Shown in pieces: positions 1-64,000 of a stretch of 64,000 bases of DNA. This stretch comes from an uncultured Acidobacteriota bacterium (GTDB lineage Bacteria > Acidobacteriota > Vicinamibacteria > Fen-336): positions 3,840,001 through 3,904,000 of the forward strand of contig OY970399.1 in the NCBI GenBank assembly GCA_963720545.1. The letters run 5' to 3'. How positions within the stretch are numbered: the stretch's first letter is position 1; each line of letters begins with the position of its first letter. The notes under the pieces are model-generated. The model searched no databases, was not told the origin of the DNA, and saw only the letters and a list, made by a program, of their open reading frames with translations. Made by a program: the position numbers and the translations under genes.

Positions 1-2190
1 GCGGCGGCGCACCACTTCCATGCAGGCAGCTTCCAGCGCGAGCCGGCACAGGCCAGGAACCACCTCCGCCGCGGCCGTCGCCGGCAGCTCTGCGGTGCCG
101 GCCACGGCCAACGCATCCTCAAGATAACGACCGACTGGGTCGAGACAGCGCCGCGTCTCGACCAGTGAGCGATCGCGGCGCGTCACCTCGATGATGTCGG
201 CGGCGATGTCGAGACGGCGCACGGCTTCGGGCAACCGGTCGTCGTGGGTGAAGACCAGCACCTGGCGGTCGGCGGAGGCGCTCTCGAGCACGCGGGCCAG
301 ACCGTCCACGCGCGCCGGATCCATGGACTGCACCGGGTCGTCGATGACGATGAAACGGAATGGGCTCTCGGGCAGCGTGGCGCGCGGTACGAAGAGACTG
401 AGCGCCAGCGAGTGCAGCTCGCCCTGGCTCATCACGCCAAGCGCCGCGCCGGGGACGCCGTCCACCGTGACGTCGAGGACCACCCGCCGCCTGGTGCCAT
501 CGCCGGTCAGTTGAATGCGGCCAAGCTCGACGTGGCTCTGCTGCCGAAGGTGAGCCCAATGGCCGGCGGCCCGATCGGCGATGGGTCCGAAGCGATCGTC
601 GCGGATGCCGGCGGCGGCTTTCTTGAGCCACGTCTCCGCGGGCTTGAGCCGGTCGAGATCCGCCTTGCCGCGCGTCGCGTCCACCGCTTGCGCGAGCCAG
701 CCCGAGACGAGCAACGCCACCGGCCGCCAGGCATCTTCGCGGCGGCCCAGCTCCTTCCGCGCCTCGTCGCGCAGCTTGACCAGGGCATCCGCCAACGGCT
801 CTCGAGCCTGCTCGACGTGTTTCGCCAGGCGTTCCAGGTCGGTGATCGCCGCGCCCTCGTTCCAAACACCGAGCGCGGCGACGAACGCTGTGAGGTCGAA
901 GCCGATTTCGATGGCCCGCTGCAGGGGCTCCGGCTTCAGAACGACGAGCCCCTCCCAGAGTCGGCGCGCCGACGCAGCGCGTTCGTGTGCCGCATCCGCC
1001 ACCACCGCGGCGCCGCGCAGCTTGCCCACCGAGCCTTGCTGCTTCTTTGCCCAGGCGCGGTCGAGGGCCTTCTTCTCGCCGCAGACCGGGCAGTCGCCGT
1101 CGCCGTGCGCCGCATGGAACGCGAGCGCCAGCTCCAGGATTTGCGCGGCATCGCGCGAACGCGCCGCCTCGGTGCGCGCGGCCGCCTTCAGGTCGGCGGC
1201 GGCGGCGCGCATCTCGGCCACCGCCGTCGCGACATGCGCCGGATCGGGCGGCTCGAGGCTGGCGATCATCAGGAAGGTATCGGTGGGTGCCGTACCCCCG
1301 CCCGTGGCAGGTGCGCCGGCGAGGATGTCGCCGACGGCGGCGAGATCCCACTCCTTGCCCTCGATTGCGCCGACGACCCGCCGCGCGCGGTCGTCGTTCA
1401 CGGCGCGCAACGCTTCGAGCAGCGGCACCCGCGCGTCCATCACGTCTTTCAGCGCCTTCTCGCGCTCGCGCCGGGCGTCCTGGAATGCCCCTTGCGCCTG
1501 CACGAGTTCCTCGAGGCCGAGGATTGCGGAAAGCGCGTCGTAGAGCTTCGACGGGCCCTCGTCGAGGAGCGAACCGAGTTCGTTGTAGGAGAGGAATGGC
1601 CGGTGCGTTCTCAGCGCCGAGGTCCAGCCGAGGGAATCGAGGTCGGAGACACCGCTGCCGTTGAGCTCGACGGCCACCGCCGCGACATTGGCGCTGAACT
1701 CGGCGCCGTCCTCCCAGCGGCGGGCCACCACGCAAGGAGCCGCCGCGCCTTCGATCACGAACACGCCCTGAACCAGCGCCGTCGGCTGGTGGAGGTTGCG
1801 CCAGCCGTCGCGCCAGACGGCAGCGCGTTCCTTCCAGCGCATGCTGTCGCCGGTGAGCAGCACCTCGAGGGCTTCGGCGAAGCTGGATTTCCCCGAGCCG
1901 TTGCGGCCGACGACCAGCGTCAGGCCCGGCCCCGGCGTCACCTCGAGGGTCTGCCGCGGACCGATACCGCGAAAGCCTTCGACCGTGATGGAGCGCAGGA
2001 ACGCGCCGCCGGCGGCCGCATGAGTCGGCGTGCCCTTGTCCGGCTTTGCCCCTGCGGCGTCGCCCTGCAGCTGCTCTTCGAGTTGCGGGCGCCCGGCGAG
2101 CGCCGCGAATACCAGCGGCGCCCAGGGCGCATCGCGCACCTCATCGGCGTCGAGTCGGGAGAGAACGATGCGCCGCAGCCCCGCGTCCAC
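1..2190 (-). CDS. Rad50/SbcC/RloC-like ABC-type ATPase with coiled coil and zinc hook (3' end outside the window)
   Basis: Not in the ORF track; translated by hand from GTG at 2190. Shows LRSITVEGFRGIG, Walker A GRNGSGKS, CPVCG hook (~1080-1095), signature MSQGE, Walker B IVIDDPVQSMD and FTHDD. Same frame at both ends. Confidence 0.9.
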   Translation of the reverse strand, partial: MDAGLRRIVLSRLDADEVRDAPWAPLVFAALAGRPQLEEQLQGDAAGAKPDKGTPTHAAAGGAFLRSITVEGFRGIGPRQTLEVTPGPGLTLVVGRNGSGKSSFAEALEVLLTGDSMRWKERAAVWRDGWRNLHQPTALVQGVFVIEGAAAPCVVARRWEDGAEFSANVAAVAVELNGSGVSDLDSLGWTSALRTHRPFLSYNELGSLLDEGPSKLYDALSAILGLEELVQAQGAFQDARREREKALKDVMDARVPLLEALRAVNDDRARRVVGAIEGKEWDLAAVGDILAGAPATGGGTAPTDTFLMIASLEPPDPAHVATAVAEMRAAAADLKAAARTEAARSRDAAQILELALAFHAAHGDGDCPVCGEKKALDRAWAKKQQGSVGKLRGAAVVADAAHERAASARRLWEGLVVLKPEPLQRAIEIGFDLTAFVAALGVWNEGAAITDLERLAKHVEQAREPLADALVKLRDEARKELGRREDAWRPVALLVSGWLAQAVDATRGKADLDRLKPAETWLKKAAAGIRDDRFGPIADRAAGHWAHLRQQSHVELGRIQLTGDGTRRRVVLDVTVDGVPGAALGVMSQGELHSLALSLFVPRATLPESPFRFIVIDDPVQSMDPARVDGLARVLESASADRQVLVFTHDDRLPEAVRRLDIAADIIEVTRRDRSLVETRRCLDPVGRYLEDALAVAGTAELPATAAAEVVPGLCRLALEAACMEVVRRR

Positions 2191-2553
2191 GAGCCAAGTG
2201 TAAGCGGTCTCTTGATGGGTGCCGGCGTGACTCTTGTTGATGCCCCAGGCGAGTGTCGGGCACGAGTTGTGCTACCCCATTCGTCAAGGCGGTGAGAATT
2301 AACGCCGGACAACAACTCGAAAATTCGCGGGCAGAGAATCCTTGGGCAGGTTCTGGGCTGCGGCTACGCTATGGCTGTAGCCGTTGAAGGGCTGAGTCAG
2401 CCCGCAGGTTTCATTTGGATTGGTAGCGGATTCGGTGCCTCCGAGTGAGCCCGACGCGTCAGTGTAACCGGCGATCGCCTGAGACGGTTGTCTGATGGTG
2501 CAGTGCGTCGTGTCGTTGGGAGCGCGCAGTTTGCAGCTTCGAAGGGAGGTGCT

Positions 2554-4719
2554 GTGGCTTTCTCGAGAGATGCTGGAAAGGACCGGCCGCTCTACGTCTG
2601 CATGCTGAGTCTGCACGGTTTGGTACGCGGCCGCGAACCTGAACTCGGTCGCGACGCGGACACCGGCGGTCAGGTCCTCTATGTGCTGGAGGAGACCCGG
2701 GCGCTGGCCGTGCTACCAGAGGTGTCGCGGGTCGATCTCGTGACCCGTTTGATCGAAGACTCAGCGGTCTCGCCAGACTACGCGGTCGAGCGCGAACCGC
2801 TCGTGCCGGGCGCCGAAATCGTCCGGCTGCGGTTCGGCCCACCGCGCTATCTGCGCAAGGAAGTGCTCTGGCCGCATCTCGACGTCGCCGTCGACCGCCT
2901 GCTTCAGTTCTTCCATCAACAGCGGCGAATCCCGGATCTGGTCCATGGTCACTATGCGGACGCGGGCTACGTGGCGCGCGAGCTGTCCCGGCTGCTGGGT
3001 GTGCCACAGATCCACACCAGCCACGCGCTCGGTCGGCTAAAGAGGTCGCGGCTGCTCGACACAGGCATGCGGCCCGACTCGATCGAACGGCAGTTCAACA
3101 TGGTGCGGCGAGTCGGGGTCGAAGAGGTCGTGCTGCGCGACAGCTCGCTCGTGGTCGTCGGTACGCGCAGCGAGTACGACGACCACGTGACCCACTACGA
3201 CAACGCCCGGCACGCGTCGCTGGTTCAGATTCCGCCAGGGACAGATACCGAACGTTTTCACCCGCCGCGCCGCGAGTGGCGGGCGCCGGCGATCCGCGCC
3301 GAGATCGACCGGTTTCTGACCAAGCCGGCGAAGCCGTTGATCCTTGCGATCTCGCGCCCCGCGAAGGGAAAGAACGTGGTCGGGCTGCTCGAGGCCTACG
3401 GCGGCAGCAAGGAGCTGCGCGACGCCTCGAACCTCGTCCTCATACTCGGCAGCCGGGACGACATCTCCGCTATGGAAGACAACCCGCGCGACGTCTTCAC
3501 CAGTCTTCTGCTCGCGATCGATCGCCTCGATCTCTACGGCAAGGTTTCCATGCCCAAACGGCACGGCACCGAAGACGTTCCCGAAATCTACCGGCTCGCC
3601 TTCAAGCGCCGCGGCGTGCTAGTCAACACGAGCACGTCAGAACTGTTCGGCCTGACGCTCATCGAAGCGGCGGCCTCGGGCCTGCCAGTCGTCGCCACCC
3701 GCCACGGCGGGCCGCCGGACATCGTCGCCAATTGCCGCAACGGCCTGTTGGTGGATCCTCACAATGCGGACGAAATCGTCGCGGCCCTTTTGCACGCCCT
3801 GCGCTCGCGGGACGACTGGAAGCGCTGGTCGGTCAACGGGATTCGCGGCGTCGCGCGCCACTACACGTGGCCCGCGCACGCGCAGCGCTACCTGCGCGAG
3901 GTGCGGCGCGTCCTGCGCCGCCACCGCAAGCGGCGGCGCCGCTGGCTGAACGATGTCGCCGCGCCCACCCGCTCACGCCTGCCGACGGTGGATCGGCTGC
4001 TGGTCGCAGATCTCGACGACACGCTGCTGGGCGATTCCGCCGGCCTGGGCGCCTTCGTAGACCATCTTGCCGCCAATCGTGTGGGCACGGCGTTCGGAAT
4101 CGCCACCGGTCGCGCACCCGGCTCGGCGATGCGCCTGATACGCGACCACGGCGTGCCGCCTCCAGACGTGCTGATCGCGGCTGTCGGCAGCGAGATCTAC
4201 TACGGACGTGAGCTTGCGAAGGACGAAGCCTGGGCTCGTCATATCCGAGCCGACTGGCGTCGAGAAGCAGTGGCGGTCGCGCTCGAAGAATTGCCGGGGA
4301 TGCGGTTGCAGCCGAAACAGAACCAGCGCGACTTGAAGCTCAGCTATACCGTGGATCCGCGGACGATGCCGACTCTTGTCGAGATTCGCCGGGCGCTGCG
4401 GCGCGCGGGCCTCAAGGCGACGATCATATTTTCCAGGGACCGCCACCTGGACTTTCTACCGCTCCGTGCCTCGAAGGGCCGCGCCATCCGATACTTGTCA
4501 TACCGCTGGGGTTTTCCGCTCGATCACATCCTCGTGGCTGGCGATTCGGGAAACGACGAGGAGATGTTGCGCGGCGACACGCTCGGCGTCGTGGTCGGAA
4601 ATCACAGCCCGGAGCTCGACCGGTTGCGCGGCGGCCATCAGGTGCTGTTTTCCAAAGGCTCCTACGCCTGGGGAATCCTGGAAGCGATCGATCACTACGA
4701 GTTCTTCCCGCCTGCATGA
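2554..4719 (+). CDS. sps: Sucrose-phosphate synthase (GT4) fused to HAD-IIB sucrose-phosphate phosphatase
   Basis: SLHGLVRG..ELGRDADTGGQVLYV, HGHYADAG, ELFGLTLIEAAASG; HAD motifs DLDDT and GDSGND. GGAGG RBS before GTG 2554. Confidence 0.92.
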   Translation: MAFSRDAGKDRPLYVCMLSLHGLVRGREPELGRDADTGGQVLYVLEETRALAVLPEVSRVDLVTRLIEDSAVSPDYAVEREPLVPGAEIVRLRFGPPRYLRKEVLWPHLDVAVDRLLQFFHQQRRIPDLVHGHYADAGYVARELSRLLGVPQIHTSHALGRLKRSRLLDTGMRPDSIERQFNMVRRVGVEEVVLRDSSLVVVGTRSEYDDHVTHYDNARHASLVQIPPGTDTERFHPPRREWRAPAIRAEIDRFLTKPAKPLILAISRPAKGKNVVGLLEAYGGSKELRDASNLVLILGSRDDISAMEDNPRDVFTSLLLAIDRLDLYGKVSMPKRHGTEDVPEIYRLAFKRRGVLVNTSTSELFGLTLIEAAASGLPVVATRHGGPPDIVANCRNGLLVDPHNADEIVAALLHALRSRDDWKRWSVNGIRGVARHYTWPAHAQRYLREVRRVLRRHRKRRRRWLNDVAAPTRSRLPTVDRLLVADLDDTLLGDSAGLGAFVDHLAANRVGTAFGIATGRAPGSAMRLIRDHGVPPPDVLIAAVGSEIYYGRELAKDEAWARHIRADWRREAVAVALEELPGMRLQPKQNQRDLKLSYTVDPRTMPTLVEIRRALRRAGLKATIIFSRDRHLDFLPLRASKGRAIRYLSYRWGFPLDHILVAGDSGNDEEMLRGDTLGVVVGNHSPELDRLRGGHQVLFSKGSYAWGILEAIDHYEFFPPA

Positions 4720-6215
4720 ACGTTCACCGTCGACTACGGCGTGAACCGTGGCGGCCACAATTCCATTTCACACCGCTGCGCAACTGGATGAACGACCCCA
4801 ACGGCTGCTTCCAGCACCAAGGGGTGTTCCATTTGTTTTACCAATACAGCGCCGAAGCACCGACCCATCGCGCGATCTCGTGGGGCCACGCGACCAGTTG
4901 GGACATGGTGCATTGGCGCCATTTGCCGGTAGCCATCCGCCGAACCACTTCTGACTGGGTCTATTCGGGCAATGCTTTGGTCGATCGCGAAAACCGAAGC
5001 GGCCTGCAGAAGGGCAACCAGCCGCCGTGCCTGGCATTTTTCACAAACAGCCGGCGCAGCCGCACGCGCGCGCAGCACCAGACCGTTGACCTGGCCTTCA
5101 GCACCGACGGCGGCTGGCACTGGCAGCGCTATGGAAGTAACCCGCTGGCCGATCCAGGCCGGCACGTCTTCGACGCACCCTATGTGTTTCGTTTTCCAGG
5201 CGATGGCGACTATCGAATGCTCGTCGGTGAGCGCCTTGGCGGGCTGACCGGACCGCCCGGTCGTTTCTCGATCTACCGGTCGAGGAACCTACTGCACTGG
5301 GAGCGTGTCGGCCAGATCGGCCCATTCGGGCGGCGCAGCGAGGTCTGGGAGGTACCTGTACTCGTGCCCATGCGGGTTGGCGGCCGCCGTCACTGGGTCC
5401 TGATCTGGAGCGTCGTCGATCGAACCCGCGCCGGTTGGACGGGCACACGCTATCTGGTCGGGGCCTTCGACGGCACACGTTTCGTTCCGCTGCACCATGA
5501 GGATAAGGGAAGGGTTTTCGACTTCGGCGCCGACGTCTATGCGCCGCTCGTGTGGTCGCATGTTGCCGGACCACCAATCGTGATTGCGTGGATGAGCGAC
5601 TGGAACTACGCCGCCCGTATCCCGACCACAGGCGCGTTCACCGGCGGCCCGCTGACCGTGCCGCGCGAGCTGCGACTGGTCAAGACTCGTTCGGGAACGA
5701 TGCTGTCACAAGCACCGATCCGGGCGTTGCGCGTCCTGCGCGGCCCCCGCTTGCGCGCCGTCAACTTGAGAATCGAGGCCGAACCAACCGCCCTGCCCGC
5801 GCCGCCAGCCGCGTTCGATTGCTTCGAGCTCGAGATCCGGTTTCGTAGTCGCGCCGCCCGGTTCGGAGTGTTGATTCACGGAGCACCTGGCGAGGTCACG
5901 GAACTCGGCTACGACACGCGAGCGCACATGCTCTACATTGACCGCACCCGTTCCGGCGTCGTTGGCTTCGCGCGCCGTTTCCCGACCGTTTTGAAAGCAC
6001 CCGTCGGTCCCGGCGAGGTGCCAGCGACGCTGCGCGTCTTCGTCGACCGGTCGTCGATCGAACTGTTTGGCGCGCGCGGAACGCGAGCGATCACGGCGCA
6101 GGTGTATCCACGGGGCGGCCATCGCCGTGTCGAACTGTTTGTCGAGGGCGGCCGCGCCACTGCCACATACTCGTTCTGGCCGCTGCGCTCGATCTGGCGC
6201 TCCTCCGAGTCCTAG
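4716..6215 (+). CDS. Glycoside hydrolase family 32 (invertase/levanase-like), cytoplasmic, with atypical motifs
   Basis: HFTP..NWMNDPNG, HLFYQY, WGHATSWD, YSG, WEVP and C-terminal FVDRSSIELF. ATGA overlap with sps. Confidence 0.9.
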   Translation: MNVHRRLRREPWRPQFHFTPLRNWMNDPNGCFQHQGVFHLFYQYSAEAPTHRAISWGHATSWDMVHWRHLPVAIRRTTSDWVYSGNALVDRENRSGLQKGNQPPCLAFFTNSRRSRTRAQHQTVDLAFSTDGGWHWQRYGSNPLADPGRHVFDAPYVFRFPGDGDYRMLVGERLGGLTGPPGRFSIYRSRNLLHWERVGQIGPFGRRSEVWEVPVLVPMRVGGRRHWVLIWSVVDRTRAGWTGTRYLVGAFDGTRFVPLHHEDKGRVFDFGADVYAPLVWSHVAGPPIVIAWMSDWNYAARIPTTGAFTGGPLTVPRELRLVKTRSGTMLSQAPIRALRVLRGPRLRAVNLRIEAEPTALPAPPAAFDCFELEIRFRSRAARFGVLIHGAPGEVTELGYDTRAHMLYIDRTRSGVVGFARRFPTVLKAPVGPGEVPATLRVFVDRSSIELFGARGTRAITAQVYPRGGHRRVELFVEGGRATATYSFWPLRSIWRSSES

Positions 6216-6275
6216 GCATAGATATAGCGGGCATGTCTATGGTCGTCTAAGCCGGATGGGTTCATGAACTTGGAG

Positions 6276-6351
<76 letters not shown>

Positions 6352-6392
6352 GATGAACGGTGGCGGGAGCGGTATTGTAACCTACGCGACGC

Positions 6393-7067
6393 ATGAGCGA
6401 TGCCCGCGCGAGCATCGAAACACTAGGCGATTCGGCCCTGCTGGTGCGTTTTGGCAGCGCCGTCGATGCGGCGCTGAACGCGCGCGTGCATCGTCTCTCG
6501 CGGCGCTTGTCGAAGGCGCCGCCGCCGTGGGTGCGCGACATCGTGCCCGCGTACGCGACCCTCGCCGTCATCGTCGATTCCGCGGATCCACGACTGGGCA
6601 GCGAGCCGCTGCACCTCGTGCACGCGTGGCTTGCGAACTGGCTTGCCGAGACCGATGCGCGCATGCCGCTCGAGGCCGCAAAAGAGTTTTCGGTGGCGGT
6701 CCGATACGGCGGGGAGTTCGGGCCGGACCTCGAAGCCGCGGCTTTGGAACTCGGCATGACTCAGGAAGAAGTGATCGCGCGCCACGTCGCCGGGCAGTAC
6801 CGCGTGGCGATGATCGGCTTCTCGCCGGGGTTCCCGTTCCTGATGGGCCTCGATCCGGCGATCGCCCTGCCGCGCCTCGCGCAGCCACGGGTGCTGGTGC
6901 CCGGCGGCAGCGTCGGCATCGGCGGCGCGCAGACCGGCATCTATCCGCGCGACAGCCCGGGCGGTTGGCGAATCATCGGGCGCACGTCGCTGGTGCTGTT
7001 CGACGCTTCGCGCGAGCCGCCGGCGCTGCTGGCGCCCGGCGACGGCGTGCGGTTCGTGGCGGAATGA
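6393..7067 (+). CDS. pxpB: 5-oxoprolinase subunit B
   Basis: LGDSALLV, DIVPAY, YGGEFGPDL, GFSPGFPFL, QTGIYP..SPGGWRIIGRT. Confidence 0.93.
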   Translation: MSDARASIETLGDSALLVRFGSAVDAALNARVHRLSRRLSKAPPPWVRDIVPAYATLAVIVDSADPRLGSEPLHLVHAWLANWLAETDARMPLEAAKEFSVAVRYGGEFGPDLEAAALELGMTQEEVIARHVAGQYRVAMIGFSPGFPFLMGLDPAIALPRLAQPRVLVPGGSVGIGGAQTGIYPRDSPGGWRIIGRTSLVLFDASREPPALLAPGDGVRFVAE

Positions 7068-8029
7068 CGCTCACCATCGTCAAGCCGGGGATGCTGACGA
7101 CGGTGCAGGACCTCGGCCGTCATGGGTTTCGCCACTACGGTGTGCCTTCGGGAGGGGCCGTAGACGAGGTGTCGTTCGTGCTCGCTAACCTGCTGGTGGG
7201 CAACCCGCCCGGCGCCGCGGCCCTGGAGATGACGATGCTCGGGCCGACGGTGCGTTTCGATCGCCCGGTGCGTGTCGCGCTCTGCGGCGCTGACGCGGAC
7301 GCGGAAGTTGCTGGGGCGCGCCTGCCATGGTGGCGGCCGGTGGACCTGCCGCGCGGCGCGGAGATCAGGATCGGTGCCCTCGAGCGCGGCGCGCGCGCGT
7401 ACCTCGCGATCGACGGAGGCATAACGGTGAAGAGCGTGATGGGCAGCTCGGCCACCGACCTGCGGGGCGGCTTCGGCGGCGCGGACGGGCGCGCGTTGTC
7501 TGCCGGCGCGGAGCTTGCGCTTGGCGGAAGGCGGACGGATGTGGCCGCCGACCAGATGCAATCTGTGCCTTGGTACGTGGATCCGCGGCCCGACCTGGTC
7601 CTGGACGGGCCGATAGCGATCGGCGTGTTGAGCGCAGCGGACGAGCTTACGGAGCCCGACGCGCTGAACGCAGCAGAGTGGAACGTGTCGGTTGACAGCA
7701 ACCGCCAGGCGCTGCGGCTCGTCGGTCCGCCGCTCACGCTGCAGGTGCCCGGCGAGCGCGTCTCGGAACCGGTTGTTCCCGGTACCGTGCAGATGCCCCC
7801 GACCGGGCTGCCGATCGTCCTACTCGCCGACGCGCAGACCGTTGGCGGCTACCCGCGCATTGGCCACGTGCAGTCGACCGACCTGCCGCGCCTCGGGCAG
7901 GCGCGGCCCGGCGACGTGCTGCGGTTCCACCGTGTCGACGCGGCCGCGGCGGCCGCCGCCGCTTGCGAAAGGCGCGAGCGCCTTGCCCGACTGGCGGGGG
8001 CGATTGGTGAGCGACTCCTTGGAACCTAG
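7064..8029 (+). CDS. pxpC: 5-oxoprolinase subunit C
   Basis: MTLTIVKPGMLTTVQDLGR, ANLLVGN, DAQTVGGYPRIG; ATGA overlap. Confidence 0.93.
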   Translation: MTLTIVKPGMLTTVQDLGRHGFRHYGVPSGGAVDEVSFVLANLLVGNPPGAAALEMTMLGPTVRFDRPVRVALCGADADAEVAGARLPWWRPVDLPRGAEIRIGALERGARAYLAIDGGITVKSVMGSSATDLRGGFGGADGRALSAGAELALGGRRTDVAADQMQSVPWYVDPRPDLVLDGPIAIGVLSAADELTEPDALNAAEWNVSVDSNRQALRLVGPPLTLQVPGERVSEPVVPGTVQMPPTGLPIVLLADAQTVGGYPRIGHVQSTDLPRLGQARPGDVLRFHRVDAAAAAAAACERRERLARLAGAIGERLLGT

Positions 8030-8771
8030 GGTCATCGACTTCAACTGCGACATGGGTGAAGGCTGCGGCGACGATGCGTCGCTTGTCCGCTGGATCAGCT
8101 CCGCGAGCATCGCCTGCGGCGGCCATGCTGGCGACGTCGAAACCATGCGCCGCACTGTGACCCTGTGCCGCGACGCGGGTGTTGCCGTGGGCGCGCATCC
8201 GTCGCTGCGCGACCGCGAAGGCTTTGGGCGTGCCGAGAAGCCCATCACCGCGGCGGAAGCGTTCGACCTGGTGGCGGAACAGACGGCGGACCTTGCTGCG
8301 ATCTGCCGTGTCGAGGGCGCGCCGCTGCGCCACGTCAAGCCACACGGCGCGCTCTACAACATGGCAGTGCGCCGCCCCGAGTTGGCCGAAGCCATCGCGC
8401 GCGCCGTGTACGCGGCGTCGCCGACGCTGCGGCTGTTCGGACTCTCCGGCAGCGCCATGACCGCAGCGGGTGAGGCGGCGGGGCTGCGCGTGTTGCACGA
8501 GGTGTTCGCCGAGCGGAGTTACGAAGCCGACGGTTCGCTGACGCCGCGCTCGCAGCCGGGCGCCGTCCTCGAGACGGTGGGCGAGGCGGTGGCGCAGGCG
8601 CTGCGGCTCGCAACCGAGGGTGCGGTCACGGCACGCACTGGGGAGCGAGTGGCGGTCCGCGCCGACACGCTGTGCCTGCACGGCGATCGACCCGATGCGC
8701 TCGGCTTCGCCATGGCCGTGCGTGCCGCACTGGAGCGCGCCGGGATACGAATCGCCGCCCCCGCGGCTTGA
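8007..8771 (+). CDS. pxpA: 5-oxoprolinase subunit A (LamB/YcsF)
   Basis: IDFNCDMGE, SIACGGHAGD, HVKPHGALYN, TLCLHGD. Confidence 0.93.
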   Translation: MSDSLEPRVIDFNCDMGEGCGDDASLVRWISSASIACGGHAGDVETMRRTVTLCRDAGVAVGAHPSLRDREGFGRAEKPITAAEAFDLVAEQTADLAAICRVEGAPLRHVKPHGALYNMAVRRPELAEAIARAVYAASPTLRLFGLSGSAMTAAGEAAGLRVLHEVFAERSYEADGSLTPRSQPGAVLETVGEAVAQALRLATEGAVTARTGERVAVRADTLCLHGDRPDALGFAMAVRAALERAGIRIAAPAA

Positions 8772-8772
8772 A

Positions 8773-11700
8773 CTACTGCGACTGCTCGGGAGCTGCGAGG
8801 CGGACTGTCGCGGCCGCGGTGCCTCCCGGCGGTACTTCGATGAGCACGGTTGCGCTACCGCCCTGATCCTTGAAGACGTTTAGTTCCACCTGGCCGGCCG
8901 GAACTTCGATTTCGCCGCGGCCCGTGGCGTCCGTACTCACCTCCTGGCCCCAGACTTCGAACGACTCGCCCTGCCACTTCGCCCAGTAGATCGCGGCGTG
9001 AGATGCGGGAGACCCATCTACGGCGGCGACCAGCACCGCTATGCGGCCGCGCGGCGTCGGGCCAATGGTGACGTCCTCAGCGCCGGCCGCGACGCGCGCT
9101 TGCAAGCCATAGGCGCCTCCTGCGCGCGCCTGGGCGGCAATGTTGTAGGCGCCTGCCTTCAGGCCGCCGATGACGAAGGAGCCGTCGATGAGCGATTGGC
9201 CGTATTTCGCGGACCTGTCCGGACCCGTCGCGGTGAGGTCCAGGCCGGGAACGCCCATTCCGCTCGCGTTGACGACGCGGCCGGAGATGCGCAGGCCTTT
9301 CGTCATCGCGATCTCGACGTCCGCATTGCCCGATTCGGCGACGTTCAGCGGGACCGGGTCGGCCGTATAGAGCTCGTGTGAGGCTGACAGCATGTACCGG
9401 CCGGGATTGAGGTCGATCTGGAAGCGCCCATCCGCCCCGGTCTGTAGGGAGGAGCCATAGCCAGCCTGGCCCTTCGAATCGTCGGGCATTGCCTGGACCG
9501 ACGCCTTGCCCAGCGGCGCACCGGTTTCCTTGTCGGTCACTGTCCCGTGAATGGTCGCGCCCGTGAGCGCGATGTCGAAGACGAACGTGTCGGCATCCGG
9601 AATCTCGGCCTTTTTCTCGGGGACCATGCGGCTGTCCGTGCCAAAGATCATGACTCCGTAGGAACCGGGCTCGTCGAGAATGGCCTCGTACGAACCGTCT
9701 TCGCGCGTTCTCGCCATGTAGCGCTGTGGGCCGGCCGCCGCCGTGGCGCCGGCGAAGACCATCGAGTAGCCAGCGCCGTGGCCGGTGAACTGCAACCTGT
9801 ACCCGGCCGCCGGCGCTCCCTGGTGGGTCACGGTTCCACTCACCAGAATGTCCCGGAGCAGGAACTCGACCGTGGACGTTTCCCCGTCCCGCACCTCGAC
9901 GTCCTTCTCTTGCCCGGACGAGTAGGCGCCGCGGCTGCCGCTGAGAAGCTTGAGCCGTGCGTTACCAGGCGCGGCGTGCTCGATCGTGAAGGAGCCGTCG
10001 TTCGAGACCTGCGTCATCAGGCGGCCTGTGTAGGAGTCGTCCTGCGCAGCGCCGTCTACGCGAACGAACATCCCCACCGGTGGCATGCCGTCGCGCCGCC
10101 TCACCATGCCCGCGATGCGGCCGCCCGGCGTCAGCACCAGGCGGGCGTCCGTCACCGACCGTGCCGCGTCGATCTCGATGCTCGTCTTGCCGCTGCGGTA
10201 ATCGGGATGTCGAGCGACCAGCATGGTCGGGCCGTTCTCGAGGCCGCGCAGTTCGAAGGCACCGGCAACGTCGGCCGCGGCCGAGGGGCCGTCGCCGGCG
10301 AGATAGTCGTCGCCCTCAGTGAGCACCGCGACCGTGGCGCCTGGCAGTGGCTCGCCGGTCATGCTCGTGACGGTGCCGGACACGCGGCCGCCCGGACCCA
10401 GGCGAATTCGTCCGGCATCGGTGGTGCGTCCCGCGGCGACCTTCACCTCCTTCACGATGCCGCGCGCGAATCCGCGAGCATCCACGGCGACCGAATAGGT
10501 GCCAGCGGCAAGCCGTTCGATCAGGAACCTGCCTTCGGGGTCCGGGGAGTCATCCTGGCGGATGACCGGCTCGTCCGAATCCCTGGCCCGCGCGCTCGCC
10601 GTCGCGTTGTAGGCGGTTATCGCCGCGCCGCCGCGGTCCGCGACGAGGCCCGTGATCGATCCGGCCGGCTCGACCACGATATCGACGTTCTCCGCGCCGG
10701 CTTCAGCGTTCATGGTGCCCCGTGCGTAGCCGTCGGCATCCACCCACATTCGATACTTCCCGGGTTCGCAGCCGCCGAGCGTAAACCCGCCGTCCGCTTC
10801 GGCAACCGTCGACTGCACACCACCGGCGCCCGGTCCTTCGTGGAAAGCCGTCACTTCCGCGCCGGCGACGCCGAGCTTTCCGGAGCGCACGCGGCCGCGG
10901 ATCGCGAGCCCGGTCTCGAGCGTGATGTCGCCGAGATCGACCCGGCGGGTGCGCGCATCGCCGGTGACTTCGATGCGCTTGTTTCCATAGCCCGGCGCTT
11001 TGATCTCGAGCACCGAAGCGCCGGCCGGAGCGCCGTCGAGCACGAAAGTGCCGGATGCGCTCGTCTCCGCGTCCGGCACCGACCACCGATAACTGTTGCT
11101 CAATGCGGCACCGTCCACTTCGACGACCATGACCAGGCCCGCGACCGGAACTCCTTTCTCGCCCACGAGCCGTCCGGTGACCGTCGTGCCTCGAGCCATG
11201 CGAATGTCGATGCTCGTTTCTTCGTTGCCGCTGACGGTCACTTCGGCAAGGGTCAACGCCCGCCCCGTCTTGCGCACCACCAGCGTGTACTGTGCCGGAG
11301 CGACGTTCCGCGCGATGAAGGTGCCGTCGTTAGCGCTCACGAGGCGCGGCTGGCGGAGTTGCCAGGAAGGGAATGCGGCCTGGAATTCGATCGTCGCGCC
11401 TTCGACCGGCCGGCCGGCGTCGTCTGCAACCATGCCGAGGAGCGCCGCCCGTGGCAGCAGCACCAGGTCGGCGCGGCCGCCGGCAACGACGTCGTCCTGC
11501 ACAGCGTAGCCGGTGCCGCGCAGCCAGGCGGTGACCCGGTAGCCGCCGGGACCGAGGCCTGCGACTTTGTAGTTGCCCCGGGCGTCGGCAATCGCCGTGC
11601 GCATGCCGAACTGCGGCGCCGCCGTGCTCGTGAACATCGCGGCGCGCGTGGAACGAGCTTCGATGCGGGCGCCGGCCGCGATGCCACCGCCGCTGCCGTC

Positions 11701-12090
11701 GCGCACGGTGCCGTCGATGGCGCCGCCTTTCTCGAGACGCACGCGAATGGGCGCGCGGCGATCGACTCTTTCGAGGACCGCGGCGGCGAAGCCATCGGCA
11801 TCGACGCCGACCATGAATTCCTGGCCGCGGATCTCGGCAAAGCGGAAGCGGCCCTCGGCGTCGGTGCGCGTGGCCTGCGGCAGGGCGGTGCTCGAAGTTC
11901 CTTCGGCGACAACGAGCGCGTCCTTGATCGGCTTGCTGTCAGGTCCGACGACAGAGCCTTCGAGGATGCTTGACGGCGACGGGGACGGTGTCACTTTCCT
12001 GGGGGCGCCCGTTGCATTCGCGCGCGCGGGCGCCTGGCTCAGCGCCGCCGCGATCGAGAGGATGCTGACGAACGAACCGGCCACGAGCAT
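8773..12090 (-). CDS. Secreted protein with tandem carboxypeptidase-regulatory-like (prealbumin-fold) domains
   Basis: Signal peptide; repeated I.G.V.D..G.P..GA.V ... TDA.G.F...L..G.Y units. Confidence 0.85.
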   Translation of the reverse strand: MLVAGSFVSILSIAAALSQAPARANATGAPRKVTPSPSPSSILEGSVVGPDSKPIKDALVVAEGTSSTALPQATRTDAEGRFRFAEIRGQEFMVGVDADGFAAAVLERVDRRAPIRVRLEKGGAIDGTVRDGSGGGIAAGARIEARSTRAAMFTSTAAPQFGMRTAIADARGNYKVAGLGPGGYRVTAWLRGTGYAVQDDVVAGGRADLVLLPRAALLGMVADDAGRPVEGATIEFQAAFPSWQLRQPRLVSANDGTFIARNVAPAQYTLVVRKTGRALTLAEVTVSGNEETSIDIRMARGTTVTGRLVGEKGVPVAGLVMVVEVDGAALSNSYRWSVPDAETSASGTFVLDGAPAGASVLEIKAPGYGNKRIEVTGDARTRRVDLGDITLETGLAIRGRVRSGKLGVAGAEVTAFHEGPGAGGVQSTVAEADGGFTLGGCEPGKYRMWVDADGYARGTMNAEAGAENVDIVVEPAGSITGLVADRGGAAITAYNATASARARDSDEPVIRQDDSPDPEGRFLIERLAAGTYSVAVDARGFARGIVKEVKVAAGRTTDAGRIRLGPGGRVSGTVTSMTGEPLPGATVAVLTEGDDYLAGDGPSAAADVAGAFELRGLENGPTMLVARHPDYRSGKTSIEIDAARSVTDARLVLTPGGRIAGMVRRRDGMPPVGMFVRVDGAAQDDSYTGRLMTQVSNDGSFTIEHAAPGNARLKLLSGSRGAYSSGQEKDVEVRDGETSTVEFLLRDILVSGTVTHQGAPAAGYRLQFTGHGAGYSMVFAGATAAAGPQRYMARTREDGSYEAILDEPGSYGVMIFGTDSRMVPEKKAEIPDADTFVFDIALTGATIHGTVTDKETGAPLGKASVQAMPDDSKGQAGYGSSLQTGADGRFQIDLNPGRYMLSASHELYTADPVPLNVAESGNADVEIAMTKGLRISGRVVNASGMGVPGLDLTATGPDRSAKYGQSLIDGSFVIGGLKAGAYNIAAQARAGGAYGLQARVAAGAEDVTIGPTPRGRIAVLVAAVDGSPASHAAIYWAKWQGESFEVWGQEVSTDATGRGEIEVPAGQVELNVFKDQGGSATVLIEVPPGGTAAATVRLAAPEQSQ

Positions 12091-12172
12091 GACGCCTCCT
12101 CAGGGGCCTGAATACCGAGAGTGGCTGACTGTTGCGAGGATAGCCCCGAGCGGGCGGCGCTACAATCCCGGC

Positions 12173-12784
12173 ATGGTCACCAAAGATCCGCGCGTCGACG
12201 AAGCTATCCTCGATGCCGCGCCGTTCGCGCGGCCGATCCTCGAGCAAATCCGCAAGGTCGTGCACGCGGCGTGCCCCGAAGCGGTCGAGACGCTCAAGTG
12301 GCGCATGCCGCACTTCATGTACCGCGGCGCGATCTTGTGCGGCATGGCGGCGTTCAAGAACCACGTCGCGTTCGGCTTCTGGCAGGGGCGGCTGGTGGTG
12401 GACGATCCAAAGGCCGGCAGCGCGATGGGGCAGTACGGCTGCCTGACGAAGGTGTCCGACCTGCCGTCGGCGCGGGTGCTGGCAGCGCAGGTGAAGAAGG
12501 CGATGGCGCTGCGCGATGCCGGCGTGAAGGCGCCGCGTGACAAGACGAAGAAGCCGGCGGTGCCGCTGAAGACGCCGAAGGACCTGCAGATAGCGCTCGC
12601 GAAGAACAAGAAGGCGCGCGCCACCTACGACGCGTTCGCGCCCAGCCACAAGCGCGAGTACCACGAGTGGCTGATGGAGGCGAAGCGCGAGGCGACACGC
12701 AAGCAGCGGCTTGCGCAGGCGGTGACCTGGATGGGCGAGGGCAAGCCGCGCAACTGGAAGTACCAACAGCGGACGGCACGATGA
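12173..12784 (+). CDS. DUF1801 / YdeI-OmpD-associated family protein
   Basis: IRKVVHAACPEAVETLKW..PHF, SHKREY.EW..EAKREATR..R, GKPRNWKY. Confidence 0.88.
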   Translation: MVTKDPRVDEAILDAAPFARPILEQIRKVVHAACPEAVETLKWRMPHFMYRGAILCGMAAFKNHVAFGFWQGRLVVDDPKAGSAMGQYGCLTKVSDLPSARVLAAQVKKAMALRDAGVKAPRDKTKKPAVPLKTPKDLQIALAKNKKARATYDAFAPSHKREYHEWLMEAKREATRKQRLAQAVTWMGEGKPRNWKYQQRTAR

Positions 12785-13851
12785 TGAGGAAGACGATGTC
12801 GGCGCTCGCCGCCCTCGTCGCAACCTCCGCCTGCAGCCGCCCGGCGCTGGCACCGAGCGAAACCACGTCGCCCGCGCCGGCCGCCGCGCATGCCGGCTAT
12901 TTCGACCAGGCCGGCCGCAAGGACGTCTTGTCGGGTGGCGTGCGCATGATTCCCGTGAACACGCCCAAAGGCACCTTCCGGGTATGGACCAAGCGCACCG
13001 GCAACAACCCCACTGTGAAGGTGCTGCTGCTGCACGGCGGCCCGGGCGCCACCCACGCCTACTTCGAGGCGTTCGACTCGTTCTTCCCCGGCGCTTCGAT
13101 CGAGTACTACTTCTACGACCAGCTCGGCTCCGGTAACAGCGATGCGCCCGACGATCCGTCGCTCCTCGACGTCAACCGCTTCGTGGACGAGGTCGAGCAG
13201 GTGCGCCAGGCGCTGAACCTCGATCGCAGCAACTTCTACCTGCTTGGCCATTCCTGGGGCGGGCTGCTCGCGATCGAATACGCGCTGGCCCATCAGGACC
13301 AACTGCGCGGCCTGATCGTGTCCAACATGATGTCGAGCGTGCCGGCCTACAACACCTACGCGAAGACCGTGCTGATGCCAGCGATGGACCAGAAGGTTCT
13401 GGCCGAGATCCTGAGCATGGAGAAGGCGGGGAAGACCGAGTCGCCGCGCTACATGGGACTGCTGACGCCGAACTATTACGAGCAGCACATCCTGCGGATG
13501 CCGGCGGCCGAGTGGCCGGAGCCGGTGGTGCGTTCGTTCGCGCACATCAACCGCAAGGTCTACGTGCCGATGCAGGGGCCGAGCGAGATGGGCGCCGCCG
13601 GCCTGCTGGTGAACTGGGACCGCACCGCCGACCTGCCGAAGATCAAGGTGCCCACACTGGTGGTGGCCGGCGCCCACGACACGATGGACCCGGCCTACAT
13701 GGAGCGGATGGCGAAGTCTCTGCCGCAGGGACGTTATCTACTTTGCCCCAACGGCGGCCACATGGCGCTCTACGACGACCAGCAGACGTACATGGACGGC
13801 GTCATCGCGTTTTTGCGCGACGTGGACAGCGGCGCCTTCCGGAAAGACTAG
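12781..13851 (+). CDS. Proline iminopeptidase family alpha/beta hydrolase, exported
   Basis: LLHGGPG, YDQLGSG, GHSWGG, terminal GGH; N-terminal signal/lipobox-like segment. Confidence 0.88.
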
Positions 13852-14916
13852 GCCTTCTTCTTCTCCGGCATCTGCAGCACCACTTCGCCCTTGTCGCGAG
13901 TGGGGAACTCGATGTCGGGCAGGCCCATGCCCTTGCGCAGGCGCGAGTCGATCTCGTTGCGGATGTCGGGGTTGTCACGCAGGAAGTTGCGCGCCGTCTC
14001 CCGTCCCTGGCCAATGCGCTCGCCGTCGAACGAGTACCAGGAGCCCGACTTCTCGACGATCTTCTGGTCTACGCCGAGGTCGAGGAGGTCGCCTTCCTTG
14101 CTGATGCCCTCGCCGTAGAGGATGTCGAACTCGGCCTCGCGGAACGGCGCCGCCACCTTGTTCTTCACCACCTTCACCTTGGCGCGGCTGCCGATGACCA
14201 CGTCGCCTTCCTTCAGCGAGGCGATGCGGCGGATGTCGCAGCGGATCGAAGCGTAGAACTTGAGCGCCCGGCCGCCCGGTGGTCGTTTCGGGACTGCCGA
14301 ACATGACGCCGATCTTCTCGCGCAGCTGGTTGATGAAGATGAGGCTGGTGTGGCTCTTGGCGACGATGGAGGTGAGCTTGCGCAGCGCCTGGCTCATGAG
14401 CCGCGCCTGCATGCCCATCTGCGCGTCGCCCATTTCGCCTTCGAGCTCGGCGCGCGGCACCAGCGCCGCCACCGAGTCGATGACGAGGACGTCCACGGCG
14501 CCCGAGCGGATGAGGACCTCGGCGATTTCAAGGGCCTGCTCGCCGCTGTCGGGCTGCGAAACCAGCAGGTTGTCGGTGTCTACGCCCAGCTTGCCCGCGT
14601 AGGTGGCGTCGAGCGCGTGCTCGGCGTCGATGAAGGCGGCCATGCCGCCGCGGCGCTGCGCCTCGGAGATGACGTGGAGAGCCAGTGTGGTCTTGCCCGA
14701 CGATTCCGGCCCGAAGATCTCGATGACCCGGCCGCGCGGCATGCCGCCGACACCGAGCGCCGCGTCGAGGGAGAGCGAGCCGGTTGGAATGGCCGGTATC
14801 TCCACCTTCTCCCGGGATCCAAGGCGCATGATGGAACCCTTGCCGAACTGCTTGTCGATCTGGGAGAGGGCGGCCTCAATGGCCTTGGAGCGCTCGTTCT
14901 TCGAATCCTCGGGCAT
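13848..14916 (-). CDS. recA: Recombinase A, with one extra G near 14276
   Basis: [32 protein letters not shown] then shifts to GRALKFY in another frame; C-terminal [11 protein letters not shown]. Confidence 0.97.
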
Positions 14917-15317
14917 TCAAATCTCCTTGTGTGGGTCTACTGCCAGCCCACTTGATGTTGGGGCCGGTCCCCGACCAAACGAATCGTATCCGAGCCCCCT
15001 TCCGCGACAGGTCCAGCCGCCCGCCGCACCGAAAGAAAAGATCGACGAAACGTTTGTCGCACTGTTTGTACACATGCATAGGTTCATTTTGTAAAAGTGG
15101 CCTGCACAAGTAAGGGTGTGTCTGGCATGGCACGCCCAGTCGTCGCAGTTTGCAAGCGATTGAAAAAGAGCGACTTATGAGTATGATTTCGGGCGCCTGT
15201 CCCCTCGCGAAGCCAAAAAACTCTGGCGTCGGTGGCGTCGGTTTTGCTACCATCATCGCGTCCAAAAACTCCAAGAAGTCACCCACCTGGCGGAGTTGGA
15301 CATCGAGGAGAAATAAC

Positions 15318-15968
15318 TTGAAGAGTCGTCGGCCAAAAGCGCGTCGGAGCGCAACTCCGCGTAGGTCGCACAAGGCTCGTCCGTCAGCTGCGCCGGCTCG
15401 CAGAACCGTGCTCGCCCGCAGCAAGCCCACCAAGGCGAAGGCGAAGGCCAAAGCCAGGGCCGTTCGCGCCACCACCCCGGCGCGCTCGAGCCATGGGCTG
15501 AAGCGCAAGCGCGTCGCCATTCCTTCTCCGCTCGCCACCCGCCATGTCGCTCCGCCACGCGCTGCGGTGATCATGCCCGCGCGCTCCATGCCGCCTGCCG
15601 CCCGCGACTACCGCAAGCCCATGATTACCCCGGTGCGCCTCATGGGAACCCCTGAGACCACCGAAGAGGGCGTGCTGCTGGCCATCACCTATTCCATTCG
15701 TGAAGGCCGCCGCAACGATTTCTTCGCCTTGATGCGCGAGCTGAAGCCGCTGCTCTCGACCATCGGCGGCAACGACTGCATGGTGTTCGAGGATCGCAGC
15801 CGCCCGAACTACTTCATGGAAGTGTTCCGCTTCAAGGACGAAGCCGAGTTCACCGCGTTCGACGACAAGTTTCACAAGGACCGCAAGATCGCCGCGGTCT
15901 ACGCGCTGCTCGACGACATCGTCGAAGCCGAGAAGAGCGACTTCAAGATCTTCGAGCGCAAGATCTAG
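15318..15968 (+). CDS. Hypothetical protein: Lys/Arg/Ala-rich N-terminal region plus ABM-like alpha+beta C-terminal domain
   Basis: GAGGAG RBS before TTG 15318; the C-terminal half looks clearly coding (ITYSIREGRRNDF..VFEDRSRPNYFMEVF). Confidence 0.65.
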   Translation: MKSRRPKARRSATPRRSHKARPSAAPARRTVLARSKPTKAKAKAKARAVRATTPARSSHGLKRKRVAIPSPLATRHVAPPRAAVIMPARSMPPAARDYRKPMITPVRLMGTPETTEEGVLLAITYSIREGRRNDFFALMRELKPLLSTIGGNDCMVFEDRSRPNYFMEVFRFKDEAEFTAFDDKFHKDRKIAAVYALLDDIVEAEKSDFKIFERKI

Positions 15969-15977
15969 GCCGGCGCC

Positions 15978-16505
15978 GTGCCCTCGCCGCTGGGACACGG
16001 TCTCGCCGCCGCGACCATCCACGCCCTCACTGCTTCGAACGCCACGGAACGCAGGGATCCGCGGCGGCTTGCGGCACTCGTCGCCGTCGCGTGCCTGCCC
16101 GACGTGGACTTGTTGTTCACCTACATCGACGGCCGCTCGCATCACCAGGGGATGACGCACAGCATCGGCTTCGCCCTGCTCGCGGGCGCGGCGGCCTTCG
16201 CCTTCGCCAAGGTGAGCGGCTTTGCGCCGTGGCGCGCCGCCGCGGTGGTCGCAGCAGCGTATGCTTCCCATGTGCTGCTCGACCTGCTTGGCCGCGACAC
16301 CCATCCGCCCATCGGCCTGCGTGCCCTGTGGCCGTTCGACGGCGGCTTCTACAAGCTCCCGCCGGTGTTCCTCGACATCGGGCGTTCGCTGCGCTGGAGC
16401 ACGGTGGTGAGCAACGCCCGCGCCGCCGCGCTGGAGGTGGTGCTGCTGGCGCCTTTCACCTGGCTCGCGTTTCGCTGGTCGGCGTCGACACGCCGCGAGG
16501 CCTGA
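15978..16505 (+). CDS. Metal-dependent membrane hydrolase (YdjM/YbcI-like)
   Basis: SPLGH, LPDVD, HQGMTHS, SHVLLD. Confidence 0.85.
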   Translation: MPSPLGHGLAAATIHALTASNATERRDPRRLAALVAVACLPDVDLLFTYIDGRSHHQGMTHSIGFALLAGAAAFAFAKVSGFAPWRAAAVVAAAYASHVLLDLLGRDTHPPIGLRALWPFDGGFYKLPPVFLDIGRSLRWSTVVSNARAAALEVVLLAPFTWLAFRWSASTRREA

Positions 16506-16513
16506 GCGCCGAG

Positions 16514-16747
16514 ATGGCCCGCGGGTTCGACAGCAAGTCGGTCGAGAGCCAGCAGGCCGAGGTTTTCGGCACGCTGCCGAAGGAGAAGGCCGCTGCCGAC
16601 CCGGCGACAGCGGCTACGCGGCACCGCCTCGAGCTCGCGAAGTTCGATGCCGAGCGCAGGCTGCGGCGCGCGACTGGGTCTTACAAGGACATGCTGCAGC
16701 GCACCATTGCGTCGCTCGACGCGGAGCTTCGGAAGCTTCAGGGCTGA
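16514..16747 (+). CDS. Small hypothetical protein (MARGFDSKSVESQQ...)
   Basis: ATG just after the previous stop; helical 77-aa product. Confidence 0.7.
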   Translation: MARGFDSKSVESQQAEVFGTLPKEKAAADPATAATRHRLELAKFDAERRLRRATGSYKDMLQRTIASLDAELRKLQG

Positions 16748-18180
16748 GGGCGGGCCGGTGTCGCCTGCACCACGCCGCCCTTGCCGACGAGCGCCTCGAG
16801 ATCGGCGAGTTCGGCGGGCAGGAAGTCGGTGAAGTTCTCCACGCCAGTCTCGGTGACCGCCACCGTGTCCTCGTAGCGCACGTACAGGTTCTCGGACGGC
16901 ACCCACAACTGCGGATCCACCGAGAACACCTGGCCCGGCTTGAGCGGCGCGTTGTTGTAGAGGCCGTCGTCGTGCACCGCCAGGCCGACGGGATGCGAGA
17001 ACACTCCGCCGCCCGTCTCTATCAGCTTCTTCGCCGCCTCTTCGTAAGCCGGCTTCGAGAAGCGCGTGCGCGCGAACACCGGCGCCATCGCCGCCTTCGC
17101 CTCGTCGTGGATCTGCTGAGTCGTCACACCGGGCCGGATGCGCTTCATGATCTCGTTGCGGAAGGAAAGCACGAACTGCTGCAGCTCGCGCTGCACGGCC
17201 GGGTACCTGCCGCCCACCGCCCACATGCGGCCGATGTCGCTGACGTAATAGCGGTAGTCGGGGGCGTAGTCCATGAGCACCACGTCGCCGGCCGCGAGCT
17301 TGCGCGCGTTGCGGAAGTAGTGCGCGTTCCAGATGTTGTCGGTGCCCGACGCGGTGATGGAGCGGTAGGCCTCCTGGCGCGCGTCGTTCACCAGGAACAC
17401 GTAGCGCGCCGCGGCGTCGAGCTGGTATTCGTAAACGCCGGCGCGCGTGCTCTTGATCGCCTCGATGACGCCGTAGCCGGCAAGCTGGGACGCGCGGCGC
17501 AGCAGCGCCACTTCGCGCGGGCTCTTGACGCTGCGCAGCGTGTCGAGGATGTCGGTGAAGTCGCGGATCTCGGCGCGCGGGTAGCGGGTGCGCAGCAGCG
17601 CCACGAAGCGCGCCTCGCGCGACTCGCGCCCGTCCCACGGATCGGCTGCGATCGCGGCGTTCGCCGCCTGCAGCTCGTGGCGGCTTTGGCCCTGGCCCTC
17701 GGCGGGCGTGAACGGCGTGTAGACGATCGCCGGCACGCCGCCTGCCAGGCCCGCGAGCCAGTCGCCCTGCATCTTCTCGGTGCTCTGCACGGTGTCGGCG
17801 CCGGTCAGCGCGCGGATTCTTTCGGCGTCGCCCGCGTTCAGCACCTTGCCCTCGGAGCGCTCGAGGCGTTCGTTGCGTGGCGGCAGGTACAAGGTGACGG
17901 TCTTGTCGCGTGCGTCGAGCAACACGTAAGAGCCGGGGGTCTCGATGCCGGACAAGTAATAGAACTCGTTCGACTGGCGCGGAAAGATGAATCCGTTCGT
18001 CAGCGGCGCGCCCTGCACCACGGCGACTGCGTTCGGCGGCAGCGCCGCGAACACCTGAGTCCAGCGCGCCTTGAACTCCTCGGGTGGAAAGTCGGACTGA
18101 TAGTGGGCAAGCGTTTCGGCGCGCGCGGTACCGCCGAGCAGCGGGTAGGCGGCGATCAAGGCCAGCCAGAAAGAGCGCAT
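16738..18180 (-). CDS. Xaa-Pro aminopeptidase (M24), exported
   Basis: RQSNEFYYLSG, LRSVKSPRE, YVSDIGR, HPVGLAVHD, RYEDTV. Confidence 0.88.
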   Translation of the reverse strand: MRSFWLALIAAYPLLGGTARAETLAHYQSDFPPEEFKARWTQVFAALPPNAVAVVQGAPLTNGFIFPRQSNEFYYLSGIETPGSYVLLDARDKTVTLYLPPRNERLERSEGKVLNAGDAERIRALTGADTVQSTEKMQGDWLAGLAGGVPAIVYTPFTPAEGQGQSRHELQAANAAIAADPWDGRESREARFVALLRTRYPRAEIRDFTDILDTLRSVKSPREVALLRRASQLAGYGVIEAIKSTRAGVYEYQLDAAARYVFLVNDARQEAYRSITASGTDNIWNAHYFRNARKLAAGDVVLMDYAPDYRYYVSDIGRMWAVGGRYPAVQRELQQFVLSFRNEIMKRIRPGVTTQQIHDEAKAAMAPVFARTRFSKPAYEEAAKKLIETGGGVFSHPVGLAVHDDGLYNNAPLKPGQVFSVDPQLWVPSENLYVRYEDTVAVTETGVENFTDFLPAELADLEALVGKGGVVQATPARPQP

Positions 18181-18212
18181 CGGTCTTCCTTTCGTCTTTC
18201 GCAACGGGTTTC

Positions 18213-19079
18213 TCAATAGGTGAAGAAGCCGCGGCCGGTCTTGCGCCCCAGCCAGCCGGCATCGACCATGCGCCGCAGCAGCGGGCACGGCCGGTACTTC
18301 GAATCCCCAAAGCCGTCGTGCAGCACTTCGAGGATCGCGAGGCAGACGTCGAGCCCGATGAAGTCGGCGAGCGTCAGCGGCCCCATGGGGTGGTTCATGC
18401 CGAGCTTCATGACCTCGTCGATCGCCTGCGGTGTGGCGACCCCCTCGTGCACGCAGAAGATCGCCTCGTTGATCATCGGCATCAGCACGCGGTTCGCGAC
18501 GAAGCCGGGGAAGTCGTTCACCTCCACCGGCGTCTTGCCGAGCGCACGCGACAGCGCCACCACCGCGGCGGTGGTTTCGTCGGAGGTCGCCTGGCCGCGG
18601 ATCACCTCGACGAGCGGCATCAGCGGCACCGGGTTCATGAAGTGCATGCCGACGACCTTGTCGGGACGCGCGGTGACGGCGCCGAGGCGGGTGATGGAGA
18701 TGGACGAAGTGTTCGACGCCAGGATCGCACCGGGCGCCGCGATGCGGTCGAGGTCGCGGAAGATAGCGGTCTTGGCCGCGAGGTTCTCGATCGCCGCCTC
18801 CACCACCAGGCTGGCGGCGGCGGCGTCTTCGAGGAGCGTCGTCGGCTTGATGCGGCCGAGCGCCGCTTCGACGTCGCCGGTGGCGATCTTGCCCTTTTCC
18901 GCGAGCCTGCCAAGGCTCTTGCGGATGGTGGCGAGGCCGCGCTCGACGTAGCCAGCCTCGAGGTCGCGAAGGATCACCGTGTGGCCATGCTGCGCGAACA
19001 CCTGGGCGATGCCGTTTCCCATGGTGCCGGCGCCGATGACGGCCACAGTTGCCGGCTGCGTCGCTGCCGATTCGCTCAT
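18213..19079 (-). CDS. hbd: 3-hydroxybutyryl-CoA dehydrogenase
   Basis: [37 protein letters not shown]. Confidence 0.93.
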
Positions 19080-19119
19080 GGGGCGCAGTCTAAGCCAGCC
19101 GCTTGGGCTACTCTTGGCC

Positions 19120-20229
19120 ATGACTTCGGGACAGTTGCGACGGATCGCGGGTGCCTTGGCACTCGCGGCCCTCACTGCGTGCGGCGGCGACAGCGACGGA
19201 AGCGCTCCCTCCGTCGCCGCGTCGCCGTCGGCCTCGCCGTCGGTGGCCAACAACATGACGCTGCTCGCGCACCTCGAAGGGCCCGCGCTCTCGGGTGGCG
19301 CCGCGGTCAACACCGCCGGCTGCTTCGGCTACACGGCGCCCGACGGCCGCCGCTACGCGCTCGTCGGCACGACCCTCGGCACCTCGGTCGTGAACCTCAG
19401 CAACCCGCGCGCGCCGCGGCTCACTGGCTTCATAACGGGCGAGCTCAGCACCTGGCGCGAGATCCGCACGTTCGGCGAGTACGCCTACGTCACCACCGAG
19501 GCGAAGACCGGGCTCGACATCATCGACCTCATCGATCCCGAACGGCCGGTGAAGGTGCAGACCTGGAACAAGACCTTCACCTCGGCGCACTCGCTGTGGA
19601 TCGACAACGCGCGCAAGCTGTTGTTTGCGAACGGCACCGACACCGGCATGCACATCCTGCGGCTCGACCGGCCGCGCGAGCCGGTGGAAGTGGGTGTCTT
19701 CAACGGCTTCTACATCCACGACTCGTTCACCCGCGGCAACACCCTCTACGCATCCGCGATCTTCGACGGCTTCGAGGCGATCCTCGACATCGCGCGGCTC
19801 GACAGCATCCGCGAGGTCAGCCGCTTCTTCACCGGCGGCCGGTTCACCCACAACTCGTGGACCACCCTCGACGGCCGCTTCCTGTTCACCACCGACGAGC
19901 GGCGCGCGCGGCCGGTGGAAGTGTGGGACATCGGCAACCCGGCGGCGGCGGTCAAGGTGGGCGAGTGGATCGGCCGAACCGGCGGCATTCCGCACAACGT
20001 GCTGGTGGATGGCAACCGGCTGCTGGTCTCGCATTACGACGACGGCGTCTTCCTCGTCGACATTCGGGTTCCCCAGAATCCGGCGACGCTCGGCTCGTAC
20101 GACACGTATCCCGGTACAGTGACCGGCACCTTCGGCGACTGGGGCGCCTACATCTTTCCGGGCAGCAACCTGATCTTCGCCAGCGACATCACCGGCGGCC
20201 TGTTCGTCCTCGAGTACACCGGCCCGTGA
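19120..20229 (+). CDS. LVIVD-repeat (choice-of-anchor B-like) beta-propeller lipoprotein
   Basis: Lipobox LTAC, WREIRT..YAYV..E, HNSW, SHY..GV..VD, GDWGAY. Confidence 0.8.
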
Positions 20230-21560
20230 AGCCGCGCCCGAGCGCTGCGCGGGCGCCTTCTTCGATGGCATTGGTTGCGGCGGCGGCGCTGCTCGCGTGC
20301 GCGCTGCCGCCAGTGTCCGTGGCCGCCCAGGAAGCAGCGTTTGGCTCGTACCCGATGGCGCGCGAGGCGTCGGGCACGAGTTGGCAGACGGACGCCGGCG
20401 GGATGGAAGGCCGGCACCTGAACCTGGGTGCATGGCACGCGATGCTGCACGGGTTCGTCTTCGGCATCTATGAAGACGCGGCGCTGCCGCGCGGGGGACG
20501 CCAGGCGTTCTTCACCAACATGATGATGCTCGGCGCGACGCGGCCGGCGGGCGGCGGCACGCTGGGACTGCGGGCGATGGTGTCGCTCGAGCCGCTCCTG
20601 GGCGGGAAGGGATACCGGCTGCTGCTCCAGACGGGCGAGAGCGGCGACGGCATCAGCCACCTCATCGACCGCCAGCATCCGCACGACCTGTTCATGGAAT
20701 TGTCGGCGAGCATCAGCCAGCCGCTGGGAGAGAAGTCCGCGGCGTTCCTCTATCTGGGCTACCCGGGAGAACCGGCGCTCGGGCCGCCCGCGTTCATGCA
20801 CCGCCGCTCGGCCGCTGGGAATCCGCTCGCGCCGCTCAGCCATCACTGGCTCGACTCCACCCACATCGCCTTCGGCGTCGTCACGGGCGGGGTCACCGCC
20901 GGCCCGTTCAAGGTCGATGCGTCGCTCTTCAATGGCCGCGAACCCGACAGCGCTCGCTGGAACTTCGACGCGCCGCGGCTCGACTCGCAGGCCGCGCGCA
21001 TCACCTGGAATCCGGGCGCCGGCCTGTCGATGCAGGTCAGTGCCGGCTTCCTGAGCGCCCCCGAGGTTCTGCACCCGGGAATCGACGAACGGCGCTACAC
21101 CGCGTCGCTCTCGTGGAGCGCCGGTCCGCCGTCACGGCGCGTCGACCTGAGCGCTGCCGTGGGCCGCAAGCGCCGCAGCGCCGACCTGCCCAACTGCTTC
21201 ATCTCCGCGGGCTGCTTCTCCGCCGGCACGGCAGTGGTGCCGTATCCGCCGAACCGCACCCAGGACGCGGCGCTCGTCGAAGCGAATCTCGCCCTCGGCG
21301 CCCGCCACACGTTCTTCGCCCGCGCCGAACGCGTGGAGAAGGACGAACTGTTCCCAGGCCCCGACCCGTTCCATCCGCGCGTCTTTCCCGTCGGCAGCGC
21401 CACCCTCGGCTACTTGTGGGAACTGCCGCTGCGCGGCCCCATCGGCTGGCGCCTCGGCGCCGCCGCAAGCCTCGGCCTCGTCCCCGAGTTCATCTCCCCC
21501 GACTACGGCGCTCGCCACCCCCGCACCTGGTTCCTGCTAGCCCAAGCCCGGATCCGCTAA
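20226..21560 (+). CDS. Putative outer-membrane protein (EASGTSWQ / QHPHDLFMELS family)
   Basis: Signal peptide; DRQHPHDLFMELS, PGEPALGPPAFMHR, HHWLDSTHI. Start could be ATG 20265. Confidence 0.75.
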   Translation: MKPRPSAARAPSSMALVAAAALLACALPPVSVAAQEAAFGSYPMAREASGTSWQTDAGGMEGRHLNLGAWHAMLHGFVFGIYEDAALPRGGRQAFFTNMMMLGATRPAGGGTLGLRAMVSLEPLLGGKGYRLLLQTGESGDGISHLIDRQHPHDLFMELSASISQPLGEKSAAFLYLGYPGEPALGPPAFMHRRSAAGNPLAPLSHHWLDSTHIAFGVVTGGVTAGPFKVDASLFNGREPDSARWNFDAPRLDSQAARITWNPGAGLSMQVSAGFLSAPEVLHPGIDERRYTASLSWSAGPPSRRVDLSAAVGRKRRSADLPNCFISAGCFSAGTAVVPYPPNRTQDAALVEANLALGARHTFFARAERVEKDELFPGPDPFHPRVFPVGSATLGYLWELPLRGPIGWRLGAAASLGLVPEFISPDYGARHPRTWFLLAQARIR

Positions 21561-21780
21561 TCGACGAATTGGCTCCCGTCCCCCCAATTCGTCGATTTCC
21601 GTTGGTTTCGTTCCGTTCCCCAGGCGCTTGCGTCATCGTCCGTTTTGCGCCGTTTTCCCGAGCGCGTCCATCGCTTGCGCTGCGCGCGAGGGATCTCAAC
21701 GTCATCGACGGATTGGCTACGTCCGTCCAATTCGTCGATTTCCGTTCTGTTTCGTTCCCCAGGCGCTTGCGTCAGCGTCG
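21560..21780 (+). repeat. Mosaic palindromic repeat cluster 1 (A-B-A)
   Basis: A = ATCGACG(G/A)ATTGG-loop-CCAAT(C/T)CGTCGAT plus tail CCCAGGCGCTTGCGTCA; B = TTTTCCCGAG.GCGTCCATCGCTTGCGCTGCGC.CGAGGGATC. Confidence 0.9.
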
Positions 21781-22674
21781 CTACCGCAACGCCTCCGGCA
21801 ACTCAGCCTGGAGCCTCACCTCCGCGCCAGTGGCCGGATGCGCGAACTCCAGCTCCGCTGCGTGCAGCAAATAGCCGCCTTCGCCAGGCAGCCCCGGGTC
21901 GGCGGCGAGCGGCAGACCTCTGGCGCCGTAGAGCCGGTCGCCAACGAGCGGATGGCCGGCGAAGGCGAGGTGGATGCGTATCTGGTGCGGCCGCCCGGTA
22001 GCGATGACAACGTCGAGAAGGCTGGCGTCGCCGCGCTCCGCGACCAGCTCCACCGTCGAAAGCGACGGTTTTCCCCGCCCGTCACCCACTGCGCCGTAGA
22101 CGGTGCCGAGCCGTGGATGCGGCACGAGGCCGATCGGTGCGCGAATCTCAAGGCGATGCCACTCCGGCACGCCGGTGGCGAGCGCGCGATAACTCTTCCG
22201 CACGCGCCGCTCGCGCAAGGCTCTCGTCAGAGACGCGCGCGCTTCCTCTGTGCGCCCAAAGAGCACGAGCCCAGACGTGTAGCGGCCGAGGCGATGCACG
22301 GGGTCGGCACCCGGATACTGGCGCTGCACGAGCGTGAGCAAGGTGTTGTCGAGGTAGCCGCCTGCCGGCAGGGTTGGCAGGCCCGCCGGCTTGCTCACCG
22401 CGAGAAGCGCTTCGTCCTCATGCACCACTTCGAAATGCAGCGGCGCTTCGCCCTCGTCCCATGGAGGCCGGTTCCAGACGAGCGTTTGACCCGCGCGCAA
22501 AATCTGGTCCCCCGCCGTAGGCACGCCCTCAAGTAACACTTCACTGCGCTCGAACCGCACGCCCCATTCGACGAGCGACGAGTGTCCGTACCGCCGTGCC
22601 AGATACGACAGCGCCGTCACCCCGGCCCCACCCGCGTCAATCACTTCGCGATACGAAAACCCGCTGTTCACCAC
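21781..22674 (-). CDS. RluA-family pseudouridine synthase
   Basis: SKPAGLP, HRLGRYTSG, TGRPHQIRIH, GHPLVGD, LHAAEL.F.HP. Confidence 0.88.
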   Translation of the reverse strand: MVNSGFSYREVIDAGGAGVTALSYLARRYGHSSLVEWGVRFERSEVLLEGVPTAGDQILRAGQTLVWNRPPWDEGEAPLHFEVVHEDEALLAVSKPAGLPTLPAGGYLDNTLLTLVQRQYPGADPVHRLGRYTSGLVLFGRTEEARASLTRALRERRVRKSYRALATGVPEWHRLEIRAPIGLVPHPRLGTVYGAVGDGRGKPSLSTVELVAERGDASLLDVVIATGRPHQIRIHLAFAGHPLVGDRLYGARGLPLAADPGLPGEGGYLLHAAELEFAHPATGAEVRLQAELPEALR

Positions 22675-22687
22675 GAAGCACCCTATC

Positions 22688-23087
22688 CGTTTTCCCGAGG
22701 GGGTCCATCGCTTGCGCTGCCCCCGAGGGATCTCAGAACTACGGCCGAGACGCGTCCGCTCCCACTAACTGTGGCCACAGATCGATCCACTGGCTGTTGG
22801 AGGCTTCGACCAGGCGATTCTTCTTGATGCGGCTCCAGCCTTTGATCTGGTGCTCTCTGCGGGCTGCTTGGTTGAGATCGCCGATCACTTCGGCGGATGA
22901 GGTCCGGATGGGACAACGGACACGGAGATCCCTCGGGCGCAGCGGCAAGCGATGGACGCCCTCGGGAAAACGACCGAAGGAACGGACTCAGCAATGGAAC
23001 GGATGTTGACGCAAGCGCCTGGGTAACGAAAGAACGGATCAACGGAAATCGACGGATTGGACGGAGACGGGAAGCCAATCCGTCGAT
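22688..23087. repeat. Repeat cluster 2: B(+) ... B(-), A(-) around a GIY-YIG fragment
   Basis: B at 22688-22735, inverted B at 22925-22972, inverted A at 22996-23087. Confidence 0.88.
22739..22900 (-). pseudogene. C-terminal remnant of a small GIY-YIG nuclease
   Basis: AEVIGDLNQAARREHQIKGWSRIKKNRLVEASNSQWIDL matches the family pattern A..RE.QIKGW.R.KK..L....N..W.DL; N-terminal GIY/YIG motifs are absent. Confidence 0.8.
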
Positions 23088-24268
23088 TACATCAGCTCCA
23101 CGGCCAGGGCGACGCCGTTGCCGCCGCCCAGGCACAGCGTCGCGATGCCGCGGGACTTGCCGCGGGCGCGCAGGGCGTAGAGCAGGGTGGTGAGGATGCG
23201 GGCGCCGCTCGCGCCGATAGCGTGGCCGAGGGCGACGGCGCCGCCGTTGACGTTGACGCGCTGCGGGTCGATGCCGAGTTCGCGCACCACGGCGACGCCC
23301 TGCACGGCGAACGCCTCGTTCAGTTCGTAAAGGTCGGCGCTCGCAGCGTCCCAGCCGGTTTTCTGCCACAGCTTCCGCACCGCCGGCACCGGCGTCATCA
23401 TCACCATCGACGGTTCGAGGCCGGCGACCGCCTGGCCGACGATGCGCGCCAGCGGCTTGCGGCCGAGCGCCTTCGCCGTCTCCTCGGAGCACACCACAAG
23501 TGCGGCGGCGCCGTCGTTCACGCCCGGCGCATTGCCGGCGGTGACGGTGCCGTCCTTCTGGAACGCCGGCTTCAGTGCCGCGAGCGCTTCCATCGACGTG
23601 TCGGCGCGAGGCGTTTCGTCGGCGGCGAAGACGAGTGCGTCGCCCTTCTTCTGCGGAATCGACACCGGCAGGATTTCGTCCTTGAAGGCGCCTGCCGCGA
23701 TTGCTGCGACCGCCTTCTGGTGGCTCTCGAAGGCGAAGCGGTCCTGCTGTTCGCGGCTGACCTCATACTTCGATGCGACGAGCTCCCCGGTGCATCCCAT
23801 GTGATAGTCCTCGTACGGGTCCCACAGGCCGTCGAAGATCATCGAGTCGACGAGCTTGCCGTTGCCAAGGCGCATGCCCTCGCGCGCGCCCGGCAGCATG
23901 TAGGGGCAGTTCGACATCGACTCCATTCCGCCCGCAACCACCACGTCCGAATCGCCCGCGGCGATGCCCTGGGCTGCGAGCATCACGGCCTTCAGGCCGG
24001 AGCCGCACACCTTGTTGATGGTGAGCGCGGCGACCGATGGCGGCAGCCCGGCGCGCAGCGCGGCCTGACGCGCGGGCGCCTGGCCGAGGCCGGCGGAAAC
24101 CACGTTGCCCATGATGACCTCGTCCACCGACTCGGGCGCGACCCCGGCGCGCGCCACCGCCTCGCGCACCACCAGGGCGCCGAGATCGGGCGCGCGCAAG
24201 CCCTTCAGCGTGCCGAGAAACTTGCCCGTGGGCACGCGCACCGCGGACAGGATGACTGCCTGTTTCAA
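23087..24268 (-). CDS. Acetyl-CoA C-acetyltransferase (thiolase)
   Basis: [30 protein letters not shown]. Confidence 0.95.
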
Positions 24269-24729
24269 GCCTTGCCTCCGTCGAATGTCGAAAGGTAGCG
24301 AGTGGCGGCGCCGATGAATGCGGCGCGCAGCGCTTCGTCCTCTATCGCCGCTGCCGCTTCCAGTATCGCAGGACGCGGCGCTTGCGCCATCACCGGCGCG
24401 GCCGGTGGCCGCCGCGGCGCATTCGGCGTGACGAGGCCGCCGCGCGCCTCCATGAAACCAAGCCGGCGTGGAGCCGCGGCGCCCAGCAGCTCGCGCAGGC
24501 GGATGAGCAGCGGCACCTGCATCTTGTAGAGCTCCTTGCGCCAGCGCGCGTCGGGCACCTGGACGATGAGGACGCCGTCCTCCACCTTGATGACGCGTGT
24601 GCGCGCCGCCAGCTCGCCGCCGGTGAGGTGCGGCCAGAACGCCGCGACGAACGCGGTCATGCGCGAAGGATCGGCGCCGAGCATCTCACGGAGGAACGCG
24701 GGTGCTTCGGGAGCGCGCAGGTCGCTCAT
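24265..24729 (-). CDS. DUF721 / DciA-like protein
   Basis: [11 protein letters not shown]...[16 protein letters not shown]. Confidence 0.75.
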
Positions 24730-24736
24730 ACTCGGA

Positions 24737-25336
24737 TCAGAATGCCACGGGCGACGGCCGCGGTGTTCCGGTCGATTCGAGCGCGGCGGTCACGCCCAGT
24801 TCGACCGCCAGCCGGTGGACGGCGCGCATCGGCAGGCCGGCGACGTTCGAAGACGAGCCCGTAACGCCCTCGATGAAGAACGAGCAGCGGCCGTCGATGT
24901 GGTAGGCACCCGCACGGTCGCGCGGCTCGCCGCTCGCAACGTAAGTCGCGATCTGCGCCGGGGTGAGCGCCGCGAACCGCACCAGCGTGCGTTCGAGCGC
25001 CGAGCGCCGGTCGCCGCCGGCCACCATGCACACTCCGGTGACCACCTCGTGCTCGCGGTTCGCCAGCATCGCGAGCATGGCGCGCGCTTCCTCGTCATTG
25101 CCCGGCTTGCCGAGGATATGGCCGTCGCAAAGCACCAGCGTATCGGCCGCCAGCACCGGATGGCCGCCGCCGTCCACCGCGAGCGCCTTGGCGCGCGCCA
25201 GCCGCTCGGCGGCACGGTCGCCCGGTTCGCCGGGCAGCAGCGACTCGTCAACGCTCGGGATGATGACGCGGAAGGAGACGCCGGCGGCGCGCAACAGCGC
25301 GGCACGGCGCGGCGAACCCGAAGCGAGGACGAGCAT
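24737..25336 (-). CDS. maf: Maf-family nucleoside triphosphate pyrophosphatase
   Basis: LASGSPRR, AADT.V, ILGKP, DRAGAY.I, NVAGLP. Confidence 0.92.
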   Translation of the reverse strand: MLVLASGSPRRAALLRAAGVSFRVIIPSVDESLLPGEPGDRAAERLARAKALAVDGGGHPVLAADTLVLCDGHILGKPGNDEEARAMLAMLANREHEVVTGVCMVAGGDRRSALERTLVRFAALTPAQIATYVASGEPRDRAGAYHIDGRCSFFIEGVTGSSSNVAGLPMRAVHRLAVELGVTAALESTGTPRPSPVAF

Positions 25337-25351
25337 CGGCCCCTTGCCGCG

Positions 25352-26092
25352 CTAGCGGCCGAGCGACAGCCGATCGCCGAGCGGCTTGGGCAGGCCGGCC
25401 TTGTAGATCTTCTTCTGCGCTCGCACCACCGGATACGCGAGACGATGGATGGTGAGCGCGCGCTTCTCGCTGTCGTAGAGCGCAAACGACGCGAGCGGGC
25501 TGCCGTCGCGCGGCTGGCCGACCGAACCGGGGTTGACCAGGTAGCGAGCACCCTTCTTCAGCTTCATCTTGAAGGTGTGGGTGAGCGCCGGATAGCCCGT
25601 GACCGCCTCGGGCGTCAGCGAGAACACCACCGGAAAATGCGAGTGACCGAAGAAGCAGAGCTCGTAGTCGGTCTGGCGGAACACGTTCAATGCGTCGATC
25701 TCGCCGAAGATGTAGGCGTCCTCATCGACCGGCGTGCCATGGGAAATGGCAAACGTCTTGTCCACCACACGCGGACCCTGCGGCAGCGCCTGCAGGAAGC
25801 GGCGGTTGGCCGCCGTGAGCCGCGACTGCGTCCATTGCGCCGCATTCAGCGCGATGGGGTTGAAAAGACGGCCATCCTCGAGCCCGGAGCAGACCTTGTC
25901 GTGGTTGCCGCGCACCGCCACCAGCGGCTTCAGCCGCCGCAGCATGTCGACGGCTTCGTTCGGGTCGGCGCCATAACCCACGAGGTCGCCGAGGAACACG
26001 GTCTTGTCCCAGGACTTGCGCTTCATGAAGTTGAGGACCGTGGTGAACGCCTCGCGATTGGAGTGAATGTCCGAGACGATCAAGTATTTCAT
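25352..26092 (-). CDS. Metallophosphoesterase
   Basis: SDIHSN, GDLVGYG, GNHD, HG, GHSH, NPGSVGQPRD. Confidence 0.9.
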   Translation of the reverse strand: MKYLIVSDIHSNREAFTTVLNFMKRKSWDKTVFLGDLVGYGADPNEAVDMLRRLKPLVAVRGNHDKVCSGLEDGRLFNPIALNAAQWTQSRLTAANRRFLQALPQGPRVVDKTFAISHGTPVDEDAYIFGEIDALNVFRQTDYELCFFGHSHFPVVFSLTPEAVTGYPALTHTFKMKLKKGARYLVNPGSVGQPRDGSPLASFALYDSEKRALTIHRLAYPVVRAQKKIYKAGLPKPLGDRLSLGR

Positions 26093-26616
26093 CGGTTTCC
26101 GGTCGCGCGCTGGACAGTCTCGGCGATGCGCCGCGCCACGGTCGCCGCATCGACGCTCGTGGTGTCGATGCGCCAGTCGGCCATGGCATAGGCGTCCTCA
26201 CGCGCTTTGAGGAGGTCAGGGATTATCCCACGGTTCCGCGCCAGCGGGCGGCGCGCGCCGTCGCCGATGCGCCGCTCGATCTCGGCGAGCGCGCACTGCA
26301 GGTAAACGGTGAAGGCGCCGGTGCGCAACAACTCACGGGTGCGCGCTTCGGCGAAGGCGCCGCCGCCCGACGCCACCACCACCTGCCGCTCGCCCAGCAG
26401 GCGCTGCGCTTCGTTCGCCTCGCGCACGCGAAACGCCGCTTCGCCCTCGGTCTCGAACAACTCGCCGATGGTGCGCCCGGCGCTGGCCGCGATCGACTCG
26501 TCCATGTCGCTGAAGCGCCAGCCGAGCCGCTTCGCGAGATGGCGGCCGACGGTGGACTTGCCGCTCGCCATGAAGCCGACCAGCACGATGCGCTGTGGTT
26601 CCACGTCCGCAGTCAC
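26089..26616 (-). CDS. aroK: Shikimate kinase
   Basis: LVGFMASGKST, GEAAFR, SGGG, RPL; GTGA overlap with the aroA stop. Confidence 0.92.
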   Translation of the reverse strand: MTADVEPQRIVLVGFMASGKSTVGRHLAKRLGWRFSDMDESIAASAGRTIGELFETEGEAAFRVREANEAQRLLGERQVVVASGGGAFAEARTRELLRTGAFTVYLQCALAEIERRIGDGARRPLARNRGIIPDLLKAREDAYAMADWRIDTTSVDAATVARRIAETVQRATGNR

Positions 26617-27907
26617 GACGAAGCACCCGACCGCAGCACCTCCCAGAAGTCGGGAAAGGAAACGGCGACGCACTCCGCATCGTCGAGCCGGCTTGGACCG
26701 TCGGCGGCGAGCGCCGCGATGCCTAGCGCCATGGCGATGCGGTGATCGCCGTGGCTGCGGAGGGAAGCGCCGCGCAGCGTCGCCCCGCCGCGCACGATGA
26801 GGTCGTCGCCAACGGCCTGAGCATCGGCGCCGAGCGCCTGCAGCCCCTCCACCATGGCCGCGACGCGGTCGCTTTCCTTGATGCGCAGCTCGCCGATGGC
26901 GCGAAAGATCGTTTCGCCCTCAGCGCATGCCGCCGCCACTGCGAGTATTGGCACCTCGTCTACCAGCGCGGGGATCTCGTCTGCTTCGATGGTGATGCCG
27001 TGCAGGTGCGACGAGCGCGCACGCAGCACGCCGATCGGTTCGGGAGACTGCGCCTCGACCTGCTCCTCGATGTCAGCTCCCATGCGCCGCAGCGCGGCGA
27101 CGAAGCCGATGCGCCGTGGGTTGAGTCCGACAGCATCGCAGCGCACGTCAGAATCGCGGCCGATGAGCGCCGCCACCAGCAGGAACGCGGCACTCGACGG
27201 ATCGCCGGGTACGGTTGCCGCGATGCCGCGCAGGCGCGCACCGGGACTGAGGCGCACCGAGAATGGCGCACTGCCGGCGGCGATGCTGGCGCCGAAGGCG
27301 GGCAAAAACCGTTCGGTGTGGTCGCGGCTGCCGGCGGGTTCACTCACCTCCGTTGCGCCGTCGGCGGCGAGCCCGGCTAGCAGCACCGCGGTCTTCACCT
27401 GTGCGCTCGCCACCTCGAGTTGCAGCGTGATGCCGCGCAACGCCCCGCCCGCAACCGTCAGCGGCGGCCTGCCTTCGGTGGTCGTAACCGTTGCGCCCAT
27501 CTGCCGCAGCGGCCTGGCCACCCGCTCCATCGGCCGGTTGCGCAGGGAAGCATCGCCGGTGAGCGTTGCCGTGAGCGGCTGGCCGGCGAGCGCTCCCATC
27601 AGCATGCGGATGGTGGAGCCGGAGTTGCCGGCGTCGAGCACCGCGCTCGGCGAACGCAGCGGCCGGCCCGTGATGACGACGCAGCCTCCATCGCGGCGGA
27701 TGCCGGCGCCGAGCTGCGCCAGGCAGTCGAGCGTCGACTGGCAGTCGGCGGCAGGGGAGTAACCGGCAATCCGTGTTTCGCCCTCCGCCAGCGCGCCCAG
27801 GATGGCGAGGCGGTGGCTGATGGACTTGTCGCCGCCGACTGTGAAGCGTCCCTGGAAGCGTTCGGCTCGACCGAGTTGCAGCGCCTTGACCCTCTCTCTT
27901 GGGGCAT
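26613..27907 (-). CDS. aroA: EPSP synthase; start ATG is out of frame because of an indel near 27890-27904
   Basis: GDKSISHR, DAGNSG, SAQVK, RDHTE, RIKESDR, DHRIAM. The frame is open to ~27905 but ATG 27907 is shifted. Confidence 0.92.
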
Positions 27908-27934
27908 GTTACGGTCCTGCGACTCCAAACACAC

Positions 27935-28372
27935 ATGAGGTCCACCCGCGCTCAGTGCGTCACATTGGACATGGCGAGCCGCTTCGACCTCATCGAGTTG
28001 GTGCACACGGTGCTCATGCACTTCTCGGGCCTCGCCGGCTTCGATGACGACGCCGCGCACTTCATCAGCGTGGCGGTGCGCGAGTCGGTGGTGAACGCGA
28101 TCAAGCACGGCAACCGCGAGGATGGCGCCAAGCGCGTGCACGTGGACTTCGTCATCGGCGGGCGCGCGTTCATGGTGAAGGTGCGCGACGAAGGCCGCGG
28201 CTTCGACCCGCGTGCGGTCGCCGACCCGCTCGCCGAGGAGAACCTGATGCGTACCGAAGGCCGCGGCATCTTCTTCATGCGGTCGTTCATGGACCGCATC
28301 ACCTACGGCTTTCCGCCGGGCGGCGGCACCATCGTGCGGTTGGTGAAGAAGGTGCCGGCGAAAGCAGCCTAG
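27935..28372 (+). CDS. RsbW-like anti-sigma factor / Ser kinase (HATPase_c_2)
   Basis: RESVVNAIKHGN, VRDEGRGFD, EGRGIFFMRSFMD. Confidence 0.88.
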   Translation: MRSTRAQCVTLDMASRFDLIELVHTVLMHFSGLAGFDDDAAHFISVAVRESVVNAIKHGNREDGAKRVHVDFVIGGRAFMVKVRDEGRGFDPRAVADPLAEENLMRTEGRGIFFMRSFMDRITYGFPPGGGTIVRLVKKVPAKAA

Positions 28373-29959
28373 TCGGCGCGCACGCGCAGCAGCTCGTTGC
28401 CGCGCGGCCCGAGTGCCAGCGGTTCGACCGTGAACCCGAGCGCGCGTTTCAGGTCGCGAGCTTCGACGGCGCCGCACAAGACCAGCGCCTCGCCGTCGGC
28501 GCGGACCGTTTCGATGACGTCGGCGAACGACGCCGGGCGCACCTTGCCATCGTTATAGAAGTAGCCCGCCATCCACGCGGTGCGCCACGCGTTGTACACC
28601 AGCACCTCGCGCCCGCCGGCGGCGGCGAAGAACGCCTGGCCTGATTCACGCGCCGCGAGAATGGGCGGCGCAGCCAGTGCGGCAAGGACCGTCACGCCGC
28701 AGGCGCCCACACGCAACCCGCGCAGCGCCTGTTCGGGCTGCTGGACGGCGCGCCGTGAGAACGTCCAGCCAGTGACCAGGAGCCAGGCGGCCAGCGGCAG
28801 CACGGTGGGCCAGCGCGGTTCGCCCACGAACCGCAGCCCAGCGGGCAGCAGGGCAGCGGCAGCAGTGCACAGCATCAACGTGACGACCGCCATCGCGCGT
28901 AGACCGAGCCCCGTGCGTGGCCGCGCGCCGCTGACGAGCTCCGCCGCGGCCCGTCCCATGAGGATGGCGAGCGGCGGCAGGCACGGCAGTATGTAGCCGG
29001 GCAGTTTCGATCCGGCGAGGCTGAAGAAGACCAGCGGTGCCACGACCCAGACGACCACGAACAGGTCGATGGCGTTGCGGCGCGGGTGCGTGAAGCCGAT
29101 GGTTGGGAGCAGCAGCCCGGTCCACGGCAGCAGGCCGGCCGCCAGCACGATGACGTAGTAGAGCGGTCCGCCGGGATGGCGGTGGATCTCGGATGTGAAG
29201 CGCTCGAGGTTGTGGTTGAGCAGGAACACGTCCACGAAGTGGCGGCCCTGGTCGCGAAGGATGGCCGCGTACCACGGTGCTGCAACCACCAGCAGTGCGG
29301 CGATCCCTGACAACGGAGAGCGAGCGCCGCAGCGGCGTGGCGCTGCGAACGAACAGCGAGTAACTGCCCACCACCAGCACGGGGATGAGCAGGCCGAGGG
29401 GACCCTTCGCGAGCGTTGCAAGCCCGATGGCGACGCCTGCCGCAACCAACGCACCACGGCCAGCGGCGCCAAGCACCCGCAGTGCGATGAAACCCACGCC
29501 GAGCGTCACCGTCGCCGCGAGCAGCATGTCCATCGACGCAGCGTGCGCGTAAGCGAAATAGAGCAGGCCAGTCGCCAGGACGAAGCCAGCGTGTAATCCC
29601 GCCGCCGCGCCGTAGAGGCGCGCGCCGAAGAGGGCGGTGGCGCCAACGAGGAGCACCGCCGCCAGCACCGACGGCAGGCGGAACGCGATCTCGCGTTCGC
29701 CGAAGAGCCGTGTCGCGGCGCCGGCGAGCCAGTAGAAGAGGGGAGGCTTTTCGAGCCACGGCTCGCCCTGCAGAGTCGGGGTCACCCATTCCGAGGCGCG
29801 CTGCATCTCGATCGCAACGCGCGAGTAGCGCGGCTCGTCGGGCCCGATGAGCGGCAGCCGCCCCAGCGACACGCTGAAGATCGCGAGCGCCAGCGCCAGC
29901 AGCAGCGCGGTGCCGACCGGGGGAAGCGCGTCGCCGGCGGGCGCCGAAGTTGGTGGCAT
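28369..29959 (-). CDS. ArnT/PMT-family (GT-C) membrane glycosyltransferase, frameshift near 29310-29325
   Basis: DEPRY, EKPPLFYW, SMDM, LAKGP, then APWY..HN..RF and SKLPGYILP in a second frame. Confidence 0.88.
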
Positions 29960-29989
29960 GGGAGCGCCAGCCTACAATCCGGGCTTTCC

Positions 29990-30829
29990 ATGGGGCAACA
30001 AAGCGCGCACGAGCGCTCGCGCAGCATCGCCGCTGAAGCCGTGCTGGCAGCCGGCGTCATCCAGAAGGCGAAGTACGGCACCGACTTCGCGGTGGCGCAG
30101 AAGGGCGAGATCGACCTCGTCACCGAAGTCGACAAGGAGTGCGAAACCGCGATCGTCCGCCTGCTGCGCGCGCGCATGCCCGACTCGGACATCGTCACCG
30201 AGGAGACCGACATCCCGCGCACCGGGAAGTCGCGCGTCTGGTTCGTCGATCCACTCGACGGCACCACCAACTTCGCGCACGGCTACCCGTGTTTCTGCGC
30301 TTCGGTGGCGCTCGCCCAGGACGGCGTCGTGGTCGCGGGCGCCGTCTACGATCCACTCGGCCAGCAGCTGTTCACCGCAGGCCGGGGCGGCGGCGCCACC
30401 CGCAACGGCCACCCGATGCGCGTCTCGCAGAAGGCGCGCATTGCCGACGCCCTGCTCGTCACCGGCTTCCCCTACGACGTCCACCAGCACCTCGCCGCGC
30501 GCATGCGCATCTTCAACCGCCTCGTCGGCAAGGCGCGCGGCATGCGCCGCGACGGCGCGGCGGCCCTCGACCTCAGCTTTCTCGCCGCCGGCCGCGTCGA
30601 TGCTTTCTGGGAGGAGAACCTCAAGCCGTGGGATGTCCTCGCCGGCGGCCTGATGGTTGAAGAAGCCGGCGGCCGCATCACGCGCTTCGACGGTTCGCCC
30701 CTGGGACTCGACGGGTCCGAGACGCTCGCATCGAACGGCATCCTGCACGGCGCGATGATGGACGAGATCCGTTCCGACCGCGCCGAAGCAGCCCGCGAAC
30801 AGGCGTTCGAGACCAGCGGCTTGATGTAG
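29990..30829 (+). CDS. suhB: Inositol monophosphatase
   Basis: DLVTEVD, DPLDGTTNFAHG, TGFPYD, KPWDVLAG. Confidence 0.9.
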   Translation: MGQQSAHERSRSIAAEAVLAAGVIQKAKYGTDFAVAQKGEIDLVTEVDKECETAIVRLLRARMPDSDIVTEETDIPRTGKSRVWFVDPLDGTTNFAHGYPCFCASVALAQDGVVVAGAVYDPLGQQLFTAGRGGGATRNGHPMRVSQKARIADALLVTGFPYDVHQHLAARMRIFNRLVGKARGMRRDGAAALDLSFLAAGRVDAFWEENLKPWDVLAGGLMVEEAGGRITRFDGSPLGLDGSETLASNGILHGAMMDEIRSDRAEAAREQAFETSGLM

Positions 30830-30851
30830 CCTCGCCGGCAACAATCACGCT

Positions 30852-30940
30852 GCCGGGGTGGCGAAGCTGGTAAACGCGCGGGACTTAAAATCCTGTGCCG
30901 CGAAAGCGGTTTGTGGGTTCAACTCCCACCCCCGGCACCA
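30852..30940 (+). tRNA. tRNA-Leu (TAA)
   Basis: GCCGGGG acceptor stem, CTTAAAA anticodon loop, long variable arm, GGTTCAAC T-loop, CCCCGGCACCA end. Confidence 0.95.
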
Positions 30941-30957
30941 CTTACGGCAATTCCGCC

Positions 30958-32202
30958 TCAATCGGTTAACTGCGTTTTTCCCGCTGCCGCACTATCCGCT
31001 TTAAGCAGGGCCGCCGCGTCTAGCTCCACCTGAGTCGCCGCAATCTCCGTGGCTATCGCGGCCGCCTCAACTGCTCCGACTCCGTCTGCCCTGGCCTGAT
31101 ACTCGGCCTCACCGCGCCGATCGCGCTTCTTCAGCGAAGGATCGTCGGCCACATCACCAGGCAGTTCGACTCTTAGTTCCTCGACAATCATCCGGACCCC
31201 CGAGGCGACAGGCAGGGCCAACAAAGCACCGAGGATTCCCAGTAACTTGCCCCCAACGACCAAGGCGATGATCACGACGGCTGAGGGGAGACGCAGCGCG
31301 TTGCCGTAAATGCGCGGGACCAGAAATCGATTTTCAAACTCCTGATAGAGGAGCAGCACAGCCAGCACCACCAGTGCCACCGTCGGGCCATGTACCAACG
31401 CGGATAGGACGGCCGGCCCCGCTGCTAACGCGCCCCCGATGTAAGGCAACACATCCGCAACGCCAGCAAAAACCGCGAGCGGAAGCGCATTGGGGACGTG
31501 TGCGACCCGCAGCACGACGAACGTAAAGGCTGCCATGAGGAGCGACGTGATCATCTGCCCACGCATGTACCCGCCCACGATCGTTTCCAGACCCAGCAAA
31601 ACCCGTGAGAGCCGCACATGGTAAGTGCGGGGAACCAAGGCGAACAGACCACCCCGCATGCGATCGCGATCAATCAACAGATAGAGCGCGAAAAAGGCGG
31701 CAGTAACAGCGCCGCCGACTATCTCGAGGATCTGCGGCGAGTACGTCAATGCGGCTCGGGCACCATTCGACAGAACTTCTGTCACGCGCATGCTTCGAAC
31801 AGCCTGCGCGAGTGGTGCTGACCAACGGTGACTCTCGAGATAGGCAGTCAATGCTGCCTGCGCCTTCGGAAGTTGAACCAGGATGTCCGATAGCTGAGAA
31901 AGAAGGCGCGGAATCGTTATGGCGATTATGAGGAGAGATGCCAGAGCCACGCCGCCAAAAACGATGGCAATCCCGAAGCCACGTGGAATCTGCCGACGCT
32001 CAAGCCACTTGATCATCGGGTTCAGCATCCCCATGATCATCAATCCCACGATGATGATGAGGAAGACTGGCACTAGCTGTACTACTAACCAGAGGCCCAC
32101 TGCGACGAGGGCGATGCGCAGCAGCGTGTCCGTCGTTATCTGGATGCGCGACGGCGTACTAGTGTTCTTTCTCCCACAATATATACCACGCGTGATATTC
32201 AC
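30958..32202 (-). CDS. AI-2E family (PerM/TqsA-like) transporter; start uncertain
   Basis: GGYMRGQ, LPYIGG, YQEFENRFLVPRIYG, GILGALLALPVA. Confidence 0.88.
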   Translation of the reverse strand: MNITRGIYCGRKNTSTPSRIQITTDTLLRIALVAVGLWLVVQLVPVFLIIIVGLMIMGMLNPMIKWLERRQIPRGFGIAIVFGGVALASLLIIAITIPRLLSQLSDILVQLPKAQAALTAYLESHRWSAPLAQAVRSMRVTEVLSNGARAALTYSPQILEIVGGAVTAAFFALYLLIDRDRMRGGLFALVPRTYHVRLSRVLLGLETIVGGYMRGQMITSLLMAAFTFVVLRVAHVPNALPLAVFAGVADVLPYIGGALAAGPAVLSALVHGPTVALVVLAVLLLYQEFENRFLVPRIYGNALRLPSAVVIIALVVGGKLLGILGALLALPVASGVRMIVEELRVELPGDVADDPSLKKRDRRGEAEYQARADGVGAVEAAAIATEIAATQVELDAAALLKADSAAAGKTQLTD

Positions 32203-32367
32203 TGCTCGTATCGCGCCTGCGTTGGTGAGATGTGTGGTTGTGACCTCTTCGCCAGTTTCTAATATTGGTCATTTTCTGCAGGAGCGAACTAGCCGAAATT
32301 CCCGGCAGCGCGTCTGGGTGATACCCCTCAATCGTGCGACAGTCCTCGCAGCTACCTTCCCCAAGTC

Positions 32368-32517
32368 CTATCTGACGGTCCTTCCGCCGACAAAGTGCAT
32401 TGCGAGAGAGACGAGAGCCACGAGCAATAGGATGTGGATCAGTCCGCTCGCGACGTGAAACACGGTAAAGCCGCCTATCCATGCAACTAAGAGAACGACA
32501 AAGAGCGTCATCCACAT
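32368..32517 (-). CDS. Small membrane protein, lmo0937/DUF5670-like (49 aa)
   Basis: Hand translation MWMTLFVVLLVAWIGGFTVFHVASGLIHILLLVALVSLAMHFVGGRTVR. Confidence 0.8.
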   Translation of the reverse strand: MWMTLFVVLLVAWIGGFTVFHVASGLIHILLLVALVSLAMHFVGGRTVR

Positions 32518-32653
32518 ACTCGTGAGCCTCACTTTTTCTTTTGCGGTATGGGTTCCACTGCGATGGTGAGCGAATGGCGGCTGCCGCCGCCATTCGCTTC
32601 CAAGTGTCGGGCGGTTATCCCGTAGCGTCGGGGGAGCCGCAAGACGAGTCGCG

Positions 32654-33202
32654 CTATGAGATTGTGGCGGTCGTCTCCTTCACCGATGCTTCACCGGTAG
32701 AGGAAACATCCTGGGCACCGGTCTGCTCAAGAATGTCCTTTGCACGTTCTCTCTCGGTAGAGCTGTCAGCGTGGACCGAAAGAAGAATCCCGCCGTCCTT
32801 GACCCGACCCTCATAACGTTTGGCTTCGTACTCGGGGATTCCCATTCCAATGAGCGCACCCGTGAGCCCGCCGACCGCGCCACCGACTCCCGCTCCTGCG
32901 AGTGCAGCCATGATGGGACCGGCGGCGATGAAGGGACCAAGTCCGGGGATCGCCAATGCGCCGATACCCGCCAACCACCCGAGCCCGCCCCCCAATACGG
33001 CGCCCGCGCCTGCGCCAGTCGAGGCACCTTCGGGCGCCTTGGTGTTCTTTTCGTGAGCGAAATCCTTAGTCCCTTCGCTGTGTGGGAACAGGACGGAGAT
33101 GTCTTCGTTGGAAAAGCGCCCCATCTTCAACGCTTCCACCGCATTTTCTACACTGGACTGGTCGGAATAGATGCCGAACACGGCCGTTTTGGTAACTGAC
33201 AT
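32654..33202 (-). CDS. General stress protein (YflT/17M-like, glycine zipper)
   Basis: AVFGIY, GALAIPGLGPFIAAGP, GIPEYEAKRYE. Confidence 0.85.
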   Translation of the reverse strand: MSVTKTAVFGIYSDQSSVENAVEALKMGRFSNEDISVLFPHSEGTKDFAHEKNTKAPEGASTGAGAGAVLGGGLGWLAGIGALAIPGLGPFIAAGPIMAALAGAGVGGAVGGLTGALIGMGIPEYEAKRYEGRVKDGGILLSVHADSSTERERAKDILEQTGAQDVSSTGEASVKETTATIS

Positions 33203-33226
33203 TTGGATGCCTCTTCTCTCTCTCAA

Positions 33227-33655
33227 CTACTTTTTTGGTTGAACTTCCAGTTCGCTAACGACTTTGTCCTTCCCAACTACCTCCGCGGCCTTCGCTTCGA
33301 TCGAGAGTTTTTCGGCATCTGACCTAACCGGCCCTTTGAGGGTTACGATCCCGTCCTGGGAAACGACCTTGACGTTGTGTGCGTATGTGGACAGGGATTT
33401 ATCCTTCACGACTGATTGGCGAATTTGCCGTGCAATCTTGAGATCAGAACGATTGTTCAACTGGTCGCTCGCTGTCGGCTCACCGGCTTTGCGGTCGCGC
33501 TGGTTCACCTTCGTATTGTCTGCAGCGGGCGCTTGGGTAGTGCTTGCGGGATCCTGCGCGGCCCTAGCGTTTTCCTGTGAAAACGCTGAAACCAAGCCGA
33601 TAGCAAAAACGCCAATGACTACGGCGCAGGCAGTTTGTCCGAACGTATATTTCAT
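33227..33655 (-). CDS. BON-domain (OsmY-like) exported protein
   Basis: Signal peptide, ADNT..N.RD, DKSLSTYAHNVKV...G.VTLKGPVRS. Confidence 0.88.
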   Translation of the reverse strand: MKYTFGQTACAVVIGVFAIGLVSAFSQENARAAQDPASTTQAPAADNTKVNQRDRKAGEPTASDQLNNRSDLKIARQIRQSVVKDKSLSTYAHNVKVVSQDGIVTLKGPVRSDAEKLSIEAKAAEVVGKDKVVSELEVQPKK

Positions 33656-33737
33656 CTATGTCGCTCCTCATTCCTTCCAGCAACGTGTGATGCTGGCTGT
33701 GAGTCGCCTAACTCGAATGACGACCCCCGGAGCAATG

Positions 33738-33753
33738 AGCAACAATCGAGCCA
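33738..33753 (-). promoter_or_regulatory. sigma54-type -24/-12 promoter for the BON operon
   Basis: TGGCTCG-ATTG-TTGCT against consensus TGGCACG-N4-TTGCW. Confidence 0.65.
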
Positions 33754-33988
33754 AGGAGTACGTCTGCGAGCGAACCCGCGGCGGTGGAGCGGCAGTCTGC
33801 CAGAGCGTTTTTCTACAGACGACATTCCTTTGCACGCTTGCGCCCTAATTGCTGACTCGAGTCTCTTCTTGGCTCACACCAGTCCGGGCTAGATAGCCCG
33901 GCGCAGACAAACGCATGGGCCGGGAAGAGCGAAGGCGTCATAGTGCTCCCCAAGGAACACCGCCCAGTACCCTTCAACAGAAAGCGTA

Positions 33989-34270
33989 CTAGTCCGCTGT
34001 GATCGGAGCGGCCGCGCCTTCCATAGTCGGGCTTTGCTTCGCAGCATCCTGGGCGCGAGATAGTCGCATAGTCGCTGTGGTGGGATCCTCTACTAGGCGG
34101 ATCTCAAACTTAAAGGCCGCGACGAACTTACCTTGCGACTCCACAACAACAATTTCCTGTCCATCTGGCAGGTACCTGACGCTAACAACCTTCCCGCAAT
34201 CGCCGCGAGCAACGGGAGGTGAGTCACGAAGAAACTCGACACGTAATCCCACAAGCGGATTGTGTTTCAT
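33989..34270 (-). CDS. SH3-like microprotein, paralog A
   Basis: VGLRVEFLRDSPPVARGDCGKVVSV; similar to three neighbouring ORFs. Confidence 0.6.
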   Translation of the reverse strand: MKHNPLVGLRVEFLRDSPPVARGDCGKVVSVRYLPDGQEIVVVESQGKFVAAFKFEIRLVEDPTTATMRLSRAQDAAKQSPTMEGAAAPITAD

Positions 34271-34553
34271 CGAGGAAGCTCCGGGTTAGGTTGGGGGGTG
34301 AACCTAAGCGACGGGCCAAAACGGGGTTTCGTGCTCAGGACACTCACCCTGTTCTAGCCCGTCAAGCAACGAATATAGTCACACCCGCGAAAATGGAGCA
34401 ATCAGGGAAATCCCGCACCCGGTCAGCGGAACGAAAGGGCATGAAGCTCGGGGCGGGCGTTTGCTAGGTCGATCCGCGGGACAGACGCTCTTGCCATACG
34501 ACAGAACGGCAAGTAGGTTGAAAATTGTCCTCCTCGAAACCTAGGCGTATGCA

Positions 34554-34766
34554 ATGGACGGCGTGCCCTCCCGGGGTCGCAGAGTAAAGCTACTAGTTGC
34601 CTTGACTCCAGCACCGTTAGGCGCTGTGTGTGTCGTAAAGAGCGAGTTCACCTATTCGGGTCGGCAGAGTCGAGAAGATGTTTTCCAACTCGTGTACGAC
34701 GGAACAACAATCAAAGCGTTCCGCAAAGAATTTGAGTTTGTTCCTTCGGAGACCGCGAAGCGTTAA
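34554..34766 (+). CDS. SH3-like microprotein, paralog B
   Basis: GRRVKLLVALTPAPLGAVCVV...YDGTTIKAFRKEFEFV. Confidence 0.65.
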   Translation: MDGVPSRGRRVKLLVALTPAPLGAVCVVKSEFTYSGRQSREDVFQLVYDGTTIKAFRKEFEFVPSETAKR

Positions 34767-34914
34767 GGCCTCCTGGGGTTGGCCCGGCGGCCAGGCATTT
34801 TCACCGAGAACTTGTCGTGACCGTTGACGCCGGGGTGTACAGTCCCCACCGTCTCTCCTGAGCCATCCCATACCGAGCTTCTCATCTGAAGGCATCGCCT
34901 TTTGAGGAGTGAAC

Positions 34915-35127
34915 ATGCTGAAGGGCTATCCGCCAAAAGGTACCAAAGTCAGATTCCTCACCGATGGGGTTCGCACCTTGCGGTTCATAGCCGCCGGCGA
35001 AACCTGAACGCTGATTTCGTCTCCGGACGGAGACATGAAAGAGCTTCCTCACGACTTATTCCTTGTCATGGACTGCCACGACAACATCGTGGTGGCTGAG
35101 CGCAAGGAGATCACCGAAGCAGAGTGA
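34915..35127 (+). CDS. SH3-like microprotein, paralog C, with in-frame TGA at 35005 (selenoprotein candidate or pseudogene)
   Basis: GAGGAG RBS; MLKGYPPKGTKVRFLTDGVRTLRFIAAGET*TLISSPDGDMKELPHDLFLVMDCHDNIVVAERKEITEAE; similarity to the paralogs continues past the TGA. Confidence 0.6.
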
Positions 35128-35141
35128 CGGGGCGGGGTACG

Positions 35142-35336
35142 CTAATCACTAGGCTTGGACTTGGGTGCTTGCTTGGGTTGGCGGGGCCGTTTGTAGGTAT
35201 GTTCCTTGACCCGCAGGCATTGAACAGTCTCCACATCAGCCGTGTCCGCCAGGCGCTGAGCCTTGCCGCCACACTCAGTGCACCTCTTCCAGCCCAGAAA
35301 CTCACCGAGGTTAACTGCCTGCGGCCCACGTCCCAT
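35142..35336 (-). CDS. Possible zinc-ribbon microprotein
   Basis: CTECGG ... CLRVKEH with a basic tail; start uncertain. Confidence 0.4.
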   Translation of the reverse strand: MGRGPQAVNLGEFLGWKRCTECGGKAQRLADTADVETVQCLRVKEHTYKRPRQPKQAPKSKPSD

Positions 35337-35466
35337 ACCCGCATCTTCTACGGGGGGATTTGACGCTACGCAAGACTCTTCAGGACCGCACACACTACTT
35401 TGCCCGCCCTGCCGCTTAGACCTGAGAGGAATTTTCACCAAGGTCCGTCCAGCGGCGCCTCGTCCG

Positions 35467-35482
35467 TGGCATCCAACCTGCA
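35467..35482 (+). promoter_or_regulatory. sigma54-type promoter, cassette 1
   Basis: TGGCATC-CAAC-CTGCA; conserved in the second cassette. Confidence 0.65.
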
Positions 35483-35516
35483 GTGCTGACCCATGAGAAT
35501 CCTAAAAGGGGCGTTC

Positions 35517-35693
35517 ATGGAACCTCGCACTTCAGATCCCGATGCAGAACCCGTTCCCCTCGACGACAAGCAGCCGAAGTACGGCGGCGTCAATCCCGGC
35601 AACACCAACAACGTCGATGAGCGTTTCTCGGATGACGTCGACGACGATGAAGACAATGACGAAGATCCGGGCGAGGCGGAACTGGGAGCGTAA
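35517..35693 (+). CDS. Acidic micropeptide, copy 1 (58 aa)
   Basis: MEPRTSDPDAEPVPLDDKQPKYGGVNPGNTNNVDER plus D/E tract; paralog at 36580. Confidence 0.7.
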   Translation: MEPRTSDPDAEPVPLDDKQPKYGGVNPGNTNNVDERFSDDVDDDEDNDEDPGEAELGA

Positions 35694-35750
35694 GAAACCA
35701 GGAAAGGCGTCGAGTATTTGCCCGCGCAGAATGAACAAGAGGGAAGAAAA

Positions 35751-35906
35751 TTGACGAAATGGCTGTTGGTTACAGCGCTAGCCCTTGGGCTGGCGGGTTG
35801 CGCCAGTGATCCGCCGGTGCCCCCAACACCGCCGGGAGACAACCTCCCATCGCCATCGCCTTCGCCAAAGCCAACACCGACACCCACGCCGCCATCGGGC
35901 CGGTGA
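35751..35906 (+). CDS. Pro/Ser/Thr-rich micro-lipoprotein, copy 1
   Basis: TTG start, lipobox LAGC, then ASDPPVPPTPPG..PSPSPSPKPTPTPTPP. Confidence 0.7.
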   Translation: MTKWLLVTALALGLAGCASDPPVPPTPPGDNLPSPSPSPKPTPTPTPPSGR

Positions 35907-35907
35907 A

Positions 35908-36108
35908 ATGGACAGGCTCGTAGGCGAACACGTCAAGCTGTTGGTCGGCGTCGCACCGTTGGTGAAGGGCACGATATGCGTTGTCAGGGATGTACTGACC
36001 TATCGAGGTGCGGAGTTGCCAGAGGATCCGCTGTTCTTGGAGCATGATGGAACACGGGTTACTGTGCTACGCCGAGATGTTGAAGAGGTGAACGCTCTCA
36101 TCTCTTGA
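35908..36108 (+). CDS. SH3-like microprotein, paralog D
   Basis: ATG 1 nt after the previous TGA; VGEHVKLLVGVAPLVKGTICVV...ELPEDPLFLEHDG..V.RRDVEEV. Confidence 0.68.
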   Translation: MDRLVGEHVKLLVGVAPLVKGTICVVRDVLTYRGAELPEDPLFLEHDGTRVTVLRRDVEEVNALIS

Positions 36109-36530
36109 CTAGCAACTTTGCTGGCGCCGATAGTGAAGTTCTTTTCGAAGCCGATGAACCTGTCGATTTGGGAGAGCCAACAGATCTGTTTTACCCCGCT
36201 CCTGTGGCGGTACGTGGGCCCCGTCCAACCGCCGAGCCCGTTACCCGTATTTTGAAATGGCGTAGCACGATCGGTTGATGTCGCCGATTTTTTGTTGACT
36301 ACATCTAGACCGCCATCCAGAGTGCGGGCGGTGGCTGCCTGCTGAAGGGGCCGGCCACCGAATGCTCGGTCCCTAGAGAATGCTCTCGCTACGGACCGGG
36401 CATTCTTTGCGTCGCCTTATCACGAGTCACGCTGCGCCAGCCTTTTATTCTTTTGTCCTTGGTGCGGCCGCCGGGTTTGTCGTGGCTCACCATTGCTCCA
36501 CGCCGCGCAGGTGCGCCAACCAACTCCTGG

Positions 36531-36546
36531 TGGCATCCAACATGCA
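36531..36546 (+). promoter_or_regulatory. sigma54-type promoter, cassette 2
   Basis: TGGCATC-CAAC-ATGCA. Confidence 0.65.
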
Positions 36547-36579
36547 GTGCTGCACGAAGGTAAACCCAAAAGGAGTGTT

Positions 36580-36780
36580 ATGGAACCTCGCACATCAGAT
36601 CCCGACGCAGAACCCGTTCCCTTCGACGACAAGCAGCCCAAGCATGGCGGCGTCAATCCCGGCAACACCAACAACGTGGATGAGCGTCTCGAGGCTGACG
36701 TCGACGACGATGAAGACGATGATGAAGATCAGGACGAGGACGAATCGGGAACGACAGAAACCAAGAAAGGCGTGGAGTAG
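36580..36780 (+). CDS. Acidic micropeptide, copy 2 (66 aa)
   Basis: AGGAG RBS; N-terminal 36 aa nearly identical to copy 1. Confidence 0.72.
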   Translation: MEPRTSDPDAEPVPFDDKQPKHGGVNPGNTNNVDERLEADVDDDEDDDEDQDEDESGTTETKKGVE

Positions 36781-36812
36781 CACCACGCCAAATGAAATAA
36801 GAGGAAAGCAAA

Positions 36813-36987
36813 TTGACGAAACAACTCCTGTTAATTACAGCGCTGGCCCTCGGGCTAATCGGCTGCGCCAGCAATCCGCCCGCGCCTGGCACGACGCCAG
36901 CAGGGAACGTTCCTTCTCCCCCCCTCGCCCTCGCCCTCGCCATCGGTCAGCCCGACGCCCACCCCCACGCCCACCTCTAACCGATAA
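36813..36987 (+). CDS. Pro/Ser/Thr-rich micro-lipoprotein, copy 2 (extra C in a C7 run at 36918-36924)
   Basis: TKQLLLITALALGLIGCASNPPAPG; removing one C restores PSPSPSVSPTPTPTPTSNR, which matches copy 1. Confidence 0.65.
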
Positions 36988-36998
36988 AGGGAGGAGCA

Positions 36999-37490
36999 AT
37001 GCCGGCTAAGACATCGAACGCTAGCAAGTCGCAACGCGGGACTGGAAAGCACGCGCTCGCGCTCCTAAAGAAGGACCACGAGACGGTTGCGGGCCTGTTC
37101 GAACAATTCGACAAAGCTAAGGAACCTAGCCGCAAGGCCAAGATCTTTAGCAGCATCAAGTCGGCGCTAGAAGTCCATGCGCGCATCGAAGAGCAGATCT
37201 TCTACAAGGAAGCCGAGAGCGAGGCGGGGCGTGAACTGCAGAAACAGCTTAAAGAGGCCCACGGGGAGCACGCCATCGTCAAGAAGTTGATGGGCGAGGG
37301 TGCCTCACTCGACCCGGACTCTGGTGAATTTGACGCTACCGTCGCCGGGCTGAAGGGGGCCGTCGAGCACCACGTCGAGGAAGAAGAAACGGAAATGTTC
37401 AAGGAGATCCGCAAGGCCTTCTCCCGCGCCGAGCTGCAGGAGATGGGTCAGCGTATGCAGGAGCTCAAGCGGAGTCTGCAGGCTCGATAG
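36999..37490 (+). CDS. Hemerythrin/HHE cation-binding domain protein
   Basis: LKKDH, HARIEEQIFY, EH, HHVEEEE..MF; GGAGG RBS. Confidence 0.88.
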   Translation: MPAKTSNASKSQRGTGKHALALLKKDHETVAGLFEQFDKAKEPSRKAKIFSSIKSALEVHARIEEQIFYKEAESEAGRELQKQLKEAHGEHAIVKKLMGEGASLDPDSGEFDATVAGLKGAVEHHVEEEETEMFKEIRKAFSRAELQEMGQRMQELKRSLQAR

Positions 37491-37593
37491 CGCCCACGGA
37501 CCGGTGTGCACGGCGTCGGCGTCAGAGGACTTGAGCCCGGTCTTTCCTTGACTGTTCCCGGCGTGAGCTAGATACCCCCACCCCCGGCACTAC

Positions 37594-38097
37594 TTACTGC
37601 TGTGGCGCCGAAGATTTCGCCTCATGGACAGACTCGTGGCCGTTCGCGTCGCGAATCGTCACCCGAACCACTGCCAGCAATACTGCGAACGTCTCGGGAA
37701 GGGAAGGATTCTGCTTTATCGAGACGACCGAAGTTGCCGGAATCTCGATGTTCTGCCTTGTCGGAATCTCGCAGGTTGACAGGTAGCCGGGCGAACAAAC
37801 GTGGGCGCTCAGTTGTTGGCCGGAAAACGTGGAATGGTACAAGACGTCGCCGGTGCGGTCGGTAACCGTCGTATCGAGGGCCACGATCGTGCCCGGCACG
37901 TTCCCCGAGGTGATGTTGGTTGTGAAATCGGCCCACAAGGTGAAGTGGCCGTGCCCGAAGAGGAACGTCAACCTGCCGATCGGATCCGGTGTAATGCTCA
38001 CTGAGAATTCGCCGGCGGGACCGGAAGGCGTGTCGTTCCCGCAACCTGCGAGGCCTATTGCCAACGCTGCCGTGGCTAATGCAAGCACCCTGATCAT
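37594..38097 (-). CDS. Hypothetical lipoprotein
   Basis: Lipobox LAGC, beta-rich; its stop codon lies inside the att repeat. Confidence 0.65.
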   Translation of the reverse strand: MIRVLALATAALAIGLAGCGNDTPSGPAGEFSVSITPDPIGRLTFLFGHGHFTLWADFTTNITSGNVPGTIVALDTTVTDRTGDVLYHSTFSGQQLSAHVCSPGYLSTCEIPTRQNIEIPATSVVSIKQNPSLPETFAVLLAVVRVTIRDANGHESVHEAKSSAPQQ

Positions 38098-38208
38098 GCT
38101 CACCCCCTGCGTTCAAGGGTAGTCGCCGAACGCGGCAAGCTGGTAATTGCCAAAACGCTTTCGTTCGAGATTTTGATTCGCTTAAGCTGCCAAACACTGG
38201 AGGCGGCC

Positions 38209-38814
38209 ATGTCGGACGACCCAAAACCGGGGCTGCTGGATTCGACGCGCCGTGAGTTTCTTCGCGCTACCGGCGGAGGCGCTGCCGCTGCGGCGATAGT
38301 AGGCGTCGTTCCGGGGCAGGCGAGTGGCGCCGCCGGGCCGGATGCAGAGGGCGCCGTCCAGGTCACGTTGCGCGTCAACGGCAAGGACCGGGCGTTGCGG
38401 GTCGATCCGCGGACGACACTTCTCGATTGTCTGCGCGAGACGGTTGCGCTGACGGGAACGAAGAAGGGGTGCGACCACGGCCAGTGCGGCGCGTGCACCG
38501 TTCACGTCAACGGCCGTCGCGTCAATTCGTGCCTCAGCCTGGCGCTCATGCACGACGGCGACGAGATCACCACCATCGAGGGCATTGGCACGCCGGATGC
38601 GATGCATCCGATGCAATCGTCCTTCGTCGCCTGCGACGCATACCAGTGCGGATACTGCACTTCCGGACAGATCATGTCGGCGGTGGCCCTGCTCAAGGAG
38701 CCGTGCGGTCCCGACGATGCCGCGGTGAAGGAGCTGATGAGCGGGAACATCTGCCGCTGCGGCGCGTACGGCAACATCGTGATGGCGATCCAGACCGTTC
38801 GTAAGAACGCCTAG
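38209..38814 (+). CDS. paoA: Aldehyde/xanthine oxidoreductase 2Fe-2S subunit with Tat signal
   Basis: TRREFL, GCDHGQCGAC, QCGYC, GNICRC. Confidence 0.88.
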   Translation: MSDDPKPGLLDSTRREFLRATGGGAAAAAIVGVVPGQASGAAGPDAEGAVQVTLRVNGKDRALRVDPRTTLLDCLRETVALTGTKKGCDHGQCGACTVHVNGRRVNSCLSLALMHDGDEITTIEGIGTPDAMHPMQSSFVACDAYQCGYCTSGQIMSAVALLKEPCGPDDAAVKELMSGNICRCGAYGNIVMAIQTVRKNA

Positions 38815-38833
38815 CGGGGCACGGAGCGACTCC

Positions 38834-39835
38834 ATGAAGACTTTCGAATTCGTCCGGCCTGCAAGCCTGACGGCGGCGGTGACGGCGGCAGCTCAGTCGA
38901 AGACCGCGCAGCAGGGCGCCGACGTGCGTTTCGTCGCCGGTGGAACGACGCTGGTCGACTTGATGAAGCTGAACGTCGAAACGCCCGTGCGGCTGCTCGA
39001 CATCAACCGGCTGCCCCTTGGCAGGGTGGAAGCGATGCCGGACGGCGGGCTGAAGATCGGCGCGACCGTCCGCAATTCCGATCTCGCCAACCATCCCGCC
39101 GTGAAGCGGGACTATCCGGTGTTGTCGCAGGCGCTGCTCGCTGGCGCGTCGGCGCAGCTCCGCAACATGGCAACGACCGGCGGCAACCTCTTGCAGCGAA
39201 CGCGGTGCGCCTACTTCCGCGACACCGCGATGGCCTGCAACAAACGCGAGCCCGGCAGCGGCTGTCCTGCCATCACCGGGAGCAACCGGACCCTGGCGAT
39301 TTTAGGAACGAGCGAACACTGCATCGCCACCAATCCGTCCGACATGAACGTGGCGCTGGCCGCGCTGGAAGCGACGGTCCACGTGCAGGGAGCGAAGGGC
39401 GTGCGCGCCATCCCCTTCGCCGACTTTCACCTGCTGCCGGGCAGCACGCCGAACCGCGAGACCGTGCTCGAACCCGGCGACCTCGTCGTCCACGTCACGC
39501 TGCCGCCGCCCGTGGCGGGGAGCAAGCAGGCGTATCTCAAGCTGCGCGACCGCGTTTCGTACGAGTTCGCGCTGGCCTCGGCCGCCGTGGTGATCACGAT
39601 GTCGGGCGGCACCATAGCGCATGCGCGGGTTGCGCTTGGCGGCGTCGGCACCAAGCCGTGGCGATCGCCCGAAGCGGAGGCCGCGCTCATAGGGAAACCA
39701 GCGGACGCGGCGCACTTCCGTGAGGCTGCCGAAGCGGCCATGCGCGACGCGCGTCCGCAGAGCGAGAACAGGTTCAAGGTCGAGCTTGCCAAGCGCTGCC
39801 TGTCGCACGCGCTACAGGTCGCCACCACGAGCTGA
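38834..39835 (+). CDS. paoB: Aldehyde/xanthine oxidoreductase FAD subunit
   Basis: AGGTTLVDLMK, LRNMATTGGNLLQRTRC, KLRDR.SYEFA. Confidence 0.88.
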   Translation: MKTFEFVRPASLTAAVTAAAQSKTAQQGADVRFVAGGTTLVDLMKLNVETPVRLLDINRLPLGRVEAMPDGGLKIGATVRNSDLANHPAVKRDYPVLSQALLAGASAQLRNMATTGGNLLQRTRCAYFRDTAMACNKREPGSGCPAITGSNRTLAILGTSEHCIATNPSDMNVALAALEATVHVQGAKGVRAIPFADFHLLPGSTPNRETVLEPGDLVVHVTLPPPVAGSKQAYLKLRDRVSYEFALASAAVVITMSGGTIAHARVALGGVGTKPWRSPEAEAALIGKPADAAHFREAAEAAMRDARPQSENRFKVELAKRCLSHALQVATTS

Positions 39836-39854
39836 ATCGAGCGAAGGAGCGAAC

Positions 39855-42114
39855 ATGTCGACAATGCCAGACAGCGCGAGCGCTTCTCCGATCGGCCGTG
39901 ACACGCCGCGCGTGGACGGGCCACACAAGGTCAGCGGGACCGCCCAATACACTTCCGATTTCCATTTTCCGGGGCTTCTCTACGCGGTTCCTGTCGAGGC
40001 GACGATCGCCAACGGCCGTATCGTCAAGCTCGACACGGCGGCGGCGGAGAAGATGCCCGGCGTGCGGGCGATCCTGCACCGCGAGAACATCGGCAAGATC
40101 TTCCGTTCCGTCGCGGGACCGGGATTCGAGGGCATCTGCGAGGAACGGCGCCCGCCGTTCGAGGACGACGTGGTCCGCTATTACGGCCAGTACGTTGCGG
40201 TGGCGGTGGCGGACCGGTTTGAGGCCGCCAAGGCCGCTGCGGACGCCGTGCGCGTCACCTACGCCGCCGAAAAGCCGAACGTCGCCACCGAGCTGACGGC
40301 CGACGACGACCCCGAGGTGGTCGCCACGTCGTTCGGTGACCGCAAGCGCGTCGACGGCGTGCGTGGCGACGCTGCCGCCGCCTTTGCCACGTCCCCGGTC
40401 AAGCTCGACCAGACGTACGTCACTCCCTCCGAGGCGCACAACCCGATTGAGCTGCACGCGACCACCGCGATCTGGGACGGGCCGGCGTTGACGCTCTACG
40501 AGACGGCGCAGGGAGTGTTCAACCTGAGGGGCGTGATCGCGCAGATGTTCGGCATGCAAAAGGAGAATGTCCGCGTCATCGCGAAGTACGTCGGTTCGGG
40601 ATTCGGCGGCAAGCTGTTCCCGTGGACCCAGTGCTCACTGGCTGCGGCCGCAGCGCGGCAAGTTGGCAAGCCCGTGAAACTGGTGGTGAGCCGCAAGATG
40701 ATGTTCCAGTCGGTGGGGCACCGCCCGCGCACACAGCAGCGCGTGCGCCTGGGCGCCACGCCCGAAGGCCGGCTGGTCTCGCTGCAGCACGACTACGTCT
40801 ATGAACGGTCGATGCTCGATGCCCATCACGAGGACTGCGGCGAAGCGACGCCGTTCCACTACAGCGTGCCCAACCTGCGGGTGTCGTTCGGGCGCGCCAA
40901 GCGGCACATCGGCGCGACCGCGGACATGCGCGGTCCCGGCGCCGTGCCCGGGCTCTACGCGACCGAGTCGGCGCTGAATGAACTGGCCGACCAGCTCAAG
41001 GTCGACCCGGTGAAGCTGCGCGTCATGAACGAGCCGAAGATCGACGAGTCGCTGGGCATTCCGTTCTCGTCACGCCATGTGCTCGAGTGCCTCGAGCGCG
41101 GTGCGAAGACGTTCGGCTGGTCGTCGCGCACTCCCGCGGTCGGTTCGATGAAGCGCGATGGCCTGACTCTCGGCTGGGGCATGGCGGGGGCCGCGTGGAT
41201 CGCCGCGCGCTTCGACGCAGCCGCCAGCATCGAGCTGCGCGACGATGGCACCGTTCGGGTCGCGTGCGGCACCCAGGACATCGGTACGGGCACCTACACG
41301 AACCTTGCGCAGCTCGCCGCCCACAAGACCGGCGTGCCACTCGCGAAGGTCGAGGTCGCGCTCGGTGATACGACGCTTCCCGAAGGGCCGATCTCGGGCG
41401 GTTCGATGGCGACCTCATCGGTGATCCCGGCCGTTTTTGCCGCGGCGGACAATGCCATCAAGGCGCTGCTCGGCATTGCCGCGACCACGCAGGGATCGCC
41501 ATTCGCGGCACGCCCGGCCAGCGAACTCGCCTTCGAAGGCGGGCGAGTCTTCGTAAAGGCCGATGGCGCCGCGGCCGGCGTGCCGTTCGCCGACATACTG
41601 CGCAAGGCCAACCTGCGCCAGGCCGCGGGCAGCGGCAAGTCGGCGGCGACGTTCGGCGATCCCAGTCCGAAGTTCTCGGTGCACTCCTACGGCTGTCACT
41701 TCGTCGAGGTCGACATGGCAGCCGGAAACCGCCCGGCTGCGCGTCAGCCGCGTGGTGACGGTCATCGATGCCGGCCATATCCTCAACCCGCTGGCGGGCC
41801 GCAACCAGATCGTCGGCGCCGTGGTGATGGGCATCGGCATGGCGCTGCTCGAGCACGTGTCGTACGACCCGCAGAACGGCGCGCCGATCAACAGCAACCT
41901 GGCCGACTACGTGGTGGCCGTGAACGCCGACGTGCCGCCGATCGACGTGCACTTCCTCGACTATCCCGACAAGGAGCTGAACGAGCTCGGCGCCCGCGGC
42001 ATTGGCGAGATCGGCCTGGCTGGTGTGGCCGCTGCCATCACCGCCGCGGTCCACCACGCCACCGGCGTGCGCGTGCGCGAACTGCCGGTAAAGATCGAGG
42101 ACCTGCTGGCCTGA
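39855..42114 (+). CDS. paoC: Molybdopterin-binding subunit, with one extra G near 41712
   Basis: HNPIELH, GSGFGGK, MRGPG, QDIGTG, then GARGIGEIG in a shifted frame. Confidence 0.88.
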
Positions 42115-42138
42115 CGCATCCCCTGAAGTCCTGACGGC

Positions 42139-42335
42139 TTCATCGCTTGCGCTGGCCCGAAGGACCCGCCGAGCTTTCATGGAAGCAGTCGTTGCCGTGT
42201 GTGCGCGTGTGTCGTTCGGTAACGAACTGCGTCCGGACGCAGTCCACCAGTTCTTTCGACACGCACATCAGACTTGGTGTGCGATTGGGAGATCCATCGG
42301 CGGCAGCGCAAGCGATGGGCCGCCTCGGGAAAACG
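42139..42335. repeat. Repeat cluster 3: degenerate B(+), palindrome C, B(-)
   Basis: CATCGCTTGCGCTG at ~42141, ACTGCGTCCGGACGCAGT at 42226-42243, inverted B at 42289-42335. Confidence 0.75.
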
Positions 42336-42340
42336 ATTGC

Positions 42341-42721
42341 CTACTTCATGGAGTGGATGCCGACCACGTTGTTCTCGGTGTCGGTTATGAGGGCGATGAA
42401 GCCCCATTCGCCGATCGGGAACTTCTCCTTCATGACCTTGCCGCCGGCTCCGGCCGCGCGTCCTGCCTCCACTGAGCAGTCGTCCGAAACGAAGTACACG
42501 ATGGTGCTCGTGCCACCGCCGGTGGGGCCGCCCTCCATCTTGATCAGCGAGCCCGCTGCACCGGCCGCATCCCTGGTCATGGGGAAGGTCCACATTTCCA
42601 TCGTCTTGTCGGGCGAGTCCATCTTGTCGAGCTTCAGTGCGAAGCACTTTTCGTAGAAGGCCCTTGCGCGATTCATGTCGGCGACGTAGATCTCGAACCA
42701 GCCCACCGGGTTCTGGGACAT
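42341..42721 (-). CDS. VOC/glyoxalase family protein
   Basis: NPVGWFEIYV.D..RA..FY, DTENNVVGIHS. Confidence 0.88.
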   Translation of the reverse strand: MSQNPVGWFEIYVADMNRARAFYEKCFALKLDKMDSPDKTMEMWTFPMTRDAAGAAGSLIKMEGGPTGGGTSTIVYFVSDDCSVEAGRAAGAGGKVMKEKFPIGEWGFIALITDTENNVVGIHSMK

Positions 42722-42816
42722 TGCCACTCTCCTCGGTCCAATGCTTGTTGAGCTTCAACCGTAGCACCGGCTTTCACCGCGAACATGCAAAGAGATTTGC
42801 CGGGTGGCCCGATGCC

Positions 42817-44049
42817 TCAACGCTCCGGTGACAGCCGCGCGACGATGGCGGTGGCGGCGAGGTTGCCGGTGACGTTATGGATGGTGATGAATCGGTCGGG
42901 GATGGCGTCGAGTGCGATCAGGAGGCCGACGCCCTCGGCGGGCAGGCCGACCGTCACCAGCAGCGGGGCGAGCATGATGAAGCCGCCGTTGGGAATGCCG
43001 GGCGCGGCAAATCCGAGGAACACCGCGGCGAACGCGACGATCGCAACCTGTGGCGCGGGCAGCGGCAGGTTGTAGAACCAGGCGACGAACATTGGTCCGA
43101 TCGTCCACGAGACGGGTGCGGCGATCTTGAACACTGCGGTCGCGAGCGGCACGACGAAGCCGGTCACCTTCTTGGGCAGCGCCAGGCCAACCTCGGCGGA
43201 CTCGACGAGCGCGGGCAGCGAGGCGATGGACGAACTGGAACTGAAGGCGATGAGCTGCGTGGGCAGCGCCGCGCGCGCGAAGCGCGACATCGGAATCGCC
43301 GCGGCCAGGCGCACCGCCGGATAGAGGAGCAGCGTGCAGGCGATCGCCGCCAGCGAATAGATGACGATGTAGGCGCCGATCGCGCCGGCGAGCGATGCGC
43401 CCGCGTGCGCTGCAAACGGCAGTAGCAGTGCGAACACGCCGAGCGGCGCCAGCCAGATGACGCCGCGCACCAGCGTCATCATCGCGTCGCCGAGCGCGCG
43501 AAAGAAAGCCAGCAGGGTGGCACGCGATTCGGAAGCGGTGTTCGCGATCGCCACCGCCAGCACCAGCGCGAACAGGACATAGGGCACCATTGCGCCGTTG
43601 GCTGCCGCGGCTATGGGGTTGGCCGGCAGCAGCGACGCGAACCACGTAGAGAAGGACGTCGCGACGCCGCTCGCCGCCACGGCGCTCGCGGCCTCGGCGG
43701 CACCCGGCGGCAGGGCCGGCCGCACGCCGTCGGGAAACTGGCTGAGGATGAACTGCGACAGCGGCACCATCACGACCGCGGTGGCGACGAGCAGCCCCAG
43801 GAACACGCCGAGCGTGCGCACGCCGAGGCGGCCGATGGCCTGCACCTCGGACGCCGAAGCAATGCCGGTGACGACCAGCGCCAGCACCAGCGGAATCACG
43901 GTCATGCGGATGGCGTTGATCCAGAGGGTGCCGAGCGGCGCGATGGCGTCGGCGAACTGCAGCGCCCGTTCGCTCCCGCTGGCGGCGATGGCGCCGCCAG
44001 CGACGATGGCGGCGGCCAGCGCGAGGATGACGCGGGTTTGCGCGTTCAC
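42817..44049 (-). CDS. Dicarboxylate/amino acid:cation symporter
   Basis: IRMTVIPLV, AFSSSSSIASLP, PGIP.G, DRFIT..NVTG. Confidence 0.88.
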   Translation of the reverse strand: MNAQTRVILALAAAIVAGGAIAASGSERALQFADAIAPLGTLWINAIRMTVIPLVLALVVTGIASASEVQAIGRLGVRTLGVFLGLLVATAVVMVPLSQFILSQFPDGVRPALPPGAAEAASAVAASGVATSFSTWFASLLPANPIAAAANGAMVPYVLFALVLAVAIANTASESRATLLAFFRALGDAMMTLVRGVIWLAPLGVFALLLPFAAHAGASLAGAIGAYIVIYSLAAIACTLLLYPAVRLAAAIPMSRFARAALPTQLIAFSSSSSIASLPALVESAEVGLALPKKVTGFVVPLATAVFKIAAPVSWTIGPMFVAWFYNLPLPAPQVAIVAFAAVFLGFAAPGIPNGGFIMLAPLLVTVGLPAEGVGLLIALDAIPDRFITIHNVTGNLAATAIVARLSPER

Positions 44050-44112
44050 AGTGGCGACCCCCTTGGAGTGAGTGCGGGATCGTCCTATAACGAGGCGCGT
44101 TGCACAAATGAA

Positions 44113-44258
44113 CGGAACGAACGCTGACGCGAAGCGCCAAGGGAACGAACAACGGACCAAAGGAGATCGACGGATTGGACGGCACGGATGCCAATCCGTC
44201 GATGGCGGGGGGATCCCTCGGGCGCAGCGCAGGCGACGGGCGCCCTCGGGAAAAACGG
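44113..44258 (-). repeat. Repeat cluster 4 (A and B, inverted)
   Basis: ATCGACGGATTGG..CCAATCCGTCGAT followed by GGATCCCTCGGGCGCAGCG..GCCCTCGGGAAAA. Confidence 0.85.
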
Positions 44259-44259
44259 G

Positions 44260-44889
44260 CTAGCGGATGGAGATTTCGCCGGCCATGAGGCGGGCGGAGA
44301 GGCGATAGCGGCCGATGCCGTGGTGGTCGAGGCTGCGGAAGATGCCGTCGGCGGAGCGGCCGAAAGGCGCTGCGGAGATCTCGCCGGCCATGACGCTTGC
44401 CTTCACCGGACCGTATTCGTCGGGGTCGCTCACGGCGATGTTGAGCTCGCCGGCGTTGAGGCGTACGTCCTTGTCGCCGTGGATGCCGCTGATGCTCAGT
44501 TCTCCGGCGGGCATGCGCACCCGCAGGTGCAGCTGCGCAGGCACCGAGATCCGCAGCGCGAAGTGGTTGCGGGGGCCGCCCTTGATCTCGAGGTTGCTGC
44601 CGTGCAGCGCCGCGCTCAGTTCGGAACAGCGCTGTGCGTAGCGCCCGCCGCACTCCACGAGCAGCCGGCCGTCCGCGCCGCCCTGGATCGTGACATCGCC
44701 CGAACGCACGTCAAGGTTGAGGCTTTGGGCCGCGAAAGGCTCGTCGAGCGCCACGTTCGACGCCATGCCGGCATGGCGCGGGGTGGGATCGTCTACGCTC
44801 GCCTCGCGGCTGCCATGAGGCCGGCAGGCGACTGTAAGGGCGGCACCGGCAACGAGGAAAAGGGCGAAACGGGGAAAAGACAGGGCCAT
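44260..44889 (-). CDS. Hypothetical lipoprotein, adhesin-like beta repeats
   Basis: Lipobox-like TVAC; repeated AGEL.I / AGEIS. Confidence 0.65.
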   Translation of the reverse strand: MALSFPRFALFLVAGAALTVACRPHGSREASVDDPTPRHAGMASNVALDEPFAAQSLNLDVRSGDVTIQGGADGRLLVECGGRYAQRCSELSAALHGSNLEIKGGPRNHFALRISVPAQLHLRVRMPAGELSISGIHGDKDVRLNAGELNIAVSDPDEYGPVKASVMAGEISAAPFGRSADGIFRSLDHHGIGRYRLSARLMAGEISIR

Positions 44890-44977
44890 GCGGCCTCCTT
44901 ACTTGTTCCAAACGCGCCCGGTGACCGGGGGGTTCCAGTTTCTGCGGCTCGCCGAGGTCGCTTAGCATTCTCGCCAC

Positions 44978-46129
44978 ATGAAGGCAGGAATCCTCAAGGA
45001 AACGTTCGCCGGAGAGCGCCGGGTGGCGATGGTCCCGGCCGTCGTGCCCGCCCTCCTGAAGATGGGGCTGGCCGTCGTCGTCGAAGCCTCGGCAGGCTTC
45101 GCAGCCGGGTTCCCGGATGCGCAGTATGTGGAGAAGGGCGCGACAGTCCTGCCCACCGCGGCGGAGGTCCTCGCGCAGTCCGATATCGTCTTTTCGGTGC
45201 GCTCGTTCGCCGCCAGCGCCGCGCCGGATCTCAGCGGCCTCGGCAGCCGCCACACGCTCGTCGCCATGCTCGAGCCGCTGGCCAGCCCGGAGGGCGCGCG
45301 CAGCATCGCCGCCACCGGCGCCACCAGCTTCTCGCTGGAGCTCGTGCCGCGCATCACCCGCGCGCAGGCCATGGACGTGCTGTCGTCGATGGCGATGGTG
45401 GCCGGCTACAAAGCCGTGCTGCTGGCCGCCACGGAGTCGCCGCGCCTCATCCCCATGATGACGACCGCCGGAGGTACCCTCACTCCCGCGCGCGCCTTCA
45501 TCATCGGCGGCGGGGTCGCGGGCCTGCAGGCGATCGCCACCGCCCGCCGCCTCGGTGCGGTGGTTTCCGGCTACGACATCCGCCCGGCGGTGAAGGAGCA
45601 GGTGGAGAGCCTCGGCGCGAAGTTCGTCGAGCTGCCGCTCGAAGCGGGCGAAACCCAGGACGCCGGCGGGTATGCGAAGGCGATGGACGAAGCCTTCTAC
45701 CAGAAGCAGCGCGAGCTGCTCGGCCGCACCGTGGCGCAGAGCGACATCGTGGTGACGACCGCCGCTGTTCCCGGCAAGAAAGCGCCGATACTCATCACCG
45801 CCGCGATGGTGGACGGCATGCAGCCGGGCTCGGTGATCGTGGACGTCGCCGCCGAGCAGGGCGGCAACTGCGAGGCCACCCGCCCCGGAGAACGGGTGGT
45901 GCGAAACGGAGTCACCATCCTCGGCCCGCTGAACCTTGCTTCCACCATCCCGGCGCACGCGAGCTTCCTGTGGTCGCGCAACCTCGCGAGCTTCCTCGCG
46001 CTCATCGTCCGCAAGGACCAGGACGCGCCCTTCATCGACACCGAGGACCCGATCATCGCCGGGAGCCTCCTGACGCGCGGCGGGGAAGTGGTGGAGCCTC
46101 GGGTGCGCGAGGCGCTGGGCCTCGGCTAG
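44978..46129 (+). CDS. pntA: NAD(P) transhydrogenase subunit alpha, soluble part (dI)
   Basis: GERRVA, PRITRAQ.MDVLSS, GGGVAGL, GGYAK, GGNCE. Confidence 0.92.
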   Translation: MKAGILKETFAGERRVAMVPAVVPALLKMGLAVVVEASAGFAAGFPDAQYVEKGATVLPTAAEVLAQSDIVFSVRSFAASAAPDLSGLGSRHTLVAMLEPLASPEGARSIAATGATSFSLELVPRITRAQAMDVLSSMAMVAGYKAVLLAATESPRLIPMMTTAGGTLTPARAFIIGGGVAGLQAIATARRLGAVVSGYDIRPAVKEQVESLGAKFVELPLEAGETQDAGGYAKAMDEAFYQKQRELLGRTVAQSDIVVTTAAVPGKKAPILITAAMVDGMQPGSVIVDVAAEQGGNCEATRPGERVVRNGVTILGPLNLASTIPAHASFLWSRNLASFLALIVRKDQDAPFIDTEDPIIAGSLLTRGGEVVEPRVREALGLG

Positions 46130-46138
46130 AGGTAGCGC

Positions 46139-47023
46139 TCATTTCGGCTGCGACCCCGGCGGGTAGTAGCCGCTGCGATGGCGCGCATCAGCCCCCTTGC
46201 GGCGCACCAGCACCTGCAGCTTGCGGAACGACTTGCCCGGCTGCGGCGTGAAACCGAGGACGTACTGCGACATGATGTCGGCACGGATCCGCGCAAATAC
46301 CGTTGCCGGGTCGACGCGGTCGCCCACCATCAGCAAGCCGCCGGTGACGGTGGTGAGCTTCATCATCGCGAGGGCCGACAGCGGGCGCGCGTTGGGCACG
46401 CCGCTGTAGGCTAGCCCGTCGCGGAACTGCACCACGTAGACGGTCGCGCCCGCCGCCAGCAGGCGGCGGTTGAGCGCGTCGAGGCTGAGTGCGCTGCTCT
46501 CGTCCAGGCCGTCGGTGAGCACAACCAGGACGCGCCGCTTGCCGCTCGGCGCCATCGCGTTGAGCGCATAGTCGACGCCGGCGTAGACCGCGGAACCGCC
46601 ACCGGCTGGTGCTTTCTCCACCCAGCGGCGCACGCGCTCCTTGTCTTCCGGCCGGTAGCGCATCGACTGCGCCATGTGGTCGAACATCGTCACCGTCATA
46701 TCCTGTGCGTTCGGCACGCTGTCGAGAAATGCGAGGGCCGACGCGCGTGACGCGGCGATGGCGGGCACCATGCTCGCGCTCACGTCGAACAACAGCCCGA
46801 GGTTGAGGCTGTACAGGCTGTCGTCGCCGGCCTCGCCCTGCCGCCCGAACAGCTCGATCGGCACGCTGGCGCCGTCCTGCAGCAGCACGAAGTCTTCCTT
46901 GCGCAGGTCGGTGACGGCGGCGCCGCTGTGATCGCGCACGTTGACCCACAGGTTCACCACCTCGCTCGCGGCCTCGAACGTCGGCACCTGCGCGGCCAGC
47001 GCCAGGAACAGCGCTGCGATCAT
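46139..47023 (-). CDS. Secreted VWA-domain protein
   Basis: PTF.A..EVV, DVSASM, LTDG.D, QYVLGF, HRSGYY. Confidence 0.85.
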   Translation of the reverse strand: MIAALFLALAAQVPTFEAASEVVNLWVNVRDHSGAAVTDLRKEDFVLLQDGASVPIELFGRQGEAGDDSLYSLNLGLLFDVSASMVPAIAASRASALAFLDSVPNAQDMTVTMFDHMAQSMRYRPEDKERVRRWVEKAPAGGGSAVYAGVDYALNAMAPSGKRRVLVVLTDGLDESSALSLDALNRRLLAAGATVYVVQFRDGLAYSGVPNARPLSALAMMKLTTVTGGLLMVGDRVDPATVFARIRADIMSQYVLGFTPQPGKSFRKLQVLVRRKGADARHRSGYYPPGSQPK

Positions 47024-47901
47024 CGACCGTCCGCCCAGTAGGCCGGACGATGGCGCGCCTTCAGACCCTTCCGGTCGACGCGCACCCGCAGGCGGCGCAC
47101 CCCGCTGCCGCCGCCCGGCGCGAAGCCCAGGACGTACTGCGTGGTCAGGTCGTCGATCACCGCGTCGAGCATGTCCGGCGCCGAACCGCGCGCCGTCAAC
47201 ACCAGGCCGCCGGTGGCGTCCGCCAGTTCGTTGAGCCGCATGCGTGCCGAGGCTTGCTCGACCATTGGCCGCGCATCGAGACGCGCGCGGAATTGCAGCG
47301 CGTAGAAGGTCACGCCCAGCGTTTGCATGCGCTGCGCCGCCTCATGGCAGCGGTGCGGGCTCACCTGGTCGAACCCGTCCGTCAGCGCCACCACGACCCG
47401 GCGTTGTGGCGATGGCCGCAGCCGCGCGGTCGCCTGGACGATGCCGGCGCAGAAGGCGCTGGCGCCGCCGACCGTTGCCTGCTCCAGCCATTCGCGCGTG
47501 CTCGCGGCCTGCGCCGCGGCCGCGCCGGAATCGACGCGCGTATCGTTGTAAAGGGCGAAGGTGGTTGGCATCTTGTCGATGAAGCCAAGCGCTGCCTCGC
47601 GGGCCTTGTCGATGTCGAGCGCCATCCGTGCGCTGGTGTCGAGCAGCAGCAGGGTCGCCACCCGGCCGAGCTCATCGGAGTCGCTCGAGAACCCGAAGAG
47701 GACGATCGGCCGCTCCTTGCCTTCTTCCTGCAAGGTAAACGCCTCCTGCGGCAGGCCGCGCGCCACCTTGCCGTCGCCGTCGCGCACGCTCACCCACACG
47801 TGCACCAGGTCGGTCGCGGCTTCAAAGGTCGGGACCTGGGCGTTGGCCGCGGCCGGTGCGACGGCCACGCTTGCCAGCAGTGCTGCGGCTCGGCCAAACA
47901 C
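47020..47901 (-). CDS. Secreted VWA-domain protein (paralog)
   Basis: DTSARM, LTDGFD, TGG, QYVLGF. Confidence 0.85.
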   Translation of the reverse strand: MFGRAAALLASVAVAPAAANAQVPTFEAATDLVHVWVSVRDGDGKVARGLPQEAFTLQEEGKERPIVLFGFSSDSDELGRVATLLLLDTSARMALDIDKAREAALGFIDKMPTTFALYNDTRVDSGAAAAQAASTREWLEQATVGGASAFCAGIVQATARLRPSPQRRVVVALTDGFDQVSPHRCHEAAQRMQTLGVTFYALQFRARLDARPMVEQASARMRLNELADATGGLVLTARGSAPDMLDAVIDDLTTQYVLGFAPGGGSGVRRLRVRVDRKGLKARHRPAYWADGR

Positions 47902-47936
47902 GTCGCGATGTTACGCCGTGGCCGGCGTCGCGGGCC

Positions 47937-48932
47937 TCAGAAGACCGAGAACTTGAAGTACTTCTTCGGGTTCTTGCGGATGTCGGCGGAGAGCTGCGAC
48001 AGCTCGGTGGCCGTCGAGTTGAGGCTCTTGATCGAGGAATTGAGGTTCGTGTACAGCTCCTCGTCCTTCGACAGCTTGCCGATCGTGCCCTCGCCCTTGT
48101 CGATGCGCGTGACGAAGCTCTCCATGGTGGCGGAGGTGCGCTTGAACGACTGCGTCAGCTCCTCCATCTGCGCCGTGACCGTGTCGAGCCGGGTGATGGC
48201 GCGGTCGAGCTCGGGCCTCGCCACCAGCTTCTCGGCGCTGTCCGCGGAGCGCTGCAGGCTGGCCGTGAGGTTGGCGAAGCTCTTGCGCTGCTCGACGATC
48301 GTGGCATTGAGGGTGCGCAGTGCCGCGTTCAGCTCGGTGGTGCCGGTCTCGACGTTGGTGATGGTGGTGTCGGACATAAGCCGGTCCACCCGTTTCAGCG
48401 TGTCTTCGGCCTTCACAGCCACCGCCGACGCCTGGTCCATGAGGTTCGGCGCGCTGGCGACGCGGTGCTGCAGTTCGTCGCCCTGCTTGGCCGCCTCATT
48501 GGAGGTGCCCGGATCGATCGCGACCACCATCCCCTGGATGAGGCTCGCCGAGCGGATCTCGACGAACGAGTCCTTCGGCACTTTGTACTCGCCCTCGATC
48601 TCCATGAAGATGTTGACTGCAGTCTGGTTGGCGCCGCTCTTGTCGATGTCGAACTTCTGCACCCGGCCGATGTTGACGCCGCGCAGCACGATGGGGTCGC
48701 CCTTGCGCACGCCGCGCGCGTCGTCGACGCGGGTGTGCAGGATGTAGCGGCCGCGGAACATCGAGGCGTCGGTGAGCGTGAAGAGCGCTATCAGGATGCC
48801 GGCGACGCTGCCGATGACGAACAGCCCCACCTTGGCCTCGCGGTCGAAGGCGCGGGTCTTGGGCAGCGGCGGCAGCTCCTCGTTGCTGCTTCCGGGCTTG
48901 CGTGGGTTGGGCTTTTCGGTCGTCTGGCTCAT
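47937..48932 (-). CDS. mlaD: MCE/MlaD family protein
   Basis: KVGLFV, G.P...RGV.IG.V, GEGTIGKL, NPKKY. Confidence 0.85.
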   Translation of the reverse strand: MSQTTEKPNPRKPGSSNEELPPLPKTRAFDREAKVGLFVIGSVAGILIALFTLTDASMFRGRYILHTRVDDARGVRKGDPIVLRGVNIGRVQKFDIDKSGANQTAVNIFMEIEGEYKVPKDSFVEIRSASLIQGMVVAIDPGTSNEAAKQGDELQHRVASAPNLMDQASAVAVKAEDTLKRVDRLMSDTTITNVETGTTELNAALRTLNATIVEQRKSFANLTASLQRSADSAEKLVARPELDRAITRLDTVTAQMEELTQSFKRTSATMESFVTRIDKGEGTIGKLSKDEELYTNLNSSIKSLNSTATELSQLSADIRKNPKKYFKFSVF

Positions 48933-48953
48933 GTCCTTTTTCTTTCCTCGCCG

Positions 48954-49718
48954 CTAGTCTTCCATGATGGCAAGGGCCGCGGCGGCGGCCTCCTTGCGGT
49001 CGGCGAATGCCTTCACCAGCGGCTCGGCGCTGCGGCGGAACTCATCGGGAGTGCCGACGAAGCGGATGCGGCCGTGGTCGAGCAGGGCGATGCGGTCGCA
49101 GATATGGAGGGCGCCCTCGATGTCATGGGTGACGACGATCGAGGTGACGTGCATCTTTTCGCGGATGTCGCTGATCAGGTGTTCGACCGTGGCGGTATTG
49201 ACCGGGTCGAGGCCGGTGACCGGCTCGTCATAGAGCAGGATGCGCGGCTGGCCGACGATGGCGCGCGCCAGGCCCACGCGCTTGCGCATGCCGCCCGACA
49301 GCTCGGCGGGCAGCTTGTTCAGCACCACGAACGGGTCGAGGTTGACGTCGTCGAGCGCGCCGCACACCCGCTTCAGCACTTCCTGCTGGCCGACCTCCTT
49401 CTGCAGGTCGTCGCGCAGCCCCTGGGCGACGTTCTGGAACACCGTCATCGAGTCGAAGAGCGCCGCGTACTGGAAGACGTAACCCACCTTCTGGCGGATC
49501 TGCTCCAGCACCTTCGCGTCCGCCAGCACCGACACGCCGTCCACCTTGACGTCGCCGCTGTCGGGCTTGATGAGGCCGATCGTCGTCTTCAGCAGCACGC
49601 TCTTGCCGGTGCCCGACGGGCCGACGACGCCCAGGGTTTCGCCGTCGGCGATGGTGAGGTTCACCCCGGCGAGCACCGGGACGTCGAACTTCTTGTAGAG
49701 ATCGATGTATTCGATCAA
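48954..49718 (-). CDS. mlaF: ABC transporter ATP-binding protein
   Basis: GPSGTGKS, LSGGMRKR, YDEP..GLDP; TTG start overlaps the mlaE stop. Confidence 0.88.
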   Translation of the reverse strand: MIEYIDLYKKFDVPVLAGVNLTIADGETLGVVGPSGTGKSVLLKTTIGLIKPDSGDVKVDGVSVLADAKVLEQIRQKVGYVFQYAALFDSMTVFQNVAQGLRDDLQKEVGQQEVLKRVCGALDDVNLDPFVVLNKLPAELSGGMRKRVGLARAIVGQPRILLYDEPVTGLDPVNTATVEHLISDIREKMHVTSIVVTHDIEGALHICDRIALLDHGRIRFVGTPDEFRRSAEPLVKAFADRKEAAAAALAIMED

Positions 49719-50509
49719 TTGAGGAACAGGGGCGGGAAAGTGGCGTCGACCAGCAGGGTGGCGAGGATCATGAACACCACCGAGGTCGTGGTGTTGCGGC
49801 CCACCCCCTCGGCGCCGCCACGGGTGAGCAGTCCCATGTGGCAGGAGATCATCGGGATGATGAAGCCGAAGGCGAATGCCTTCAGCAGCGAGTAGAAGAA
49901 GTCCCAGTTGTGCCAGAAGAGGCGTGCGCCGTAGAAGAACGCCTCGCTGCCGAGGCCGACTGTGGCCTGGGCCGACACCTGGCCGGCGAACAGCCCGACG
50001 CCGTTCGCGAAGCCGACCAGGAGCGGCATGCAGATGATGCCGGCGATGAGGCGCGGCGCCGCCAGCGCCGCCACCGGGTCGCGGCCGAGCGAGTAGAGCG
50101 CGTCGATCTGCTCCGAGACCTGCATGGTGCCGATCTGCGCGGTGTTGCGCGCACCCACCCGGCCGATGACCACGAACGCGGTCATAACCGGGCCGAGTTC
50201 GAGCACCACGCTGTTCGCGACCACGCTGCCGAGGATGTAGAGCGGGATGTTGCCGGTGAACTGGTAGCCGCCCTGCATCGACATGACGATGCCCGAAAGC
50301 ACCGCAGTGAGGAACACGAGCGGCGCGCTGCGCACCCCGGTTTCGTGCATTTCCGTGAAGATGTCGCGCCACGCCACCTTGCCGCGGACGGTGGCGACCA
50401 CGATCTGGCTGAACAGGCTCCATAGACCTGCGGCATGTCGGGCGGTGCCGAGAGCCACCCGGGCTATGGTGCGAAAAAAGGCCAGTAGTTTCCCGACAAT
50501 GAAGTCCAT
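49715..50509 (-). CDS. mlaE: ABC transporter permease
   Basis: ELGPVMTA, EQIDAL, GGAEGVG. Confidence 0.88.
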   Translation of the reverse strand: MDFIVGKLLAFFRTIARVALGTARHAAGLWSLFSQIVVATVRGKVAWRDIFTEMHETGVRSAPLVFLTAVLSGIVMSMQGGYQFTGNIPLYILGSVVANSVVLELGPVMTAFVVIGRVGARNTAQIGTMQVSEQIDALYSLGRDPVAALAAPRLIAGIICMPLLVGFANGVGLFAGQVSAQATVGLGSEAFFYGARLFWHNWDFFYSLLKAFAFGFIIPMISCHMGLLTRGGAEGVGRNTTTSVVFMILATLLVDATFPPLFLN

Positions 50510-50536
50510 GCGCTGGCTTTCGATTGTAGCCGGGGG

Positions 50537-51286
50537 TTAGCGCAGGTCGAAATCAGCCACGATCGGCAGGTGATCGCTGGCGATGCGGCTGACGCGCAGT
50601 TCGCAGGGACGGAAGCGGACGGAGCGGATGGGTCCCCGGTAGTACATCCGGTCGAGCTCGCCCTGGGGGAAGAACGACGGGAAGGTGGCACGCGAGCGCC
50701 GCTCGTTGCCCCTGGCCGTGCGGCCGGCCCGGCGGAAGCCCAGTTCGGTGAGCGGGCCCATCAGGAGCGACCGCCAGTCGTTGAAGTCGCCTGCCACCAG
50801 GCACGGCTGGTCTTCGCCCAGCGACTCGAACACCGCGCTGTCGCGCAATAGCTCCACCTGCAGCTCGCGCTCGCGCGCCGACAGTCCCAGGTGCAGGTTG
50901 AAGATGTCGAGCTTGCGCGCATCGGCCCCCGCACCCGGCTTGATGGCCAGCCGCGTGTGCTGGCAGCCGCGGCGCTTGCGCCTGCCGACGGTCAGGTCGA
51001 TGTGGGTCTTCTTCACGATCGGGAAGCGGCTGAGCGTGGCGTTGCCGTAACGGCCGCGCCACAACGTGACGTTGTGCGACACCGCGACGTGCGGGAAGGC
51101 GAGGGCGTCGGCGAGTTCGTGCGCGAGGTCCATCCCCCGTGAGCGCGGCACGCCTTCGTCCACCTCCTGCAGCAACACGATGTCGGGGTCGTGGTGCGCC
51201 ACGATCGAGGCGATGCGCATCGGCCGGAAGCGCCGGTCGAGCCCAATCGCGCGATGGATGTTGTAGCTGAGGACGCGGATCCTCAA
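50537..51286 (-). CDS. Endonuclease/exonuclease/phosphatase family protein
   Basis: SYNIH, LQEVD, GDFNDW, SDHLP. Confidence 0.88.
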   Translation of the reverse strand: MRIRVLSYNIHRAIGLDRRFRPMRIASIVAHHDPDIVLLQEVDEGVPRSRGMDLAHELADALAFPHVAVSHNVTLWRGRYGNATLSRFPIVKKTHIDLTVGRRKRRGCQHTRLAIKPGAGADARKLDIFNLHLGLSARERELQVELLRDSAVFESLGEDQPCLVAGDFNDWRSLLMGPLTELGFRRAGRTARGNERRSRATFPSFFPQGELDRMYYRGPIRSVRFRPCELRVSRIASDHLPIVADFDLR

Positions 51287-51293
51287 GAGGCTT

Positions 51294-52361
51294 TCACAGC
51301 CAGCCGGCGCGCTTGAACCGCCAGTAGAGCACCACGCAAATGACCGCCATCAGGGTCAGCGAGAACGGATATCCCCACGGCGAGCGAATCTCGGGCATGT
51401 TGGCGAAGTTCATGCCGTAGATGCCGGCGATCATGGTGGGCACCGCGATGATGGCGGCCCAGGCGGCCAGGCGCTTGGTGTCGTCGTTCTGCGACACGGC
51501 GATCAGCGAGAGGTTGGCCTCGAGCGCGGTGTTGAGCAGCTCGCGCTGCGAGTCGATGGTCTCGTTGATCTTGAGGACGTGGTCGTAGATGTCGCGGAAG
51601 TAGACGCGGGTCGCCTCGGGGATCGTCGGGTTGTCCCAGCGCATCAGCCGGTTCGCCACCTCGATCAGCGGCGAGACCGCGCGCTTCAGCGAGATCAGGT
51701 CGCGCTTCAGCGTGTAGATGCGGCTGGTGATGTGGCGGTCCTTGGTCTCGCCGAAGATCTGCTCCTCGAGCGATTCGAGCTCTTCCTCGAGCGCGTGCGC
51801 GATGGGGAAGTACTGGTCGACGACGAAGTCCATGAGCGCGTACAGCACGTACGCGGGCCCCTTGGTGAGCAGCGCCGGCGAGGCCTCGCAGCGCGCGCGC
51901 AGGCCGACGTGCGACTTCATCGAGCCGTGGCGCACGGTGACCACGTAGTTGCGCCCGACGAAGATGTGGGTCTCGCCGAACTCGACGTGGCAGTCGGCCG
52001 CAAGGCTGGCGGTGCGCAGCACCGTGAACAGGCCGTCGCCGTACTGCTCGAGCTTGGCGCGCTGGTGGGCGAGGTGCGCATCCTCGATCGCGAGGTCGTG
52101 CAGGCCGAAGCGGCGCTGGACCTCCTTCAGGAGCTCCTCGCTCGGCTCATACAGGCCGAGCCAGATGAAGGCGCCGTCCCTGGCGAGGTACTCGTCTATG
52201 CGCTCGAGCGGCACCTCGCCGACGCGCACGCCGTCGGCATAGGCCGCGCAATTGATGATGGCCGACTGCGCCTCGGCGGAGAGCGGCGTTGCGGGCTCGA
52301 CTTGTGGGATGGCGGACACAACGGTTGGCCGGATTGTAGGACCGGGCGAGCCGCCGTTCAA
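51294..52361 (-). CDS. corA: Magnesium/cobalt transporter
   Basis: HDLAIED, YGMNF, two C-terminal TM helices. Confidence 0.92.
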   Translation of the reverse strand: MNGGSPGPTIRPTVVSAIPQVEPATPLSAEAQSAIINCAAYADGVRVGEVPLERIDEYLARDGAFIWLGLYEPSEELLKEVQRRFGLHDLAIEDAHLAHQRAKLEQYGDGLFTVLRTASLAADCHVEFGETHIFVGRNYVVTVRHGSMKSHVGLRARCEASPALLTKGPAYVLYALMDFVVDQYFPIAHALEEELESLEEQIFGETKDRHITSRIYTLKRDLISLKRAVSPLIEVANRLMRWDNPTIPEATRVYFRDIYDHVLKINETIDSQRELLNTALEANLSLIAVSQNDDTKRLAAWAAIIAVPTMIAGIYGMNFANMPEIRSPWGYPFSLTLMAVICVVLYWRFKRAGWL

Positions 52362-53870
52362 TGACGGCGGCGCGCCTTTGGCTTGACGAGCCCCTCGTAG
52401 ACCGCCCGCCCGTCCGGGTACTGAGGGCGGTTCCCCGGCGCCTGCTGCAGGAGGGCCAGGAACTCGGGCTCGAGCGCGGGGCCGCCGAGATCCTTGACGA
52501 GCTCGATCGCCCGGGCGGCGTGGCCGAGCACCTGGACCGGTTCGAGCCCGGCGATGTCGTCGAAGAAGAAGCCGCAGCTCGCGAGCATCAGCACCGCCTG
52601 GCGGCGCGCTTCAAGCAGCGCCAGGGCGCGTTCGCGCACCTCCGCATTGCGGCGGGCCAGATGGCGCGAGTAGAAGGCCTCGTACGCGTTGCCGTCCACC
52701 GGCCGCGCCAGATCGACGGATTCGATGAGCGCCTGCGCCGGGTCCTTCAGCACCGCGGCGGCTGCCGTGGCATAGAACGCCGCGACCTGCGCCGCGGCGA
52801 AATCGACCGCCGAGCGCAGGCCCACGCGCCACTGCTGCTGCCAGCCCGCGCGGCCGGTGCTGCAGCCGCAGTTGCTGCGCCAGCGCTCGACTCCGTGCAC
52901 GCAGCTCCACGACGTGTTGGGCTCGATCTCGACCACGTCTTTCGGCGGATGCCGGCTGAGGAACTCGGCGTAGTTGGTGAGGGCGAACGACCCGGACTGC
53001 TCGATGAGGCGCGTGGCATAGCGCGAGGCCCATGTCGCCGAACTTGTGGTGGTGGCCGTAGGTCTCGCCGTCGGTTGCCACGTGCGAGAGGCGCGTGCCG
53101 CGCGCCGGGCCTTGCAGGGGCGTGGTGAGGCGTGCGGCGAAGGCGGCGCCGTCAGCCAGCAGCTTCTCGAACGCGATCGCCCGCGACGTCGGGCCGTCGT
53201 AGAAGAAGATCGCGATCTCGCGACCCGAAGGCAGCGGGCAACGGTAGGCGCGGGTGGTGTCGATCGAGGCGTTTGGAACCGCGGTGAAGGCGCCCTTGCC
53301 CTGCGGCTGCACCCGCCGCGCCTGGTGCGGCGCCAGGATCGTGAATCGCACCGAGTGGCGCGCCAGCGCCTCGAGGCTAGCCACGTCCACGGCGGTCTCG
53401 GCGAGCCACATGCCGTCGGCGGAGCGGCCGAAGCGCGAGTGGAAGTCGCGCAAACCCCAGACGACCTGCAGGTCCTGGTCGGCCGCCGACGCCAGCGGCA
53501 GGATGGCATGCGAATAGGCCTGCGCCATCGCCGAGCCGTGGCCCGAGAACCGCAGGGCGCTCTCGCCGTCGGCCGCGACGATCGCCGCATGGGTCGCGGG
53601 CGCCTTGCGCTCCAGCCAGTCGAGGAGCGTCGGCCCGAAGTTCCAGCTGATGCGCGCGTAGTTGTTCACTTCCTCGGCGACCGTACCGCCCGGCCCGAGG
53701 ATGCGGGCGTGGGCATTCGGCTCGTAGCACTCGCTGGCGATGCGCTCGTTCCAGTCGTGGAAGGGCGCCGCCGATTTCTCGGCGTCCACCTCGCCGGTCC
53801 ACGGGTTCTCGCGCGGCGGCTGGTAGAAGTGCCCGTGAATGGCCACGAGGCGCGTGGCGGCGCGCTTCAA
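52358..53870 (-). CDS. GH57 / DUF3536 glycoside hydrolase, frameshift near 53021
   Basis: HGHFYQPPRENPW, TDGETYGHH, then SWSCVHGVERW and SCGFFFDD in a second frame. Confidence 0.88.
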
Positions 53871-55819
53871 CGAGCGGCCTTGCGAGGCTGGCGGCCCGGC
53901 TTGAGGAAGACGGCGCCGAGCGGCGGCAGGGTGAGCGACAGCCTTGCCGGCCAGTCGCGATGCGACTGCGCGGTCGCCGTGGCGCCGCCGAGGTTGCCGA
54001 CTCCGCTGCCGTCGTATTCCGCGGCGTCGCTGTTCAGCACCTCGCGCCAGTAACCCTTCTTCGGCACACCCACGTGGTAGTCGTAGCGCGCCACCGGGGT
54101 GAAATTGAAGACGGCGATGATCATGTCGCCCGGTTTCTTGCCACGGCGCACCACGCTGAGGACGCTCAGCGGCGAGTCGTCGCACTCGAGCCACTGGAAG
54201 CCCTTCGGGTCGAAGTCGAGGACGCTCAGCGCCGGTTCGCGCCGGTACAGCCGGTTGAGCGACGCCACGAAGTCGCGCAGGCCGCGGTGGCTCGGGAACT
54301 CGAGCACCTCCCACTCGAGGCCGCGGTCGTGGCTCCACTCCTTCCAGGAGCCGAATTCGCTGCCCATGAACAGCAGCTTCTTGCCCGGCAGCGCCCACAT
54401 GTACGCGAACAGCAGGCGCACGTTGGCGAACTTCTGCCACTCGTCGCCCGGCATCTTGCCGACCAGAGGGCTCTTGCCGTGCACCACCTCGTCGTGCGAG
54501 AGCGGCAGCACGAAGTTCTCGTTGTAGGCGTACATCATGCGGAAGGTGAGGTCGTCGTGGTGGTGCGAGCGGAAGAACGCGTCCCACTTCAGGTACTTGA
54601 GCGTGTCGTGCATCCAGCCCAGGTCCCACTTCATCGTGAAGCCGAGGCCGCCGATGTCCACCGGCCGCGTCACCATCGGCCAGTCGGTCGATTCCTCCGC
54701 GACCGTCTGCACGTCGGGGAACGCCTTGAACACTTCGGCGTTGAAGCGCCGCAGGAACGCGACCGCCTCGATGTTCTCGCGGCCGCCGTGCCGGTTCGGC
54801 AGCCACTCGCCGGCCTTGCGCGAGAAGTCGAGGTAGAGCATGGACGCGACCGCGTCGACGCGGAAGCCGTCGGCGTGATAGTGCTCGAGCCAGAAGAGCG
54901 CGCTCGAGAGCAGGAAGCTGCACACCTCGCCGCGGCCGTAGTTGAAGATCGAGCTGTGCCAGTCGGGATGATGGCCCTGTCGCGGGTCGGCGTGCTCGTA
55001 GAGGTGCGTGCCGTCGAAGTAGCCGAGGCCGTGTTCGTCGGTGGGGAAATGCGAGGGCACCCAGTCGAGCAGCACGCCGATGCCGGCGCGGTGCAGCGTG
55101 TCCACCAGGAACATGAAGTCCTGGGGTGTGCCGTAGCGGCTCGAGGGCGCGAAGTAGCCGGTTGTCTGGTAGCCCCACGACGCGTAGTAGGGATGCTCCA
55201 TGACCGGCAGGAACTCGACGTGGGTGAAGCCCATCTCGTTGAGATAGGCCGGCAGCGTTTCGGCCAGGCCCCGGTAGGTCGGCAGCTGCTGCGGCTGCGC
55301 CGGATCCCGCCGCCACGAGCCGAGGTGCATCTCGTAGATCGAGATCGGTGCCCCGAGCGCGTTGCGCTCCGCGCGCGAGCGCAGCCACGACTCGTCCTGC
55401 CAGTCGTACGCGAGGTCCCACACGACCGAAGCGGTTTGCGGCGGCGTCTCGCAGCGCAGCGCGAGCGGGTCGGCCTTGTCCACCGTGTACCCGCCCTGTG
55501 TGGAGACGAGGTGGTACTTGTACAAGGCGCCGGCCGCAACGCCGGGGACGAACGCTTCCCAGACGCCCGAGCCGCTGCGCTGGACCATCGGGTGCCGCTT
55601 CACGTCCCAGCCGTTGAAATCGCCCGCGACGCTCACCGAGCGCGCGTTCGGCGCCCACACCGCGAAGAAGGTGCCGTCACGGCCGCCGCTGCTCACCCGG
55701 TGCGCGCCGAGCTTCTCGTGCAGCCGGACGTGCGAGCCCTCGGCGAACAGGTACAGGTCCTGGTCGCCGAGAAGCGTGCCATCGGCGAGCACCGGCAGCG
55801 GAATGCTGGCACTGGACAA
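53867..55819 (-). CDS. glgB: 1,4-alpha-glucan branching enzyme
   Basis: VWAPNA, SWGYQ, RVDAVASM, AEEST, SHDEVVHGK. Confidence 0.95.
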   Translation of the reverse strand: MSSASIPLPVLADGTLLGDQDLYLFAEGSHVRLHEKLGAHRVSSGGRDGTFFAVWAPNARSVSVAGDFNGWDVKRHPMVQRSGSGVWEAFVPGVAAGALYKYHLVSTQGGYTVDKADPLALRCETPPQTASVVWDLAYDWQDESWLRSRAERNALGAPISIYEMHLGSWRRDPAQPQQLPTYRGLAETLPAYLNEMGFTHVEFLPVMEHPYYASWGYQTTGYFAPSSRYGTPQDFMFLVDTLHRAGIGVLLDWVPSHFPTDEHGLGYFDGTHLYEHADPRQGHHPDWHSSIFNYGRGEVCSFLLSSALFWLEHYHADGFRVDAVASMLYLDFSRKAGEWLPNRHGGRENIEAVAFLRRFNAEVFKAFPDVQTVAEESTDWPMVTRPVDIGGLGFTMKWDLGWMHDTLKYLKWDAFFRSHHHDDLTFRMMYAYNENFVLPLSHDEVVHGKSPLVGKMPGDEWQKFANVRLLFAYMWALPGKKLLFMGSEFGSWKEWSHDRGLEWEVLEFPSHRGLRDFVASLNRLYRREPALSVLDFDPKGFQWLECDDSPLSVLSVVRRGKKPGDMIIAVFNFTPVARYDYHVGVPKKGYWREVLNSDAAEYDGSGVGNLGGATATAQSHRDWPARLSLTLPPLGAVFLKPGRQPRKAAR

Positions 55820-55844
55820 GATGCGCGCAGGCTAAGCTGCGGGG

Positions 55845-57152
55845 ATGAAGCGCGCAATCCCGATCCTCGCCTTCTGCTCATTGCTTTTCGCCGCGTGCGG
55901 CGACCTGCCGTCGAGCGCCGGCGGCGATCCCGGGACCGCCTCGTGCACGGTGGTGCAGGCGAACACGCTCGTCGCCAACACCATGAAGGACTGGTACTTC
56001 TGGTACCACGACCTGCCCGACGTCAACCCGGCGAGCTACGCATCGCCCGAGGCCTACCTCGAGGCTGTGCGCTTCCGGCCCATCGACGAGACCTTCAGCT
56101 TCATCGCCGGCAAGGCCGCCGACAACGCGTTCTTCTCGGACAGCCAGTTCATCGGCTTCGGCGTCGGCATCCTGTTCGTGGGCCGCGATCTCTACGTGTC
56201 GGAGGCGTACCCCGGCTCGCCGGCATCCGAAGCGCACCTTGCGCGCGGCGACCGCTTCGTCTCGATCGGCGGCAAGGCCATCGAGGAGTTGCTCACGAGC
56301 AACACCTTCAACGACGCCTTCGGCGGTGACGAAGTCGGGGTTGCGATCGATGCCGTGGTGCGCACGCCGCAAGGCGCCGAGCGCCCGGTGCACCTGGTGA
56401 AGCGGCTGGTGACCATCCCGACCGTCTCCGATACCCAAGTGTTCCAGGCCGGGCCGCGCAAGATCGGCTACGTGTTCTTCCGCAACTTCGTGGAGCCGTC
56501 CGGCCCGGCGCTGACCACCGCGTTCGCGCAGTTGAAACAAGCGGGAGCCACGGACCTCATCCTCGACCTGCGCTACAACGGCGGCGGGCTCATCTCGGTG
56601 GCGCAGCAGCTGGCGTCGCTCATCGGCGGCACCCGCACCGCCGACCAGGTGTTCGTCGCCTACACGCACAACGACAAGCACACCGACCGCAACACCCAGA
56701 CGAAGTTCCAGGACATCGCCGGTTCCCTGAACCTCGGCTCGCTGGTGGTCATCACCACCGGCGCCTCGGCGTCGGCGAGCGAGCTGATCGTGAACGCGCT
56801 GCGGCCGTTCATCCCGGTCACCATCGTCGGCGCGCGCACCTACGGCAAGCCGGTGGGGCAGTACAGCTTCGACTTCTGCGACAAGGTGCTGCACCCCGTT
56901 TCCTTCGCCACCGTGAACGCCCGCGGCGAAGGCAACTACTTCGGCGGCTTTCCGCCCGACTGCTCCGCCGCTGACGACGTCACGCACCAGATCGGCGACA
57001 CCAACGAGGCGTCGCTCGAGACCGCGCTGCGCTTCGTGAACTCGCGCTCCTGCGGTACTGCGAGCACGGCCAGAGCCGCGGCGGCAGCAGCCGCACAGAC
57101 CCGACGCGTGCCGGCGCGCGACGCGTTTCACGAGCTGATCGGCGCGTACTGA
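55845..57152 (+). CDS. S41 family peptidase lipoprotein with PDZ domain
   Basis: FAAC lipobox, DLRYNGGG, SASASE, TYGK. Confidence 0.88.
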   Translation: MKRAIPILAFCSLLFAACGDLPSSAGGDPGTASCTVVQANTLVANTMKDWYFWYHDLPDVNPASYASPEAYLEAVRFRPIDETFSFIAGKAADNAFFSDSQFIGFGVGILFVGRDLYVSEAYPGSPASEAHLARGDRFVSIGGKAIEELLTSNTFNDAFGGDEVGVAIDAVVRTPQGAERPVHLVKRLVTIPTVSDTQVFQAGPRKIGYVFFRNFVEPSGPALTTAFAQLKQAGATDLILDLRYNGGGLISVAQQLASLIGGTRTADQVFVAYTHNDKHTDRNTQTKFQDIAGSLNLGSLVVITTGASASASELIVNALRPFIPVTIVGARTYGKPVGQYSFDFCDKVLHPVSFATVNARGEGNYFGGFPPDCSAADDVTHQIGDTNEASLETALRFVNSRSCGTASTARAAAAAAAQTRRVPARDAFHELIGAY

Positions 57153-57215
57153 GCGTGCCAATTCCAATCGGTCCTTGACTTGCCGGCACGCGATCGGCGA
57201 GGCTCGACTCCAGCG

Positions 57216-57608
57216 ATGAAGAAGGCAAAAGCGCGGCCGGCACGAGAGAAGGAAGCTCCCGAAGGGCCGCATCTCAAGTCGGGCACCGCAATCGCCGCCG
57301 AGGCGCTGCGCCGCGGCGTGCTGCCCGACCGGCCGGGCACGGTGGACCGCCGCGTGCTGAACGGCAACAGCGACACCGAACGCATGCGTGTCGGCGATCC
57401 CGACGACGACGCGATGGCCAACGAGTACGTGGGCGACGAAACTCCCGGCGGCAGCGCGCCGACCCCCGACCAGAACGAGGTCGACGAAATCGGGCGCGCG
57501 TACGGCCTGCAGGACGAGGACAGCGGCACCCTGCGCAGCGCGGAGGAGGTCCTCGGCAACCGCGACCGCCACCGCAGCGAGCTGCGGCCGCCGCGCCGCA
57601 GCTCCTGA
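57216..57608 (+). CDS. DUF6335-like acidic protein
   Basis: GDETPGGSAPTPDQNEVDEIG..G, RDRHR.EL. Confidence 0.75.
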   Translation: MKKAKARPAREKEAPEGPHLKSGTAIAAEALRRGVLPDRPGTVDRRVLNGNSDTERMRVGDPDDDAMANEYVGDETPGGSAPTPDQNEVDEIGRAYGLQDEDSGTLRSAEEVLGNRDRHRSELRPPRRSS

Positions 57609-57830
57609 GCACGCCGCAGCCGCCGCCCGCGCCGCTTCCTTATCCCACGAGCCTCTGTCACAGCTGCGCCGCGCCGCCGCGCTACGTGACGAGCGACAAG
57701 GGCAGCGTCTTCATCCGTTGCCCAATCCTGAATGCCTACCCGCCGCAGCCGGTCAGCTCCTGCCCCGTGTTCGTCCCGGCCGCTTCCGCCACCTGAGCGC
57801 GCCGCGGCCGCCTTGATAGACTGGCCGCCG

Positions 57831-59612
57831 TTGAATCGGCTCGAGGTTGCGATCGCGGCGGCGCGGGAAGCGGGCGACATGCTGCGCGCGGACTTCCATC
57901 GCCACGGTGGCGCTCGCGGCAGGGGCGACAAGGCCGACGCCGACCTCGAAGCGGAGAACCACATCCGCACGCGGCTGCTGCAGGCGTTTCCCGGAGACGG
58001 CTACCTCGGGGAGGAAACCGGCCGCGTGGCGGGGAAGCCAGGCAGCCGGGTGTGGGTGGTCGACCCGAACGACGGCACCCGCGATTACCTGAAGGGCGCG
58101 CGCGGCAGCAGCGTCTCGATAGCGCTCGTCTGGCGCGGCCGGCCGGTGCTCGGCGTGGTGTTCGCATTCGCCTATCCGGACGGGCGCGGCGACCTTTTCA
58201 CATGGTCGGAGGAGGGCGGCCGGCTGGAACGAAACGGAGTGCGTATCCGCCCGCACCCGGGTGTGTCGCTCGGCGCGCAGGACACGGTGCTGGTGTCGGC
58301 GAGCGGCGCCAACGACCCGCTCACCAACCTGCGGTGCTCGGAACCGGCGCGCTTTCGCACGGTGCCGAGCATCGCGCACCGCCTGGCGCTCGTTGCCGCG
58401 GGCGAGGCGGCGGCGACCTCGTCCATCTTCGGCCCGGTGTCCTGGGACTTTGCGGCGGGCCACGCATTGCTGCGCGGCGCCGGGCGCACGCTGCTCGACC
58501 AGACGCGCACCGAGGTCGTGTACGACGATGCCGGCTGGAGCGCCACCGGCTTCGCCTTCGCGGGCTCGGAGCCGATCGCGAAGCTGCTGGCCGGACGCCG
58601 CTGGGCGCGGCGCGCCTCACCACCGCCAGCGGCCGTGGTGCCGTTCCGCCTCGAACGCGGCCGCGCCATCACCGAATCGGAAGTGCTGTCGCGGGCGCAG
58701 GGCAGCCTGCTCGCGGCGATCGCCGCCGACAACCTCGGTGCCTCGGTCGAGGGCTCGACTGCCGCGCACATCGCACCGCTCATCGGTGCCGGCAGCTTCG
58801 CGGAACTGCAGGACGGCGGCCGCTACGGCCTGCTCGCGGGCCAGCCGTCGGACGACACGGAGATGGCTCTCGTCCTGGCGCGGCTGCTGGTGACGAACGG
58901 CGAGTACGACCCGCGCGCCGCGCGCCGCGCCTATCGCGAGTGGCTGCGCACGCCGCCGCTGTCGCTCGGCTCGCGCACCCGTGCCGCCGTCGAGGGGCGC
59001 CTGGGCGACGACCAGCCGGTCGACTCGAACGGCTCACTGATGCGCGCGGCCCCACTCGGCATCTTCGGCTGGCGGCTGCGGCCGGCGGCGCTCGCGCGCC
59101 TGGCCCGCGAGGAAAGCGCCTCGACCCATCCGGGCCGCATGTGCGGCGACTCGGTGGCGGCGTACGTCATCGCGTTGGCGCATCAGGTGCGCACGGGAGA
59201 GGGCGCCGAGGCGGCCTACGCCGCGGCGCTGCGCTGGGCCGAACGCGAAGCCGTGGCTTCTGTGCGCAACACCCTGCGCCGGGCGCAGCGCGAGCCGCCG
59301 GCCGTGGACGAAGCCGCCGGCTCGGTGCTGACCGCGCTGCACGCCGCCTTTCACGCAAGCCTCACGGAAGACTCGCTGCCCGCCGCGGTCCGCAGCGTCA
59401 TCGCCCGCGGCATGCACACCGACACCAACGCAGCGGTAACCGGCGGCCTGGCCGGCGCGATGCACGGCCGCGAAGGCGTCCCCGACCAGTGGCGCCTGAT
59501 GGTCCTGAGCTGCCGCGCCCACAGCCTGCGCACTGCCCGCCCGCGCCCGCCCGCCCTGTGGCCAACCGACGCGTTGGAACTCGCCGAGCTGCTGCTCCTG
59601 GCAGGCGAGTAG
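57831..59612 (+). CDS. Inositol-monophosphatase-family / ADP-ribosylglycohydrolase fusion (start uncertain)
   Basis: GEE, VDPNDGT, WDFAAG; then SDDTEMA, SNGSLMR, THP, TDTNAA. Confidence 0.85.
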   Translation: MNRLEVAIAAAREAGDMLRADFHRHGGARGRGDKADADLEAENHIRTRLLQAFPGDGYLGEETGRVAGKPGSRVWVVDPNDGTRDYLKGARGSSVSIALVWRGRPVLGVVFAFAYPDGRGDLFTWSEEGGRLERNGVRIRPHPGVSLGAQDTVLVSASGANDPLTNLRCSEPARFRTVPSIAHRLALVAAGEAAATSSIFGPVSWDFAAGHALLRGAGRTLLDQTRTEVVYDDAGWSATGFAFAGSEPIAKLLAGRRWARRASPPPAAVVPFRLERGRAITESEVLSRAQGSLLAAIAADNLGASVEGSTAAHIAPLIGAGSFAELQDGGRYGLLAGQPSDDTEMALVLARLLVTNGEYDPRAARRAYREWLRTPPLSLGSRTRAAVEGRLGDDQPVDSNGSLMRAAPLGIFGWRLRPAALARLAREESASTHPGRMCGDSVAAYVIALAHQVRTGEGAEAAYAAALRWAEREAVASVRNTLRRAQREPPAVDEAAGSVLTALHAAFHASLTEDSLPAAVRSVIARGMHTDTNAAVTGGLAGAMHGREGVPDQWRLMVLSCRAHSLRTARPRPPALWPTDALELAELLLLAGE

Positions 59613-59613
59613 C

Positions 59614-59910
59614 CGTCATCGACGGATTGGCTCTCCGTCCCCATCCAATCCGTCGATTTTCGTTCGTTCGTTCTTTCGTTACCCAGGCGCTTGCGTCAGC
59701 GTCCGTTCCTTTGTCTAAATACTGTGTCCGGACACAGTGACCTCGAGTAGCTTCTCGCGCTACTGCGTCCGGACGCAGTTGGGTTGCAACGGGGATCCCT
59801 CGGGCGCAGCGCAAGCGTTGAACGCCCTCGGGAAAACGGGGCCAGCGCAAGCGTTGAACGCCCTCGGGAAAACGGGGCCAGCGCATAGCGCGCCAGCCCT
59901 TCGGGAACAC
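59614..59910. repeat. Repeat cluster 5: A(+), C, C, tandem B(-)
   Basis: CGTC-tagged A at 59614-59709, C at 59721-59738 and 59762-59779, one full B and two partial B copies at 59793-59910. Confidence 0.9.
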
Positions 59911-59924
59911 AGTGCGAGTCGCAG

Positions 59925-60791
59925 CTAGTTCGCTGGGGCTTTGGCGAAGCCCAACGTGTCGCGGCCGCGGTCGCGGTCGTGCAGGCGGTCGCGGCCGTAG
60001 GGCGCATCGGGGATGATGCCGAGGGCGCGCAGGCCGGAGGCGTACTCGTAGCGCAGGGTGACGTTTTGCGCCGCCACGGGCTCGTAGTCGAAGTCGACGA
60101 GCTGCACACGGTCGTCGGTGCGCTCGCCCCAGCCGGTGCCGGGGTAGCTGCGTCGGCTTTCGCGCGCGGCGCCTGCCGCCGCTTTCGCCTCGGGCGCGGC
60201 CGCGGCCGGAGCGGCGTCGGCGCTCTGGTCACTGCGAGCGCGGGCGCCTGAGTCCGTCTCGGCTTCCGGGCCGGCTTCGCTGCGTTCGAGCTGCGCCATG
60301 GCGCGCAGCGGACGGCGCTCGCGATACGCGGCGACTTCCACCCAGCCCATCTTTTCGTTGGCCTTGCCGGAACGCGCGGCATACGAGCGGCGCTCGTCGA
60401 TGAAGGTGAAGCGGCGCACTTCCGCGAGCGAACTGCGCCAGCCGCGGATGGTCGCCTCCTGCCACGGGTCGAGGATGTACATGCGCCCCGGGCTCCCGGC
60501 GTGGTCGCGTTCTCCGCTGATGACGTTGAGGCCGTCGACGTCGAGGTCGACGCCGATGCGGCCGCCGGTCCGGTTGCGCAACACGATTTCGTACGGCGCG
60601 CCGGCGCGGGCCTCGAAGTAGGAACGGCCCGAGGCATCGACGGCGTCGTAGAGGGGTGTCGTGGCCCCGTCGATGCGGATCTCGACCGCGACCAGCGGCC
60701 ATCGTCCGCGGGACAGGACCTCGTGCGCGGCGGCCGGCACGGCTGCGGCGGGGATCGAAACGGCAAGAAGAGCCAGGATTCTCGGGTTCAT
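59925..60791 (-). CDS. Exported hypothetical protein
   Basis: Signal peptide; Y.EAR.G..Y.I..RN, VDGLNVISG, I.GWR.S, GTGWGE. Confidence 0.75.
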   Translation of the reverse strand: MNPRILALLAVSIPAAAVPAAAHEVLSRGRWPLVAVEIRIDGATTPLYDAVDASGRSYFEARAGAPYEIVLRNRTGGRIGVDLDVDGLNVISGERDHAGSPGRMYILDPWQEATIRGWRSSLAEVRRFTFIDERRSYAARSGKANEKMGWVEVAAYRERRPLRAMAQLERSEAGPEAETDSGARARSDQSADAAPAAAAPEAKAAAGAARESRRSYPGTGWGERTDDRVQLVDFDYEPVAAQNVTLRYEYASGLRALGIIPDAPYGRDRLHDRDRGRDTLGFAKAPAN

Positions 60792-60834
60792 GGTTTGTCC
60801 CTCGTTCAGCCTGGATACGCGGCCGAACGCCCGG

Positions 60835-61614
60835 TTATTCCTGTTCGCGGTGGAAACCTCGCCGCGAGGCGGCGGCGAAAGCACCCATTTCCTGCGCCAG
60901 CGGCTCGCCGAGCGCCGCGACCCTGGCCAGCGCCTCGGCCAGCGGCAGGCCGGTGCGCGCCAGCAGGCGATAGGCCTCCTTCAGGGCCTGGCGGCTCTCC
61001 GCAGAGACCCCGGCGCGGCGCAGGCCGACCGTGTTGAGGCCGCGAGCGTGTCCCGGGTTGCCGTCGGTGACGGTGAACGGCAGGCAATCCTGCACGATCT
61101 TGGCGAGGCCGCCGACCATCGCCAGACGCCCGATACGGCAGAACTGGTGCACGCCGCAGATCCCGCCAAGGAACGCGCGGTCGCCGACCTCCACATGGCC
61201 CGCGAGCGCGACGTTGTTGGCTATCACCACGGAGTCGCCGATGGTGTCGTCGTGCGCGACGTGCGCGTTCACCATAAGGAAGCAGTGCGAGCCGATGCGC
61301 GTCGTGCCGCCGAGTACCGTGCTGCGGTGCGCGGTGACGTTCTCGCGAATGCGGTTGTTGTCGCCGATGACGAGGTGCGACACAGCGTCCTTGAAACCGA
61401 CGTGCTGTGGTTCGCCGCCCAGCACCGCGCCCTCGTGGACGACGTTGCCCTTGCCCAGGGTCGTGTGGCTCTTGATCGAGACCCGCGGGTGCAGCACCGT
61501 ACCGTCGCCCAGCACGGTGTGCGCCTCGACCACGCACCACGCGCCGATCACGACGCCGTCGCCGAGCACCGCATCGGCGCTGACGACTGCCGTCTCGTGG
61601 ATGCGCGCGTTCAC
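60835..61614 (-). CDS. lpxA: UDP-N-acetylglucosamine O-acyltransferase
   Basis: Hexapeptide repeats, HVAHD, VHQFCRIG, GLNTVGLRR. Confidence 0.93.
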   Translation of the reverse strand: MNARIHETAVVSADAVLGDGVVIGAWCVVEAHTVLGDGTVLHPRVSIKSHTTLGKGNVVHEGAVLGGEPQHVGFKDAVSHLVIGDNNRIRENVTAHRSTVLGGTTRIGSHCFLMVNAHVAHDDTIGDSVVIANNVALAGHVEVGDRAFLGGICGVHQFCRIGRLAMVGGLAKIVQDCLPFTVTDGNPGHARGLNTVGLRRAGVSAESRQALKEAYRLLARTGLPLAEALARVAALGEPLAQEMGAFAAASRRGFHREQE

Positions 61615-63056
61615 TGGGCGCGCGGGGCGGGACCGAGCACTTCGTCGATGCTGCGCACGCTCACGGTGCCGAGATTCAGTGCCCGCAGCGGCGCTTCCAC
61701 CGTCTTGCGGTCGCCGACCACCACCAGCGCCATCCTCGCCGGGTCGATCCACGTCGCAGCCGCCTTCTGCATGCGCGGCGGGTCCACGGCGAGCGCGTCG
61801 GGGACGAACGCCGCAATCCCGTCCACGGGCAGGCCGTAAACCCAGGCGGCCGCGAGCTTCGCGCCGAGCTGACGCGTCGTTTCCAGTGTGGCGCCGTACC
61901 CCAGCGCCTTGTAGTTGCGGGTGCGCTCGGCTTCCGCGGCCGTCGGCAGGGTGCGGATGCGGCGCAGCTCGTTCATGAACTCGGACACCGCCGGCGCCGT
62001 CTTGTCGGTCTGCACGTCGGCGGCGGCCACGAACGAGCCGCCCGCGCCGCGATAGTCGAAGCGCGAGCTGGCGCTATATCCGTAGCCGTTGCGCTCGCGG
62101 ATGTTGGAATTGAGGCGCGACGAGAACGAGCCGCCGAGGAGCGTGTTGAGCACCTCGAGAGTCGCGAAGTCGGGGGTGCGGCGCGACGGACCGACGGCGC
62201 CGAAGCGGATCACGGATTGGGCCGCGTCCGGCTTGTCGACGAGGACGATCGCCAGGCGGCGAAGCGGCGCCGGTATTGGCAACTCGGCGGCGGCAGCGCT
62301 GCCTTTGGCCCACGCACCGAATGCCTTTTCGAGCAGCGGCAGCACCGCGTCCGCTGAAGTCGCGCCGGTCACCACGATGGCGGCGCGGTCGGCCGTGTAG
62401 CGCGCGGCGTGGAACGCCTGCAGGTCGGCCCGCGTCAATCCCGCGACGGCGGCGGCAGTGCCGCGGATCGGCGTGCCGTAGCGATGCGCGGCGCCGAACA
62501 CCGCCCGTGCGAGTGCCGCGGAGGCGATGTCCTGGGATTCATCGCGCGACTGCAGGAACTCGGCGAGCCGGTCGGCGCGCACGCGCTCCAGGTCGGCGGC
62601 TGGGAAGTCGGGCCGCAGGACGATCTCGGCGAGCACCGGCAGCGCCTGCTCGAGCCGCGCTACGGGCACGTGCAGCACCACTGCGGCGTGGTCCCACGCG
62701 GCACCGGCAGTCACCTCCGCGCCGAGGAAGTCGAGGCTGTCTTCCACTTGCAGTGCGTCCTTGCCACCGGCGCCTTCGTCCAGCATGTCGGCGGTGAGGA
62801 GTGCCAGCCCCGGCTTTCCGGCAGGATCGGTCGCGGCGCCCGCGCGCACCACCACCGAGATGTCGACAACCGGCACCTCGTCCATGGTCGCGACCATCAC
62901 CGGAATGCCGTTCGCAAGCGTGCGGCTGACGACGGCCGGCAGCTTCAGCGGCCGCACCGGGCCGGGGGCCGGCGGCTTGCTGCGGTCGGCCGCGGGCGCC
63001 GTTGCGCCGGCTGCGGCAAGGGTGAGCGCTGCGAGGCTGCCGAGGGCGCGGTTCAT
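61611..63056 (-). CDS. M16 peptidase-like subunit (no HxxEH)
   Basis: LANG, DP.GKPGLA, LGGSFSSRLN.NIRE..GY.Y. Confidence 0.88.
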   Translation of the reverse strand: MNRALGSLAALTLAAAGATAPAADRSKPPAPGPVRPLKLPAVVSRTLANGIPVMVATMDEVPVVDISVVVRAGAATDPAGKPGLALLTADMLDEGAGGKDALQVEDSLDFLGAEVTAGAAWDHAAVVLHVPVARLEQALPVLAEIVLRPDFPAADLERVRADRLAEFLQSRDESQDIASAALARAVFGAAHRYGTPIRGTAAAVAGLTRADLQAFHAARYTADRAAIVVTGATSADAVLPLLEKAFGAWAKGSAAAAELPIPAPLRRLAIVLVDKPDAAQSVIRFGAVGPSRRTPDFATLEVLNTLLGGSFSSRLNSNIRERNGYGYSASSRFDYRGAGGSFVAAADVQTDKTAPAVSEFMNELRRIRTLPTAAEAERTRNYKALGYGATLETTRQLGAKLAAAWVYGLPVDGIAAFVPDALAVDPPRMQKAAATWIDPARMALVVVGDRKTVEAPLRALNLGTVSVRSIDEVLGPAPRAQ

Positions 63057-64000
63057 TGGCCAGCCTGCGCGGCGGCGACGCCGAGCTGCCTGGCACCTTG
63101 CGGCACCACCGACAGCACCGCGCGGCCGGGGCCGAGGAAGCGGGTGGCGGCGGCGCGCACGTCCGCAGGCTTCACCGCCATGTAGCGCGCCAGGTCGGCG
63201 CCGAAATAGTCGGGGATACCGGTATAGAAGAAGTAGCGGTTGAGGCTGTCGGCCTTGCCGTCGAACGAGCCCACCGACTCGAGGCCGTCGTAGAACGAGG
63301 CCTCGGTGCGATTGCGGAAGCGCGCGACTTCCCGCTCGGCCGGTGCTTCCGCCTGCAGCTTCGCGATCTCTTCGTCCACCAGCTTCAGAATCGAGCCCAG
63401 GTCTTTGCCGGCGCGGGCGGTGACGACGATGACGAAGGTGGAGGCCATGCCGCCCGGCTGCTGGAAGGCGGCGACATCCTGCGCCGCCTTGAGGTCGTAC
63501 ACGAGCCGCTTGTAGAGCCGCGAGTTCTTGCCGTTCGCGAGCACGCCGGCGAGCGTGTCGAGCGGCGCCTCGGCGGGCGAGAATGCCGGCGGCGTCGGCC
63601 AGACGATGTAGAGGCGCGGCACCTGCACCTGATCCTCGATCACGCGCCGCTTCTCGCTCGTGAGCGTCACCGGCCGCGGCACTAGCGGCTCGAGCGGCTC
63701 GCTCTTCGGCACGTCGCCAAACCACTTCTCGGCGAGCGTGCGGACCTGCGCGGTGTCGACGTCGCCGGCAATCGACACGCTCGCGTTCGCCGGCCCGTAG
63801 TACGTCTTGAAGAAGTCGACCACGTCCTGGTAGCCGGCCGCGCCCAGGTCGGTCATCGAGCCTATGGTCGGCCACGAGTACGGGTGGTCCTTCGGAAAGA
63901 TCATCTCGATGAGGTTCAGCTCGGCCATCCCGTAAGGGCGGTTCTCGTAAGACTGGCGGCGCTCGTTCTTCACGACATCGCGCTGGCCGTCCACCTTGGC
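63053..64000 (-). CDS. M16 zinc peptidase (5' end outside the window)
   Basis: VVKNERRQ.YEN.PYG, HPYSWPTIG, SRLYKRLV. Confidence 0.88.
   Translation of the reverse strand, partial: AKVDGQRDVVKNERRQSYENRPYGMAELNLIEMIFPKDHPYSWPTIGSMTDLGAAGYQDVVDFFKTYYGPANASVSIAGDVDTAQVRTLAEKWFGDVPKSEPLEPLVPRPVTLTSEKRRVIEDQVQVPRLYIVWPTPPAFSPAEAPLDTLAGVLANGKNSRLYKRLVYDLKAAQDVAAFQQPGGMASTFVIVVTARAGKDLGSILKLVDEEIAKLQAEAPAEREVARFRNRTEASFYDGLESVGSFDGKADSLNRYFFYTGIPDYFGADLARYMAVKPADVRAAATRFLGPGRAVLSVVPQGARQLGVAAAQAGQ

Follow-up and report, generated by a model that had tools for sequence, protein, structure and literature searches.

Bacterial selenoproteins have been found almost only through the pairing of selenocysteine (Sec) with Cys in redox families. 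A criterion set out in PMC1088965, in its treatment of such pairs, calls for two or more homologs with Cys at the UGA position and for a share of TGA/Cys pairs above 50%, and the bacterial deiodinase-like selenoprotein family is among those covered there. Passages on the limits of bSECISearch are found in PMC12013277 and PMC9312934, and the evolution from Cys to Sec is taken up in PMC1794560. According to the passages on E. coli fdhF in PMC8659212, the upper stem-loop of its SECIS lies 11 nt from the UGA, spans about 17 nt and carries a G in its apical loop.

Here, we analyzed a 70-codon open reading frame (ORF) whose codon 31 is an in-frame TGA. It lies in a 64,000-nt stretch (the window, C1:3840001-3904000) of a single-contig genome of 4.09 Mb with 68.7% G+C; coordinates given below without a contig prefix are those of the window. 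An original prediction, made from the letters of the window, had proposed that Sec is inserted at this codon, and had named a single nonsense change as an equally simple explanation. Overall, our analysis depicts the locus as a plausible but unproven case of a recoded UGA.

Results

A single coding frame continues across the internal UGA

The candidate ORF extends from 34915 to 35127 on the forward strand and, judged by its translation, codon score and structural model, would encode an SH3-like microprotein. A Shine-Dalgarno-like GAGGAG (34904-34909, +) can be read 5 nt upstream of the ATG at 34915, the in-frame TGA, which is the candidate Sec codon, occupies 35005-35007 (+), and the translation ends at a terminal TGA at 35125-35127 (+). 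The ORF, its ribosome binding site and the internal TGA on which the original prediction was built are all present in the sequence. An internal ATG at 35035-35037 (+) corresponds to codon 41, and the second half has been annotated from there as a 30-aa protein (P0005).

In a codon model, each half had its top log-likelihood in the frame of the candidate ORF (5.2 and 15.3 bits), with negative scores for the remaining forward-strand frames. Antisense ORFs over the region were rejected, being negative in the same model with one exception, a frame sharing wobble positions with the second half, which reached 2.5 bits as compared to 15.3 bits for the sense frame. Rfam returned no match for 34500-35500 at E-values up to 10, and no promoter or terminator was found in a scan of 34300-35600.

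The surrounding sequence is a low-GC islet of about 7 kb (30852-38150; 55-60% G+C vs 68.7% for the genome), which begins directly after a tRNA-Leu(taa) gene (30852-30940) and in which no integrase was seen. Its genes encode an AI-2E transporter, a DUF5670 protein, a YflT/ActD-like protein, a BON-domain protein and a hemerythrin, together with small SH3-like genes. A tandem duplication (35466-35854 and 36530-36919, at a spacing of about 1064 nt and with 71-88% identity) carries a module encoding an acidic 66-95-aa protein and a short lipoprotein-like ORF. On the reverse strand, a 99-aa ORF (35142-35441) is convergent with the candidate ORF, the two stops being 15 nt apart. Most of the 13 differences listed for divergent contigs of runs X1 and X6 (35198-35265) are in one codon phase, which corresponds to the third positions of the 99-aa ORF; on this sequence comparison, the 99-aa ORF is probably a real gene under selection.

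The candidate belongs to a small family with a predicted SH3-like fold

Searches of large databases placed the candidate in a small, rare family of microproteins whose lengths lie around 65 aa (about 62-71 aa) and whose sequences start with 'MLKNDPPSGTKVRFL'. For two members of its subfamily, the DNA was obtained from metagenome contigs (L044 and L045) by means of a degenerate DNA pattern, a search in which the JGI contig of the database protein P0019 was not among the matches. In a sample of 400 genomes of the class, subfamily matches were confined to two genomes (G182 and G364), both with Gly at the site of the UGA. No ortholog of the candidate ORF was found in 60 relatives (best E-value 0.07) or in 58 other genomes of the host's family, and a search for related loci in collections of genomes, metagenomes and viral contigs gave no match. 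Neither Pfam nor NCBIfam holds a family for the candidate ORF or its paralogs, and solely on this absence do we regard the protein family as undescribed; the protein atlas returned only unnamed clusters, plus a DUF3104 lead at 0.89.

Two paralogs flank the candidate ORF on the same strand: P1 (34554-34766, +; 70 aa), with a Cys codon, TGT, at the aligned site, and P2 (35908-36108, +; 66 aa), which likewise has Cys there. P3 (33989-34270, -), a small and more distantly related paralog from this superfamily, is present in three genomic copies, of which the one at C1:745063 matches the P1/P2 profile with an E-value of 4.2e-7. Genes of the P1/P2 type occur in this genome only, among 401 searched. 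The other P1/P2/P3 clusters of the genome are located close to tRNA-Lys genes (C1:743840 and C1:4089371).

Because a tblastn search of the candidate ORF against its own genome returned only itself (next match at an E-value of 5.2), the link to the paralogs could be drawn only by profile comparison. Aligning the candidate subfamily with P1/P2 by hhalign gave a probability of 96.4% and an E-value of 1.4e-9 over residues 9-71. The similarity to the paralogs that had been claimed to continue past the TGA is therefore borne out by this profile-profile alignment, which also puts codon 31 on the Cys column of P1/P2.

Based on 27 aligned sequences, AlphaFold2 confidently predicted an all-beta single domain (pLDDT 89.3, pTM 0.76) with strands at residues 11-14, 18-20, 23-25, 30-35, 48-52, 58-62 and 66-68. 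Foldseek matched the model to SH3 domains with query-normalised TM-scores of 0.53-0.71 and a best E-value of 0.016, and VIA-align gave Z-scores of 8.3-6.2 for the best 50 rows, with SH3 and KOW barrels among the top matches. The model thus suggests an SH3-like small beta-barrel, a likeness at the level of the fold only, as a Z-score below 8 implies no function. Since both halves of the ORF supply strands, 30 residues on their own would not make up a domain.

The profile search also linked residues 23-41 to long repeat proteins whose blades read 'G..GTIL.S.DG..W' (11 of 15 matches; E-values of 2e-8 to 8e-4). These matches cover the segment flanking the UGA and the 'SSPDGD' encoded by the hairpin described below, and may reflect either shared ancestry or a common beta-hairpin motif.

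The DNA upstream of three homologs (L044, L045 and L055) is conserved and encodes '...Y(F/V)VNYQ(K/N)KVF'. On L044, it forms the end of a 188-aa membrane-like ORF (L044:1008-1574, -) that overlaps the start of the homolog, and this contig also carries a 320-aa ORF which, by eye, we take to be transposase-like. The '...Y(F/V)VNYQ(K/N)KVF' partner is absent upstream of the window's copy.

Small residues occupy the site of the UGA

The 14 full-length homologs of the candidate's own subfamily (12 rows of alignment A5, together with L055 and L056) are all uninterrupted across the site and would each form a single polypeptide. Nine of them have Gly and five have Ala at the column of the UGA, and none has Cys; for three of the Gly residues the codon is known from DNA (GGC, GGT and GGT). 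Among the 14 paralog-type rows of A5, two of which are duplicates, the column holds Cys in 10, Gly in three and Phe in one. Gly or Ala in the subfamily and mostly Cys in the paralog-type rows indicate that the site accepts small residues, and as Cys is tolerated in most of the latter, Sec should fit as well.

The pairing of TGA with Cys on which the original prediction relied hence holds for P1/P2, to which hhalign aligned the codon, but does not extend to the candidate's own subfamily. With Cys in 10 of 28 rows overall, the candidate falls short of the TGA/Cys share in the criterion given in PMC1088965. The lack of a redox CxxC-type context, which had already been pointed out, was borne out: neither a CxxU or UxxC motif nor a redox family (Pfam, NCBIfam) was found.

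The host uses Sec

All four components of the Sec machinery that the original prediction had proposed to look for are encoded in the host genome. The tRNA-Sec (selC) scored 67.4 bits (cut-off 47) and was called SeC with anticodon tca by ARAGORN, and selB (357 bits), selA (523 bits) and selD (343 bits) each exceeded their curated cut-offs. Only one of the 48 tRNAs of the genome, the tRNA-Sec, has the anticodon TCA, and no other suppressor tRNA for UGA was found among them.

Two genes show that Sec decoding is in use in this host. The first is a deiodinase-like gene (C1:401472-402152, corresponding to L058:173-853) with the motif 'FGSCTUPPF', a TGA at C1:401754 and a match to PF00837 of 121 bits. 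The second is a BCP-type peroxiredoxin gene (approximately C1:2575497-2575946, L067) with the motif 'FTPGUTSE' and a TGA at C1:2575617; it was recognized by NCBIfam peroxidase models, the best of which gave 70.7 bits, below their equivalog cut-offs. The SECIS of the deiodinase-like gene has a spacer of 14 nt, a stem of 7 bp and a GUG loop starting 21 nt past the UGA; in the peroxiredoxin gene, a spacer of 9 nt is followed by a stem of 8 bp and a GUU loop that starts 17 nt past the UGA.

We further screened the whole genome for TGAs with 28 open codons on each side, a coding score on both sides and, finally, a downstream hairpin. Open flanks were found for 21,873 TGAs; requiring a coding score on both sides left 145, and adding the hairpin left 10. 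As only two of these 10 survivors are recognizable selenoproteins, namely the deiodinase-like and the peroxiredoxin gene, the pattern of a UGA followed by a hairpin is by itself weak evidence. A molybdopterin oxidoreductase gene with three TGAs (C1:2511819-2513066, -; L046) was rejected as a Sec gene: its catalytic Cys is present, and the TGAs fall in a short out-of-frame stretch which is a frameshift or an assembly error.

A SECIS-like hairpin lies 11 nt downstream of the UGA

A SECIS-like stem-loop (35006-35047, +) is the predicted minimum-energy fold of the sequence following the UGA. Its core, GUCUCC-GGAC-GGAGAC (35019-35034), is separated from the TGA by a spacer of 11 nt (35008-35018) and consists of an upper stem of 6 bp (35019-24 with 35029-34) closed by the loop GGAC (35025-28), which begins 17 nt after the UGA. 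Below the upper stem, TTTC (35015-18) pairs with GAAA (35037-40), and further pairs (35006-12 with 35042-47) reach back into the UGA itself. Spacer, stem, TTTC/GAAA extension and the G at the start of the loop all agree with what the original prediction had read from the sequence, and the folding calculation that it had suggested returned this hairpin as the structure of minimum energy (-15 kcal/mol, z about -2.0 to -2.1); 5-6 of 200 shuffled sequences reached an equally good fold.

To put this into context, we defined a hairpin class with at least 6 Watson-Crick pairs, a loop of 3-8 nt with G among its first two bases and a loop start 14-34 nt past the codon. Genome-wide, 4.6% of all 78,847 TGA triplets are followed by such a hairpin, compared with 1.8% of positions within the local low-GC islet, so that the overall chance level of 1.8-4.7% makes the feature uncommon, yet not rare. 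The minimum free energy of the 36 nt after the TGA is ordinary, being equalled by 23% of positions in the islet and 51% in the genome. What is uncommon is the defined stem-loop pattern only, and not the plain folding energy. The spacer of 11 nt falls between those of the two verified SECIS of this host (9 and 14 nt), but the GGAC loop contains a G and not the GU that opens both of their loops (GUG and GUU), a difference measured against two comparators only.

Strain variants keep the UGA and the frame around it

Protein databases hold four distinct N-terminal halves of the candidate, each of which ends after '...AAGET', i.e. at codon 30: P0020, which is this genome's own copy, P0003 (K8R), P0021 (R13K) and P0019 (K8R, D17A, V19I and R23Q). 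C-terminal halves called from Met41 are represented by P0005 and by P0018, which stems from another contig and differs by four conservative changes. The sequence is present in studies of soil and rhizosphere. At the DNA level, we compared contigs of four runs (X1, X5, X6 and X13), those of X6 and X13 missing the TGA. Both contigs that span codon 31 keep the TGA: a 554-nt contig of run X1 is identical across the candidate ORF, and a 277-nt contig of run X5 (depth 4.8) aligns to 34939-35133 with 88% identity. A stop at codon 31 is accordingly common to five distinct variants (P0020, P0003, P0021, P0019 and the X5 contig).

The original prediction had named three observations that would speak against it, and none of them was made. 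The Sec machinery is present, the TGA is common to close variants and not unique to this copy, and a read error is excluded by the X1 and X5 contigs and by the database proteins from other contigs that end at codon 30. Its proposal to look for orthologs with TGA or Cys at the site gave a divided answer, with TGA found in the strain variants, together with the hairpin in X5, and sense codons for Gly or Ala in the 14 full-length homologs.

The X5 contig differs from the window at 23 positions in 195 nt, without indels and without a new stop, and the segment 35005-35035, which comprises the TGA and the core of the hairpin, is invariant. For this 31-nt stretch, permutation gave P 0.011 for the segment itself and 0.083 for an invariant stretch of at least this length anywhere in the span. 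Third codon positions hold 11 of the 17 listed differences (binomial p 0.008). Upstream of the TGA (codons 21-30), five synonymous changes and one non-synonymous change correspond to a pN/pS of 0.07 (Fisher p 0.002); downstream of it (codons 32-62), five changes of each kind correspond to a pN/pS of 0.27 (Fisher p 0.035), and two Leu codons are preserved there via double changes. Two other frames gave a pN/pS of 0.35. On the thin basis of one low-depth contig of 277 nt, these substitution patterns indicate selection on the coding frame on both sides of the TGA.

A second Cys codon, TGC at 35074-35076 (+), encodes Cys54 within 'MDCHDN' and is confined to the TGA-bearing lineage. Cys54 is found in all three C-terminal variants of this lineage (the window copy, P0018 and X5), and Cys is present in this loop in none of the 14 sense-codon homologs (12 A5 rows, L055 and L056).

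Two further contigs bear on neighboring sequences. One of them, from run X5 (151 nt, depth 2.2), connects 34584 directly with 35056 and skips 471 nt (34585-35055), thereby losing most of P1 and, out of frame, the first 47 codons of the candidate; the junction may stem from a true deletion in a variant or from an artefact of assembly. The other, a metatranscriptome contig of run X13 that has adaptor ends, spans paralog P1 (34554-34806) with one difference and stops short of the candidate ORF, which may hint at transcription of P1 or at carried-over DNA.

Discussion

A possibly recoded UGA and its competing explanations

Read-through of the UGA in some form fits the data best, and Sec is the most likely decoding, since the host uses Sec, the hairpin is spaced like a SECIS and the genome has no further tRNA that would read UGA. 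In such a model, the candidate ORF would give rise to one 70-residue SH3-like beta-barrel protein, its UGA codon 31 being decoded and not terminating. The host SelB and tRNA-Sec would decode the UGA with the hairpin 11 nt downstream acting as a bacterial SECIS, and Sec would be placed at a small-residue position that is held by Gly or Ala in the subfamily and by Cys in the paralogs. Two steps, the binding of SelB to the candidate hairpin and the insertion of Sec, are ones that we infer. The claim of Sec insertion in the original prediction has thus gained from the machinery, the shared TGA and the selection on both sides, and has lost through the weaker Sec/Cys pairing and the loop without GU. 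With a deviating loop and no close homolog that carries Cys, Sec is well short of shown, and we consider its insertion at codon 31 a serious possibility that falls somewhat below an even chance.

The alternative that survives best is a plain nonsense allele, in which a Gly (GGA) or Cys (TGY) codon has turned into TGA, leaving a pseudogene or a 30-residue fragment next to a coincidental hairpin. A single base change from GGA to TGA would be enough, the site is a sense codon (for Gly or Ala) in each of the 14 full-length subfamily homologs, and a hairpin of the defined class is expected by chance at 2-5% of positions. The absence of a redox motif or family, the location within a low-GC accessory islet and the X5 deletion contig, according to which the gene may be dispensable, point in the same direction. 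However, the stop is common to five variants, one of which is about 12% divergent in DNA, and the X5 contig combines the lack of indels in 195 nt with low pN/pS values on both sides of the TGA. In this single variant contig, none of the signs of a decaying pseudogene (a pN/pS near 1, indels or further stops) was seen. Moreover, a 30-residue fragment would be without strands 48-52, 58-62 and 66-68 and most of strand 30-35 of the seven in the model, so that the constraint upstream of the TGA would be difficult to account for if the remainder of the protein were not made. A nonsense change, which the original prediction had rated as equally simple, is hence favored by the sense codons in the homologs and disfavored by the stop and frame kept in the variants, and we regard it as unlikely, though to be taken seriously.

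The same conservation would be expected if the UGA were read through independently of a SECIS, that is, as a leaky codon misread by a near-cognate tRNA (Trp or Cys), perhaps with help from the hairpin and without selenium. Leaky read-through has a low yield, and Trp is the usual misreading of UGA. This explanation would account for a loop that lacks the GU of the true SECIS elements of the genome, but a bulky Trp would be ill-placed at a Gly/Ala/Cys site, and the genome offers no suppressor tRNA, TCA being the anticodon of tRNA-Sec alone among the 48. We therefore judge SECIS-independent read-through to be improbable, and give slightly less credence still to explanations other than Sec, a nonsense allele, SECIS-independent read-through or a split gene.

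A split gene, in which translation stops at the UGA and restarts at the ATG at 35035 so that two 30-residue peptides form the barrel, could draw on the record of both halves as separate 30-aa proteins for this genome (P0020 and P0005), on the start of P0018 from another contig at Met41 and on a GGAG 2 nt before the ATG, but it is the least likely of these explanations, as this GGAG is just 2 nt from the ATG and inside the hairpin stem, codon 41 is not Met in P0002, P0008 and P0025 (L044), and in X5 the ATG is replaced by AGC, hence is not a conserved start, with no in-frame ATG, GTG or TTG between codons 32 and 51, so that the second half cannot start separately there.

Returning to decoding of the UGA as Sec, the most far-reaching form of this reading would be a new selenoprotein family with a fold other than that of thioredoxin, in which Sec31 at a structural Gly/Ala position and Cys54, acquired in the same lineage, could form a selenylsulfide or a metal-binding switch. 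Judging by the order of strands in the model, residues 30-35 would pair with 48-52, and Sec31 and Cys54 could thus be close. We consider this far-reaching reading rather improbable. If the UGA is decoded as Sec at all, it would follow that a non-redox fold can fix Sec at a small-residue site without a catalytic role, and that homology-based screens overlook selenoproteins of this kind. If the UGA does not encode Sec, the locus would represent a premature stop that is conserved and followed by a SECIS-like hairpin in a host that uses Sec, and thereby a useful test case for false positives of SECIS predictors.

Comparison with known systems

The closest points of reference are the two selenoprotein genes of the host itself. 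Like the deiodinase-like and the peroxiredoxin gene, the candidate ORF has an in-frame UGA, a small hairpin 9-14 nt downstream of it and homology that continues beyond the UGA; all three have a short apical loop with G as its first base, and the host encodes selA, selB, selC and selD. In contrast, both host selenoproteins have a thioredoxin fold with Sec at the position of the catalytic Cys, whereas the candidate is predicted to be SH3-like with the UGA at a Gly/Ala site, and its loop reads GGAC where theirs read GUG or GUU.

With the fdhF SECIS of E. coli, as far as it is described in the passages of PMC8659212 cited above, the candidate hairpin shares the distance of 11 nt, the length of about 17 nt and the G in the apical loop. 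Unlike the E. coli element, it has no bulged U in its 5' arm. If the fdhF loop is read as GGUC, the position matching U24 is an A in the candidate GGAC.

At the level of the protein, the model resembles SH3-like and KOW small barrels (NusG KOW, PsaE, NdhS and eukaryotic SH3 domains) over about 50-63 residues, and differs from them in that the candidate has no detectable sequence family. Finally, a single premature TGA, a sense codon in the more distant homologs and the location in a low-GC islet are features that the locus has in common with nonsense pseudogenes in accessory islands; what sets it apart from these is that both the stop and the frame are kept across diverged variants, in which the substitutions fall mostly on third codon positions.
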